From: a virus
Taxonomy: Duplodnaviria > Caudoviricetes
DNA length: 44,328 nt
Virus record (IMG/VR): IMGVR_UViG_3300017589_000277
Coordinates: 1 to 44,328 of that record
Strand: one strand, 5' to 3'
The notes under the pieces are model-generated. The model did no database searches and was not told where the DNA came from. It saw only the letters and a list, made by a program, of their open reading frames with translations. The position numbers and the translations under genes are program-made. Below are positions 1 through 44,328 of this stretch, piece after piece (position 1 is the stretch's first letter; every line of letters begins with the position of its first letter).

Positions 1-345
1 CTAGTCGATTTCAAATTTTGGTTTATCCCAATCGGATCCGCACCTAGAATGATAGCCTAATAGGGCTTGCAAGTTTATAGCATCTTTGCTAATGAGTAGC
101 GTAAAAAAGGTATATATTTTATCGTAGCAAAAAGCATTGAGCACTTTCATGTCTTCCTGCGAGAGTTTCCCATCGGCGTGCATATCCTCAACGGGACCGT
201 TGCGGAAACAGTAATGCGTCAGTCCGCGCGCAAGCTCTTCTATGGTATAATCCTTTTTGCCGAACATCAGCGCACCGTTAAGCCGATTAAAGCTGTTGGC
301 GTCCATCTCTTTTTCAAGTATCTTCAAAATATCTTTTGTATCCAT
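1..345 (-). CDS. Hypothetical protein (moron-like, own promoter)
   Basis: 114-aa ORF with HYCFRNGPVEDMH motif, directly preceded by a sigma-A-like promoter. Confidence 0.75.
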   Translation of the reverse strand: MDTKDILKILEKEMDANSFNRLNGALMFGKKDYTIEELARGLTHYCFRNGPVEDMHADGKLSQEDMKVLNAFCYDKIYTFFTLLISKDAINLQALLGYHSRCGSDWDKPKFEID

Positions 346-352
346 GAATGAT

Positions 353-381
353 ATATTAAGTCATCAGCCCGACATTGTCAA
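353..381 (-). promoter_or_regulatory. Sigma-70/A promoter for ORF 1..345, probably leaderless mRNA
   Basis: TTGACA (381-376), 17 nt, TAATAT (358-353); ATG at 345; no SD between them. Confidence 0.6.
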
Positions 382-394
382 CGCTAATTTTAAT

Positions 395-1237
395 TTAAGG
401 CTCCGTTTTTGCGTCCTCAAAGAAAGTGCCGAGCAGTTGGAGCCTTCGTTTGAAGATATCGTTCTTGCGTAATGAATACTGCTTCACGCCGCCGGAATAA
501 CCTCCCCAAGCGGAAGTGACCATAATAGAAAGGTTGACGGCAAAATCTATAAGCACATCACTTGTCAGACCGCCCGAAAGTTTATCATAGGATATATATC
601 CGAGTATAAGCGCGGTCACGAGTTTTTGCATAATCTTAATACTTATAGAAACGGCTTCTTCTGCGGGCTCGTTGTAGTCAACGCCGTAACTGTATTTTCT
701 TCGTACAACACTGTCGGTCATGATTGACAAAGGGTTGAGTTCACGCACTTTAATTTTGCCGCGATAAACTTTAGATATGACCCTTTTTTGTTTTTTTGTA
801 AACTCTGCATTTATATGTTCATTTGTGTAATTAAGATACTCTTCATATGTAACGCCCGCATCTTTCAGAGTATCTTCCTGCTTTTGTCTTAAAAATTCCG
901 CTGTCTTTTTGGCGCAGAATTCACGAAATCGCGCGTTCAATTTTTTATTGTTTATATCGCTGACAAGTTCTCCGTAACGCGCTGCATTTTTACTGTATGC
1001 AGATTCCGGGTTATTTCTTACGCTGTCTTTTCCTGCCGGACGCCATATAATATGCATTGTGACTAGTATTGCGCCGCTAAAAACAAACCCAAGCATGATG
1101 TCTTGTATCTGCGCGTCTTTTTTTGCATACAATTCGACAAAACGTTGTATGATTACGATTCCTATCAGCAGCGCGGTTATAAGAAAAGGAACTGCTGTTT
1201 TCATCTTTTGCGCCAAATCACCTTCAAATTTCTTCAT
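395..1237 (-). CDS. Multi-pass membrane protein (lysis/release cassette candidate)
   Basis: 280 aa, two N-terminal and two C-terminal hydrophobic segments around a basic soluble domain; overlaps upstream gene. Confidence 0.75.
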   Translation of the reverse strand: MKKFEGDLAQKMKTAVPFLITALLIGIVIIQRFVELYAKKDAQIQDIMLGFVFSGAILVTMHIIWRPAGKDSVRNNPESAYSKNAARYGELVSDINNKKLNARFREFCAKKTAEFLRQKQEDTLKDAGVTYEEYLNYTNEHINAEFTKKQKRVISKVYRGKIKVRELNPLSIMTDSVVRRKYSYGVDYNEPAEEAVSISIKIMQKLVTALILGYISYDKLSGGLTSDVLIDFAVNLSIMVTSAWGGYSGGVKQYSLRKNDIFKRRLQLLGTFFEDAKTEP

Positions 1238-1739
1238 CTTCTATTCTCCTATGCTTGCTCCGAATGCTTGCAATCTCGCATACGCTGAATACTTCTCCAA
1301 GTACATAGCTTATAGTTATGAACCCGAATACGCCGAACAGCTTGACGATCGCCTGCTCCAATGCCCAACATACGTACATTGACCCGGCAAGGATAGCAAA
1401 CGGCACAACAAACGCCATGAGGCTTTCAATGATTTTTGATTTGCGTATGGCACGCTCGATCAGCAGTGTTTTGTCCGGCGCGGTTTCTGTTTCAATCTGC
1501 GTTTCAAATACAGCAATCTTTGCGGAGAGCTTTTTTGCATACTTGTTGAGCAACAGTTTTTTTGCAAGGATAAGCACTAACACAATCATGACGATGCCGG
1601 TGATGCCTATTTTGAAAGACACATTTTCAGGCGTGTCTTTCAGCGTCGAGTATTGCATTACAATAAAAGTAACCGGCGCGGCGAACCAACATACCAGTTC
1701 CAGTATGAAAAATATCATACGTTTAGAAGTCCATTTCAT
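1224..1739 (-). CDS. Membrane protein with about 4 TM segments (holin-like candidate)
   Basis: 171 aa, four hydrophobic stretches, charged C-terminal tail. Confidence 0.7.
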   Translation of the reverse strand: MKWTSKRMIFFILELVCWFAAPVTFIVMQYSTLKDTPENVSFKIGITGIVMIVLVLILAKKLLLNKYAKKLSAKIAVFETQIETETAPDKTLLIERAIRKSKIIESLMAFVVPFAILAGSMYVCWALEQAIVKLFGVFGFITISYVLGEVFSVCEIASIRSKHRRIEDEEI

Positions 1740-1750
1740 ACGACACCGCC

Positions 1751-2314
1751 TTAACCGAATGAAATCGCGTTCTTCGGTTTGACCTCTACAACCGGCACGG
1801 GCTTGACGGCTTCCACAACAGGCGCGGTATCGTCTAACTCAATGACAATAGGCTCTTTAGGCTCTTCCGGCAGCGCACCGCGCGCAGAAACCACAGTAGC
1901 AAGCAATTCAGCCTTTTGCTTGTCGCTCATTTCCCTGCCGCGTACAAGAAGGTCAGCAACACCCACAGAAGCCGTCTTGACGTCTTTCATATCGGAAGAT
2001 AGCGACAGCATCATGTCTTTGAACTCTGAACGCATTTCTGTCGCTACCTCGGAAGCTATTTTTCTTGCCTCTGATTCAAGCAAGGTTTTAATGTCGATGT
2101 TGATTGATTTTTTCCCGATACCTTTAACCACTTTATCAGATATTGCGGAAACGAGATCGTAATTTGTTAGTTCGTTGCTTCGCTTCGAGAGAAGCGTTAA
2201 GACGGCTTTTTTGACTAAAGCAACAGTAACCGTACCGCCGCTAAGAAGAGCGACGATTTGCACAGCCAAGGCGACCCAAGGCTGAATTTGTTCCCATAAA
2301 ACGTTAAAATCCAT
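1751..2314 (-). CDS. N-terminally anchored coiled-coil membrane protein
   Basis: 187 aa, N-terminal hydrophobic helix, helical middle, Pro/Val-rich tail; AAGGAG RBS. Confidence 0.75.
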   Translation of the reverse strand: MDFNVLWEQIQPWVALAVQIVALLSGGTVTVALVKKAVLTLLSKRSNELTNYDLVSAISDKVVKGIGKKSINIDIKTLLESEARKIASEVATEMRSEFKDMMLSLSSDMKDVKTASVGVADLLVRGREMSDKQKAELLATVVSARGALPEEPKEPIVIELDDTAPVVEAVKPVPVVEVKPKNAISFG

Positions 2315-2323
2315 ATGTACTCC

Positions 2324-2602
2324 TTATACCCTTAAAGGGTCAGTTTCGAGTTTTCTCAAGCGGCTCATAATGTCCGTGTTCTCGTTGAACATCTTGCTGA
2401 ACTCTTTTTCGCAAGAACTTTTTAATGCCGAAACGCGCGAGTCTACCGCGGTGGCATTTGAAGCGTCTTTCATGCTTGCTTCTAGTGCTTTTATGCGCCC
2501 ATCAAAGCCCATAACGATACTTTTCAGATCGTTAGTTTCTTGTGAAAGAAGTTTGACACGCGCTATTAGGGTTTTTACGTTGCTTTCGTCGACTGTGTTC
2601 AT
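2324..2602 (-). CDS. Small coiled-coil protein
   Basis: 92 aa with heptad pattern; ATGA overlap with upstream gene; GGAG RBS. Confidence 0.75.
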   Translation of the reverse strand: MNTVDESNVKTLIARVKLLSQETNDLKSIVMGFDGRIKALEASMKDASNATAVDSRVSALKSSCEKEFSKMFNENTDIMSRLRKLETDPLRV

Positions 2603-2856
2603 GGTTGTTCTCCTTGTTCAATAAATTCTTCCGTTTCCTGCGCCATTTGTGCTCTTAATGCTTCTTGTTCTGCCTCATAAGCAATTCGCTCTGCCTCTGC
2701 TTCCTCTATCGTTGTTGCGGTAGAGGAAGGTATGAGGATTTTGTGATTAATCAGGTCTGAAATTTCGTGTTCTTTGACAAGATACACATCGCCTATAAGC
2801 CCAAGTTTTTTCTTAAAGTTCTCAATTTGTACGTTAATTCCATCTCTGTAAATCAT
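2599..2856 (-). CDS. Small protein downstream of fibre gene (possible fibre chaperone)
   Basis: Start revised to ATG at 2856 (GGAGGtataacaacATG), 85 aa. Confidence 0.65.
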   Translation of the reverse strand: MIYRDGINVQIENFKKKLGLIGDVYLVKEHEISDLINHKILIPSSTATTIEEAEAERIAYEAEQEALRAQMAQETEEFIEQGEQP

Positions 2857-2860
2857 GTTG

Positions 2861-4894
2861 TTATACCTCCACGTATAGCAGTCTGCCTGCAACATAGACA
2901 CCACCGGAGTTATTTGTATTAGCGTAAAGTCCTTCCTGGTTGCCTTGGTAATATGACCCTGTATTGTAAGCACTGGCACCAGAATAATAGGCTAAGTCGC
3001 AAAAATAGGTATTATAACTAGCATTATTTACACTCTCGCAAGGCATACATTCAAACGGATTATCAGCGTCCCATCCAATAGCCGCAACACAACCTGGAGA
3101 AAGGTTTACACCAGTATAGCAAAGTAATGATTTTCCACTAGTAGTGTCAGAAAAGTAAACTGGATTATTTGTTGCATATAAACTTGAATTCAAAGAAGAT
3201 TGACCAACAATACCATCAATAAACTCAAAGCAGTTTCCCACAAAATCTTCAATATAGTGATACCTCATTGGATAATAAGACGGACCAAGTTTCCACCCAG
3301 TTGGAGTAGTTAGTGTATCTGTAGTACCACATGGCGATAAAGCACTAGAAGCTGCTTGACCTGCAATAATAGAATTTGAATTTTTTGTAGCAAATTCTAT
3401 CATCCATAAAAATTTCATAGCCGTGGAATGATACAAATCTAATGGTCTATAATTACTTCCCGTATTAGCCGCGTAAGTCCTTAAATTCGCTCTTGATGTA
3501 CTTCTAAGCCGCGATACACCTGATATAGACAGTAATTTATTATTTGCATCTTTATATGCACCATAGCACCCATACCAAAACTCATCTACTTTATACCAAG
3601 ACCCTTCTCCACTCGGCTTTTGAGATACGGCTATATCAGTTATTCGATAACTAGCGTCACACCCAACTCTGAAATACATTTCAGGCAGGTGCAAAAAACT
3701 ATTCCCTAATGCATCTGTTTCTTTTACGGCAATATTCCACGGGAATAGGTCATCAAAATCGGAAGCTATCGTACCTGCCGATGCGTTCCTAACATAGGTT
3801 TTTCCAATAGCTTGGTCTGTACGTGTTAGGGTAGGACTGCTATCATACATACCAGCTACGCCATAAATAGGAGCAACTCCTACAAGATAAATGTAAGCAT
3901 TATTGTATCTGGAAGATTGGTAAGTTCCCTCACTTTGTGCAATTAGGGTAATGTGATATATACCATCGGCTTGACCATTAAAGAGGTTAGATAGATTTAT
4001 TGGTGAAGTAGTTGAATAAGGCAAAAAACCGCCTAATTCCCAAACAAAAATGGAGTAACGAGTAGCATTATCAACGAGGTTAAAGTTAAAAGAATCACCA
4101 TTCATGGCTATGGATGTAGGGGTGTCAAGTACGGGGTAATCCATAGCAATAGCAGTAACAATCAAATCACCTACGTCATTAAGCAGAACAAAGTCCAGGG
4201 TAAGCACCCCTGTAGAGTCCACATATCTATAATCAAATAGTGCGCCTAATTCTGTGAGTTCATAAGTAAAATAAGGAATCCCGTTTCCTCCAAGGCTAAT
4301 AACGATATCTCGGGGTCTGTACTTTCCTGCGGCGGGGGTAAATGTGGTTTCAAACAAGCCATCTTCTATAATAGCCTGTTTCGTATAAGTAGAGCCCAAA
4401 TCTGTCAACGTCTGTGTTACGGAATAAACAGAGAAGGACAGTGAATTGCTTGAATCGCTATCAGTAAAATTAATTCCTGAAGCTTTAACAGTTATTACAA
4501 AATCTCCAACACCCAAAGTTTCTAAATCAAAATCGGTATCGTCAATTAAATCTAGTAAGGTTCCGTTGTTGTACAGTTTATAACCAACAACATATGTTCC
4601 ATTAGAGCTAGGATTCATGATGGTCATAATGTTTCTAGCTCTTGTGATTGTAACTGCGTTTAGCTGAGGTTGAGTACCTCCACCTCCTTGATAAGTTCCT
4701 ACTACCCCACCTATATTTACACCATCAAGCATGTTTTCCGGAAGCATGGTGTCAGGCTTTTGAACAGTAACCTTAGCCATTGTTTTTCCTTCAGAAGGAT
4801 ACACAATTTGATCCCCACTTGCCATGTTTAGGGCAACGGTTTTTTCTTCAGTAGGTAGTCCACTTCCTTTCTGTGTTAAATTAGACTTATACAT
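2861..4894 (-). CDS. Receptor-binding/tail fibre protein with FN3-like modules and C-terminal C-type-lectin (Mtd/FGE-like) domain
   Basis: 677 aa; two FN3-like beta segments; C-terminal IEFATKNS...IEDFVGNCFEFIDG...YFCD...GRLLY pattern. Confidence 0.7.
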   Translation of the reverse strand: MYKSNLTQKGSGLPTEEKTVALNMASGDQIVYPSEGKTMAKVTVQKPDTMLPENMLDGVNIGGVVGTYQGGGGTQPQLNAVTITRARNIMTIMNPSSNGTYVVGYKLYNNGTLLDLIDDTDFDLETLGVGDFVITVKASGINFTDSDSSNSLSFSVYSVTQTLTDLGSTYTKQAIIEDGLFETTFTPAAGKYRPRDIVISLGGNGIPYFTYELTELGALFDYRYVDSTGVLTLDFVLLNDVGDLIVTAIAMDYPVLDTPTSIAMNGDSFNFNLVDNATRYSIFVWELGGFLPYSTTSPINLSNLFNGQADGIYHITLIAQSEGTYQSSRYNNAYIYLVGVAPIYGVAGMYDSSPTLTRTDQAIGKTYVRNASAGTIASDFDDLFPWNIAVKETDALGNSFLHLPEMYFRVGCDASYRITDIAVSQKPSGEGSWYKVDEFWYGCYGAYKDANNKLLSISGVSRLRSTSRANLRTYAANTGSNYRPLDLYHSTAMKFLWMIEFATKNSNSIIAGQAASSALSPCGTTDTLTTPTGWKLGPSYYPMRYHYIEDFVGNCFEFIDGIVGQSSLNSSLYATNNPVYFSDTTSGKSLLCYTGVNLSPGCVAAIGWDADNPFECMPCESVNNASYNTYFCDLAYYSGASAYNTGSYYQGNQEGLYANTNNSGGVYVAGRLLYVEV

Positions 4895-6609
4895 TAGACT
4901 ACCTCCGTAAACTTATAACCTACAATTACAATAGTGATATCTGGTATTGCAGATGCATACACATAAAAACCACCATTATACTGGTCTCCTGAAGCCTTTA
5001 GAATACCCAGAGCATCTGCCGCATCGTCAAAATAGACATCGCCAACATGTGATGCGGTAAGCCCTGTAACAGGTACAGCCGCCCTATATCCGTAATCTTC
5101 ATAGGTGGTATCTGCTGCCCAGTCGGTTGTAAGCACGGTCGCGGAGCCTTTAAGCGTACCCCCTGGCATAAGGCGGTAACCGTCTAAAAGCGTGGCGCCT
5201 GCGGTTACAAGAGCAGATTTTGCAGTTTGTGCTAATGAGGCGGTTGCGCATATAATGTCTGTTAATGAGCATTGAAATGCGGTTCCTGACATTGCAGGAA
5301 GTGCCGCGGTATGCTTGAATTCAATTTCACGTAACGAATTGCAAAAAAGCGCACCGCTTTCAATAGTTTCTATAGTTGACGGAAGTATTATTTTTTTAAG
5401 TTTATTTTGAGCATAAAATGCATTGTAACCGAGCGTTTGAAGAAGAATACACGGAGATAAATCTACATATGTAAACGCGCATAAAGCAAAAGCGTTTAAC
5501 CCTACAGATACTAAAGATGGAGACCATAAAACGGTTTCTAATTTCGAGCAGCCACTACACACATAATTCCCAAGCGATTGTGTATATTGCGATAAATATA
5601 GTGCTACAAGGCTTGAGCACCCGCGAAGTGCGCTATTACCAATGGCTCCAGTCCAATTTAACGAGAATTCCAATTTGAAAAGATTATAACAACCGTAAAA
5701 ACTATTATCTGCCATCGGGCAATTTGTACCAATGTATACTTCTATGTATTTTTCACCTCCTGATGATGCGCTATTTACGTTAAAGCCATTAAATGTACCG
5801 GAAATCAATATGTAATAATAACCCGCATAGGCGTAATTTAGCGTTTTGTTACCTCCCGATGTGTATGCCGCAGGGATTGTACCATCACCTTTTGAAACAA
5901 TATAATTTAAGTCAGAACCCGCGGCAAGGTGCAGCGTGTTATTACCGGCACTAGCCGAGAAACCAATAACTGTTATGCTCGGCTGTCTAGCAAGTACAGC
6001 CATTTGAGCTGCGGCTACGGACTGATCTACATATTGCGTAGTGGAAGCAATAGCCAATTTTTCTTTGTCTTCCGCAGTAAATGCAGCGGTCATATTGTCT
6101 AGTATAGCTTTGTTTGTGTGACTATGAGACGCGGTAACAGCCGCATCGTAAGCGGCTTTAAGAATATCAGTAAAGTCATTTGTTGATAAACTTTTGCCTT
6201 CGACTTTGTCAACCTTATTACTTAGTGCCGTTTCGATAGCGTCAACAGCCTCCGAAAGCGCGGTTATCAGTTCGCTGATATTCGTATCTTCGTCGTATCC
6301 GATTGCGGTCTTAATATGATTAATTTCAGCCTTACAATAGTCAAGATACGCCTGTATGGTGGTTATCGTTTCGCCGTCTACCGCGCCGATATTTGCAGCA
6401 GATGTAGACCCTTTCATGAGGTCAATAAGACCGTTAAAAAGGGTAATAAGATACTCGACCGCAGCGTCAAATTGAGCCTTTAGCCCTGCAGCTGTAAGCC
6501 CGTTTCCGCCTAGTTCCGCAGATCTGTTTGGTCTGTCGGCAAGTTTTTTGATGCTTTTATTATATAGGATTACTGGATTCGGTTTTTGCCCGTCAAATAT
6601 ATTACTCAT
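4894..6609 (-). CDS. Tail fibre-like protein with BspA-type leucine-rich repeats
   Basis: 571 aa; coiled N-terminus, KVDKVEGKSLSTNDFT fibre motif, repeats such as IGNSALRGCSSL, LGNYVCSGCSKL, LPSTIETIESGALF. Confidence 0.75.
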   Translation of the reverse strand: MSNIFDGQKPNPVILYNKSIKKLADRPNRSAELGGNGLTAAGLKAQFDAAVEYLITLFNGLIDLMKGSTSAANIGAVDGETITTIQAYLDYCKAEINHIKTAIGYDEDTNISELITALSEAVDAIETALSNKVDKVEGKSLSTNDFTDILKAAYDAAVTASHSHTNKAILDNMTAAFTAEDKEKLAIASTTQYVDQSVAAAQMAVLARQPSITVIGFSASAGNNTLHLAAGSDLNYIVSKGDGTIPAAYTSGGNKTLNYAYAGYYYILISGTFNGFNVNSASSGGEKYIEVYIGTNCPMADNSFYGCYNLFKLEFSLNWTGAIGNSALRGCSSLVALYLSQYTQSLGNYVCSGCSKLETVLWSPSLVSVGLNAFALCAFTYVDLSPCILLQTLGYNAFYAQNKLKKIILPSTIETIESGALFCNSLREIEFKHTAALPAMSGTAFQCSLTDIICATASLAQTAKSALVTAGATLLDGYRLMPGGTLKGSATVLTTDWAADTTYEDYGYRAAVPVTGLTASHVGDVYFDDAADALGILKASGDQYNGGFYVYASAIPDITIVIVGYKFTEVV

Positions 6610-6620
6610 GCGTGATTCTC

Positions 6621-9251
6621 CTATTTAATCCGTCCGACAAGGCTGTATTGATACATAATGTGATAGAGCGCGAAAGGCTTCAAAATCACATCACTCATGA
6701 CGTATAGCTGCTTTTCTACCCATTTCTTTTCCTTTTCATTGACTACAAATGTCTGTTGATCGTCCATGTTGAAAGTAAGATCCGCAAAGTCGACATCGCC
6801 GAAGTCAAAGAAACTGCTGTTAATTTCTCCCACCGTCAAAAACGCGCTTTTGTTTGTTCTTACGCGTATTTTTAAGTTACTTTGGGAAAGCGTTTTACAC
6901 TTGACAACCATTGATTTCTTCAGCGTGGTTTTGTATAAATTCGGATATCCACAGTTGTCGAACACGGTCGCAACGCCGCAAACGATCGCTCGGTTGTCAA
7001 ACGAGTACGCCGCAGAAGGAATCATCCCGTCTTCTCTTTTGTCAAACGCAAACTTACATATATAACCGTTTTCAGTACCGAAAATGATGTTTTCTTGATA
7101 TGAATTGATACACGACGCAGCACCAAAAACACCGCCGATATAGTCTGATTGCCGTTCTACAAGGTAATACTTTGTGTATGTAACTTCGCTGATTGTCACC
7201 TCGTATTCAACATAATTGAAAGTGTGCGTAACTTCACCGATCAGGACGGTTCCGCTTAATATTTCGCGCTCTCCCGTGCCGTCTGATAACGGATCATTTG
7301 CATTGGTTCCGATAATATCATCCGGCGCAAGCTCAAGCGGCGCTCCGTCAATAGTAACGTCGTCAAATTCTTCCGGCATCTCGCTTGAAAACGTATAACG
7401 CGGATACTGTGCTTCGTAGACGCCTATACCTTGCAGATAGTACCACTCATACTCTTTTGTGTTAAGTTTGGATAAATACACCTGACGGCTGTCTGCAAGG
7501 TAGATATGACCGTTTACAAGGCATATAAGATATCCGCTCCATTCTTCTAGCAGACATTTTGCTAAGTCTTCATTGACAAATCTCCCGTCTACAAGTGACG
7601 AGCGATGCTCAATAGAACGTTCAGAGCTTACAAGAAGCTGCCCTATACCTTTAAGCCCAAGGCGGGATACAAATACCGGATCATCGAGAAAGCTCGTACA
7701 ATCTCCAATGCAGCCAATGCCGGGAACGCCGGGCTTTGACGGATAAATGCGCGGGTTTAAGTCGCTTTCAATATCTTGCGCGTAATGGTAATATTGTGAT
7801 GCGTCCTGCAGCGTGTCGCTTTTCAGCACCAGTAACGTATCTGTCAATGTAGTGAGCGCGGTAATTGGCGACGGTCCTTTACCATCCACAAAAAAGCATA
7901 ACGCGCCGATGTACGACGGATCGTCCACCATGCAGTGATACACTTCGTTGTGATGCGTAGGGTTTCCAGAAAAGAAAGCGCGGTTATCAAATACGGCAGA
8001 CAGCGTGCATTTATTTATGATGTCCGCATCGCTTGTGATCGCTTTTGCAGCTTTGATAGAAATTCCCGCATAATCAATCGCGTAACCGTTATCCTGAGGA
8101 CGCGTGGGCGCGGTTACAAATGTTACAATACCTTTTGTAATATCAACCGTGTAATTCGTTGTAACTTCTTTTTCTACACCGTACACAGTCACTTCTTCGA
8201 TGCTGTCAATATCGTTTTCACTAAGCGTATAAGTTGTGACAATCTTTGCAAGTTTTTTCGCCGTAAGGGTGACTTCTTCGTCGACGCCGCCCACGGTATA
8301 ATGTTCCGTGACAAGTCCGCTGAGTTTCAACGCTTCGCGCACTTTATCTCCAAGTGTTGCGGCGGTGTCGGAAAGTTCAACGGTTATGTAGCCTTCATAT
8401 TCTTGACTATCAAATAAATAGGAAGACAATATTAGTTTTGCGTATCCTGCAGCCGATATTGTGCTGATCGCAACATCAAGCTGCGCGACTTGCTTATTTG
8501 TCAACGTGGGAGCCTGTGTAATGACGCTTTCTTCCGATGTTACGCCTACAGATGTCCAGTCTTCAATACTTAGTTCAAGAGGGAACGTCGCCGGTGTAGG
8601 CGCGATAAAAGTGTTTATAAAATAATTACTAATGCGGTTTCTTTGCGCAACCTCAGCCCCAGTGCTTTCAAGTTCTCCGGCGGCGCTTTGCGCGGGTATT
8701 CTGTTAACAAATGTAATAGGCACATACCCTACAACAGCTTCACAAACAAGCGCTGATCCGCTATAATACGCTTTTCTGTATGTTGTTCCGTCAAGAATAT
8801 AACAAGCATTGTTAAAAATAAAAGACGATGATTTTGCGTTCGCAAGCCCGGAGAAAATGAGGTCAGCGGAAGTTAACAACATTTTATTTTCAAGAACAGT
8901 TTCACTAGAATGAGGGTAATTTGGGTATGACGCCCAAACATAAAGTTTTGTTCCGGCGTGAATCAATATGACTTCTACAGTCGCGCTTCCGCTATTATAT
9001 TTGAACGGAATCAGCTTGTGTACTTTTGGGACAACGGTACCTTCAAGCGGGATTTTTATCATGCGTTCAAAACCGGGAAAGGTTTCAATGGCTTGTCCCT
9101 GACTGCTCTTGTAGTCCTTGTACATGTTCACAATGTACGGAAAACGATTTTTAGCAACAAGAACCGGGTCGGATGAAAAATCCGCACCCGCAAAGTCGTT
9201 ATAAATGCGATTATACGCTGTAGGCGGTATTATGTTTTGCATTACGCCCAT
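6621..9251 (-). CDS. Tail nozzle / tubular protein B (P22 gp10, T7 gp12-like)
   Basis: 876-aa beta-rich protein after the adaptor; N-terminal FAGADFS, DNRAFFSG, GIGCIG, PVFVSRLG motifs. Confidence 0.7.
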   Translation of the reverse strand: MGVMQNIIPPTAYNRIYNDFAGADFSSDPVLVAKNRFPYIVNMYKDYKSSQGQAIETFPGFERMIKIPLEGTVVPKVHKLIPFKYNSGSATVEVILIHAGTKLYVWASYPNYPHSSETVLENKMLLTSADLIFSGLANAKSSSFIFNNACYILDGTTYRKAYYSGSALVCEAVVGYVPITFVNRIPAQSAAGELESTGAEVAQRNRISNYFINTFIAPTPATFPLELSIEDWTSVGVTSEESVITQAPTLTNKQVAQLDVAISTISAAGYAKLILSSYLFDSQEYEGYITVELSDTAATLGDKVREALKLSGLVTEHYTVGGVDEEVTLTAKKLAKIVTTYTLSENDIDSIEEVTVYGVEKEVTTNYTVDITKGIVTFVTAPTRPQDNGYAIDYAGISIKAAKAITSDADIINKCTLSAVFDNRAFFSGNPTHHNEVYHCMVDDPSYIGALCFFVDGKGPSPITALTTLTDTLLVLKSDTLQDASQYYHYAQDIESDLNPRIYPSKPGVPGIGCIGDCTSFLDDPVFVSRLGLKGIGQLLVSSERSIEHRSSLVDGRFVNEDLAKCLLEEWSGYLICLVNGHIYLADSRQVYLSKLNTKEYEWYYLQGIGVYEAQYPRYTFSSEMPEEFDDVTIDGAPLELAPDDIIGTNANDPLSDGTGEREILSGTVLIGEVTHTFNYVEYEVTISEVTYTKYYLVERQSDYIGGVFGAASCINSYQENIIFGTENGYICKFAFDKREDGMIPSAAYSFDNRAIVCGVATVFDNCGYPNLYKTTLKKSMVVKCKTLSQSNLKIRVRTNKSAFLTVGEINSSFFDFGDVDFADLTFNMDDQQTFVVNEKEKKWVEKQLYVMSDVILKPFALYHIMYQYSLVGRIK

Positions 9252-10177
9252 CCTTCCGTTTTATAAATGAAAGAGCCTTCGAGTTCTCTTTTGCGCGCAA
9301 TGACGTCAGCAGCGCGTTCTTTATATAACTCGTAATACCTGACTGCTTTTGTCGCCATGTTTGCATCGTCCATCCACACATAATGCGCGACAAGCTCCGG
9401 CAAAAGAATTGCGAGATCGTCCGGCAAGTCAATTGCATCATCGTCATCCGTGTCAATTGTTATCTTATTCGGTAGCTGACGATACCATATATTGAATTGT
9501 CCTTTTTCTTTATATGGCAAGAGAACAACACAGTTTTTTTCCACAAAGTAATCTTGATTTATTTTGTACTCTTTTCCTGCGCTGTACTCCCCTTCCTGTA
9601 TGACAACCTTGTCAAGTTCCATAAACACGACATTGTTGTCGCCGTCTTTTGTGAGTTCTTTAATGTCATATCGAACGAACGGAGTATAAGAGGGAATATC
9701 ACTTGATAATGCGCCGAGAAGATAACCATACATCGCGATATTTCGTATGTTAAAGATATAGGTCGTGCCAAAACGTAAACGCACCCTTCCTGTTGCCGTT
9801 ATAAGCCCTCTGTATGCCGCAAAAACGCGTGTGGACGAGAGCGTGATTGTTGATACGATTACCCACGCCCCTTCAACGTAGTTCTCTATATACGCGTAGC
9901 CGGAGCCGTCACATTCAAAGTAATAACTCTTAGGGTCGATTGATTCATAAGTGCTGCAATCTAGGTTTCTGCGCACGTTAAAAAGCCTGTAACTGTCGCA
10001 TAAAAGATTATCAAGCGGATTATGTGTAATAGAGTAAACGCCCATTTTGGGCTGTATATCGTTGACTTCGTAGATAGATCTGTTTGACGCTGAAATAAAA
10101 GCACTTTCGAGATCCGCATCAAGAGCGGACTCAAATCCCAAATCAACCACAGCTTGTTTTAATTCGCTCAGTAACAT
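9242..10177 (-). CDS. Head-tail adaptor / tubular protein A
   Basis: 311 aa, follows capsid gene; helical termini (MLLSELKQAV..., YRQLP...IDLPDD...). Confidence 0.65.
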   Translation of the reverse strand: MLLSELKQAVVDLGFESALDADLESAFISASNRSIYEVNDIQPKMGVYSITHNPLDNLLCDSYRLFNVRRNLDCSTYESIDPKSYYFECDGSGYAYIENYVEGAWVIVSTITLSSTRVFAAYRGLITATGRVRLRFGTTYIFNIRNIAMYGYLLGALSSDIPSYTPFVRYDIKELTKDGDNNVVFMELDKVVIQEGEYSAGKEYKINQDYFVEKNCVVLLPYKEKGQFNIWYRQLPNKITIDTDDDDAIDLPDDLAILLPELVAHYVWMDDANMATKAVRYYELYKERAADVIARKRELEGSFIYKTEGWA

Positions 10178-10194
10178 AATGCCCTCATAGGTCG

Positions 10195-10270
10195 GTTATT
10201 GCGGGATTGCCCGCGCATGATACCGCTTGCCGGATAACCGAAGGATGCAGGAAATTGCTCTCCTGCATTG
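10195..10270 (-). terminator. Multi-hairpin intergenic element after capsid gene (attenuator/mRNA stabiliser)
   Basis: Inverted repeats ATGCAGGA/TCCTGCAT, CGGTTAT/ATAACCG, GCGGG/CCCGC. Confidence 0.45.
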
Positions 10271-10274
10271 CGTG

Positions 10275-11294
10275 TTAGGACAAGGTGGTGCCGCCGGTGA
10301 CGCCGCCCATAATCATGTGGCGCCATTCCGGGAAGCCTGCAGACCAACGCGCTCTTGCCGACAAAATAAGGTTTTCGTCGTCGTCTACGCGCTCTTTCAC
10401 TTTCAAAGGCGTTCTGTCAAAAAACGCATTTCCGGTGGTGGCTTTCAGAGCGCGGCTTGACATCAGTATGTAGGGATTGGCATTGGTGCCGCCCGCCTGC
10501 CAGTACGGATTGACAACCAATTGCCATCTGCCGAACTGCGTGTTGACGTCATTGTTGGCGCTGTTGATCGCGCGCTCGGTGGCAATGACTTTTTTGATGG
10601 TGTCTTCCAAAGCGGGACAGTTGCCGGGAATCATAATGGTATCGAAAAGATACCGCGTTGCATTGCCGGTTTCGTTTGGAATGTTTCTGCCGACATTGGC
10701 AAGTCTGTTGAGCATTACCGTGTCGGAGCCGAAAAGATTGGCGTACAGATTGGAGATGTTGGCGGCGCCGGTCTTTTTGACTTTGTGGGTCGTAGAAAAC
10801 AACGCTTTGCCGTCGCCCGTGGTGCGGTCAAAAGTCTTTCCGTTGTATACGAATGTCGCATCGCCCTCGCTGCATACTGCAAGCGTGGCGAAGTTCACGC
10901 GGGAACTGACATACGCTGTGCCGAACTCCTCAAAGAGAGGTTTCGCTTTTCTCACGGCATACCCTGCGGTCGCGTCCTCTATCATTTCCGCGCTGAGGAC
11001 AATTCTGTTTTTGAATGTTGTGTGCTCGATAGTCTTTGACCACGTTTCGGTGAAAGAATCGTTATCGACCTTGCCGCCTTCCACTGTAGGCTTCATTTGC
11101 GAAAGCCCGGTTTGCCCGGTAAACGCTTCACCGTATCCGTTGCTTGGATTGACGATCATGAACGACTTGAGAAGCTGCTCGTCGTCTGTTTTGTCTCCGG
11201 CGGCATCAATAAGAACCTGCCGAAGCGGGGCGAGAATTTTGCCATAAAGACTGTCTTGTTCGCCCGAAAGTTTTGTAATCATTACACCTGCCAT
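10275..11294 (-). CDS. Major capsid protein (Mu gpT-like, HK97 fold)
   Basis: 339 aa; EMIED, DGKALFSTTH, LVVNPYW, ARARWSAGFPEWR motifs; GGAGG RBS; position after scaffold. Confidence 0.85.
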   Translation of the reverse strand: MAGVMITKLSGEQDSLYGKILAPLRQVLIDAAGDKTDDEQLLKSFMIVNPSNGYGEAFTGQTGLSQMKPTVEGGKVDNDSFTETWSKTIEHTTFKNRIVLSAEMIEDATAGYAVRKAKPLFEEFGTAYVSSRVNFATLAVCSEGDATFVYNGKTFDRTTGDGKALFSTTHKVKKTGAANISNLYANLFGSDTVMLNRLANVGRNIPNETGNATRYLFDTIMIPGNCPALEDTIKKVIATERAINSANNDVNTQFGRWQLVVNPYWQAGGTNANPYILMSSRALKATTGNAFFDRTPLKVKERVDDDENLILSARARWSAGFPEWRHMIMGGVTGGTTLS

Positions 11295-11309
11295 GTTTTT
11301 TGCCTCCTG

Positions 11310-11717
11310 TTAAATAAATCTGACTGTGACGCCGTCGCCGGTATCGTTTCCGCCGTCGAGTTTTGCATCGACAGTTGCAACGCCGCTTGACGTGGTTGCG
11401 GTTACGCGGAGCCCGTCGCTTGCAATGGTGACTTTGTCACCGATATTGATAGAGTCCGGGTCTGCCGAGAATGTGGATTGATAAATGTATTCGGGTAGAA
11501 TCGGATTGACTTCCAAATCTTCGTTTCCCGATGCGGGCGCAACATAGCTTCGCGCGGCGATATACGTCGGCTTAGTCGTTGCTCCGCATTTTGTAAGTGC
11601 TCCGCTCGACAATACAAGTGCTTCACCTGTGGTGTAGGTTTCTGACGCGGTTGTCGGCTTTTTCTCTACGATCGGATACATTTCACCGCCGAGAGATTTT
11701 GCAAAAATGAATCCCAT
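11310..11717 (-). CDS. Capsid decoration/cement protein (short paralogue)
   Basis: 135 aa between scaffold and capsid; GEALVLSSGALTKCG. Confidence 0.7.
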   Translation of the reverse strand: MGFIFAKSLGGEMYPIVEKKPTTASETYTTGEALVLSSGALTKCGATTKPTYIAARSYVAPASGNEDLEVNPILPEYIYQSTFSADPDSINIGDKVTIASDGLRVTATTSSGVATVDAKLDGGNDTGDGVTVRFI

Positions 11718-11731
11718 TTACATGCCTCCTG

Positions 11732-12493
11732 TTAAATGAATCGAACTTCGACTTCCGTGCCTTCCGCACCGGTGCCGAGTTTCTTGTGGATTGTTGCAAC
11801 GCCTGTAGACGCAACGCCTGCGGTTGTAACACTTGTTCCTGCGGTAGTTACGCCTGCGCTTGCACCTTCGCCATCGCCGTCGTCAATAGCAATATTGAGC
11901 GTAGCATCGTCTGCGTCGTAAATAAGCGGGGTAAGGACGATCGTAGCGGCTGAACCGCTTACTGCAAAATTAGCCGTAATGTCTTCGTCTGCGGCAAGAG
12001 CGGTGCGAATTGCCAATGCAATTGCGGCGGCATCGTCTTCAAGCACCACCGGGACATCAATTGCTTTTGACCCATCGTCTAAAAGCGCAGATGTGACCGT
12101 GACAAGAGCGTTTCCTGCGGTTGATACAGTTCCTGCGGCGGTCGCCGTAGTGTACTGGTGCGTTCCTGTGGAGCCTGTAACATACATGCCGGTTGTGTCA
12201 AGCGTGACAACAGCGCCTTCGGGCGTTGCAGTAGCGTTTGCGGCAAATTTGGTACGGTACACAAATTCAGAAAGCACGGGGTGAGAGGGAATGTCTAAAT
12301 TCCCCGAAGAAGGCGCCGTATAGTCGATAGCCGAGATTTCGACAGGCTTAACCGTTTGACCGCATTTTGTAAGTTTGCCGGAAGAAAAAACAAGCGCTTC
12401 TCCTTTGGCATACACTTCTGAAGCAGTCGTAGGTCGCATCTGTAGAATCGGATATTTGTCGTCGCCTAAAGATAGTGCGAATTCAAAAGCCAT
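11732..12493 (-). CDS. Capsid decoration protein (long paralogue with inserted domain)
   Basis: 253 aa; aligns with 11310..11717 at both termini (GEALVFSSGKLTKCG; VRFI*) with a ~115-aa insertion. Confidence 0.7.
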   Translation of the reverse strand: MAFEFALSLGDDKYPILQMRPTTASEVYAKGEALVFSSGKLTKCGQTVKPVEISAIDYTAPSSGNLDIPSHPVLSEFVYRTKFAANATATPEGAVVTLDTTGMYVTGSTGTHQYTTATAAGTVSTAGNALVTVTSALLDDGSKAIDVPVVLEDDAAAIALAIRTALAADEDITANFAVSGSAATIVLTPLIYDADDATLNIAIDDGDGEGASAGVTTAGTSVTTAGVASTGVATIHKKLGTGAEGTEVEVRFI

Positions 12494-12506
12494 GTTGTGC
12501 TCCTTA

Positions 12507-13391
12507 TTAGATTTTTTTGCCCGCGTTGTACTTTTTCACGAGCTCGGTGTTTGTTAGATTTGGGTATGCGGCTTGCCAGTAATCAAAATCACCTTTCGGT
12601 ATGGAAAGCATGGTAGGAGCGACTGAACGCGCGTTTGTGGGGCGTAGATGCTCTTTGCTTTCTGCCATAACCTTTTGCTTGGCGTATGCGTTGACCGCTT
12701 TGTTTCCGCTTCCCTTAATCAAGGCGTAAGCCTCTACGGGATTGAATCCGCCGGTAGCCATGAGGCGCGCAAACTTGTCGAATCCGTCAATCTGTTCAAT
12801 TGAGGCGGCTTTTTCTTCCGGAAACGCTTCTTTTATTGCAGCGAGATTCTGTTGCTTTACGGAAGCATAAGCCTTTACTTTTTCGGTTTCGGCTTTCGAC
12901 GCCTTAAATGCTTCAAACTCCCGCGCTTCTTGCAGCTCCTTGTCGATATCTTCGGGCTTTACGCCTTTGTTTTCGGCGGCAAGACGCTTTAAAGCGGTCT
13001 TGACATCTTCGCCCTCGTGGATCATCTCTTTCAGACCCATTGCGACAAGTTTTTCAAGGTCGGTTTTTTCGTCTCTTATTTTGTCGCGCTGACCGCGGAT
13101 CTCTTTTGTTCTTTTTCCGACAATTTCGTCGACGTCGACTTGCTTGACAATGGGCTCCGGCTCGGGCGGCGGCTCGGCTCCCGGCAGCTCATCGCCAACC
13201 GGGATTTCTTCGGAATCTTCATCGTCTTCATCTTCGGCACTTTTGCCGTCAAGGTTCAAATCATCGTCATCGTCTTCGTCTTCGACTGCGGGAACTATTA
13301 CCGGTTCTGTGGTTTTCTGCGGTTCAACAGGGGGAATTTGTTTGACTACGGGTTCTTCGGTGCCGTATACATCTTTGAGATCAACTGTCAT
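12507..13391 (-). CDS. Capsid scaffolding protein
   Basis: 294 aa, acidic/Pro-rich N-terminus, coiled coil, first large gene of head operon. Confidence 0.7.
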   Translation of the reverse strand: MTVDLKDVYGTEEPVVKQIPPVEPQKTTEPVIVPAVEDEDDDDDLNLDGKSAEDEDDEDSEEIPVGDELPGAEPPPEPEPIVKQVDVDEIVGKRTKEIRGQRDKIRDEKTDLEKLVAMGLKEMIHEGEDVKTALKRLAAENKGVKPEDIDKELQEAREFEAFKASKAETEKVKAYASVKQQNLAAIKEAFPEEKAASIEQIDGFDKFARLMATGGFNPVEAYALIKGSGNKAVNAYAKQKVMAESKEHLRPTNARSVAPTMLSIPKGDFDYWQAAYPNLTNTELVKKYNAGKKI

Positions 13392-13491
13392 GTAATATTC
13401 CTTCGACAGTAGCTAATCTGTCTTTTCGCTAAATATTCCGGAGGCTAGCCCGGTATCGCCATATGGTAGCTTTCAAGGCAAGCTATAAGCC

Positions 13492-13611
13492 TTACTTGGA
13501 GCCTTTGGTTCTCATGTCTTGTCCTTTCTGGGCTTTGACCGTCGAGCCAGAAGCGGAAGAAGCGGGCTTCTTCGTAATCTGAACTGCGTTGTTCGTGAAC
13601 TGGTTTTTCAT
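13492..13611 (-). CDS. Small basic protein (39 aa), not in ORF track
   Basis: AAGGAGGtataagctATG; MKNQFTNNAVQITKKPASSASGSTVKAQKGQDMRTKGSK*. Confidence 0.7.
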   Translation of the reverse strand: MKNQFTNNAVQITKKPASSASGSTVKAQKGQDMRTKGSK

Positions 13612-13646
13612 AGCTTATACCTCCTTTTATAGATTTCTACCTTTAC

Positions 13647-13681
13647 ATCATAGATCAAAAGAATGGGCACTGAGGGGCACT
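13647..13681 (-). promoter_or_regulatory. Late promoter 2 (activator direct repeat plus -10)
   Basis: AGTGCCC twice at 10-bp period followed by TATGAT; same motif as 26487-26524. Confidence 0.7.
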
Positions 13682-13683
13682 CT

Positions 13684-16600
13684 TTACAAGACAATTTTTC
13701 CGTTCTTTACGGTGAATCCGCACGTTTCAGCAAGCAATGTTTTTTCTTCGGTGGAAATTTGCAAACGCGTTATGTATTGAGCTAAAGTTTTCTTATTTGT
13801 CGTGGTGTAGCCATAGGAATACAGTATTATCAGCTTTTGCGCGTCCGGGATTCCTAGCGTGTTGAGGTAGTTCACAATCTTTTCTTTGCGGCTTCCGCTG
13901 ACAGTCTCTCCGTCCGCGTCCTTATCGCTTTCAATACTCTTTATCGTGAAATAAGCATTATAGAATGTTTCGTAATCCACGCCGCCGTTATTAAGCGTAG
14001 CAGCTTTGTCATACACGGCGGTGTTATAATCTTTCAAGGCTCGTTCTGCGCCGTATACAAGGCGTACAGATTCGACATAGCGTATGTCCGGATCAGTGAT
14101 GCTTTCAGTTGCTTCTATCGCTTTAGACACGACAGGAAGGTCTGCAAGCGCGGTTTTATACGCTTGATTAATAAGCGCTTGTATCACTTCGGTTTGGGCG
14201 ATTTTCTCCTTATCTGTCAAATTGCTTGATTGGATGATGCTTTTTTCTTTATAAAGCGTGCTTATGCCGGATTTTGCTTTATTCAAGAATTTAATCTGAA
14301 AAGCGGCTGTCTCGTTTCCGTCTGTTTTTTTGTAGTTCAACTTATCGTAAGTGTCATAGAACTTTGTTGACAGTTTATTCGATGTTACGGGGTTGACAAG
14401 AAAACTGCTGCTAAAAAGATTGTTTTCCGCTTTTGCGGTTGTTGCCGGAAGAATGATGTCACCGATAACGCCGCTGTACTGGTCAAGCAAATAGTTGATT
14501 TTCTTCGGTGAGTAATTCAGCACTTTTCCTAATGCAATGGCAATAGAACTCGTGCTTTCGTCATAACGCTTTGCGGGAGCTGTAGAATCAAACTCCGCGC
14601 CCTCGATAGTGCCGCCATACCACGTCGTATTCGTGGCAACGTCTTTGAACGGAGAAAGTATTGTTCGTGACATCGCGTCTACAGGCGTGATCTGCGTAAG
14701 TGCGTTTTCAACATAGCCTTTCCAGTCGGCTTCTTCGCCTTTTGCAATTTGGCTAGATCGCAATACCAGTCCCGCAAGAAAGCTAGATACGCGCCCTTTG
14801 GGGATTTTGACAAACTTGTCTTCTGCGAGTCCTTCTATGTCAATTTTGAAAAGAAAGTTATTTTCTTTTACATAATCGGTAAGCACCTGATAATCTTCAT
14901 CATCGTCGTACATCAACTGGTTAAGCAGTTGGGGAAGAATTCCGAGTATAAAAGCTTTTGCAATAAGACCGCCTAACTGACGCGCGCTCTTGGCGGCGGT
15001 GATTGTGCGTATCATCTTGCTAAAACCTTGTATGGCGGGGTTAAGGAATGGTATAAGTGTGCTGTTCAGTGAGCGCGTGACTTTACCAGTTCGCGCAAAG
15101 TTTACGGTGACATCAGCGGCGTCAAGAAGTGCTTGGTCAGTTGTGTTGCCCGCTTCAATGGAAGATATGAACTCTGCCAATCTTGGAAGCTGCTCAACGA
15201 ACATGTTCGCGTTTTCCATTGCTTGTAAGCCTTTATTGAGCAATTTGCCTTCCGCTTTTGTGAGACCGAATTTGTTCTGCTCACCAATAAAGCCGCGCTC
15301 AAACTCAAATATGCTTGACTGGATACCGCCCATAGCTTTGTAACGTTGCCACAGGTCGCCGTTGTTCTTTATTTCGCTGATTGCGCGTATGTAGTTTTTC
15401 GGGAAGGATTTTATGTACTTACTGTACATTCCCGCGTCCTGTATGTCTCTTGCGCTGTTGCGAAGCAAGAAAGCCGGGTTTAACGACGTGACAAGCCGCT
15501 TGAATGTGTTGTTTACTTTGCGAAGGGCAGTAACAAGCGGATTGCTTAATTCGGAAGCGGGAGAGAACGCCTCAAAGCCCGCAAAGACTTCTTTCGATAC
15601 TTTCATGGTGATGCGCTCACCGGCGCGGAAGAACGTAATTTCGTTATTCTTTGGCTTGACTTCTGCATAATCGGTATCAGCGATATCAGTGACTTTTTCC
15701 TTGCTAGATACTTCTATCTGCGAGAAGTCGTTCTTTGCGACGGCAGCACTATACAAGGCGTTGGCGAGAGCGTTTACCCTTGCCGCTTTTACCGTTTCAA
15801 TGGTTTGGCGCGCGATCATAATGTCAATCGGCAAAATCGGCTGATTGCCGCCTTTTGCCTTTTTGATTGTCTGCTTTACGGCAAGGTTATATTTGCCGGA
15901 CAGAGACCCGGTCCCGAAAGCCTTTTCCACATCTCGGAATGTTGGTACATAGTTGGGATACATCTTGCGGAGCATATCAGCGGCTTCTTGTGTTACCAGA
16001 CCGCTATCAACGCGAAGCTGCAACAGATTATCTTGGTATTTGTTAAGCTTCTTTGATATCTCCGCAAATTCGGGATTTGATTTCTCATATTCAATAACGG
16101 CGTTTATGCTGTTTTCCGCGGTTACTTCATAGCCGAAAACAGGCTTATCTTGCTCCATGCGGCTGATATTGTGTTTGTGGAGAAGATAAGTAAAAAATGA
16201 CTGCTTGGTTTCAACGCCTGCCTTGTAAATCGGCTTCATGATTTTTTGGAGACCGTCACCGTATTTTTTTGTTCCGTCAAAACTCCATTGGCTTCCGCCT
16301 AGCATCTCTTCTGCGGCGGCTTGCGCGGATCTTGCGGCTTGTACTTTGGCTTCAATGCCTTTAACGCCCAAAGTGCGTCCCAGACGCTCTACGCCTGCTT
16401 GTTGGTTGACAAAGGCAATCTGAAACGCTAAGAATTGATCGCTGACCGCTTCGCGCTTGGTAGGCTTGTATTCTTGCGGTATTTCTGTAAGAACTTGGTC
16501 GGAAAGGGAGTATTTCTCAACATTTTGCGATTTATTTACCGATTCAGTGTTGATTTCAGCCTTTGGATTGGATATACTAGTAGTGCCTTCAATGGCTTGA

Positions 16601-19600
16601 AAAGATGCTTCGCTAACAATGCTTGGGAATTGTCCCCTTGGGTTAACTTGCGGATCATCTTTTTTGTATATTACTGTGTTTTCATTTATTAGTTTTTGTA
16701 TATACGCATTTTTAGGACTAAAAGCTGTTACTATTAAATTTGCTTCTATGTATTTTCCGTTTATTGCACCCGATGTATCAAACTCTATCGCAAAATATAT
16801 ATCACGATTAGAAATTTGATTTTGCCTAGTATCTTTAACGGATATTATCGCGCCAATACGCTGAGGGTTTTTATGAGACAATATGTAAGAAGGTTCTTCC
16901 AATGCCTTAGGAATTTGTTTCATTATTTCAACTCCCAAGTTATGATAATTGCCTTTTAGCTCTCCCTTATCAAACATGCTTAAATATGTCGTATCATAAC
17001 GCATCAATAAAGGTAATTTTTTAAGTCCAGCTTTTTTAACGAATATTTCAGGCGTGTTTCCTGCTGATAAATGGGAATGTTCTTTATTAAAAGTGTCATT
17101 GTACACTTCGTCAATTTGTTGTTCGTATGTCTTTTCATAACTGTATTTTTTTACACTTTCGGTCTTGGAGGAGTTTATATACTCACCCTGCACGAGGTTG
17201 TTATAAACCATCTCAATGTACCGCGCGGAAGTGTATCCCTCTTTGTTCTTCAGTTTTGCGGCAAAGTCAGATATCCACCGTTTTGCCTTCTGAAAGAAGG
17301 TTAAATTTTTATTGACATACTGCCGTAGGAAGTTGCTGTCTCCGAGCTTTTCGCCGAGATAGTCGGCGGTGATTTCGCTTTGAATAATGGAATCGTCAAT
17401 CTTTTTTCCGATCTTCTCATAATGCGCCGTATAAGCGTCTTCTGTGGCTTTCTGCTTCGTTTCGGATACTTCTTTAAGCGCGAGCTTCCTCAGCTTGTCA
17501 TAGCCCTCTACGCCTTCCATATCGTGCGCTAATTCGTGTATGATGGTCTTTCTTACGACATTGGTATTGGGGTTTATAATAATCTGCCGCTTACCGTCTA
17601 CATTACTGTAAATGCCGTTTTTGTTTGTACTGGAAAAAGAGATCCCGACATCGCGGAATGTCATGATATTGCATGCGGCGTTGATCGTGTTTTCTTCCAC
17701 GCCAAACTGATTACCGCTGATAATAGCTTCACAGATACGCCCACGCGTTGCCACGGGAAGCAAATCAAAGTCTTTGACGAACTTCCGCGCCTTGGCATCA
17801 GCCGCGTTGCTCTTTATGCGTTTAATTGATTCCACGATTTGTATGGCGGGCTTCTGCTGCACTTTCGCAGCGGGTTCTGCCTTCGCTTTTGCTTTCTGCT
17901 CGACTTTTGACTTAGTCTCTGTTTTGGGCTTCTTGGCGGCTTTCTGTTTTTCTTGGGCGTTTGTTACAAAGTCTTTCCCCGTAATCGCGGTCAGCACTTC
18001 CGGGAGTTGCGCTTCGGATATAGCTTTAGGCGTACCGCCGAGACCTTCTTTGCCTTTTTCGGCATAGACAAGGTATCCTTCATCGGTGCGCTTGATGCCA
18101 ACTAACACGCCGTTATCTGCGCGGTACAGTTCTGCTTCGCCCTGGTTGAGCGTGACTTTGGATGGGAGCGCCGGAAGCTGCTTGCGCACGGTGCCGGACT
18201 TCTTTCCTTGCTTCGGAGTGACTTCCATTTTGTCGACGGCGGCGAACTGTTCTCGGAAAGACTTCATAGCCTTTTCTGCGTTTTTGCTCATTTTATAGGA
18301 CTGCTTTGCGGCGGCGGTGATCGGGGCTCTTTCTTCCGCTTTTGACTGTTCTTCAGTTTGATTCTGCGCTTCGATTGCAGCGGGGTCGTATTGGCTCATA
18401 GCATGTTGCATATCGTAATAGGTAGCCGTGTTCATGTCGATGCCGAGAGTCTGTCCGAGCTCCTGTTTGGTCGCGTCGTCGACTTCGGATTGCCACTTGG
18501 TATAGTTGGCTTCGCTCTGTGCCATTTTCCCCTGCTTGATCGCTTCGGTATACTGTTCCGTAGGGATAAGCATCTTTCCGACAAAGTCCTGTATAGCCAA
18601 TTTAGTAGCGACATCGTCTTTGTTGGCTTTGATATCGTCGGCGGTGTACTCAAATCCCTGCTGTTGAAGTATGGAGACAAGATCATCTGCGATTTTAACT
18701 ATTCCGGCTTTGCTTGCCTGCACGCCTTTGGACACCTCTATGTAAGCGATTGAGCGCGACATCTCTCCGAGAAGCGCTTTTGACTTTAGACCGTTTTTGT
18801 TCTTAGCGGCGTTGTACTCCGTGTATGACGCTTTGAGCGACTGAAGCACTTCCGGCGTTGCCGTAGCGTCTTCCGCGGTGTCGGCGTACTCTGTCAGCAT
18901 TTTAGCACGTTCCAGAACGACATCCGTCTTTCCTTTGGAAACAATATTGTTTCCGAGGTTTGCAGCTCTGATGCTTGTTGCTGCAGATGTGCCGCCGCTC
19001 ATTAGTGCGCCGGATGCCGCGCCTACGCCCATGCTGTAGAAAATCTCTTGACTTGTAGCGTTTTGAGCGTTTTTGTCGATGCCTAAACCGCGCTGCAAAT
19101 AAGGGTCAATAAATGTGCTTGCGCCTTCTTCAAACGCTTCCCCCGCGGCTTCGGATAGCATTGTTTTTCCGATTGCCGCAAGTGTGAGTTTGGATGCCGC
19201 GGTTTTAGCAAACGGAGAAATTGCCCTTTTTGCGGCTTTACTCGCCGCGCCTGTGACAGCTTCAAGACCGCCTTCAAGCAATCCGCTTGCCGTACCGTAG
19301 GCGAACTCAGACAGCCCTAGTTTGCCTGTTTTCTTGTATGCTTGCGCCGTGGACTTACCTGCCGCACCTACGCCGATAACGCCGCCTGTAATGGCTGCAG
19401 CGGCTGCAGGGGCGAGTGTGCCGCCGGACGCGACTACAAGCGCGCTGACGCCCAATGTCGCCAATAAGCCTACACTGGACTGCCCTAGACCGCTTGCCAC
19501 ATCACCCGCAAACGACATAGCCTTGTTCGGGTTATACTCATCTGTGAGCTCTTGGCTCCAACTGCCGCTTATGTCATTCTCCATGAGGCGTTTAGCATAA

Positions 19601-19842
19601 TCATCGTTGCCGAATAAGGTTGCGGCACCGCCTGCAAGATAGTCCCATCCGCCCTCCAACACGCCGAAAGCACCTGCGGCAGCTTGACCACCTAGGTACT
19701 TTACACCGCCTAAAAAGCCGCCTTTGTTATAGTCGGTGTCTTCGGGTGTGGTGAGAGTGCCGCCAGCCCCTAAGATGCGATTGTATTTACTTGTAGTGGT
19801 TTGTTGTTGCACGGTTGAACCTAAGATTCTGTTATAAGCCAT
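13684..19842 (-). CDS. Large polyvalent / ejection protein (Gly-Ala membrane segment, HExxH motif, MuF_C-like domain, C-terminal LPD38-like domain)
   Basis: 2052 aa; EAAGEAFEEG N-region; IIHELAH; TPEIFVKKAGLKKLPLLM...HNLG...KQIPKALEEP; VTVNFARTG...IPFLNPAIQG...SPKKINYLLDQYSG. Confidence 0.75.
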   Translation of the reverse strand: MAYNRILGSTVQQQTTTSKYNRILGAGGTLTTPEDTDYNKGGFLGGVKYLGGQAAAGAFGVLEGGWDYLAGGAATLFGNDDYAKRLMENDISGSWSQELTDEYNPNKAMSFAGDVASGLGQSSVGLLATLGVSALVVASGGTLAPAAAAAITGGVIGVGAAGKSTAQAYKKTGKLGLSEFAYGTASGLLEGGLEAVTGAASKAAKRAISPFAKTAASKLTLAAIGKTMLSEAAGEAFEEGASTFIDPYLQRGLGIDKNAQNATSQEIFYSMGVGAASGALMSGGTSAATSIRAANLGNNIVSKGKTDVVLERAKMLTEYADTAEDATATPEVLQSLKASYTEYNAAKNKNGLKSKALLGEMSRSIAYIEVSKGVQASKAGIVKIADDLVSILQQQGFEYTADDIKANKDDVATKLAIQDFVGKMLIPTEQYTEAIKQGKMAQSEANYTKWQSEVDDATKQELGQTLGIDMNTATYYDMQHAMSQYDPAAIEAQNQTEEQSKAEERAPITAAAKQSYKMSKNAEKAMKSFREQFAAVDKMEVTPKQGKKSGTVRKQLPALPSKVTLNQGEAELYRADNGVLVGIKRTDEGYLVYAEKGKEGLGGTPKAISEAQLPEVLTAITGKDFVTNAQEKQKAAKKPKTETKSKVEQKAKAKAEPAAKVQQKPAIQIVESIKRIKSNAADAKARKFVKDFDLLPVATRGRICEAIISGNQFGVEENTINAACNIMTFRDVGISFSSTNKNGIYSNVDGKRQIIINPNTNVVRKTIIHELAHDMEGVEGYDKLRKLALKEVSETKQKATEDAYTAHYEKIGKKIDDSIIQSEITADYLGEKLGDSNFLRQYVNKNLTFFQKAKRWISDFAAKLKNKEGYTSARYIEMVYNNLVQGEYINSSKTESVKKYSYEKTYEQQIDEVYNDTFNKEHSHLSAGNTPEIFVKKAGLKKLPLLMRYDTTYLSMFDKGELKGNYHNLGVEIMKQIPKALEEPSYILSHKNPQRIGAIISVKDTRQNQISNRDIYFAIEFDTSGAINGKYIEANLIVTAFSPKNAYIQKLINENTVIYKKDDPQVNPRGQFPSIVSEASFQAIEGTTSISNPKAEINTESVNKSQNVEKYSLSDQVLTEIPQEYKPTKREAVSDQFLAFQIAFVNQQAGVERLGRTLGVKGIEAKVQAARSAQAAAEEMLGGSQWSFDGTKKYGDGLQKIMKPIYKAGVETKQSFFTYLLHKHNISRMEQDKPVFGYEVTAENSINAVIEYEKSNPEFAEISKKLNKYQDNLLQLRVDSGLVTQEAADMLRKMYPNYVPTFRDVEKAFGTGSLSGKYNLAVKQTIKKAKGGNQPILPIDIMIARQTIETVKAARVNALANALYSAAVAKNDFSQIEVSSKEKVTDIADTDYAEVKPKNNEITFFRAGERITMKVSKEVFAGFEAFSPASELSNPLVTALRKVNNTFKRLVTSLNPAFLLRNSARDIQDAGMYSKYIKSFPKNYIRAISEIKNNGDLWQRYKAMGGIQSSIFEFERGFIGEQNKFGLTKAEGKLLNKGLQAMENANMFVEQLPRLAEFISSIEAGNTTDQALLDAADVTVNFARTGKVTRSLNSTLIPFLNPAIQGFSKMIRTITAAKSARQLGGLIAKAFILGILPQLLNQLMYDDDEDYQVLTDYVKENNFLFKIDIEGLAEDKFVKIPKGRVSSFLAGLVLRSSQIAKGEEADWKGYVENALTQITPVDAMSRTILSPFKDVATNTTWYGGTIEGAEFDSTAPAKRYDESTSSIAIALGKVLNYSPKKINYLLDQYSGVIGDIILPATTAKAENNLFSSSFLVNPVTSNKLSTKFYDTYDKLNYKKTDGNETAAFQIKFLNKAKSGISTLYKEKSIIQSSNLTDKEKIAQTEVIQALINQAYKTALADLPVVSKAIEATESITDPDIRYVESVRLVYGAERALKDYNTAVYDKAATLNNGGVDYETFYNAYFTIKSIESDKDADGETVSGSRKEKIVNYLNTLGIPDAQKLIILYSYGYTTTNKKTLAQYITRLQISTEEKTLLAETCGFTVKNGKIVL

Positions 19843-19857
19843 TTTTCACCTGCTTTG

Positions 19858-19885
19858 TTGACATTCGTCAGTTTTTGGGTATAAT
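19858..19885 (+). promoter_or_regulatory. Consensus sigma-70/A promoter for the moron
   Basis: TTGACA (19858-63), 16 nt, TATAAT (19880-85). Confidence 0.8.
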
Positions 19886-19903
19886 CATGATTGTGAGGTA
19901 ATT

Positions 19904-20227
19904 ATGAAAGCAAAGATTATACTCGTTTCTTCTTTTTTAGTAATCGCAGTAATACTTGCAGTAACGCTTGGATGCGTTTATGGTATTAAGTTAACCGTTA
20001 CGATTGATTACGGTTATTCGGAAGGTTCTCGCATACTTGGGTTTGAGCCAAAAATAGAAGAATTTAAGGTCACACGTGGCTCTACTTTTTCGCCGGAACG
20101 TCCCACGCGTAGCGGGTACACATTCAAGGGTTGGTATAAAGATTCCGCTTTAACGATACCGTGGTCAAGTACAGACAAGGTAAGGTCTGATATGACGCTG
20201 TACGCGAAGTGGGAAGCGATTGATTAA
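19904..20227 (+). CDS. Membrane-anchored InlB B-repeat (Flg_new) protein; moron, superinfection-exclusion candidate
   Basis: N-terminal hydrophobic helix with Cys; PTRSGYTFKGWYKD...W...DMTLYAKW. Confidence 0.85.
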   Translation: MKAKIILVSSFLVIAVILAVTLGCVYGIKLTVTIDYGYSEGSRILGFEPKIEEFKVTRGSTFSPERPTRSGYTFKGWYKDSALTIPWSSTDKVRSDMTLYAKWEAID

Positions 20228-20241
20228 GTCTGCGCCGTTGT

Positions 20242-21558
20242 TTATGTAAGAGCATATATTTTTCCTGCTTTATTTGTAGAGTATTTTTTTCCGTTAAAAT
20301 CAAATTCTGTATAATCTAAAGAGCTTGCCTTTCTTGCCCGCTCTGCGGCGTAATAAAGAGCTTCACGGTTGCTTACGTTAATCAACTGAGCTTGATATTT
20401 TTTACCTTCTACAACTTGTTCGCCTTGTTGTAAGGCGGGTTTATTTACATTTTCTGCTATAGCTTTTGCTTCTTGCTCTGCTTTTGCTTTTGCTACGGCT
20501 TTGTCGAGTTCTGCTTTTTTCGCTTCCAAAGCGGATTTGACGGTGTCATATGAAGTACCAAGTTTATTTTTATCAAGCTCCAATTGCGCAAGCGTTTTGT
20601 CGTATTCAGAATTTGCAGCTAATCCGGAAATTGTAGACATGTAGTCGTCGGCATAAATTTTGTTATATGTTTCAAGCGATACGTCGCCGGACGAAAAAGC
20701 AGTATCTAAAGCAGACCATGCCGCATTCGATGAAGCTTCATCCGTCGCCCCGGTAACCGCGGCGGTGAGCGTCTCTGCTTTTTTGGTTTGATATCGCGCA
20801 AGTTCGGATTTATAGACGTCCTCGGTAATAAAATCGTTGTTGTATCGGTCTTGCAAATACGCAGCATCAACCTCGCCTCTGTCAATGTAGCTTGCGATCT
20901 GCTTGGCGTTTGTGGTGTACTCTTGCTGTTTGGCGGTGTAGCCGCTCTTGATTTCTTGATAGCCTGCAGCGGCGTTTGCGTTAAATGACCCTGCCGCGTC
21001 GATATATGCGCCCTGCAGCGTCGCTTGGTCGGCTCTGTCAGATGCAACCTTGGTACCGTAAGCGGAAGCCTCTTTGTCTCCATAGACTTGGCTCATAAGC
21101 TGCTTATTAGCCTGTAACGCCTTGTATGCTTCGCTGTTAGCGTCCTGATAGCCTCCATACACCGATTGCATGATCTGCGCGTTGTATCCGCTTCCAGTCA
21201 ATCCCAGTGATGCCAGTTGACTTTGGTTACTTCCGTAGGCACTTGCCGCTTGTTGCATCGCGCTGTTATTGGCTATTGCAGTATCTTGGTAATCCTGCTT
21301 ATACGCCTCGGCATCGCGGTTATAGCCAATCTTTGCCGTATCAATCGCGGAGGCGTACACTTGCTTGCTTAGTTCGCTGTTATAGCCGTAGGCGTTCTCC
21401 GCAGAGGCTACAGACGAGTTGTAGATATCACCGTAGACACGGGCAAAGTAGTTCTGCGAATCCGGGTTAAAAGAATAGCCCTGTTTTTGAGCGTACTCTT
21501 CTTCATCGGGCGTGTATGAGTACGCGCGCTTCATAAGGTCTTTATAGCTGTCTGCCAT
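20242..21558 (-). CDS. Putative ejection / internal virion protein
   Basis: 438 aa, Ala/Tyr/Gln-rich helical, LASLGLTGSGY motif; precedes the giant protein. Confidence 0.6.
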   Translation of the reverse strand: MADSYKDLMKRAYSYTPDEEEYAQKQGYSFNPDSQNYFARVYGDIYNSSVASAENAYGYNSELSKQVYASAIDTAKIGYNRDAEAYKQDYQDTAIANNSAMQQAASAYGSNQSQLASLGLTGSGYNAQIMQSVYGGYQDANSEAYKALQANKQLMSQVYGDKEASAYGTKVASDRADQATLQGAYIDAAGSFNANAAAGYQEIKSGYTAKQQEYTTNAKQIASYIDRGEVDAAYLQDRYNNDFITEDVYKSELARYQTKKAETLTAAVTGATDEASSNAAWSALDTAFSSGDVSLETYNKIYADDYMSTISGLAANSEYDKTLAQLELDKNKLGTSYDTVKSALEAKKAELDKAVAKAKAEQEAKAIAENVNKPALQQGEQVVEGKKYQAQLINVSNREALYYAAERARKASSLDYTEFDFNGKKYSTNKAGKIYALT

Positions 21559-21567
21559 GATAGCCTC

Positions 21568-22140
21568 CTATGCCCTCATCCAGTTGTGCGGCAAATTGTA
21601 CTTTGCTAGAAATAACGCCATTGCTATTTCGTCGCAGTTCTGGTGTTGTGCATCTTCCCATGCGTGACCTTGCAACGTGTCCCACGGTTCGCGCTCGGTA
21701 AAGTGCCGAAGGTGCAAAAGTTCATGAATAAGCGTGTATTCCTGCGGCTGTTTTTTGATAAGCACTTCGGGAATTTCTTCTGACAATCTTAGCATTATCC
21801 ACGCACTTTTTAGCTGACCATTAATTGACGCTTCTGCTGCAAGTTGCTCTTTGTCGTCTCGCAAGAAATTATGCCAACTCGTTGTCTCAGCTTTAATCAT
21901 CCAGTCCATCAGCCCTAATCTGTCCTGCCACTCATCGAGACACGCGTCAAGCTGTTCTTGTGATTCAAATTGCATGATGGGACTAGGCGTATTATCGGTC
22001 TTACGCAATTCTTCTGTGCCTACGCCGATAAACACGCCGGAAGTAACATTTTTGTAGTCTTCCGGCTTAGATTGCGCGGTGTCAGCGGCGTTTTTGGGAT
22101 CTAAACCATACCCATACCTTAGTGCTTCGTCCGTTCCCAT
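21568..22140 (-). CDS. Zincin-like metallopeptidase
   Basis: EYTLIHELLHLRH (HExxH); WQDRLGLMDW. Confidence 0.7.
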   Translation of the reverse strand: MGTDEALRYGYGLDPKNAADTAQSKPEDYKNVTSGVFIGVGTEELRKTDNTPSPIMQFESQEQLDACLDEWQDRLGLMDWMIKAETTSWHNFLRDDKEQLAAEASINGQLKSAWIMLRLSEEIPEVLIKKQPQEYTLIHELLHLRHFTEREPWDTLQGHAWEDAQHQNCDEIAMALFLAKYNLPHNWMRA

Positions 22141-22361
22141 CAGTCAATGACCTCCCAATTTTCAGCAAAGAGCTCAATCATCGTCTCTTTCCACGGTACC
22201 TTGCCAAATTTGCTCTCAACGTACAGATACGGTGCGGTCATTTTGCTGTGCTCGTCGGGGCGTTGACAGCGGATTACGACGTCGGGCGACCACTTCGGCA
22301 ACCTCATTCCTTTGCCTTGCTTGACTTGCTCAAAAGCAGCTCCAAAACTTAATCCATTCAT
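22140..22361 (-). CDS. tad2: DUF2829 / Tad2-family anti-defence sponge protein
   Basis: SFGAAFEQVKQG...R..W...PYLY...VPW......LFAENWEV matches the DUF2829 pattern. Confidence 0.75.
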   Translation of the reverse strand: MNGLSFGAAFEQVKQGKGMRLPKWSPDVVIRCQRPDEHSKMTAPYLYVESKFGKVPWKETMIELFAENWEVID

Positions 22362-22379
22362 TGCAATATCTCCTTAAAG

Positions 22380-22484
22380 TTATTTTTCTTTGACAAGTGT
22401 GTGTATAACCGCCGCTGCAAGTAACAGAAACATCGCTCCTGCGCACGATATGACGACGATGCGTACTATCTCATAAGCGGTCAT
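22380..22484 (-). CDS. Small single-TM protein (34 aa), not in ORF track
   Basis: ATGA overlap with portal stop; MTAYEIVRIVVISCAGAMFLLLAAAVIHTLVKEK*. Confidence 0.6.
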   Translation of the reverse strand: MTAYEIVRIVVISCAGAMFLLLAAAVIHTLVKEK

Positions 22485-24439
22485 ACCATGCCACCTTGAC
22501 CCTGTGCGGTCGGTTGTGCGGCTCCCTGTGGCGCAGGCATCTGCTTTGCCCCTTGCTGTTGCGCCATTGCTTGCTGTTGCTGCATTTGCGCAGCGGCTGC
22601 CATGAGCTGCTGTTTTTTGTTCTTAAGCATTTCCAATGTTTCGGCGGCGGTGGGGTAGCAGAGGCGCTCCATGGTAGCCCAATAATAAATCATCGTGTCA
22701 ATGTCCGCGGGGTCTCCGAACGCACCGCTTGTGTAATTTGTGCGCGCTTCCTGCCACATCAACTGCCTGTTATTTTGAATGTCGGCGACAGGCGAAGTCG
22801 TGAAGAGAAAATCATCGTTGTAGTACCACTCTCCGGTGCTGTCAAGCTCCAAAAACGCGTGGCGGTCAAACTCTTCATAGGTTGGGTCTCCGTCGTCATT
22901 TCGGAAGCTGACTGCGCGCGGCTCATCGGCGAACGCAAGCGAGAGCTGAAAGATTACTTTTGCGCGTTGCTCATACGAAGATGCCTTCATGATGCGCTTT
23001 GGTTCCAGACGCCCGGACGACTGGCTGACTTGTATTTGCTTGGCAATGCCGCTGTTTGCGGTGGTGTCTTCTTGCCCTTGATAGCTGTCAGATATACCGA
23101 AAATGCGCTTTGCGTGATCGTATACATCGTTGCCGCGGAGTTGGTCTTGCCTTGTATCGACTTTGAAATCAATTACTTTAATTGCGGCGGCTTGCTGCGC
23201 GTTTCCAACTGGTATTCCTGTTTTGAATATTTCAGAAGTCATGTTGAACTTCATATTGTCGGGCACGGTAATCGCCACGCCTGCGTTGATTATCTTCTCG
23301 TTTATGCGGTGTTCTAGTTTGTTTATGGTCTGCTGTTGATCGCGGATGCGCTTGCAGTCAGACAGCCCGTATACTTGCTTGGGGACGCTGATGTTTTTGC
23401 GTATAACCAAAGGATAGACTGTTGGCTTGTAGTACGGTACACGCGTTGGCTTGGTCTTCGGCACCCGCTGTACTTGATTGAGCGGAAGCACTACGCCGTT
23501 GATTTCTTGCTGTGCCGGGATGCCGTTGACTGATACAGGAGATGTTTCTTCTTCGAATACGGCTTTGCCGTCCTTAATAACAGGCGTAAGCGGCGTGATT
23601 GCTTTCTCACCGCCGCAGAAAATCATTGTCTCGTCTATCTCTTCATACTCTTCCTTGACCTCGACTATGTTTGGATGTTTGCACTGGCAATCACCCATCA
23701 AATTGCCGCACTTTGTGCATTTGCGGATTTTACGCGCCCACATATCCTCTAGGTCTTCAAGCTCGGTATCCCCGGTCCATACATACTTACAGACATTACC
23801 TTTTTCGTCACGATATAGCGCGACCGCGACCGTGCAAGTCTCATCAGATATCGGGCTCTCATCGTTTGGCTCTTTGGATACCTCGTCAAACAATACGTTG
23901 TACTTTCTTGATACGTTTTCGTGCGTGTCCGCGAATTCAAGAAAAAAATAATCCATCTTCTCCACGTCGTACACGGCGGGTTGCGGGATGAATTGCGTAG
24001 GATAAATAAGCTGTATGGATATCTCGCCTTGCGTGTTGTGCGTGGTGGCACTGTTATCCCATTCCACAAGCGCAGGAGAGCCGCCGAAAACGCGCGCAAA
24101 TCGCTCGTCCATATCGTTGAGCTCTTCGGCGTTCATGCGCTCCATGACATCGTTTATGTAGCGTTGCAGGGTCTTTGCAAGGATGCGGTTTGCCCTGTTT
24201 GCCTTGCGCGGTCTTACCTGTATGGGCGGTATGTATGTATCGATAGACGACTCAACAAGCTCATGCGTGATGTTGCGGCAGTATCCTACACTCTTAACCG
24301 ACCCATCTACGGACTTATTGCCTTCGTACTGCGCCCAATGCTTGTCAAGCTCTTCGACGATGGGCGCCCATTTGGCTTTTGCGTCCGTGTAAAGGTTTTG
24401 AAAAAAAGCTAATTTTGTGCTATTGTCGTCAATCCTCAT
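22481..24439 (-). CDS. Portal protein (P22-like)
   Basis: 652 aa immediately after terL; GISDSYQG...ANSGIA motif; Gln-rich C-terminal barrel-like tail. Confidence 0.85.
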   Translation of the reverse strand: MRIDDNSTKLAFFQNLYTDAKAKWAPIVEELDKHWAQYEGNKSVDGSVKSVGYCRNITHELVESSIDTYIPPIQVRPRKANRANRILAKTLQRYINDVMERMNAEELNDMDERFARVFGGSPALVEWDNSATTHNTQGEISIQLIYPTQFIPQPAVYDVEKMDYFFLEFADTHENVSRKYNVLFDEVSKEPNDESPISDETCTVAVALYRDEKGNVCKYVWTGDTELEDLEDMWARKIRKCTKCGNLMGDCQCKHPNIVEVKEEYEEIDETMIFCGGEKAITPLTPVIKDGKAVFEEETSPVSVNGIPAQQEINGVVLPLNQVQRVPKTKPTRVPYYKPTVYPLVIRKNISVPKQVYGLSDCKRIRDQQQTINKLEHRINEKIINAGVAITVPDNMKFNMTSEIFKTGIPVGNAQQAAAIKVIDFKVDTRQDQLRGNDVYDHAKRIFGISDSYQGQEDTTANSGIAKQIQVSQSSGRLEPKRIMKASSYEQRAKVIFQLSLAFADEPRAVSFRNDDGDPTYEEFDRHAFLELDSTGEWYYNDDFLFTTSPVADIQNNRQLMWQEARTNYTSGAFGDPADIDTMIYYWATMERLCYPTAAETLEMLKNKKQQLMAAAAQMQQQQAMAQQQGAKQMPAPQGAAQPTAQGQGGMV

Positions 24440-25910
24440 CTTGCATCTCCTGTTTTTGCCTTATTGGTGCACCCGCTCCGAATGGGTTGCCCCACCGTTC
24501 AATCAGCATCTTTTTACCCGCTGCGCTTGCGTTATAGTAGTCTTCGTATTGGTCGTCTTCCCATTTGACGCGGGCTGAATCCGGTATTTGCGCTTTGCCT
24601 GTCCACCCGTTTGCAAAATAGCGTAGGTCATCGGGCGCGTGTGTCAGCTCGTGAGGCTCTCTCGCTACATCATTAGGTTTTTTGTCATCGTGCTGTAGTA
24701 ACGGTATGGTGCGTATCAGGTTCTTGCACGTGCGAAAGATTTTAAGACGCGCTGTGGGCTTGCCGTCGGCTCCTGTGACGATCTTAAGCAGTTCATGAAC
24801 AGCAAGCCAACCGGATATCCTGTCGTTGTTGCTAGGCGTAAGAGAAAGCCCTGATTCATCAAAAAGTATCGCCGTTGATTTACCGCTTGTTGACTGTGTA
24901 TTCCAGAGATCCGGCGGTGCTAGACGCGTCACATACTGCCCATGTTTATCTTCGCTTTCCAGTGCTTTTATTTTTGCGGCTGCATTGGACACGATTAGAC
25001 CGCTCTCGTATATCTCGCGCGGCACATACACGTTGCCTTGATCGTCTACTACATAATCGTGATGCGACAGCATATCAAGACCGTAGTCCATTGATGTGTA
25101 ACGCCGCCAGTGTGCAGGAAGCTCAAAAGGTTCGCACGTGTGCACATCGTATCGCCACTCGCTGAAATATTGACCTTCGTATATGTCCCAGTTGCCGTAT
25201 AATAGTGCTTGCCGCTCTTTCTCCGGGAGGTTCATCAGCTTCGTCATGTAGTCCGGGTCTGCCTTCATGATGAAAGGGTTGTCCGCAAGTAGGGATGGGA
25301 TAAACAACCGCTTTTGTATCTTCGTTTCCCTGGTGCCGTCCGGGCGTATAAGCTCTATCGGCACATTATGCACTTTGCCCCACGTTCCAATTGTTACAAA
25401 GCGATCTCTGAAAAACACATGCCCCACGTTGCCGGGGTTACTGGAGCACTTCATTTGCTTCGGATAGCCGCGTGTGCCACGGATACGAGACAGAAGGTAA
25501 AGGTACATGTATTCGGTGAAGTGTGTTGCCTCGTCAAGCCTTATAACGTCATACTCGGCGGACATATACATCGTCACGTCGCCTTCGCTGTCGCAGTAGC
25601 CGAAGTCTATAACAGAGCCGTTCCTGAATGTATACGTGTGCTTGCTTTCGTTGTAGTTGGCAAGCTTTTTGCTGTACAACTCTCTGCTTACGCGAATGAT
25701 CGAGCGTTCTAGTTCCGGGAAGGTCCTACGAAGTATCAATTGCTTACTAAACGGATACTTTAACGCGTAGCCATATGCGTCGATTACTTGTACATAAGTC
25801 TTACCGCCGCCGGCAGCGCCTCCATAGAAGACCTCATCAACCGCCTCCGCATCCCGGAAAAGCTGTTGCTTTTCGGAAATATTAAACTCTATATCAAGTG
25901 TTGTTGCCAT
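24429..25910 (-). CDS. terL: Terminase large subunit
   Basis: Walker A GGAAGGGKT, Walker B IRLDEA, SSNPG, MDYG, HAPDDLRY. Confidence 0.95.
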   Translation of the reverse strand: MATTLDIEFNISEKQQLFRDAEAVDEVFYGGAAGGGKTYVQVIDAYGYALKYPFSKQLILRRTFPELERSIIRVSRELYSKKLANYNESKHTYTFRNGSVIDFGYCDSEGDVTMYMSAEYDVIRLDEATHFTEYMYLYLLSRIRGTRGYPKQMKCSSNPGNVGHVFFRDRFVTIGTWGKVHNVPIELIRPDGTRETKIQKRLFIPSLLADNPFIMKADPDYMTKLMNLPEKERQALLYGNWDIYEGQYFSEWRYDVHTCEPFELPAHWRRYTSMDYGLDMLSHHDYVVDDQGNVYVPREIYESGLIVSNAAAKIKALESEDKHGQYVTRLAPPDLWNTQSTSGKSTAILFDESGLSLTPSNNDRISGWLAVHELLKIVTGADGKPTARLKIFRTCKNLIRTIPLLQHDDKKPNDVAREPHELTHAPDDLRYFANGWTGKAQIPDSARVKWEDDQYEDYYNASAAGKKMLIERWGNPFGAGAPIRQKQEMQDED

Positions 25911-26397
25911 TGCTTCCTATTACCTTTGTGCTAAAGTTGACTGTGATATCGCCTGTCGCCTCAATCTCTTGCTTGTCGCGCCATTTATCCGGACGGCGGT
26001 TCTTTAGCCAAAATATTTGCGCCGTAGTATCCGGAACAATGTCTTTTCTGACTACCTTAGTGACCACCAATTTGAATGAATCTGTTTCCTTGTCATATAT
26101 CCGTTCTTGTGTCACTTCATCGTAAGAATAGCCAACTGCGCGTTGATAAAGGGAGTTTACGACCTTTGTATCTGCGACTTCTTTTTCTTCCTTTAAGGCT
26201 TCCGATAACTCCGAAAAACGTATCTTCCATTCAGACAGTGTTGACATTGCAATTTTCATTTTTATAGCAATCTGCGCTTCTGTAAGACCGTCTCTTGCCC
26301 ATCCTCTAACCAATAAAAGACCATCGGGTGTAAGCCATTGTTCAAACTTACCCTTGCGACCGCCTTTATTTACTTTTTCGGATTGTTCTTTTGCCAT
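25894..26397 (-). CDS. terS: Terminase small subunit
   Basis: WARDGLTEAQIA HTH; PDTTAQIFWLKNRRPDKWRDK; upstream of terL. Confidence 0.85.
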   Translation of the reverse strand: MAKEQSEKVNKGGRKGKFEQWLTPDGLLLVRGWARDGLTEAQIAIKMKIAMSTLSEWKIRFSELSEALKEEKEVADTKVVNSLYQRAVGYSYDEVTQERIYDKETDSFKLVVTKVVRKDIVPDTTAQIFWLKNRRPDKWRDKQEIEATGDITVNFSTKVIGSNGNNT

Positions 26398-26409
26398 TTT
26401 CCTTACATA

Positions 26410-26437
26410 GAAAAAGCCACCGGACAGATGGCTTTTC
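26410..26437 (-). terminator. Intrinsic terminator in late leader upstream of terS
   Basis: Minus strand AAAAGCCAT-ctgtccg-GTGGCTTTTT. Confidence 0.65.
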
Positions 26438-26486
26438 CCCTTCTTGGAGGAAGTTTGCTTTGATATGTACGTCCTATCTCGGCAAT

Positions 26487-26524
26487 ATCATAGTAACTTA
26501 TAAAAAGGGGCACTAAGGGGCACT
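26487..26524 (-). promoter_or_regulatory. Late promoter 1 (activator direct repeat plus -10)
   Basis: AGTGCCCCttAGTGCCCC then TATGAT, right after the activator stop codon. Confidence 0.75.
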
Positions 26525-26527
26525 GTT

Positions 26528-26929
26528 TTATAAACTTCTTTCTGCCCGGTAGCACTCAACCGCTTTGCTTTTCAGCGTCTTTGTCCAACGATAGCAGTAG
26601 TTCATATCAACGCAAATTTTCTCTAATGTTTTACCCTCAAAAAAATATTGCGTAAGTATATATCCGAGACGTTCGTCCTGAATGGCGTTAACCGCGTCCG
26701 TGATCGCTTCTTCCTTGTGTAGAAGCTCCATATGCTTAGACTCCGCCTTCAGCTTCAACTTTTCAAGGCATTGTACCTTTTCGGCAACGCTTTTCGTCGA
26801 TTGCGTAACGTCTAATTTTGCAGACGCAATCTCAAAATCAAACTGCTTAATCTTACCGCCTAAAGAGCATATGTACTTCTTCAGCGCCTTGTAACTCTCT
26901 AGTTCTATATATGCTTCCGTTATAGACAT
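26528..26929 (-). CDS. ArpU/RinA-like late transcriptional activator
   Basis: 133 aa; coiled coil then ILTQYFFEGKTLEKICVDMNY sigma-region-4-like HTH; upstream of terS. Confidence 0.8.
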   Translation of the reverse strand: MSITEAYIELESYKALKKYICSLGGKIKQFDFEIASAKLDVTQSTKSVAEKVQCLEKLKLKAESKHMELLHKEEAITDAVNAIQDERLGYILTQYFFEGKTLEKICVDMNYCYRWTKTLKSKAVECYRAERSL

Positions 26930-26958
26930 CTTAATACACCTCTCGTATTATATTTACT

Positions 26959-27207
26959 TTACGTTTTAGGATTTGACGGACTGACGGACGGATTCAGGTT
27001 GGGGTTCTCGGCTTTTAGCTTCTTAATCTCCTCCGCCGTCCCTAGCGCGCGGTATGCGGTGAGTTCGGCGTTGATTACTTCGGGTGTTCCGATATCTTCG
27101 TATTTGCCCAATCGATGTGCTATTTCGCTACCTGAAAATGAGTTGTAAAGTTTGTAATATTCGCTTTTCGCATCGATAGTTTTTGTCATTCTGTTTTCCT
27201 GTTTCAT
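26959..27207 (-). CDS. Hypothetical phage protein
   Basis: RLGKYEDIGTPE motif common in small phage proteins; AAGGAG RBS. Confidence 0.7.
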   Translation of the reverse strand: MKQENRMTKTIDAKSEYYKLYNSFSGSEIAHRLGKYEDIGTPEVINAELTAYRALGTAEEIKKLKAENPNLNPSVSPSNPKT

Positions 27208-27216
27208 TGCTTCTCC

Positions 27217-27324
27217 TTAATAATCACCATATCCATACTCGCCATATAGCCCATATCCAGAACTAATCTCGCTTAATTCGTAAGTAGTTGGGGCTCCTTG
27301 CGACCCTACATTATCTTCCATCAT
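27217..27324 (-). CDS. Small Gly/Tyr-tailed protein (35 aa), not in ORF track
   Basis: AAGGAGaagcaATG; fills the gap and overlaps upstream stop. Confidence 0.5.
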   Translation of the reverse strand: MMEDNVGSQGAPTTYELSEISSGYGLYGEYGYGDY

Positions 27325-27485
27325 TGCTTCTCCTTTTCATTGTTTTTCTTATACTCATCAAATTCCGAAGAAAGTCTCTTGCATTTGTCTGAATAATATT
27401 TTAGAGCCAATATTGATAATAAAATAAAGAGACTGCCCGATATAGTTCCTATAACTGTCAAAATTTCGTTAACAAGTTCCATCAT
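27321..27485 (-). CDS. Small single-TM protein (54 aa), not in ORF track
   Basis: GAGGAG RBS; MMELVNEILTVIGTISGSLFILLSILALKYY... Confidence 0.6.
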   Translation of the reverse strand: MMELVNEILTVIGTISGSLFILLSILALKYYSDKCKRLSSEFDEYKKNNEKEKQ

Positions 27486-27837
27486 TCATCTCCTCTATCC
27501 GTTTTTGGGCGGCTGCTTCGGTTAAAAATATTGTTTTGCCGATAGCGTAATCGCAAAATCCTCGTAAGTTGGTATAGATGCCCTTTACCAGTTCCCAATC
27601 AAGATACAGCCCGTGTTTTGTAACCGTAATTGATATTACTTTGTAGGTTGATATAATATTTCTACCGCCGTTAGCCTCGTACACCGTATCCCCCACATTG
27701 CACGGCAACAGAATCACTCCGTCCTCCGTCAGCTTCTCCGCTATGTACTTAGCGTGTTGTTCGGGGTAGTCCACCGTGTTCATTTCGTCCATCGCGCCGT
27801 TGAGGTGCTTGATTAAAAGCTGTTCAAGTGTTTGCAT
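27469..27837 (-). CDS. Hypothetical phage protein
   Basis: LPCNVGDTVY and IGKTIFLTEAAA motifs. Confidence 0.75.
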   Translation of the reverse strand: MQTLEQLLIKHLNGAMDEMNTVDYPEQHAKYIAEKLTEDGVILLPCNVGDTVYEANGGRNIISTYKVISITVTKHGLYLDWELVKGIYTNLRGFCDYAIGKTIFLTEAAAQKRIEEMNDGTC

Positions 27838-28108
27838 GGGGTTTCTCCTTTACGGTAATTATGCCTCTGTCGTAGCAAGACTTAGCTACTATGCTTAGCT
27901 TGCCGCCTAATGCGTGAGCGGTATTTGCAAGATCGTTTTTTACAGATAAAGCCACCTCGTGTGTTTTAAAAACTTTAACTTTTGTTATGTCAAAACAAAA
28001 ACTGTGTCCATTCCAGACGGCGGTGTCTGCATTGCGCCTTATAACAAACGTATCGTTAGGGGCTAATGCATTGATAATTTCGTTCATTTCTTTGTCGGCT
28101 TGATTCAT
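27824..28108 (-). CDS. Hypothetical protein
   Basis: Coupled ORF with RBS. Confidence 0.65.
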   Translation of the reverse strand: MNQADKEMNEIINALAPNDTFVIRRNADTAVWNGHSFCFDITKVKVFKTHEVALSVKNDLANTAHALGGKLSIVAKSCYDRGIITVKEKPHANT

Positions 28109-28338
28109 TATTCCTCTTCCTCCTCATCATCGTCAAACTCGCAAATTTCAACCAAAACGCAATCTGATTGTTTTGCAAGTTCAATTTCAACAAGCTGTTT
28201 AACAGTTTCTTTAACGTTTAGCTCCGCGTCTGCATATTCAAAAACATCGTCCGGAAGATGAAAATCTTTGCCCAAGTCTACAAAACTTGAATGTACATAG
28301 TTACTGGTTTTACCACGATATGTATAATAACAAATCAT
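28108..28338 (-). CDS. Hypothetical acidic protein
   Basis: Coupled ORF; acidic tail DDDEEEEE. Confidence 0.65.
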   Translation of the reverse strand: MICYYTYRGKTSNYVHSSFVDLGKDFHLPDDVFEYADAELNVKETVKQLVEIELAKQSDCVLVEICEFDDDEEEEE

Positions 28339-28679
28339 AACTTCCCCTCCCCGTCGAACGAAGCGGCGACTTCTGTTGTTGCTTGCAGTATTCCGTTTGT
28401 GAACATACCACGGTCACGCCGATTGCCTTGACACATAACCTCATAATCGTGTTCAGAGATTAATTTGGTTAGCTTCTCCGCAAACTCTTTCACCGTGTCG
28501 CTCTGCTTGCGGTAGCCTGCGGCGATAAGGGCGGTGGCGATACTTTCGCTATACTCCTTATTGTGTGGGCAGCCTTTGCATTGAAAAAACCTATCACAAA
28601 AATTACTTTGTGTCATGCAAGAGAATTTTGTTTGTGCTACATTTGCCATTTCCTCAACGGCTTTTTGTTCATCAGTCAT
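28335..28679 (-). CDS. Hypothetical protein
   Basis: GGAGG RBS; Cys cluster; AGYRK...VKEFAEKL motif. Confidence 0.7.
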   Translation of the reverse strand: MTDEQKAVEEMANVAQTKFSCMTQSNFCDRFFQCKGCPHNKEYSESIATALIAAGYRKQSDTVKEFAEKLTKLISEHDYEVMCQGNRRDRGMFTNGILQATTEVAASFDGEGKL

Positions 28680-28690
28680 TTTGTGCCTCC

Positions 28691-28882
28691 TTATGCACCT
28701 GAAACGGTGCCATCTGTCGCGTGATTAAAAATCACAATGTCGCAATCCTTGTCACATACTAAAACATTTACGCCTAATATTTCGGCAAATGTTTGTGCTA
28801 GTTCTGATCTCTTTTCTTTTGATATTTTATCGTTTGGAAAAGAAAACAAAATTGATGTGGTGTTTCCGTTAAATTCCTTCAT
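28691..28882 (-). CDS. Hypothetical protein
   Basis: Start revised to MKEFNG with AAGGAG RBS. Confidence 0.6.
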   Translation of the reverse strand: MKEFNGNTTSILFSFPNDKISKEKRSELAQTFAEILGVNVLVCDKDCDIVIFNHATDGTVSGA

Positions 28883-29084
28883 CTTCTTTCTCCTTCGCCT
28901 CGGCGATTTCTGTTGAGGTGCGTAGAGGGCACCAAGATGGACGATTAACAAACATATTATTTTTTATTTGTTTATTTTCACTTGCGCTACAATATGGCTT
29001 GTATACGTCAGCTAATCGTATTAATTTGCATTCGCTACAGCTTTTTGGCATATTTTCAATGCCTGGGTCAGTGTATATTTTCAT
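28869..29084 (-). CDS. Small Cys-rich protein
   Basis: MPKSCSEC...C...RPSWCPL motif. Confidence 0.75.
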   Translation of the reverse strand: MKIYTDPGIENMPKSCSECKLIRLADVYKPYCSASENKQIKNNMFVNRPSWCPLRTSTEIAEAKEKEDEGI

Positions 29085-29371
29085 TCTGTTACCTCCTCCT
29101 TTCTCGCCTCTGCGTAAGCCGCGCGGACGGCTTCGTTTAATCTCAATAAAGCTATTTTGTTAAGGTCGTCCGTGACTGCGTATCTTTCAAAAACGATTCT
29201 TCCGTCTTTCGTAATTGTTGGGAATTGTTTATTCTGAGCCAACCACAGCAGCATCTCCGCGGTCGTGGGGTCGGGTTGTGTCCTTCTATCACAATCAAAA
29301 ATACATTCCTTTGTGTCAAGATGACATTTGCTTCTTGTGTTTTGACCGCATATTTTTGTTAAACAAATCAT
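29081..29371 (-). CDS. Hypothetical protein
   Basis: GAGGAG RBS, coupled to next gene. Confidence 0.65.
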   Translation of the reverse strand: MICLTKICGQNTRSKCHLDTKECIFDCDRRTQPDPTTAEMLLWLAQNKQFPTITKDGRIVFERYAVTDDLNKIALLRLNEAVRAAYAEARKEEVTE

Positions 29372-29422
29372 GTTAAATCTCCTCTGCCCAATCGGGCGTT
29401 TCTATGCTTTTCATTGTGCCTC

Positions 29423-29620
29423 CTAAAAATTATCTTCACCTTCGTGAACTTCAAATGTTTTATTACATTCAGAACACTCAACTTCTGCTGTTTGCGAATA
29501 CCATAAATCCCCAAACATTTCGCTTGCTTCCTCAACAGAATATTTCATTTCGTTTTCGCAAAATGGGCAAGTTATTGTAATTCCAGATAATGTAAATTCT
29601 CTCATAAATTTTGTTTTCAT
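29423..29620 (-). CDS. Zinc-ribbon protein
   Basis: CPFC...CSEC. Confidence 0.7.
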   Translation of the reverse strand: MKTKFMREFTLSGITITCPFCENEMKYSVEEASEMFGDLWYSQTAEVECSECNKTFEVHEGEDNF

Positions 29621-29623
29621 TCC

Positions 29624-29848
29624 TTACTCCTTCGGGCTTTCATCTTCGACCAGTCCGGCGGTGATTAGGTCTTGTATTAACAAGCGTCCTCTGTACGGTT
29701 TGTGATAAGATATATAGCCGAGTCTATCAAGTCTTAATATTTTTCCGTCTTTCCATATTGCGATTTTATCCCTCACATACATATCGCCCCAACAACGCTT
29801 AAACCCAAACTTTTCCAGTTCGTTTATTTTGTCAGCTTTGATTTTCAT
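29624..29848 (-). CDS. Hypothetical protein
   Basis: LEKFGFK...DLITAGLVE motif. Confidence 0.7.
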   Translation of the reverse strand: MKIKADKINELEKFGFKRCWGDMYVRDKIAIWKDGKILRLDRLGYISYHKPYRGRLLIQDLITAGLVEDESPKE

Positions 29849-30608
29849 CGGCGGTCTCCTTGCTTAATATCGAATTTGCTGCCGTCTGAACTTCTTGCGC
29901 GTCTCTTAATAATGCTTCAGCCATACTTTGAATAGATTTTATATTGCTTGTTACTAATCTTAATGATTTTGCCGCCTTTAACTTGTCAATAATATCTCGC
30001 GTTGGCTCCCATTCGTTAAGTGTAATTCCTGTCGCTTCAGCTATTTGCTTAATTTTTTCTTGAAGTTTTTTGTATCTTTCAAGGTCATATTTAATGCTGT
30101 ATGAGGCGTTTTCTATTATTTGTGCTTCTTTTTCTTTTGATATTTTTATTGCGCGCCCCTCAAGCAAACGCTCTCTTCCTCGTAACATTGCGGCTAAAAA
30201 TCCTTGTGTCGGTGCCAGCTTATCAAGTTTTTCTGCTTTATGTTTTTGACGTAAACTGCCATTTTCATATTCAATAACTCCCCAAGTGGGAGGCAAAACA
30301 AAACTGCTTGTTAATCCTTTCGGCGTAACCAAAAACCAGTAATCACAGAAACGCGCTATTTCGTCTGATTTTATTCCGTTTTCAAGTTCGGATTTTAAGT
30401 CTGATTTAGAAACTTTAATTTCAAATCCCCTTGTCTCAAATCCTTTGGAAGGATATGAATTTATAGCCACCGCATCGGCGTGTCTTCTACAATTAAACCC
30501 AGTGCTATTCCCGACTTCAAATCCTATGTACCATTCCGGAGACGCGTATGATTGTTCTAGCGCGTTTCGTATGTCTTCTGCCGTCACTTTAGTTTCTATA
30601 TCGCTCAC
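29832..30608 (-). CDS. MmcB-like PD-(D/E)xK nuclease-fold protein
   Basis: FEV...RHADAV...GFEIKVSKSDL...CDYWFLVTP...WGV. Confidence 0.75.
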   Translation of the reverse strand: MSDIETKVTAEDIRNALEQSYASPEWYIGFEVGNSTGFNCRRHADAVAINSYPSKGFETRGFEIKVSKSDLKSELENGIKSDEIARFCDYWFLVTPKGLTSSFVLPPTWGVIEYENGSLRQKHKAEKLDKLAPTQGFLAAMLRGRERLLEGRAIKISKEKEAQIIENASYSIKYDLERYKKLQEKIKQIAEATGITLNEWEPTRDIIDKLKAAKSLRLVTSNIKSIQSMAEALLRDAQEVQTAANSILSKETADENQS

Positions 30609-31558
30609 CCCTCCACCTCCACCGTTTCGCTCATCTCGGCGATTTCGGACTCAAAGGGTTGACCGCCGTCGTCATTGTCCACCGCCTTGTCCCACGGCGT
30701 TTGCAGTTCGTAATCTCTTTGTGCGGCATCAAAGCCGTTGTTATAGTTGCTCATGGTTAAATCCTCCATATAATTTTCTATTGATATTTGTCTGCTTGCT
30801 AACTCTTGTTGCTTCAATTCAATATGTATTTTTCGTTCTACCTCTTGCACGGTTAATCCGTACTTAAAACCGTATGAACATAAATTCGGTGTTTTTGATA
30901 GTTCTACAAGCCGTTGCCATAGATGCGGTTGCCGTGTGTAAAGTTCGGCAAACTGTGATATTGTGCGATTGGGACAAAACCAACAACCTTGACGGCGGTT
31001 GCATTTTCTAAGATATAAAGGTGATAACAAATTGTAGTCTGCGCATAGTTCAAGTGCCATAAGTTCGGTATAGCCGTACTGCTCTAAAAGTGATACGTTA
31101 TTTCCCTTTCTTGCTTTCATGTTTTGTAAGCGTTCGGGTTCGTCTATTGCTAAACCTTGATAACTTATTGTTTTAATGTCGCAAAATTGTTTAATGTATT
31201 TATCAATAGGTCTTATCTTTAAACGACTATTTAATTGACAAATACCTCCTATCGGAAACCCGCAATGCTTGCCTTCTGACTTCGACTTTGATGTTAATTT
31301 TTTAAAAAACAAACTCAAATAATCGTCTTTATCTCTCAATATCTCAACATCATAACCCCAACTTTCAAACATCGGTTTTGCAACATTGTAAACCCATTCA
31401 ATATGTTCGCTGTCTTCGCCGCTTATATTTTCTTCGTGCGAAAACATCACTTCGGACATAATAATTTTGTCTATCGGTATGCTGTGGATATGCGCGAGAA
31501 TCACACTTGCAGTACTGTCTTTGCCTCCACTCCAACATAAGATGCTGTTTAACGCCAT
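30605..31558 (-). CDS. PAPS-reductase-family (PP-loop) protein
   Basis: WSGGKDST PP-loop; CQLNSRLKIRP; GLAIDEPER; RQGCWFCPN. Confidence 0.85.
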   Translation of the reverse strand: MALNSILCWSGGKDSTASVILAHIHSIPIDKIIMSEVMFSHEENISGEDSEHIEWVYNVAKPMFESWGYDVEILRDKDDYLSLFFKKLTSKSKSEGKHCGFPIGGICQLNSRLKIRPIDKYIKQFCDIKTISYQGLAIDEPERLQNMKARKGNNVSLLEQYGYTELMALELCADYNLLSPLYLRKCNRRQGCWFCPNRTISQFAELYTRQPHLWQRLVELSKTPNLCSYGFKYGLTVQEVERKIHIELKQQELASRQISIENYMEDLTMSNYNNGFDAAQRDYELQTPWDKAVDNDDGGQPFESEIAEMSETVEVEG

Positions 31559-31595
31559 ATCTCCTCCATTTAGTTAAGTTGTTTGAATATTGCTT

Positions 31596-32879
31596 CTAAT
31601 AGTTCCAATTTGAGTTCCGCAGCTGAAACGCATCACCTCTATGCTCTATGTACGGAAAATTGGTTGATGCCGTTTGTATAGCGTATTTGTCAATTTCGTA
31701 ATCAACGCACCTCACGACATTTGCTCCTAACTCCGTAAGAGTGATAATGTCACAATTCATTCCGCTGTACATTGATAAGACTTCCACGGTGCAATTACTT
31801 ATGTTTGGTATGTAACTTAAAATATGCTTGATAACTTCGATCGTCCAACCGTTGCCAAGCAGCTTGTAATTTTGCGATGCCGAACACGGCATTTTGTACC
31901 AGTCGGGAATTGTCTGTAATCTCCGGCACTCATTAACTGTCAACTTGCGGATTATGTAAAGCCCATCGGGCAGCTTGATTGGATATGTCTTGTCTTTGAT
32001 TTCGATTAAACCGTTTTTGACTTCGTAGACAGGATAGGTTTTGCCGTTGTATGGCATTTCTAACGGACACGCATACAGCCCCGTTTTAGCCCCTACGCCT
32101 CCACCTTGACCGCACAGAGTAGTTGACTTGCCATCGGGCGAATAAACGCGGTATTGCTTGCTGTCGTGCTGATAGCCGCCTTCGTGTTCTATTGTACCGA
32201 TGCGGATAGGCTCAATTATTTTCATTTTTGCCGCGTGTCCAGAAGTAACCGTGTCACATTTATCATCAGTAAACATAACGGTGTAGCCTTGCGACGTCCC
32301 TTGCCCATCCTTACCAGAACAACGAATACTGCTGTCAGAAACAATTAATTCGCAACCTTTGCGCGGATTATAATTGACAGGCTCGGCAACCATTGACCGT
32401 TGTGACCTTTCAAGCGTGTTCCAATCGCAAGCAAATTTATAACTTGCTGTAAGCGCATATGCTTTTTCGTTCCATGCCACACCGCTATCTAAAACATCTC
32501 TTAGCAAAATTCCTCTGTCTTCCGGTTGCGGTACGCCGGGTATATTGTGACCGTAAAACCTTTGGCGGTTTTGTGCGGATACCAACGCGCTGTTTATGTA
32601 TTGCAGATTCACGCCTAGCTCTTGACTGATTTGGTCTTTTATCGGTTGAGTTGCCGATTTGTTGTTCTCGTAAAGAAAGTAGTCTGGCTTGAATTTATCC
32701 CTTGCATAAAGGTAGTTTTTGAACAGTTCCCAGCCGATGCCGCTTGCTTCTGTTTCACGGTCTTTACTCTGTGCAATGCTCCAATGCGTACACGGAGAAC
32801 CGCCCAAAAGAATTTTTAGATGCTTCTTTGCCGTCTGCGCTGGAGGGTCAAAAAAACTGTAATTATTTCCGTAGTGCAT
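31596..32879 (-). CDS. Circularly permuted DNA (cytosine-5) methyltransferase
   Basis: Order: IV GGSPC, VI ENN, VIII QNRQR, TRD, IX RKLTVNECRRLQ, X LGNGW, then I VLSMYSGM, II EIDKYA, III GDA. Confidence 0.85.
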   Translation of the reverse strand: MHYGNNYSFFDPPAQTAKKHLKILLGGSPCTHWSIAQSKDRETEASGIGWELFKNYLYARDKFKPDYFLYENNKSATQPIKDQISQELGVNLQYINSALVSAQNRQRFYGHNIPGVPQPEDRGILLRDVLDSGVAWNEKAYALTASYKFACDWNTLERSQRSMVAEPVNYNPRKGCELIVSDSSIRCSGKDGQGTSQGYTVMFTDDKCDTVTSGHAAKMKIIEPIRIGTIEHEGGYQHDSKQYRVYSPDGKSTTLCGQGGGVGAKTGLYACPLEMPYNGKTYPVYEVKNGLIEIKDKTYPIKLPDGLYIIRKLTVNECRRLQTIPDWYKMPCSASQNYKLLGNGWTIEVIKHILSYIPNISNCTVEVLSMYSGMNCDIITLTELGANVVRCVDYEIDKYAIQTASTNFPYIEHRGDAFQLRNSNWNY

Positions 32880-32918
32880 CGTATCTCCTTTACCGCGGCG
32901 TGGCGGTTAGTGCATTGT

Positions 32919-33257
32919 TTAACTCGTTTTTTCATCACTTTCGTTTCGCGCTTTAATAATTTTCTTTGCTTCACATGTGGCTAAATATGTGCTTTTTGCG
33001 TTTTGAGCCAGCCAATCATCGCGTTTTATCTTTGCATTAAGGTTTGTCCGATAGTCATTTTGGTTATGCTTAGGAGTGCGAACATTGTCTTGCGCAAACA
33101 TTGTCGGAGAGTACATCCTTCCAATATGAATATTTGGGTGATTGTGTGGCATTATTTCGTATATATCGCGGCTTGAACACGCTTCCAAAGCATCCGTTAC
33201 ATCACAATCAAACTCATTACAATGGCTCCCGCATTTTTGCTTACAAGCCGAACACAT
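32919..33257 (-). CDS. Hypothetical Cys-rich protein
   Basis: ORF fills the gap between the two MTases; start uncertain. Confidence 0.5.
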   Translation of the reverse strand: MCSACKQKCGSHCNEFDCDVTDALEACSSRDIYEIMPHNHPNIHIGRMYSPTMFAQDNVRTPKHNQNDYRTNLNAKIKRDDWLAQNAKSTYLATCEAKKIIKARNESDEKTS

Positions 33258-33283
33258 CGTGTCATAATAATTAACATATTTGT

Positions 33284-33763
33284 TTATTTGTTATTTGCCC
33301 TCCTTGTCAAAATGTCGTACATCGTCTGCCCTGTTTCGGGGTTGTTTCTCCAAATAACTAACATTGACGGAAACGGCGCGCCAGTCTTTGCGTTTCCAAA
33401 CTTCAGCCGTCCTCTAATAAATCGTAGTTCAGCCGTTGGATATATGTAGTTATGGAAGTATGCCGTATCGGTTCTCGCCGGAATGAGCATGACAACCGTT
33501 GCGCCTCGTAAGTGTTCCCAGAAGCATTTTTCAACCCACTTGCCGATCTCTTTGCCGTAAGGTGGATTGCAGAATACCGTTTCGCCTGTCCAGTCCTGTA
33601 ATAGTCCGTCTTCGGAAACCGTGTAATACTTTGCGCATTTTGCAGTTTCGGCGGTGGCACACGGGTCAAGCGTGAAATGAAATTCAGAGTCAAGCGTTTT
33701 GAAAAACTCTTTCGGCGTTTCCCATGTCTGATCTTTACTGCTAAAAAATAAGTCGTTATTCAT
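33284..33763 (-). CDS. Phage N6-adenine DNA methyltransferase (Dam-like, PF05869 type)
   Basis: WETP, FTLDPCA, FCNPPYG, LIPARTDT, GRLKF, APFPS; start revised to MNNDL. Confidence 0.9.
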   Translation of the reverse strand: MNNDLFFSSKDQTWETPKEFFKTLDSEFHFTLDPCATAETAKCAKYYTVSEDGLLQDWTGETVFCNPPYGKEIGKWVEKCFWEHLRGATVVMLIPARTDTAYFHNYIYPTAELRFIRGRLKFGNAKTGAPFPSMLVIWRNNPETGQTMYDILTRRANNK

Positions 33764-33951
33764 GTTATGCACCTCAAAATCTGATACATATTTTCTGCGG
33801 TTTCTTTCTTCCCATGCACCCGTAGTATCGCCCGTAACCCTGTGTAGGTCTTCGGTCTACCGATTCCGCAAGCTGTGCCGTTCTGTGGCTGTACGGGGCA
33901 ATGCGGGGTTCGTGGGTTGGCGTAGGGGGTTGAGCGAGTGATGATGATCAT
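33760..33951 (-). CDS. Hypothetical protein
   Basis: Overlaps neighbouring start/stop codons on both sides. Confidence 0.45.
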   Translation of the reverse strand: MIIITRSTPYANPRTPHCPVQPQNGTACGIGRPKTYTGLRAILRVHGKKETAENMYQILRCIT

Positions 33952-34118
33952 AGGTCAATTTCCAATAATTCTTTAATCTGCCGCTTACAGTCTTCGTATG
34001 CCTGTGGGGATACGCTCGCCTCAGGACAGTCGCGCAGTTGACGGACATAAAAACGATAAATGTCTATATCGCCTTTATCTTCGCGCATGATGTTGTAAAT
34101 AATTTGATCAAACGGCAT
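33948..34118 (-). CDS. Small protein (56 aa), not in ORF track
   Basis: MPFDQIIYNIMREDKGDID...LLEIDL*; AGGGG RBS right after initiator stop. Confidence 0.6.
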   Translation of the reverse strand: MPFDQIIYNIMREDKGDIDIYRFYVRQLRDCPEASVSPQAYEDCKRQIKELLEIDL

Positions 34119-34119
34119 A

Positions 34120-34938
34120 TTATAATCCCCTTTGTTTTTTCCACTCGGTTAATATTTTTGTGATATACTGCATCGGGTCTGTTATATCGCGCCGCGTCCA
34201 CTTGCCACCCTTGCCGCCGGAAAAAAACCGCTGTCTAATTTCTCCGATGTCTTTATTATCTAAAGTATTTATAAGGTTTGAAAAGTTAGGCTTCTCTTCG
34301 GCGATCTGTATAATAGTGTCTATAACGACATCAAGTGTTTCGTGTTCGTGATAACAAAGTTCTCCGACAAATGAAAGATTCTCATATCCGACCTGCGCCA
34401 TAAGTTTCTCTTTATTAATAACACACGCGCACCCGCCCGTTATCTTTTCATTCTCTTTACTTAGTTTAGCAGCATATATAATCTTATCTTCTCTTCTAGG
34501 TAGAACTTCGCTAGAACATTGCTTAACAGTTGCTACGACTTCTTCTAGCGATTGGTTAGCGTTCGGTATACTGTTTTCTTCCGACTGCATAGCGTTTTTT
34601 GCTTTTGCTTGACCGCCTAAACTACCGCTTGCTTTCGCCTTTTCCGACTTATCAGCAATCTCTGAAAGTGTAGCCAAAACGCGATCAGAGAAATACTTTC
34701 CTTTCTTAAATTGAAAGAGGTCAAAGTCTTTCAGGATAGACATAACAAACGGTTCATCCGCGCGAATGTCATACGCAAGGTCTTTCGCTGTATCTTCTGT
34801 TATGTACCCGCCCTGCTCGTAAAGCGTCTCCACGATTACCCAATAAGAACCGTATCCTGCTGCGCCGTGAACGCGGATAAGTCTCTTTAGCTTCGGGTCA
34901 AGCCTCGCATAAAAATCATGTTTGAAGTAGTTCTTCAT
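34120..34938 (-). CDS. Replication initiator (DUF4373 / Lin1244-like N-terminal wHTH)
   Basis: YFKHD..ARLDPKL...GAAGYGSYWVIVETL; KAKASGSLGG; internal repeats. Confidence 0.8.
   Translation of the reverse strand: MKNYFKHDFYARLDPKLKRLIRVHGAAGYGSYWVIVETLYEQGGYITEDTAKDLAYDIRADEPFVMSILKDFDLFQFKKGKYFSDRVLATLSEIADKSEKAKASGSLGGQAKAKNAMQSEENSIPNANQSLEEVVATVKQCSSEVLPRREDKIIYAAKLSKENEKITGGCACVINKEKLMAQVGYENLSFVGELCYHEHETLDVVIDTIIQIAEEKPNFSNLINTLDNKDIGEIRQRFFSGGKGGKWTRRDITDPMQYITKILTEWKKQRGL
34501..34567. repeat. Degenerate ~11-bp iterons (putative origin)
   Basis: tagaacttcgc/tagaacattgc/ttaacagttgc/tacgacttcttc/tagcgattggt/tagcgttcggt next to an AT-rich tract. Confidence 0.55.
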
Positions 34939-34940
34939 CG

Positions 34941-35360
34941 TTAGACCTCTATCTTTTCAATCGTCACAATCACTTTTGATTCTTCGCCGTAGACCTTGCG
35001 TATCGTCATCTCGCAAATCTGTTTATCGTCAGCGTATGCAAACGCGTTGAGTGCGTCGGCGATAATCTTCCCGATGTTGTCGCAGTCCGGCTTTACCGTG
35101 GGTCTTACAAGCCCTGCAAGAGCATCGGCGCGCTTCTTACGGCTGAATGATGCGGGTATCGGGAACACGGCGGTTATAACCATTTTGAGCGCGTCCACGG
35201 GCTCGTGAAAGCCTTTGACAGATTGCCGATAGCATAATTTGACGTAGCCCTCGTAATTAGTAGTGGTGTCCGGCGTGTACGCTCTCGCATATGCTCCGCG
35301 CATCGTTACGCGGGCTCTCGCCTTTCCCTGTGGTTTTCCGGGCACCTCAAACGTTGCCAT
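34941..35360 (-). CDS. rusA: RusA-family Holliday junction resolvase
   Basis: GKPQGKARAR; KPDCDNIGKIIADALN...DDKQI. Confidence 0.9.
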   Translation of the reverse strand: MATFEVPGKPQGKARARVTMRGAYARAYTPDTTTNYEGYVKLCYRQSVKGFHEPVDALKMVITAVFPIPASFSRKKRADALAGLVRPTVKPDCDNIGKIIADALNAFAYADDKQICEMTIRKVYGEESKVIVTIEKIEV

Positions 35361-35757
35361 GATCGCCTCCGCATAGGCTCTCTACCGCTTCGCGCTGATA
35401 GGGAGTTAAGGGCATGATGTATTGACCGTCGCGCTTCGCTTTTTCCGATAAAGACTTTACAAGATTGAGATGCTCGATCGCATGGCGGAATATAATTCCG
35501 ATAACAACAGAAGCGTTCTTTTTGTCCACCCAGTAGTATCCTTTCGGGCAAGAAATTATTACATTGTCAAATGTCGGGTCTTTGCGGATCGTATGTATAA
35601 CCGCCTTAACCTTGCGGTATGCGGTCTCCGTGTTCATGTCTGGGAAATACCGCTGAGCAAGAGATAAACACGGCACCGCGCTTTCTTTGCCTTGATGTTT
35701 CGCGAGTTCGTCGTAGATTCTATATACGACAGGCGGGTGGTTTTTCTTCGTTTCCAT
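35347..35757 (-). CDS. Winged-helix-like DNA-binding protein
   Basis: Start revised to METKKNH (GGAGG RBS); IISCPKGYYW wing motif. Confidence 0.65.
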   Translation of the reverse strand: METKKNHPPVVYRIYDELAKHQGKESAVPCLSLAQRYFPDMNTETAYRKVKAVIHTIRKDPTFDNVIISCPKGYYWVDKKNASVVIGIIFRHAIEHLNLVKSLSEKAKRDGQYIMPLTPYQREAVESLCGGDHGNV

Positions 35758-35830
35758 GGTGACCTCCGTTTGTGCATATTTCGTAGTTAAGGCTACCGAA
35801 TGTTGCCACGCGGTAGCCTGTTTGAGTTCG

Positions 35831-36718
35831 TTACTTCTTGCCGGAAAGAATGTCGGAGCCGTCTGCGTCTTCGGTTTCTGTGTCAACAGAGCCGGTAATC
35901 TCCGGCGCGTTTTCGACGTAGTTTGTACCGGAAGAAACATCTTCGGCAGTGTCGCTTTCGTATGCGGTTTGCATTTCGATTGACATGATGCCCCATTTGC
36001 TGATAAGTTGCCGAAGCATCGTTTTGAATGCCATTCCGTCAAAATCCTTGTACCAAAAAGAAGAATAACGCCACATGTCCGTTTCGGGAATCTTTCCCTC
36101 TTTCAGTTTCTTGTACTCGGAAAGTTTGAAGGCTTTGCTGTACTTGTCGGCATGAACTTCCATTTTTGCGCTGCTCCAGTACATAGCCTTTTTAAAGCCG
36201 GATATGTACTCAAACATTGCGTAATAGCCAATTGTTTTTGCGCTTTCGCGCGCCACCTCGTCTTCCATGAGTATGACATCAATCTCTTCTTCAAGCGGGT
36301 TGAATCCTACAAGCTCGCCCTCTTTGATTGCAAGCACGTTGATTTTCTTATAGTAGCCGGAGCGGATAGCAAGCTGAAGGTACCCCTTGTAGCCAAGTAC
36401 AAAAGTCGCAACCATGCGCTCCGGTCTGTCGTCTTTTGCTTTTTCCTTAAACGGTACCATGTAGTACTGCCCAAGCTGCGGGCTGGGGCTGAGTTTGAGA
36501 CTTTCGCCCAAAAGAGCGCAACTAAGGATCGTCGAATGATCGCAGTCTTGAAGTGCTGGGTTGACCGAAACAGCGGAAAGTATGCAAGAAAGAAATCTCT
36601 GCCCCTCTTTGCCGCCAAGCGTCTGATTGATTTTGTTTCTGACCGCGTCCTGTGCAAGAAACGTGCTGAATGTTTGCCTCGACGTCGCGGGAGCCAGTTT
36701 GTTGTTTACGTTTGCCAT
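35831..36718 (-). CDS. recT: RecT-family single-strand annealing protein
   Basis: SPSPQLGQYYMVPF; LGYKGYLQLAIRSG; FDGMAFKTMLRQL. Confidence 0.92.
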   Translation of the reverse strand: MANVNNKLAPATSRQTFSTFLAQDAVRNKINQTLGGKEGQRFLSCILSAVSVNPALQDCDHSTILSCALLGESLKLSPSPQLGQYYMVPFKEKAKDDRPERMVATFVLGYKGYLQLAIRSGYYKKINVLAIKEGELVGFNPLEEEIDVILMEDEVARESAKTIGYYAMFEYISGFKKAMYWSSAKMEVHADKYSKAFKLSEYKKLKEGKIPETDMWRYSSFWYKDFDGMAFKTMLRQLISKWGIMSIEMQTAYESDTAEDVSSGTNYVENAPEITGSVDTETEDADGSDILSGKK

Positions 36719-36730
36719 GTTGTTTTCTCC

Positions 36731-37630
36731 TTATTTAATGATTTCAAAATTGATGCCGTTGTTGTTAAGAAAGTCCCTCAACGCGGTAATTTGACTTTCC
36801 GTGCCGCGAACCTTGAACGATACCGCGCACATGCGTTGCGGTACTTCAATCGGTTGTTGCGGCTGTTCTGCGGGCGGTACGGGCACAACTGGAATAAATT
36901 CTTGCGCGACAGGCGTCGTGGCAGGCTTTGCTTGTTGAGCGGCAAGCATAGCTTGTCTTGCGGATTCTGCCGCTTCTTTTGCGGCTTTCGCGGCGGCAAT
37001 GCGCTTGCGATCGTCCTGCATGCGGGAATGTTCCATAAGCGCGCCGGAAAGGTTCAACGTGCGGAAATAGTAGGCTTTGAGCATCGCCTCGTCTTCGCTC
37101 TTTAGAGCCTCAATCGTGGCGATTTCGTTTTGAATCTGCTCAATCTTTGCATCAATCTCCGCGGTGCATTTTTCCATCGTAAAAGTTGAGTTCATCCACC
37201 GCGGATTCTCGATTTTCTCGAAAGAAACAAACTCCGACAGGCTTCCGACTTCGATCTTTTTTACAAAGTAGTCAACCAGTAAATCGCGCTTTTCTGCTTG
37301 CTTGCGGGCGTCGTAGTCTTTGACTTGCTTGTCAATCGTTTCGGACACGTTTCCGATCTCCTTCGTAATGCCGTCAACCTCTGCCTTAAAAGCGGTATAC
37401 GGCGCGTCCCACGACTTTTTGACATCAAGACGCATTTGGTCAAGCATTTTGACCGTGTTGTTAAGCGCGGCTCTGTCCGCCTTCGCCTCGGATATGGAAC
37501 TGTCATCGTAGGTCTTCCCGCGGTACTTTTCCAAAGATTCCTTGACAATCGCCATAAGTTCGGCGCCGTTCCAGTCGATAGACTTCGGAAGAAGCTCCTC
37601 GATCGGTTTTGTTAAACGTACTTCAAACAT
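36731..37630 (-). CDS. DUF1351-like coiled-coil protein
   Basis: WNGAEL...AKADRAALN...PYTAF...IDKQVK...WMN; between YqaJ and RecT. Confidence 0.8.
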   Translation of the reverse strand: MFEVRLTKPIEELLPKSIDWNGAELMAIVKESLEKYRGKTYDDSSISEAKADRAALNNTVKMLDQMRLDVKKSWDAPYTAFKAEVDGITKEIGNVSETIDKQVKDYDARKQAEKRDLLVDYFVKKIEVGSLSEFVSFEKIENPRWMNSTFTMEKCTAEIDAKIEQIQNEIATIEALKSEDEAMLKAYYFRTLNLSGALMEHSRMQDDRKRIAAAKAAKEAAESARQAMLAAQQAKPATTPVAQEFIPVVPVPPAEQPQQPIEVPQRMCAVSFKVRGTESQITALRDFLNNNGINFEIIK

Positions 37631-37649
37631 TTGTTTACTACCTCCAAAA

Positions 37650-38303
37650 TTAAAAAGATTTTATTATAAGATTCGGTTGTTTCCGGTGCGTTACGCAGTT
37701 CCAGAACTCCGTTTCTTTTTCGATAAGATATCCGATTTCGTCCTTAAAGTCTGCGGCTTTAATCGGATAGTGCCATGTGGAAAGCCGTGTTTCTCCGCTG
37801 TCGTCGGTGTTTTTAAGTTGCGCTTTCAGATACGCGTATGAAAATCCGGTAACCGCAAGATAGTGAAGAACCTGTATGAAATAATTCTGCGGAATCCCGT
37901 TCTTCCATTTCTCACGCGCCATTGACGCAAAAATAAGGCTTGTTTTTGTTTCCAAAATTCCCTTTTCTTTTGTCTTCTTTTCGGTAAGAAGTCCGTCCAA
38001 CGATGCAAACATAAACCCGTTATCATGGACGTACACAGTCTTTTTTTGTTGTGTGACCTTGTATTGAGGATAATCAAGGGCAAACAGCCCAACAAGATAC
38101 TTCTCTGCGTTCTTGCCGTACTCTACAGCCTCGGCACACGTTACGGTCTTAGGCGCGACCATGCCGCACTTTTCGCGCCATAAATCTACGTTTGTTTTGT
38201 AAGGATTCTCGCCGAATATAGCGGAAGCGTCAGAGCCACCGATGCCGTTTGTACGAAACGCAAGCCACTCCGGGCTGCCGTGTTGTAATGTTATCGTCTT
38301 CAT
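37650..38303 (-). CDS. YqaJ / lambda-exonuclease-family protein
   Basis: WLAFRTNGIGGSDA; ASLDG; LETKT; YFIQVLHYL. Confidence 0.92.
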   Translation of the reverse strand: MKTITLQHGSPEWLAFRTNGIGGSDASAIFGENPYKTNVDLWREKCGMVAPKTVTCAEAVEYGKNAEKYLVGLFALDYPQYKVTQQKKTVYVHDNGFMFASLDGLLTEKKTKEKGILETKTSLIFASMAREKWKNGIPQNYFIQVLHYLAVTGFSYAYLKAQLKNTDDSGETRLSTWHYPIKAADFKDEIGYLIEKETEFWNCVTHRKQPNLIIKSF

Positions 38304-38305
38304 AA

Positions 38306-38500
38306 TTAAATCACCGCACATTCAGCCACGTTGATTGTACGCAAAACAGGCACCGAAGCGGGTTGATCTCTCAACACGTCCCAATGCCGTCCAAAGAGGA
38401 AAAGAGCAGCTTTAAGAATTTGATCAGCGGTCTCGCCAATAATGCGCACCTGCTGTCCCGTAAAAGGATGAGAATCTCCAAATGTTATGTACCGTGTCAT
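38306..38500 (-). CDS. Hypothetical protein
   Basis: GGAGG RBS, start revised to MTRYITFG. Confidence 0.65.
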   Translation of the reverse strand: MTRYITFGDSHPFTGQQVRIIGETADQILKAALFLFGRHWDVLRDQPASVPVLRTINVAECAVI

Positions 38501-38586
38501 AGCTTGTTCCTCCAAGAATTTTGCTACGCGCCCCGAAGGGCGCCGCTCCCAGCCTAAAGCCTTTTGTACTGCCGGGACAGTTGTGG

Positions 38587-38790
38587 TTATCTTCCGCTAA
38601 ATAGCTTGCTAACTCTTACCCGCGCTTCTTCTCTGATAGCAGCGAAAAGATTTTCGCAAGAACGGTCAAACGTCTGCATGGTAGAAATAACAATCGCGTC
38701 AACGCCTTTTTGCCTTGCGGATTCATAAGGGTTTTCTTCCCTAATGCAGCCAGTGTCAGCATTTTTGCAGGGTTCTTGATAATCAGGCAT
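38587..38790 (-). CDS. Hypothetical protein
   Basis: AAGGAGG RBS. Confidence 0.65.
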   Translation of the reverse strand: MPDYQEPCKNADTGCIREENPYESARQKGVDAIVISTMQTFDRSCENLFAAIREEARVRVSKLFSGR

Positions 38791-38802
38791 AGGTACCTCC
38801 TT

Positions 38803-39018
38803 TTAGAATTTTTCAGGTGCCAACGCAAGTATGTATTTGTACTCGCGTCCGGTCTTGTTGTCGATAAGATTGACATTGATGGGCGCGTCGTAGTTATCGC
38901 GATAGCAAGAACAGCTTTTTACCGAGAAGTCTGTGTGGTGTTGGCTCTCGCAGCGCGCTACGGCGTCTTTGTCTTCTGATGTGAATCCGCAAAGGGTACA
39001 TCTGTAAAGTGTTATCAT
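38803..39018 (-). CDS. Small Zn-finger-like protein
   Basis: YRCTLCG...CESQH; GGAGG RBS. Confidence 0.7.
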   Translation of the reverse strand: MITLYRCTLCGFTSEDKDAVARCESQHHTDFSVKSCSCYRDNYDAPINVNLIDNKTGREYKYILALAPEKF

Positions 39019-39059
39019 TGATACCTCCAAAAAATATGTAACTCCGGCTATGCCGTGAA

Positions 39060-39238
39060 TCCTGTTGTTGTGCCCCTGTTGCCCTGCCGCCGCGGACTAA
39101 GATTTGCGGCGGCTAGGGTTGCAAGGGATGATAAGGGGAAATTATGAAGCGTTTCTTGTGTCCCGCTCCGGCTCCGCCGCCGTGTATACGATTACGACGG
39201 CGAAGTGGGTTGCGGGATGATAAGGAAGAAAATTATGA
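39060..39238 (-). ncRNA. Two tandem ~90-nt structured RNA units
   Basis: Each starts TCATAATTT(y)nCCTTATCATCCC..GCAACCC, contains a GC-rich hairpin and ends GGG(G/A)CACAA. Confidence 0.6.
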
Positions 39239-39239
39239 G

Positions 39240-39316
39240 TGGTGTCGGTGACAGGATTTGAACCTATATGCTTCCCTGTATTGCAGGGCGCTTTCGTCCC
39301 ATTAAGCTACACCGAC
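39240..39316 (-). tRNA. tRNA-like gene with non-canonical 5-nt anticodon loop and encoded CCA
   Basis: Acceptor GTCGGTG/CACCGAC-ACCA; D stem GCTT/AAGC; T arm ATAGG-TTCAAAT-CCTGT; anticodon arm CCCTG-CAATA-CAGGG. Confidence 0.8.
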
Positions 39317-39322
39317 GCGTTG

Positions 39323-39529
39323 CTATGCTTTTCTGTGCGCCTCGATCGAGTGCATGACATCTTCAGGGCTGATGCCGAACAGCTTTGCCACGGCAAAAAC
39401 CGTACCAGTGCGCGGGCTGCCCACAAGACCGGATTCCCATTTCACGATAGCGGCGGGGTCAATACCCAACTTCTCTGCAAGTGCCCTGCGGCTGTATCTA
39501 TTAAGTTTTCTAAGCTGTTGGAATGTCAT
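39323..39529 (-). CDS. XRE/Cro-like HTH protein
   Basis: SRRALAEKLGIDPAAIVKWESG...P. Confidence 0.85.
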   Translation of the reverse strand: MTFQQLRKLNRYSRRALAEKLGIDPAAIVKWESGLVGSPRTGTVFAVAKLFGISPEDVMHSIEAHRKA

Positions 39530-39834
39530 TGTTGTTCTCCAATTTTGTATCTGCTTTCGTAAAGACGGTCAAAAGATGCTTTACGCTTCATGTCATTTTC
39601 CGTAAACGCATAGAACGATGTGACTGACTGCGCGGTGCTTGACTTAGGTAATACCTTATAACCGCGCTGATTGATCTCAAGCAATAGTTCGTCGTCTGTA
39701 AGTTCTCTAGGTGCAATGCTGCGCGCTTTTTTCTTCGTGAATTTCGCGCTTGCAACCACTTCGCGCACCGTAACCGCGGTGGCTAGTATCATTGCGATTG
39801 AGGTTGCCATAACGGCAATAATGATCGGTTCCAT
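39526..39834 (-). CDS. N-terminal TM protein
   Basis: GGAGG RBS before MEPIIIAV; ELTDDELLLEINQRGY. Confidence 0.65.
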   Translation of the reverse strand: MEPIIIAVMATSIAMILATAVTVREVVASAKFTKKKARSIAPRELTDDELLLEINQRGYKVLPKSSTAQSVTSFYAFTENDMKRKASFDRLYESRYKIGEQQ

Positions 39835-39954
39835 GGTTCCTCCACGATGATAGCCCCGCGCCGGGTCACTGCTCATGCAGTAGTCGCGTAAATGGCACTA
39901 GGTTAAAAAGCGGTGCCCGGTTTGTCGCGGGTGCGTATCTTTAAGATGTTGGGG

Positions 39955-40452
39955 TTATTTTTTTGGCTCTATCGCGCCGCATTCTTTAACGCGGTGGAAT
40001 TGATTTGCTAACGGCAACAATGCATTTTGAGCTGCATTAATTTCTGCATCATCGCAATCGTGTGAGCATAAGTGATATATCAGCTGTATTGCCAATCTGC
40101 GGTCAATCTGCCATTGTAAACCACCGCACGAAAGGGGTATCCCGCAAAAATCAAGGTCTTTGCCGCGCATATCTGCTCGTTTAAGATGTAATGTTTTAAG
40201 GTTGGCACCGCTAAGGTTGGCACCGCTAAGGTTGGCACAGCTAAGGTTGGCACCGCTAAGGTTGGCACAGCTAAGGTTGGCACAGCTAAGGTTGGCACCG
40301 CTAAGGTTGGCACCGCTAAGGTCGGCACGGCTAAGGTTGGCACCGCTAAGGTTGGCACTGCTACCTTCCACATTATCTGTCCACCTAGATTCAAGCCACA
40401 ATTTATGGTCTTTAAGTATTTGCTCTAATTCCTGTTTGTCGATTACTCGCAT
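39955..40452 (-). CDS. Pentapeptide-repeat protein
   Basis: ILKDHKLWL N-terminus then (ANLSG/ANLSC)n. Confidence 0.9.
   Translation of the reverse strand: MRVIDKQELEQILKDHKLWLESRWTDNVEGSSANLSGANLSRADLSGANLSGANLSCANLSCANLSGANLSCANLSGANLSGANLKTLHLKRADMRGKDLDFCGIPLSCGGLQWQIDRRLAIQLIYHLCSHDCDDAEINAAQNALLPLANQFHRVKECGAIEPKK
40197..40363. repeat. 15-bp tandem repeat, about 11 copies
   Basis: GTTGGCAC(C/A)GCTAAG units. Confidence 0.95.
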
Positions 40453-40505
40453 TTTTCTACCTCCAATTTTTATTACGCAGCCCCTTTCAGAGCTGCCGCA
40501 CCTTG

Positions 40506-40703
40506 TTATTTGCGTTCAATAGCAAGGTCTTTCATAAGAGCCTCGCCCAGTTTGTGAAAGGAACGGAGCTTGTAGAGCATCTGACGCTCTTTGTAACGCT
40601 CCCGAAGCACACTTTTGGCAAGTTTGACGGCTTCGCTGTTTTGAAGCGTCTGAAACTCTGCGCGCTCCTCGTCGGTCAGCGGTATTACTTCTGTTGGGTT
40701 CAT
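40506..40703 (-). CDS. Hypothetical protein
   Basis: GGAGG RBS before MNPTEV. Confidence 0.65.
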   Translation of the reverse strand: MNPTEVIPLTDEERAEFQTLQNSEAVKLAKSVLRERYKERQMLYKLRSFHKLGEALMKDLAIERK

Positions 40704-40745
40704 GGGTTCTTCCTCCAAAAATTAGATTTTTTCGTGATATAATGG

Positions 40746-40934
40746 TTATATATTGAAAAACATTGCGCTTATATCGGCTTCGGGAAATGCTTTCTTCAAC
40801 TTCAACATAAATGCCCTTGAAGCCTCCCTGCTGCCTGATTCTATTTTTTCGTAGAACGATAAGCTCACACCGATTTTTTCGGCGATTTGCTGCTTCGTAA
40901 GATTAAGTTGTTTACGAAATTCTTTTAAGGTCAT
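40746..40934 (-). CDS. XRE/Cro-like HTH protein
   Basis: MTLKEFRKQLNLTKQQIAEKIGVSLSFYEKIESG. Confidence 0.85.
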   Translation of the reverse strand: MTLKEFRKQLNLTKQQIAEKIGVSLSFYEKIESGSREASRAFMLKLKKAFPEADISAMFFNI

Positions 40935-40955
40935 AAATTCCTCATTTTTTTGGTA

Positions 40956-40984
40956 TTGCAACCGCACAATATGTGTTATATAAT
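40956..40984 (+). promoter_or_regulatory. Sigma-A promoter for 41030..41209
   Basis: TTGCAA, 17 nt, TATAAT. Confidence 0.7.
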
Positions 40985-41029
40985 TCATTTGGCGGGCTTT
41001 CCCGACTACTGAATAAAGGAGGTAATGTT

Positions 41030-41209
41030 ATGGATAAGATTGATTTTGATAAGAAGAAAGAAATTTTGGTAAATGCAACTGTTGAAATTGTAAAAACTCT
41101 TATTGGCAATGGATGCATGCAAGCCGTCCACGACCCTAAAAACGTCAATGCGATTTCTTTAGCAATAGGCGTTGTTTATAACAAACTAAAAGAATGTTAT
41201 GATCAATAG
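41030..41209 (+). CDS. Small opposite-strand protein (59 aa)
   Basis: AAGGAGG RBS before MDKIDF; own promoter. Confidence 0.7.
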   Translation: MDKIDFDKKKEILVNATVEIVKTLIGNGCMQAVHDPKNVNAISLAIGVVYNKLKECYDQ

Positions 41210-41421
41210 TTCAAAAGCCTGTACCTGTCAAGTAAAGCAGGCAGTATAGCAAGCAAAGCGGGTTGAACGCCGTCAGCATTTTTAAGTGTCGTGAGAATAC
41301 ACCCTCTCAAGGCACTTTTTAATTCTTCATCGGAAATTTTGGAATCGGTAGAAACCGTTTCTTTGCCAAGCTCGTTGACTACCTCGTCAACGGCTTCGTT
41401 GATAATTTTGTTAATTTTCAT
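41203..41421 (-). CDS. Hypothetical protein
   Basis: GGAGG RBS; converges on 41030..41209. Confidence 0.65.
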   Translation of the reverse strand: MKINKIINEAVDEVVNELGKETVSTDSKISDEELKSALRGCILTTLKNADGVQPALLAILPALLDRYRLLNY

Positions 41422-41450
41422 ATTTCCTCCGAGGATAGATTCATTACCTT

Positions 41451-41473
41451 CCTTTATTCAGTTATTAAGGTTC
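41451..41473 (-). promoter_or_regulatory. boxA-like motif copy
   Basis: GAACCTTAATAACTGAATAAAGG. Confidence 0.6.
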
Positions 41474-41518
41474 ATACCGTCTTTCCGGCTGTCATATATC
41501 TGCTCTGTCGCCAGAGGG

Positions 41519-41707
41519 TTATACTTTTTTAATCTCAATCGTGTAGCCGAGAACATTTAAGACTTTCTCTGCTTTATCGATTGGAGGCTTGTCACCTCGG
41601 TAGTACCAGTTTTCTAGAGTGCGAAATGGAACTCCGGATTGCTTTGCAAGCGCCCTAAACGAAATGGAGCGGTCTTTTAATATATTAAGTAATAAACTAA
41701 GTACCAT
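41519..41707 (-). CDS. Cro-like HTH protein
   Basis: SFRALAKQSGVPFRTLENWYY...P...AEKVLNVLG. Confidence 0.8.
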   Translation of the reverse strand: MVLSLLLNILKDRSISFRALAKQSGVPFRTLENWYYRGDKPPIDKAEKVLNVLGYTIEIKKV

Positions 41708-41734
41708 TTATAGTGTTTCCTTAAAAGATTTTTG

Positions 41735-41763
41735 TTGACACTTAACCTAATCGGGTGTATACT
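41735..41763 (+). promoter_or_regulatory. Strong sigma-A promoter for YjzC-like gene
   Basis: TTGACA, 17 nt, TATACT. Confidence 0.8.
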
Positions 41764-41776
41764 GTGGTCATCAAGT

Positions 41777-41801
41777 GAACCTTGAAATCTGAATAAAGGA
41801 G
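41777..41801 (+). promoter_or_regulatory. boxA-like motif copy fused to RBS
   Basis: GAACCTTGAAATCTGAATAAAGGAG. Confidence 0.6.
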
Positions 41802-41810
41802 GTAAAACAT

Positions 41811-41996
41811 ATGGCAAAACAAACTGTTGTAAGACCGGGTCAAGATGCACCCGTTTCTGGGCAGTATGTTCAGCGAGGTCCTCGCGGTGGCATAAGCAAT
41901 ACGGAAGTTACGCTTGTAAAAGATAAAACCGTACCGCCTACATCGAAACCAAACTGCACATACGTTCTCGTTGACCCAACGATACACAAAGACTAG
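41811..41996 (+). CDS. YjzC-like protein
   Basis: RPGQDAPVSGQYVQRGPRGG...EVT...PPT. Confidence 0.85.
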   Translation: MAKQTVVRPGQDAPVSGQYVQRGPRGGISNTEVTLVKDKTVPPTSKPNCTYVLVDPTIHKD

Positions 41997-42071
41997 TCTG
42001 CGCAAGCAGCACCGATAGTCCGCTATCGCACCACCTTGGAGGAATTGATTTATGGACGCCATTTTTGGCAC

Positions 42072-42107
42072 TTAACCGCTTTGTTACAGCAGAGCGGTTA
42101 TTTTTTT
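42072..42107 (+). terminator. Intrinsic terminator after YjzC-like gene
   Basis: TAACCGCT...AGCGGTTA followed by T7. Confidence 0.8.
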
Positions 42108-42110
42108 ACT

Positions 42111-42135
42111 CTCCTTTATTCAGTTATCAAGGTTC
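42111..42135 (-). promoter_or_regulatory. boxA-like motif copy downstream of lytic promoter
   Basis: GAACCTTGATAACTGAATAAAGGAG. Confidence 0.6.
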
Positions 42136-42142
42136 GGGGCTG

Positions 42143-42201
42143 AAATCCGACTGTTAGTCTGATTTCGATATCATAGTATCATAATAAATTCCGACTGTCA
42201 A
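42143..42201 (-). promoter_or_regulatory. Early lytic promoter with operator-like sites
   Basis: TTGACA (42201-196), 17 nt, TGnTACTAT (42178-73); imperfect palindrome AAATCCGACT-GTT-AGTCTGATTT; TCCGACTGT repeated over the -35. Confidence 0.7.
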
Positions 42202-42271
42202 GGGGATTTTGGAAAATATTTCTAAATTATTTTGACTAATTTTCACCGTTGGTTTATATTGAAACAAAGGA

Positions 42272-42673
42272 ATGGTGAAAGAATTGATATACAAGACTAA
42301 ATCAGATGGAAACATTTACAAGGAATTAAGACGCAAAACTGGATTATCGCAAGAAGAAGCGGCATCAATGTTGAGTGTTGCAAGCACCGCTATTTCAAAA
42401 TGGGAGCGCGGTTTATCGTTACCAGACCAAAACAATCTTCCAAAGATAGCTGCTCTTTACGGTACCACCGTGGATTATCTGCTCACGGGGAAAGACGCAC
42501 CACAGCGCACCACGGAGCCTTCACCTGCGCGAGAAACGCTAGTACAAGACCTGTTTGATGATTTATCAGACCATGGCAAAGGCTTGATTTTAAGCGCATT
42601 TAAGGGCATATATTTGATTGAAAAAGGTGCGGTGCTTAATTTGCCCGCAAATCTACATAAATTGGAAAAATAA
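42272..42673 (+). CDS. CI-like XRE repressor (no S24 peptidase domain)
   Basis: LSQEEAASMLSVASTAISKWERG..LPD...IAALYGTTVDYLLTG; divergent from early genes. Confidence 0.88.
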   Translation: MVKELIYKTKSDGNIYKELRRKTGLSQEEAASMLSVASTAISKWERGLSLPDQNNLPKIAALYGTTVDYLLTGKDAPQRTTEPSPARETLVQDLFDDLSDHGKGLILSAFKGIYLIEKGAVLNLPANLHKLEK

Positions 42674-42693
42674 ATACATGAGGAGAAAAATAT

Positions 42694-43056
42694 ATGGGAT
42701 ACTTCAAAGAATTATCTAGATCGTTCAAGAAAACAAAATTAATGGGGGCTGCTTATGTTGACTTTTGGAAGCGCGAACCATTATGTGAGTTTATATTAAA
42801 AGATGAAAAATTTCAAAATGTAGTTTTTAACAATTTAGATATTGACATTGATAGTGACAAATTAGAAGAGATCATCGAAACATTAGATCATTGGGGAATT
42901 GGTACTTGCAAAGGAGACCTTTTACACATAGCTTCTATATGTTTTATCGAGCCGCTTATTATGTCGATAGCTTTAGTTTTTCCAGATCACGAACTAACAG
43001 AAAATGAAAAAAAGCAGGGACTTGAGTTAATTCGCGCATGGTTTTATACGCATTAA
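42694..43056 (+). CDS. Hypothetical lysogeny-module protein
   Basis: 120 aa, AT-rich, GAGGAG RBS, between repressor and integrase. Confidence 0.7.
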   Translation: MGYFKELSRSFKKTKLMGAAYVDFWKREPLCEFILKDEKFQNVVFNNLDIDIDSDKLEEIIETLDHWGIGTCKGDLLHIASICFIEPLIMSIALVFPDHELTENEKKQGLELIRAWFYTH

Positions 43057-43060
43057 CACA

Positions 43061-43089
43061 TTTACCTAATAATGTAATCAGTATATAAT
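43061..43089 (+). promoter_or_regulatory. Putative integrase promoter
   Basis: TTTACC, 17 nt, TATAAT. Confidence 0.5.
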
Positions 43090-43119
43090 TTACCTCCAAT
43101 CATTATCACGGAGGGAATT

Positions 43120-44328
43120 ATGCTTACAAATGATTACATTATTGACTTAGTAGAAGAAGTCGCACAAAAAATGCAGACGCTTTCATACGCCTTAAAAGCG
43201 CAAAAGCACAAACAAGAGCCCATGACAGGCTCTTGCGTTATCCGGGTACTAGAACCGGAACAGCTAAATGACTTTACAGGCGGTGGCACACAAGGAGGTG
43301 ATACAATGCCACCGAGATATAGCGACGGTTCACTCCGTCAAAGAAAAAGCGGTATCTATGAATACCGTTTTATGTTAGAGGACAAACAAATAAGCGTATA
43401 CGGAGACGACCCGGAGACCTGCTACGCCAAGCGCACAGGCTTTATTGCCGGGAACAAGAAGAAACAACAAACCGAAAAAAAGTCAACCGAAAAACCGAGA
43501 ACCCTCGAATCGTGGATTACACAGTGGTTTGAAACGTACAAAAAGCCCCGCAACGGAGCTGAAAGCCAAAAAACGACACTCTACTTTATTAACCGTGATA
43601 TCATACCCAAATTAGGCGCACGACCTATAAAAGACATGTCAGGGCTTGAAATCCAAGCATTTATAAACGGTTACGAGAATACGAAGAACGCGCAAAAAAA
43701 GATATTTGATATCCTAAACGGCGCATTGGAAAAGCTGGTTGACCTCAACATGCTGAAGTATAACCCCTGCCGCGCCGTTGAAATACGTTCTTACGAGAAG
43801 CAGCACTACCCGGTTATTCAACCGGCAGACCAGGACAGATTGTTGAACGCCTCGGAAAACCCGAAGTACAACGCCTTGTTCCGTTTCTGCTGCTGTACCG
43901 GTCTTCGTATTGGCGAAGCGTTAAACGTCAAGACAGAGCACGTTGACCGCGAAAGGTTCTTGATCCGCGTTGTGAAGAAAGCGACAAAGACAAAAGGATC
44001 CTCCAGGGCGATACCGTATCTGCCGGAGTTGCTAACCGGTATTGACCTGTCGCAAGAGTATTTGTTCCAAGGTGTTACATACAACAGCGCAAAAACCTAT
44101 TTTGAGAAATGGTACAAGCGATTAAAAATTGACGCCACTCTGCATTCAACCCGGCATACGTTTATATCATGTTGCTACCACATCGGGATACGCGACAAGC
44201 AGATTCAGCTTTGGGCGGGTCACGCAAGCATTGATATGACTCTCAATACTTATACGCACATACTCGACAACCAAGATTCGTCAATTCTTCAGTATCTACG
44301 TGCGCTAAAAGCAAAACTCGGCATCTAA
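43120..44328 (+). CDS. int: Tyrosine integrase
   Basis: TGLRIGEA, TK, LHSTRHTF, AGHASIDMTLNTYTH; arm-binding N-terminus starts at the alternative ATG 43306. Confidence 0.95.
   Translation: MLTNDYIIDLVEEVAQKMQTLSYALKAQKHKQEPMTGSCVIRVLEPEQLNDFTGGGTQGGDTMPPRYSDGSLRQRKSGIYEYRFMLEDKQISVYGDDPETCYAKRTGFIAGNKKKQQTEKKSTEKPRTLESWITQWFETYKKPRNGAESQKTTLYFINRDIIPKLGARPIKDMSGLEIQAFINGYENTKNAQKKIFDILNGALEKLVDLNMLKYNPCRAVEIRSYEKQHYPVIQPADQDRLLNASENPKYNALFRFCCCTGLRIGEALNVKTEHVDRERFLIRVVKKATKTKGSSRAIPYLPELLTGIDLSQEYLFQGVTYNSAKTYFEKWYKRLKIDATLHSTRHTFISCCYHIGIRDKQIQLWAGHASIDMTLNTYTHILDNQDSSILQYLRALKAKLGI

Follow-up and report, generated by a model that had tools for sequence, protein, structure and literature searches.

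To our knowledge, an endolysin is held to be required by tailed phages of walled bacteria. The three-gene unit described here, termed B-C-D, occupies the same slot after the fibre genes as the holin-endolysin cassettes of Bacillota tailed phages (Phage_holin_4_1 with GH25, GH73, amidase, CHAP or NlpC), in phages that share capsid and tail proteins with its carriers, and likewise consists of small membrane proteins closing the late operon; it differs from these cassettes in having neither a hydrolase nor a match to a holin family, in comprising three membrane proteins in a fixed order, and in never occurring together with a lysin in the examined loci. Single-gene lysis (phiX174 E, Lys-M, MS2 L) is carried out by single small proteins of small ssDNA or ssRNA phages, membrane proteins that lyse the cell without a muralytic enzyme, as B-C-D may do; however, B-C-D belongs to tailed phages, comprises three coupled proteins, each 170-280 aa long, has no sequence match to the single-gene proteins and, rather than one small protein, was a three-gene unit in 34/38 loci.

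Virus release from cells that have no peptidoglycan barrier is known from archaeal virus-associated pyramids, for which one N-terminally anchored helical protein suffices, and from tailed phages of Mollicutes. The anchored helical pyramid protein resembles B in outline, whereas the hosts considered here are spore-forming Clostridia with mur genes, and no sequence or fold match to either system was found. Spanins (Rz/Rz1, u-spanin) act after the endolysin, and in the two-component form an inner-membrane coiled coil and an outer-membrane lipoprotein serve a diderm host; B shares the membrane-anchored coiled coil, but no lipoprotein partner was seen for it and the hosts are Clostridia. No ORF of the window matched a spanin family in Pfam or PHROGs, and no lipobox was found by eye in the four proteins of the cassette. 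By its predicted function, B-C-D would thus resemble a lysis cassette while lying outside the definitions of both holin-endolysin and single-gene lysis.

The late-operon end of the window

The window, i.e., the whole stretch of DNA analysed, is a virus record of 44,328 bases with both ends at gene ends. Since it was cut from a contig of 52,181 bases, for which the D protein is on record and of which ~7.8 kb lie beyond the record, the window represents a trimmed prophage. Genes encoding an integrase, a repressor, RecT/YqaJ, terminase, a P22-like portal, capsid, an SU10-like adaptor and fibres were detected with Pfam and PHROGs, as was a gene encoding a 2052-aa LPD38/MuF-C protein, and on this gene content the window is classified as a temperate podovirus-type phage with integrase. 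A Tad2-like (Thoeris anti-defence) gene lies directly after the portal gene (22140-22361), and Tad2-like domains are also found in the lysis region of three other loci (L013, L015, L073). A lone plus-strand gene within the virion operon (19904-20227) encodes a 107-aa membrane-anchored Listeria-Bacteroides repeat protein, and two tandem phrog_24113 paralogues (11310-12493), the first with an insertion, precede the capsid gene and are likely head decoration proteins.

The four tightly packed late ORFs of the preliminary description were all recovered (Table 1), with gaps of 9 bp and 11 bp and a 14-bp overlap between C and D. Its four-gene cassette holds as regards the packing, while the conserved unit is B-C-D, given that 34/38 full-length D loci in related genomes have this order and that the 92-aa ORF is without a match. 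The latter occupies the slot (A position) of a variable 130-155-aa gene in relatives, but did not significantly match the A-position profile at any stage and had only sub-threshold coiled-coil-type matches in Pfam.

Table 1. Features at the end of the late operon of the window.
Feature	Position	Strand	Basis or remark
114-aa soluble ORF at the record edge	1..345	-	No family
Sigma-70-like promoter match TTGACA-17-TAATAT, between D and the 114-aa ORF	353..381	-	10/12 consensus matches
D, 2+2-TM protein, 280 aa, last late-operon gene	395..1237	-	Hydropathy and profile
C, four-TM protein, 171 aa	1224..1739	-	Hydropathy and profile
B, single-pass membrane-anchored coiled coil, 187 aa	1751..2314	-	Hydropathy: TM 16-34, then heptad region
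92-aa ORF, soluble coiled coil	2324..2602	-	Hydropathy: no TM; strong heptad window at residue 23
Upstream tail module: 876-aa tail protein, 571-aa BspA-LRR fibre, 677-aa tail protein, small ORF	2599..9251	-	Pfam, PHROGs

The 187-aa protein is assigned to B by its gene position and by its closest homologues, the B proteins of L214 (E 2.7e-5) and L196 (E 0.005), each encoded directly upstream of C and D; the broad B profile matches it weakly (E 0.01-0.017), and most B homologues have an additional N-terminal signal-peptide-like segment in the alignment. A C profile built from 34 homologues matches the 171-aa protein at E 1.7e-10 among the window ORFs, and the C protein of L214 does so at E 3.9e-15; L214 and L196 share with it a helical insertion of ~35 aa between TM2 and TM3. 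The corresponding D profile, also from 34 homologues, matches the 280-aa protein at E 8e-38. In D the N-terminal TM pair is strong, the C-terminal pair (195-213, 228-246) is weaker and was seen at a lower threshold only, and a helical domain of ~120 aa separates the two.

The AF2 model of D is all helical (pLDDT 78, pTM 0.71) and that of C has four long helices (pLDDT 74, pTM 0.49). Neither model matched a PDB structure in Foldseek at E<=0.001. Matches of D in BFVD are uncharacterised or unnamed proteins only, including some of Sipho- and Podoviridae, and in the ESM Atlas D matched unnamed viral clusters only (0.91), C had no named cluster above 0.8, and structure rows from Phage_holin_3_6 clusters fell below the bar (TM 0.31-0.38). 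B, C, D and their homologues matched no Pfam, PHROG or NCBIfam family, holin families included.

Regarding the operon end, the promoter-like site between D and the next ORF weakly suggests that D is the final late gene; this site is the sole one of its kind in positions 1-2900, where shuffled sequences average 5.7, and hence a positional hint only. The 114-aa ORF beyond it had no Pfam, PHROG or NCBIfam match and no homologue among the fetched loci, and is likely a separately expressed moron or host gene.

Spread of B-C-D and its exclusion of endolysins

As single queries, D and the capsid protein found no relatives, D retrieving itself alone, and a pattern search of viral contigs with the D alignment returned nothing. 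Relatives were reached through a capsid alignment (143 loci); in six of these, genes for an anchored coiled coil and a four-TM protein come before a D homologue. The 876-aa tail protein served as anchor for gathering related phages. Early profiles from these six homologues gave non-significant comparisons for B, C and A; with closer homologues added C became significant, B was still weak and A remained without a match. Among 38 full-length D loci, B- and C-type genes lie directly upstream of D in 34, the remaining 4 being affected by an N-run, a contig edge or overlap. The preliminary description had proposed examining whether the cassette is conserved in endolysin-less phages, and the B-C-D order does recur in lysin-free relatives.

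When 1.84 billion representatives were searched by profile, the D family comprised 1,125 clusters at 50% identity (E<=0.001). Credible D matches were found by profile search in 10/151 genomes of the family of genome G004, in 2/81 of the family of G156 and in 23/401 of the order of G156, but in 0/151 of the family of G618 (a host of Lachnospiraceae type). These counts leave out nine weak N-terminal D matches among the 401 genomes of the order (E 3e-5 to 4e-4, all without MreC), three holin matches below the cut-off, one genome (G141) with an ABC-transporter neighbour (E 9e-5) and five weak partial matches in the family of G618. A literature search returned no account of the cassette or of wall reduction in these host lineages, subscription papers and supplements lying outside its scope, and the accessible part of 10.64898/2026.07.08.737213 does not describe the cassette.

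The unit is found in podo-type loci (L167, L170), in a podo type with a different capsid (L172), and in prophages with an SPP1-type portal or minor capsid 2 (L173/L181, L224/L225, L227). Judged from these gene contents, which include podo- and sipho-type prophages as well as the islands described below, B-C-D is a module independent of virion type. In many relatives, genes encoding a reverse transcriptase and DUF6273 lie between the fibre genes and the cassette in an arrangement like a diversity-generating retroelement (L437:17049-19863, L354:15458-18246, L469:12794-14616 and L372:15509-18508, the last with two reverse transcriptases). An IS-type integrase-core transposase gene directly follows D in L425, L354, L432, L369, L365, L453 and L345, and possibly acts as the integrase of that phage group. 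Chromosomal orphan D genes or B-C-D remnants left after prophage decay were also seen (L171:9890-10885, L165:10080-10943, L006:2533-2760, L222:18345 to L223:1137).

The absence of a recognisable endolysin, as first noted by reading the sequence, was confirmed by Pfam and PHROGs for the window, its ~7.8 kb flank lying outside the scan: at E<=0.01, none of the 61 main-frame ORFs, selected from 221 listed, matched a peptidoglycan hydrolase or peptidoglycan-binding family (amidase, GH, CHAP, M15/M23, NlpC, SLT and PG-binding families were looked for). As a positive control, the identical Pfam scan detected a lysin or PG-binding domain in 32/35 related phage loci, and in most of the 35 the lysin sits after the fibre genes. 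Among 127 loci that have the common tail gene and at least 6 kb of downstream sequence, 52 had D only, 32 a lysin only, 43 neither and 0 both, the 32 lysin-positive loci being partly positive by construction since the lysin profiles were built from proteins of the 35-locus scan. Cassettes lying routinely beside endolysins had been named in the preliminary description as one observation that would count against its reading; such a pairing was seen in 0/127 tail-gene loci.

Similarly, no lysin match was obtained in any of 57 D loci, 43 of which extend at least 1.5 kb beyond D; these loci are redundant, 56 full-length D proteins forming 27 clusters at 70%. One relative with the same tail gene as the window is a circular 43.9-kb phage with a 141-bp terminal repeat (G053:C87), in which the integrase gene comes after D and 0/61 scanned ORFs have a hydrolase domain. 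Another 87 and 139 ORFs from cassette phages contained no lysin, the set of 139 covering ORFs after D, ORFs between the tail gene and B, and prophages with SPP1-type heads. A transglutaminase-like ORF and a papain-fold ORF in one sipho-type relative are possible cryptic hydrolases. The sequence after D in relatives consists of integrase, transposase, early or host genes, and in genome G011 the late operon terminates at D, facing early genes.

Two types of islands retain the unit. Type-1 islands of 11-12 kb (L029, L033, L035, L037, L039 and L066, e.g., L037:6029-16455; L163 and L169 are probably further examples) lie between host genes and contain terminase, portal, scaffold, capsid, adaptor, tail and A-B-C-D genes, with no large ejection protein between the portal and capsid genes; in most, one flank is the nucleoside-salvage operon (uridine kinase), and in 5/6 a DinG-like helicase gene follows directly. 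The type-2 island of ~16 kb was found in two genomes (L236:8673 to L237:4972 in G323, L232/L233 in G445), which are syntenic and share their flanks, three upstream genes and RecO; B-C-D is located in the middle of the operon, ahead of the genes for a 360-aa protein and the portal, and similar gene neighbours occur in L198, L207, L208 and L209. Neither island type had a match to the integrase, RecT or YqaJ of the window, and B, C and D of the islands are under purifying selection, with pN well below pS (for D, pN 0.06-0.27 and pS 0.67-0.80).

With head-tail genes but no integrase or replication genes, a conserved site and purifying selection, both island types are candidate gene transfer agents. 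As the islands keep the trio under purifying selection and without an integrase, B-C-D is among the few genes retained when such phages become domesticated. The accessible text on the Faecalibacterium FpGTA describes integrase-free podovirus-like operons with holin and endolysin in a second operon, and reports GTA-like packaging in Christensenellaceae (PMC12946183). The islands are likewise integrase-free podovirus-like structural operons of gut Clostridia, but carry B-C-D where FpGTA, according to that text, has a holin and an endolysin, and the window itself differs in being a temperate phage with integrase. Since the lysis genes of FpGTA are in a second operon, the islands alone are no proof of lysin-free release.

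Wall genes of the hosts

The closest genomic match to the capsid protein of the window (51%) lies in a decayed prophage of G156 that retains a D fragment, and the B and C proteins closest to those of the window are in G290 and G482. These three genomes cluster with G547 in a quick EF-G tree, and close relatives of one G547 protein are labelled Christensenella or Christensenellaceae; the order of G156 is therefore likely Christensenellales.

The preliminary description had suggested a host with reduced or no peptidoglycan. The second option was not borne out: a host free of wall genes was rejected because mraY, Mur ligases and PBPs are present in D-carrying genomes, with mraY in 37/39 D carriers, Mur ligases in 10/10 tested and SpoIVA in 5/5. 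Reduction, on the other hand, is supported by the gene content of the hosts of relatives, few having MreC or LCP and most about two PBPs. MreC was detected in 4/39 D carriers versus 9/10 hosts of lysin phages, and NlpC/P60 in 11/39 versus 27/30 controls. LCP was found in 6/39 D carriers, including 0/25 in the order of G156, versus 28/30 controls (18/20 hand-picked, size-matched, MreC-positive genomes of that order and 10/10 others). Genes encoding SEDS, mostly in single copy, were present in 5/5 D-carrying genomes tested; PBP domains mostly number two, one of them adjoining murE/mraY, whereas five lysin-phage hosts have 5-9; the D hosts retain a PBP of class A size.

Across a single sample of 401 genomes from the order of G156, MreC was detected in 185, among them 0/23 D carriers versus 38/44 holin_4_1 carriers (Fisher p 6e-7 for D/MreC and 9e-9 for holin/MreC, not corrected for kinship, the genomes being incomplete MAGs), an association that may reflect few lineages. 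Four genomes depart from it (G053, G062, G011 and G080; family of G004), being MreC-positive yet having phages with B-C-D and without a lysin, and G053, the host of the circular phage, has LCP besides MreC; in addition, the genome G393 holds both D and a holin. The 216/401 genomes without an MreC match are possible wall-reduced spore-forming lineages; the D carriers tested among them are also without LCP and keep SpoIVA and mraY. In G156 an MreB-like gene, labelled by reading its sequence, follows maf with no mreC, mreD or pbp2 behind it (L006:10837-11739), and appears to be a remnant of the elongation operon.

In Clostridioides difficile, according to the accessible text of Shrestha et al. 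(PMC10693644), the PBP/SEDS pair encoded in the dcw cluster is sporulation-specific, RodA-PBP2 serves elongation, and a class A PBP alone builds the division septum. Taking this division of labour as the yardstick, D hosts would keep the spore kit and one class A-sized enzyme, which would fit either thin-walled cocci or wall-deficient growing cells. Because a class A PBP alone makes the septum in C. difficile, walled cocci are a possible form of these hosts. For Pumilibacteraceae, small cocci and thin rods are described in the accessible part of 10.1101/2022.03.07.483007, which gives no data on the wall.

A putative membrane-rupture exit and its alternatives

The reading favoured here, with a probability of roughly 55%, is that B-C-D is an endolysin-free membrane-rupture exit device for spore-formers with a reduced vegetative wall. 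It is suggested because the trio replaces the holin-endolysin cassette, moves between virion types, is predicted to insert in the membrane of the producer and tracks the envelope type of the host. An undescribed membrane exit system in place of holin and endolysin had already been proposed from the four ORFs, and gene order, lysin exclusion and the lysin-free circular relative now back that proposal. The growing host cell would likely have a thin, patchy or absent wall, the remaining dcw PBP/SEDS pair being used mainly for spores. B-C-D would be expressed late in infection, and B, C and D would insert into the cytoplasmic membrane of the producing cell, as the signal-peptide-like start of most B proteins suggests, and form a joint complex there. 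In this complex D may oligomerise through its helical domain to open a membrane lesion, while C may serve as its partner or as a timer and B may be an anchored scaffold or a brake; the weak-walled cell would then burst and free the particles without a wall-cutting enzyme.

In a further explanation, considered unlikely, the trio would lyse a host that has a wall, either by a block of its residual wall synthesis (lipid II cycle, class A PBP) or through activation of a host hydrolase, in the manner of the single-gene lysis proteins, which act as one small protein. The hosts do retain a single SEDS and two PBPs besides mraY and Mur ligases, lysin-free cassette phages occur in the four MreC-positive hosts, and with one vegetative synthase a single block might be enough; such a block would, however, have no need of three coupled membrane proteins, and 28/39 hosts are without NlpC/P60 hydrolases.

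A role of the trio in DNA entry, superinfection exclusion or membrane-linked virion assembly, with release proceeding without a phage gene or by other means, is improbable. Although type-1 islands have B-C-D and no large ejection protein, and B-C-D in type-2 islands and L172 is surrounded by structural genes in the middle of an operon, the trio takes the place of holin and endolysin in otherwise similar phages and is common to different virion types. Moreover, signal-peptide-like, multi-TM proteins would make poor capsid cargo, and the window phage already has its 2052-aa LPD38/MuF-C protein. Non-lytic exit from a wall-deficient cell by budding or vesicle release is judged less probable still: an anchored coiled coil with multi-TM partners would suit membrane bending, and sparing the producer would benefit domesticated islands, but the module has no ATPase, secretin or known budding fold, nor any fold match. 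Least probable of all is an ordinary endolysin beyond the trimmed end, in the ~7.8 kb of source contig outside the window, or cryptic in another ORF, as the transglutaminase-like and papain-fold ORFs of one sipho-type relative might be, with the trio as an unusual holin/antiholin set, given the genes that follow D in relatives (integrase, transposase, early or host genes), the promoter-like site between D and the following ORF, the lack of a lysin match in all 57 D loci, 43 with at least 1.5 kb after D, and the circular relative without a lysin.

If membrane rupture by B-C-D is correct, a widespread lysin-free module that tracks the loss of elongation and wall-anchoring genes would represent a new exit route for tailed phages, and B-C-D a new set of membrane-active folds; as B, C and D are short genes, they would be testable in laboratory L-forms or protoplasts. 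A broader reading is put forward tentatively, as one that may well prove wrong: sizeable lineages of uncultured gut Clostridia would grow wall-less or nearly so, making peptidoglycan mainly for spores, their tailed phages and domesticated islands would have exchanged holin and endolysin for a dedicated membrane-rupture trio of new folds, and the trio would be a marker of wall-deficient spore-formers. If true, this would be an indirect sign that growing cells of the abundant, uncultured gut Clostridia resemble those of Mollicutes although these bacteria still sporulate, and would bear on the difficulty of culturing them and on the origin of wall-less lineages.
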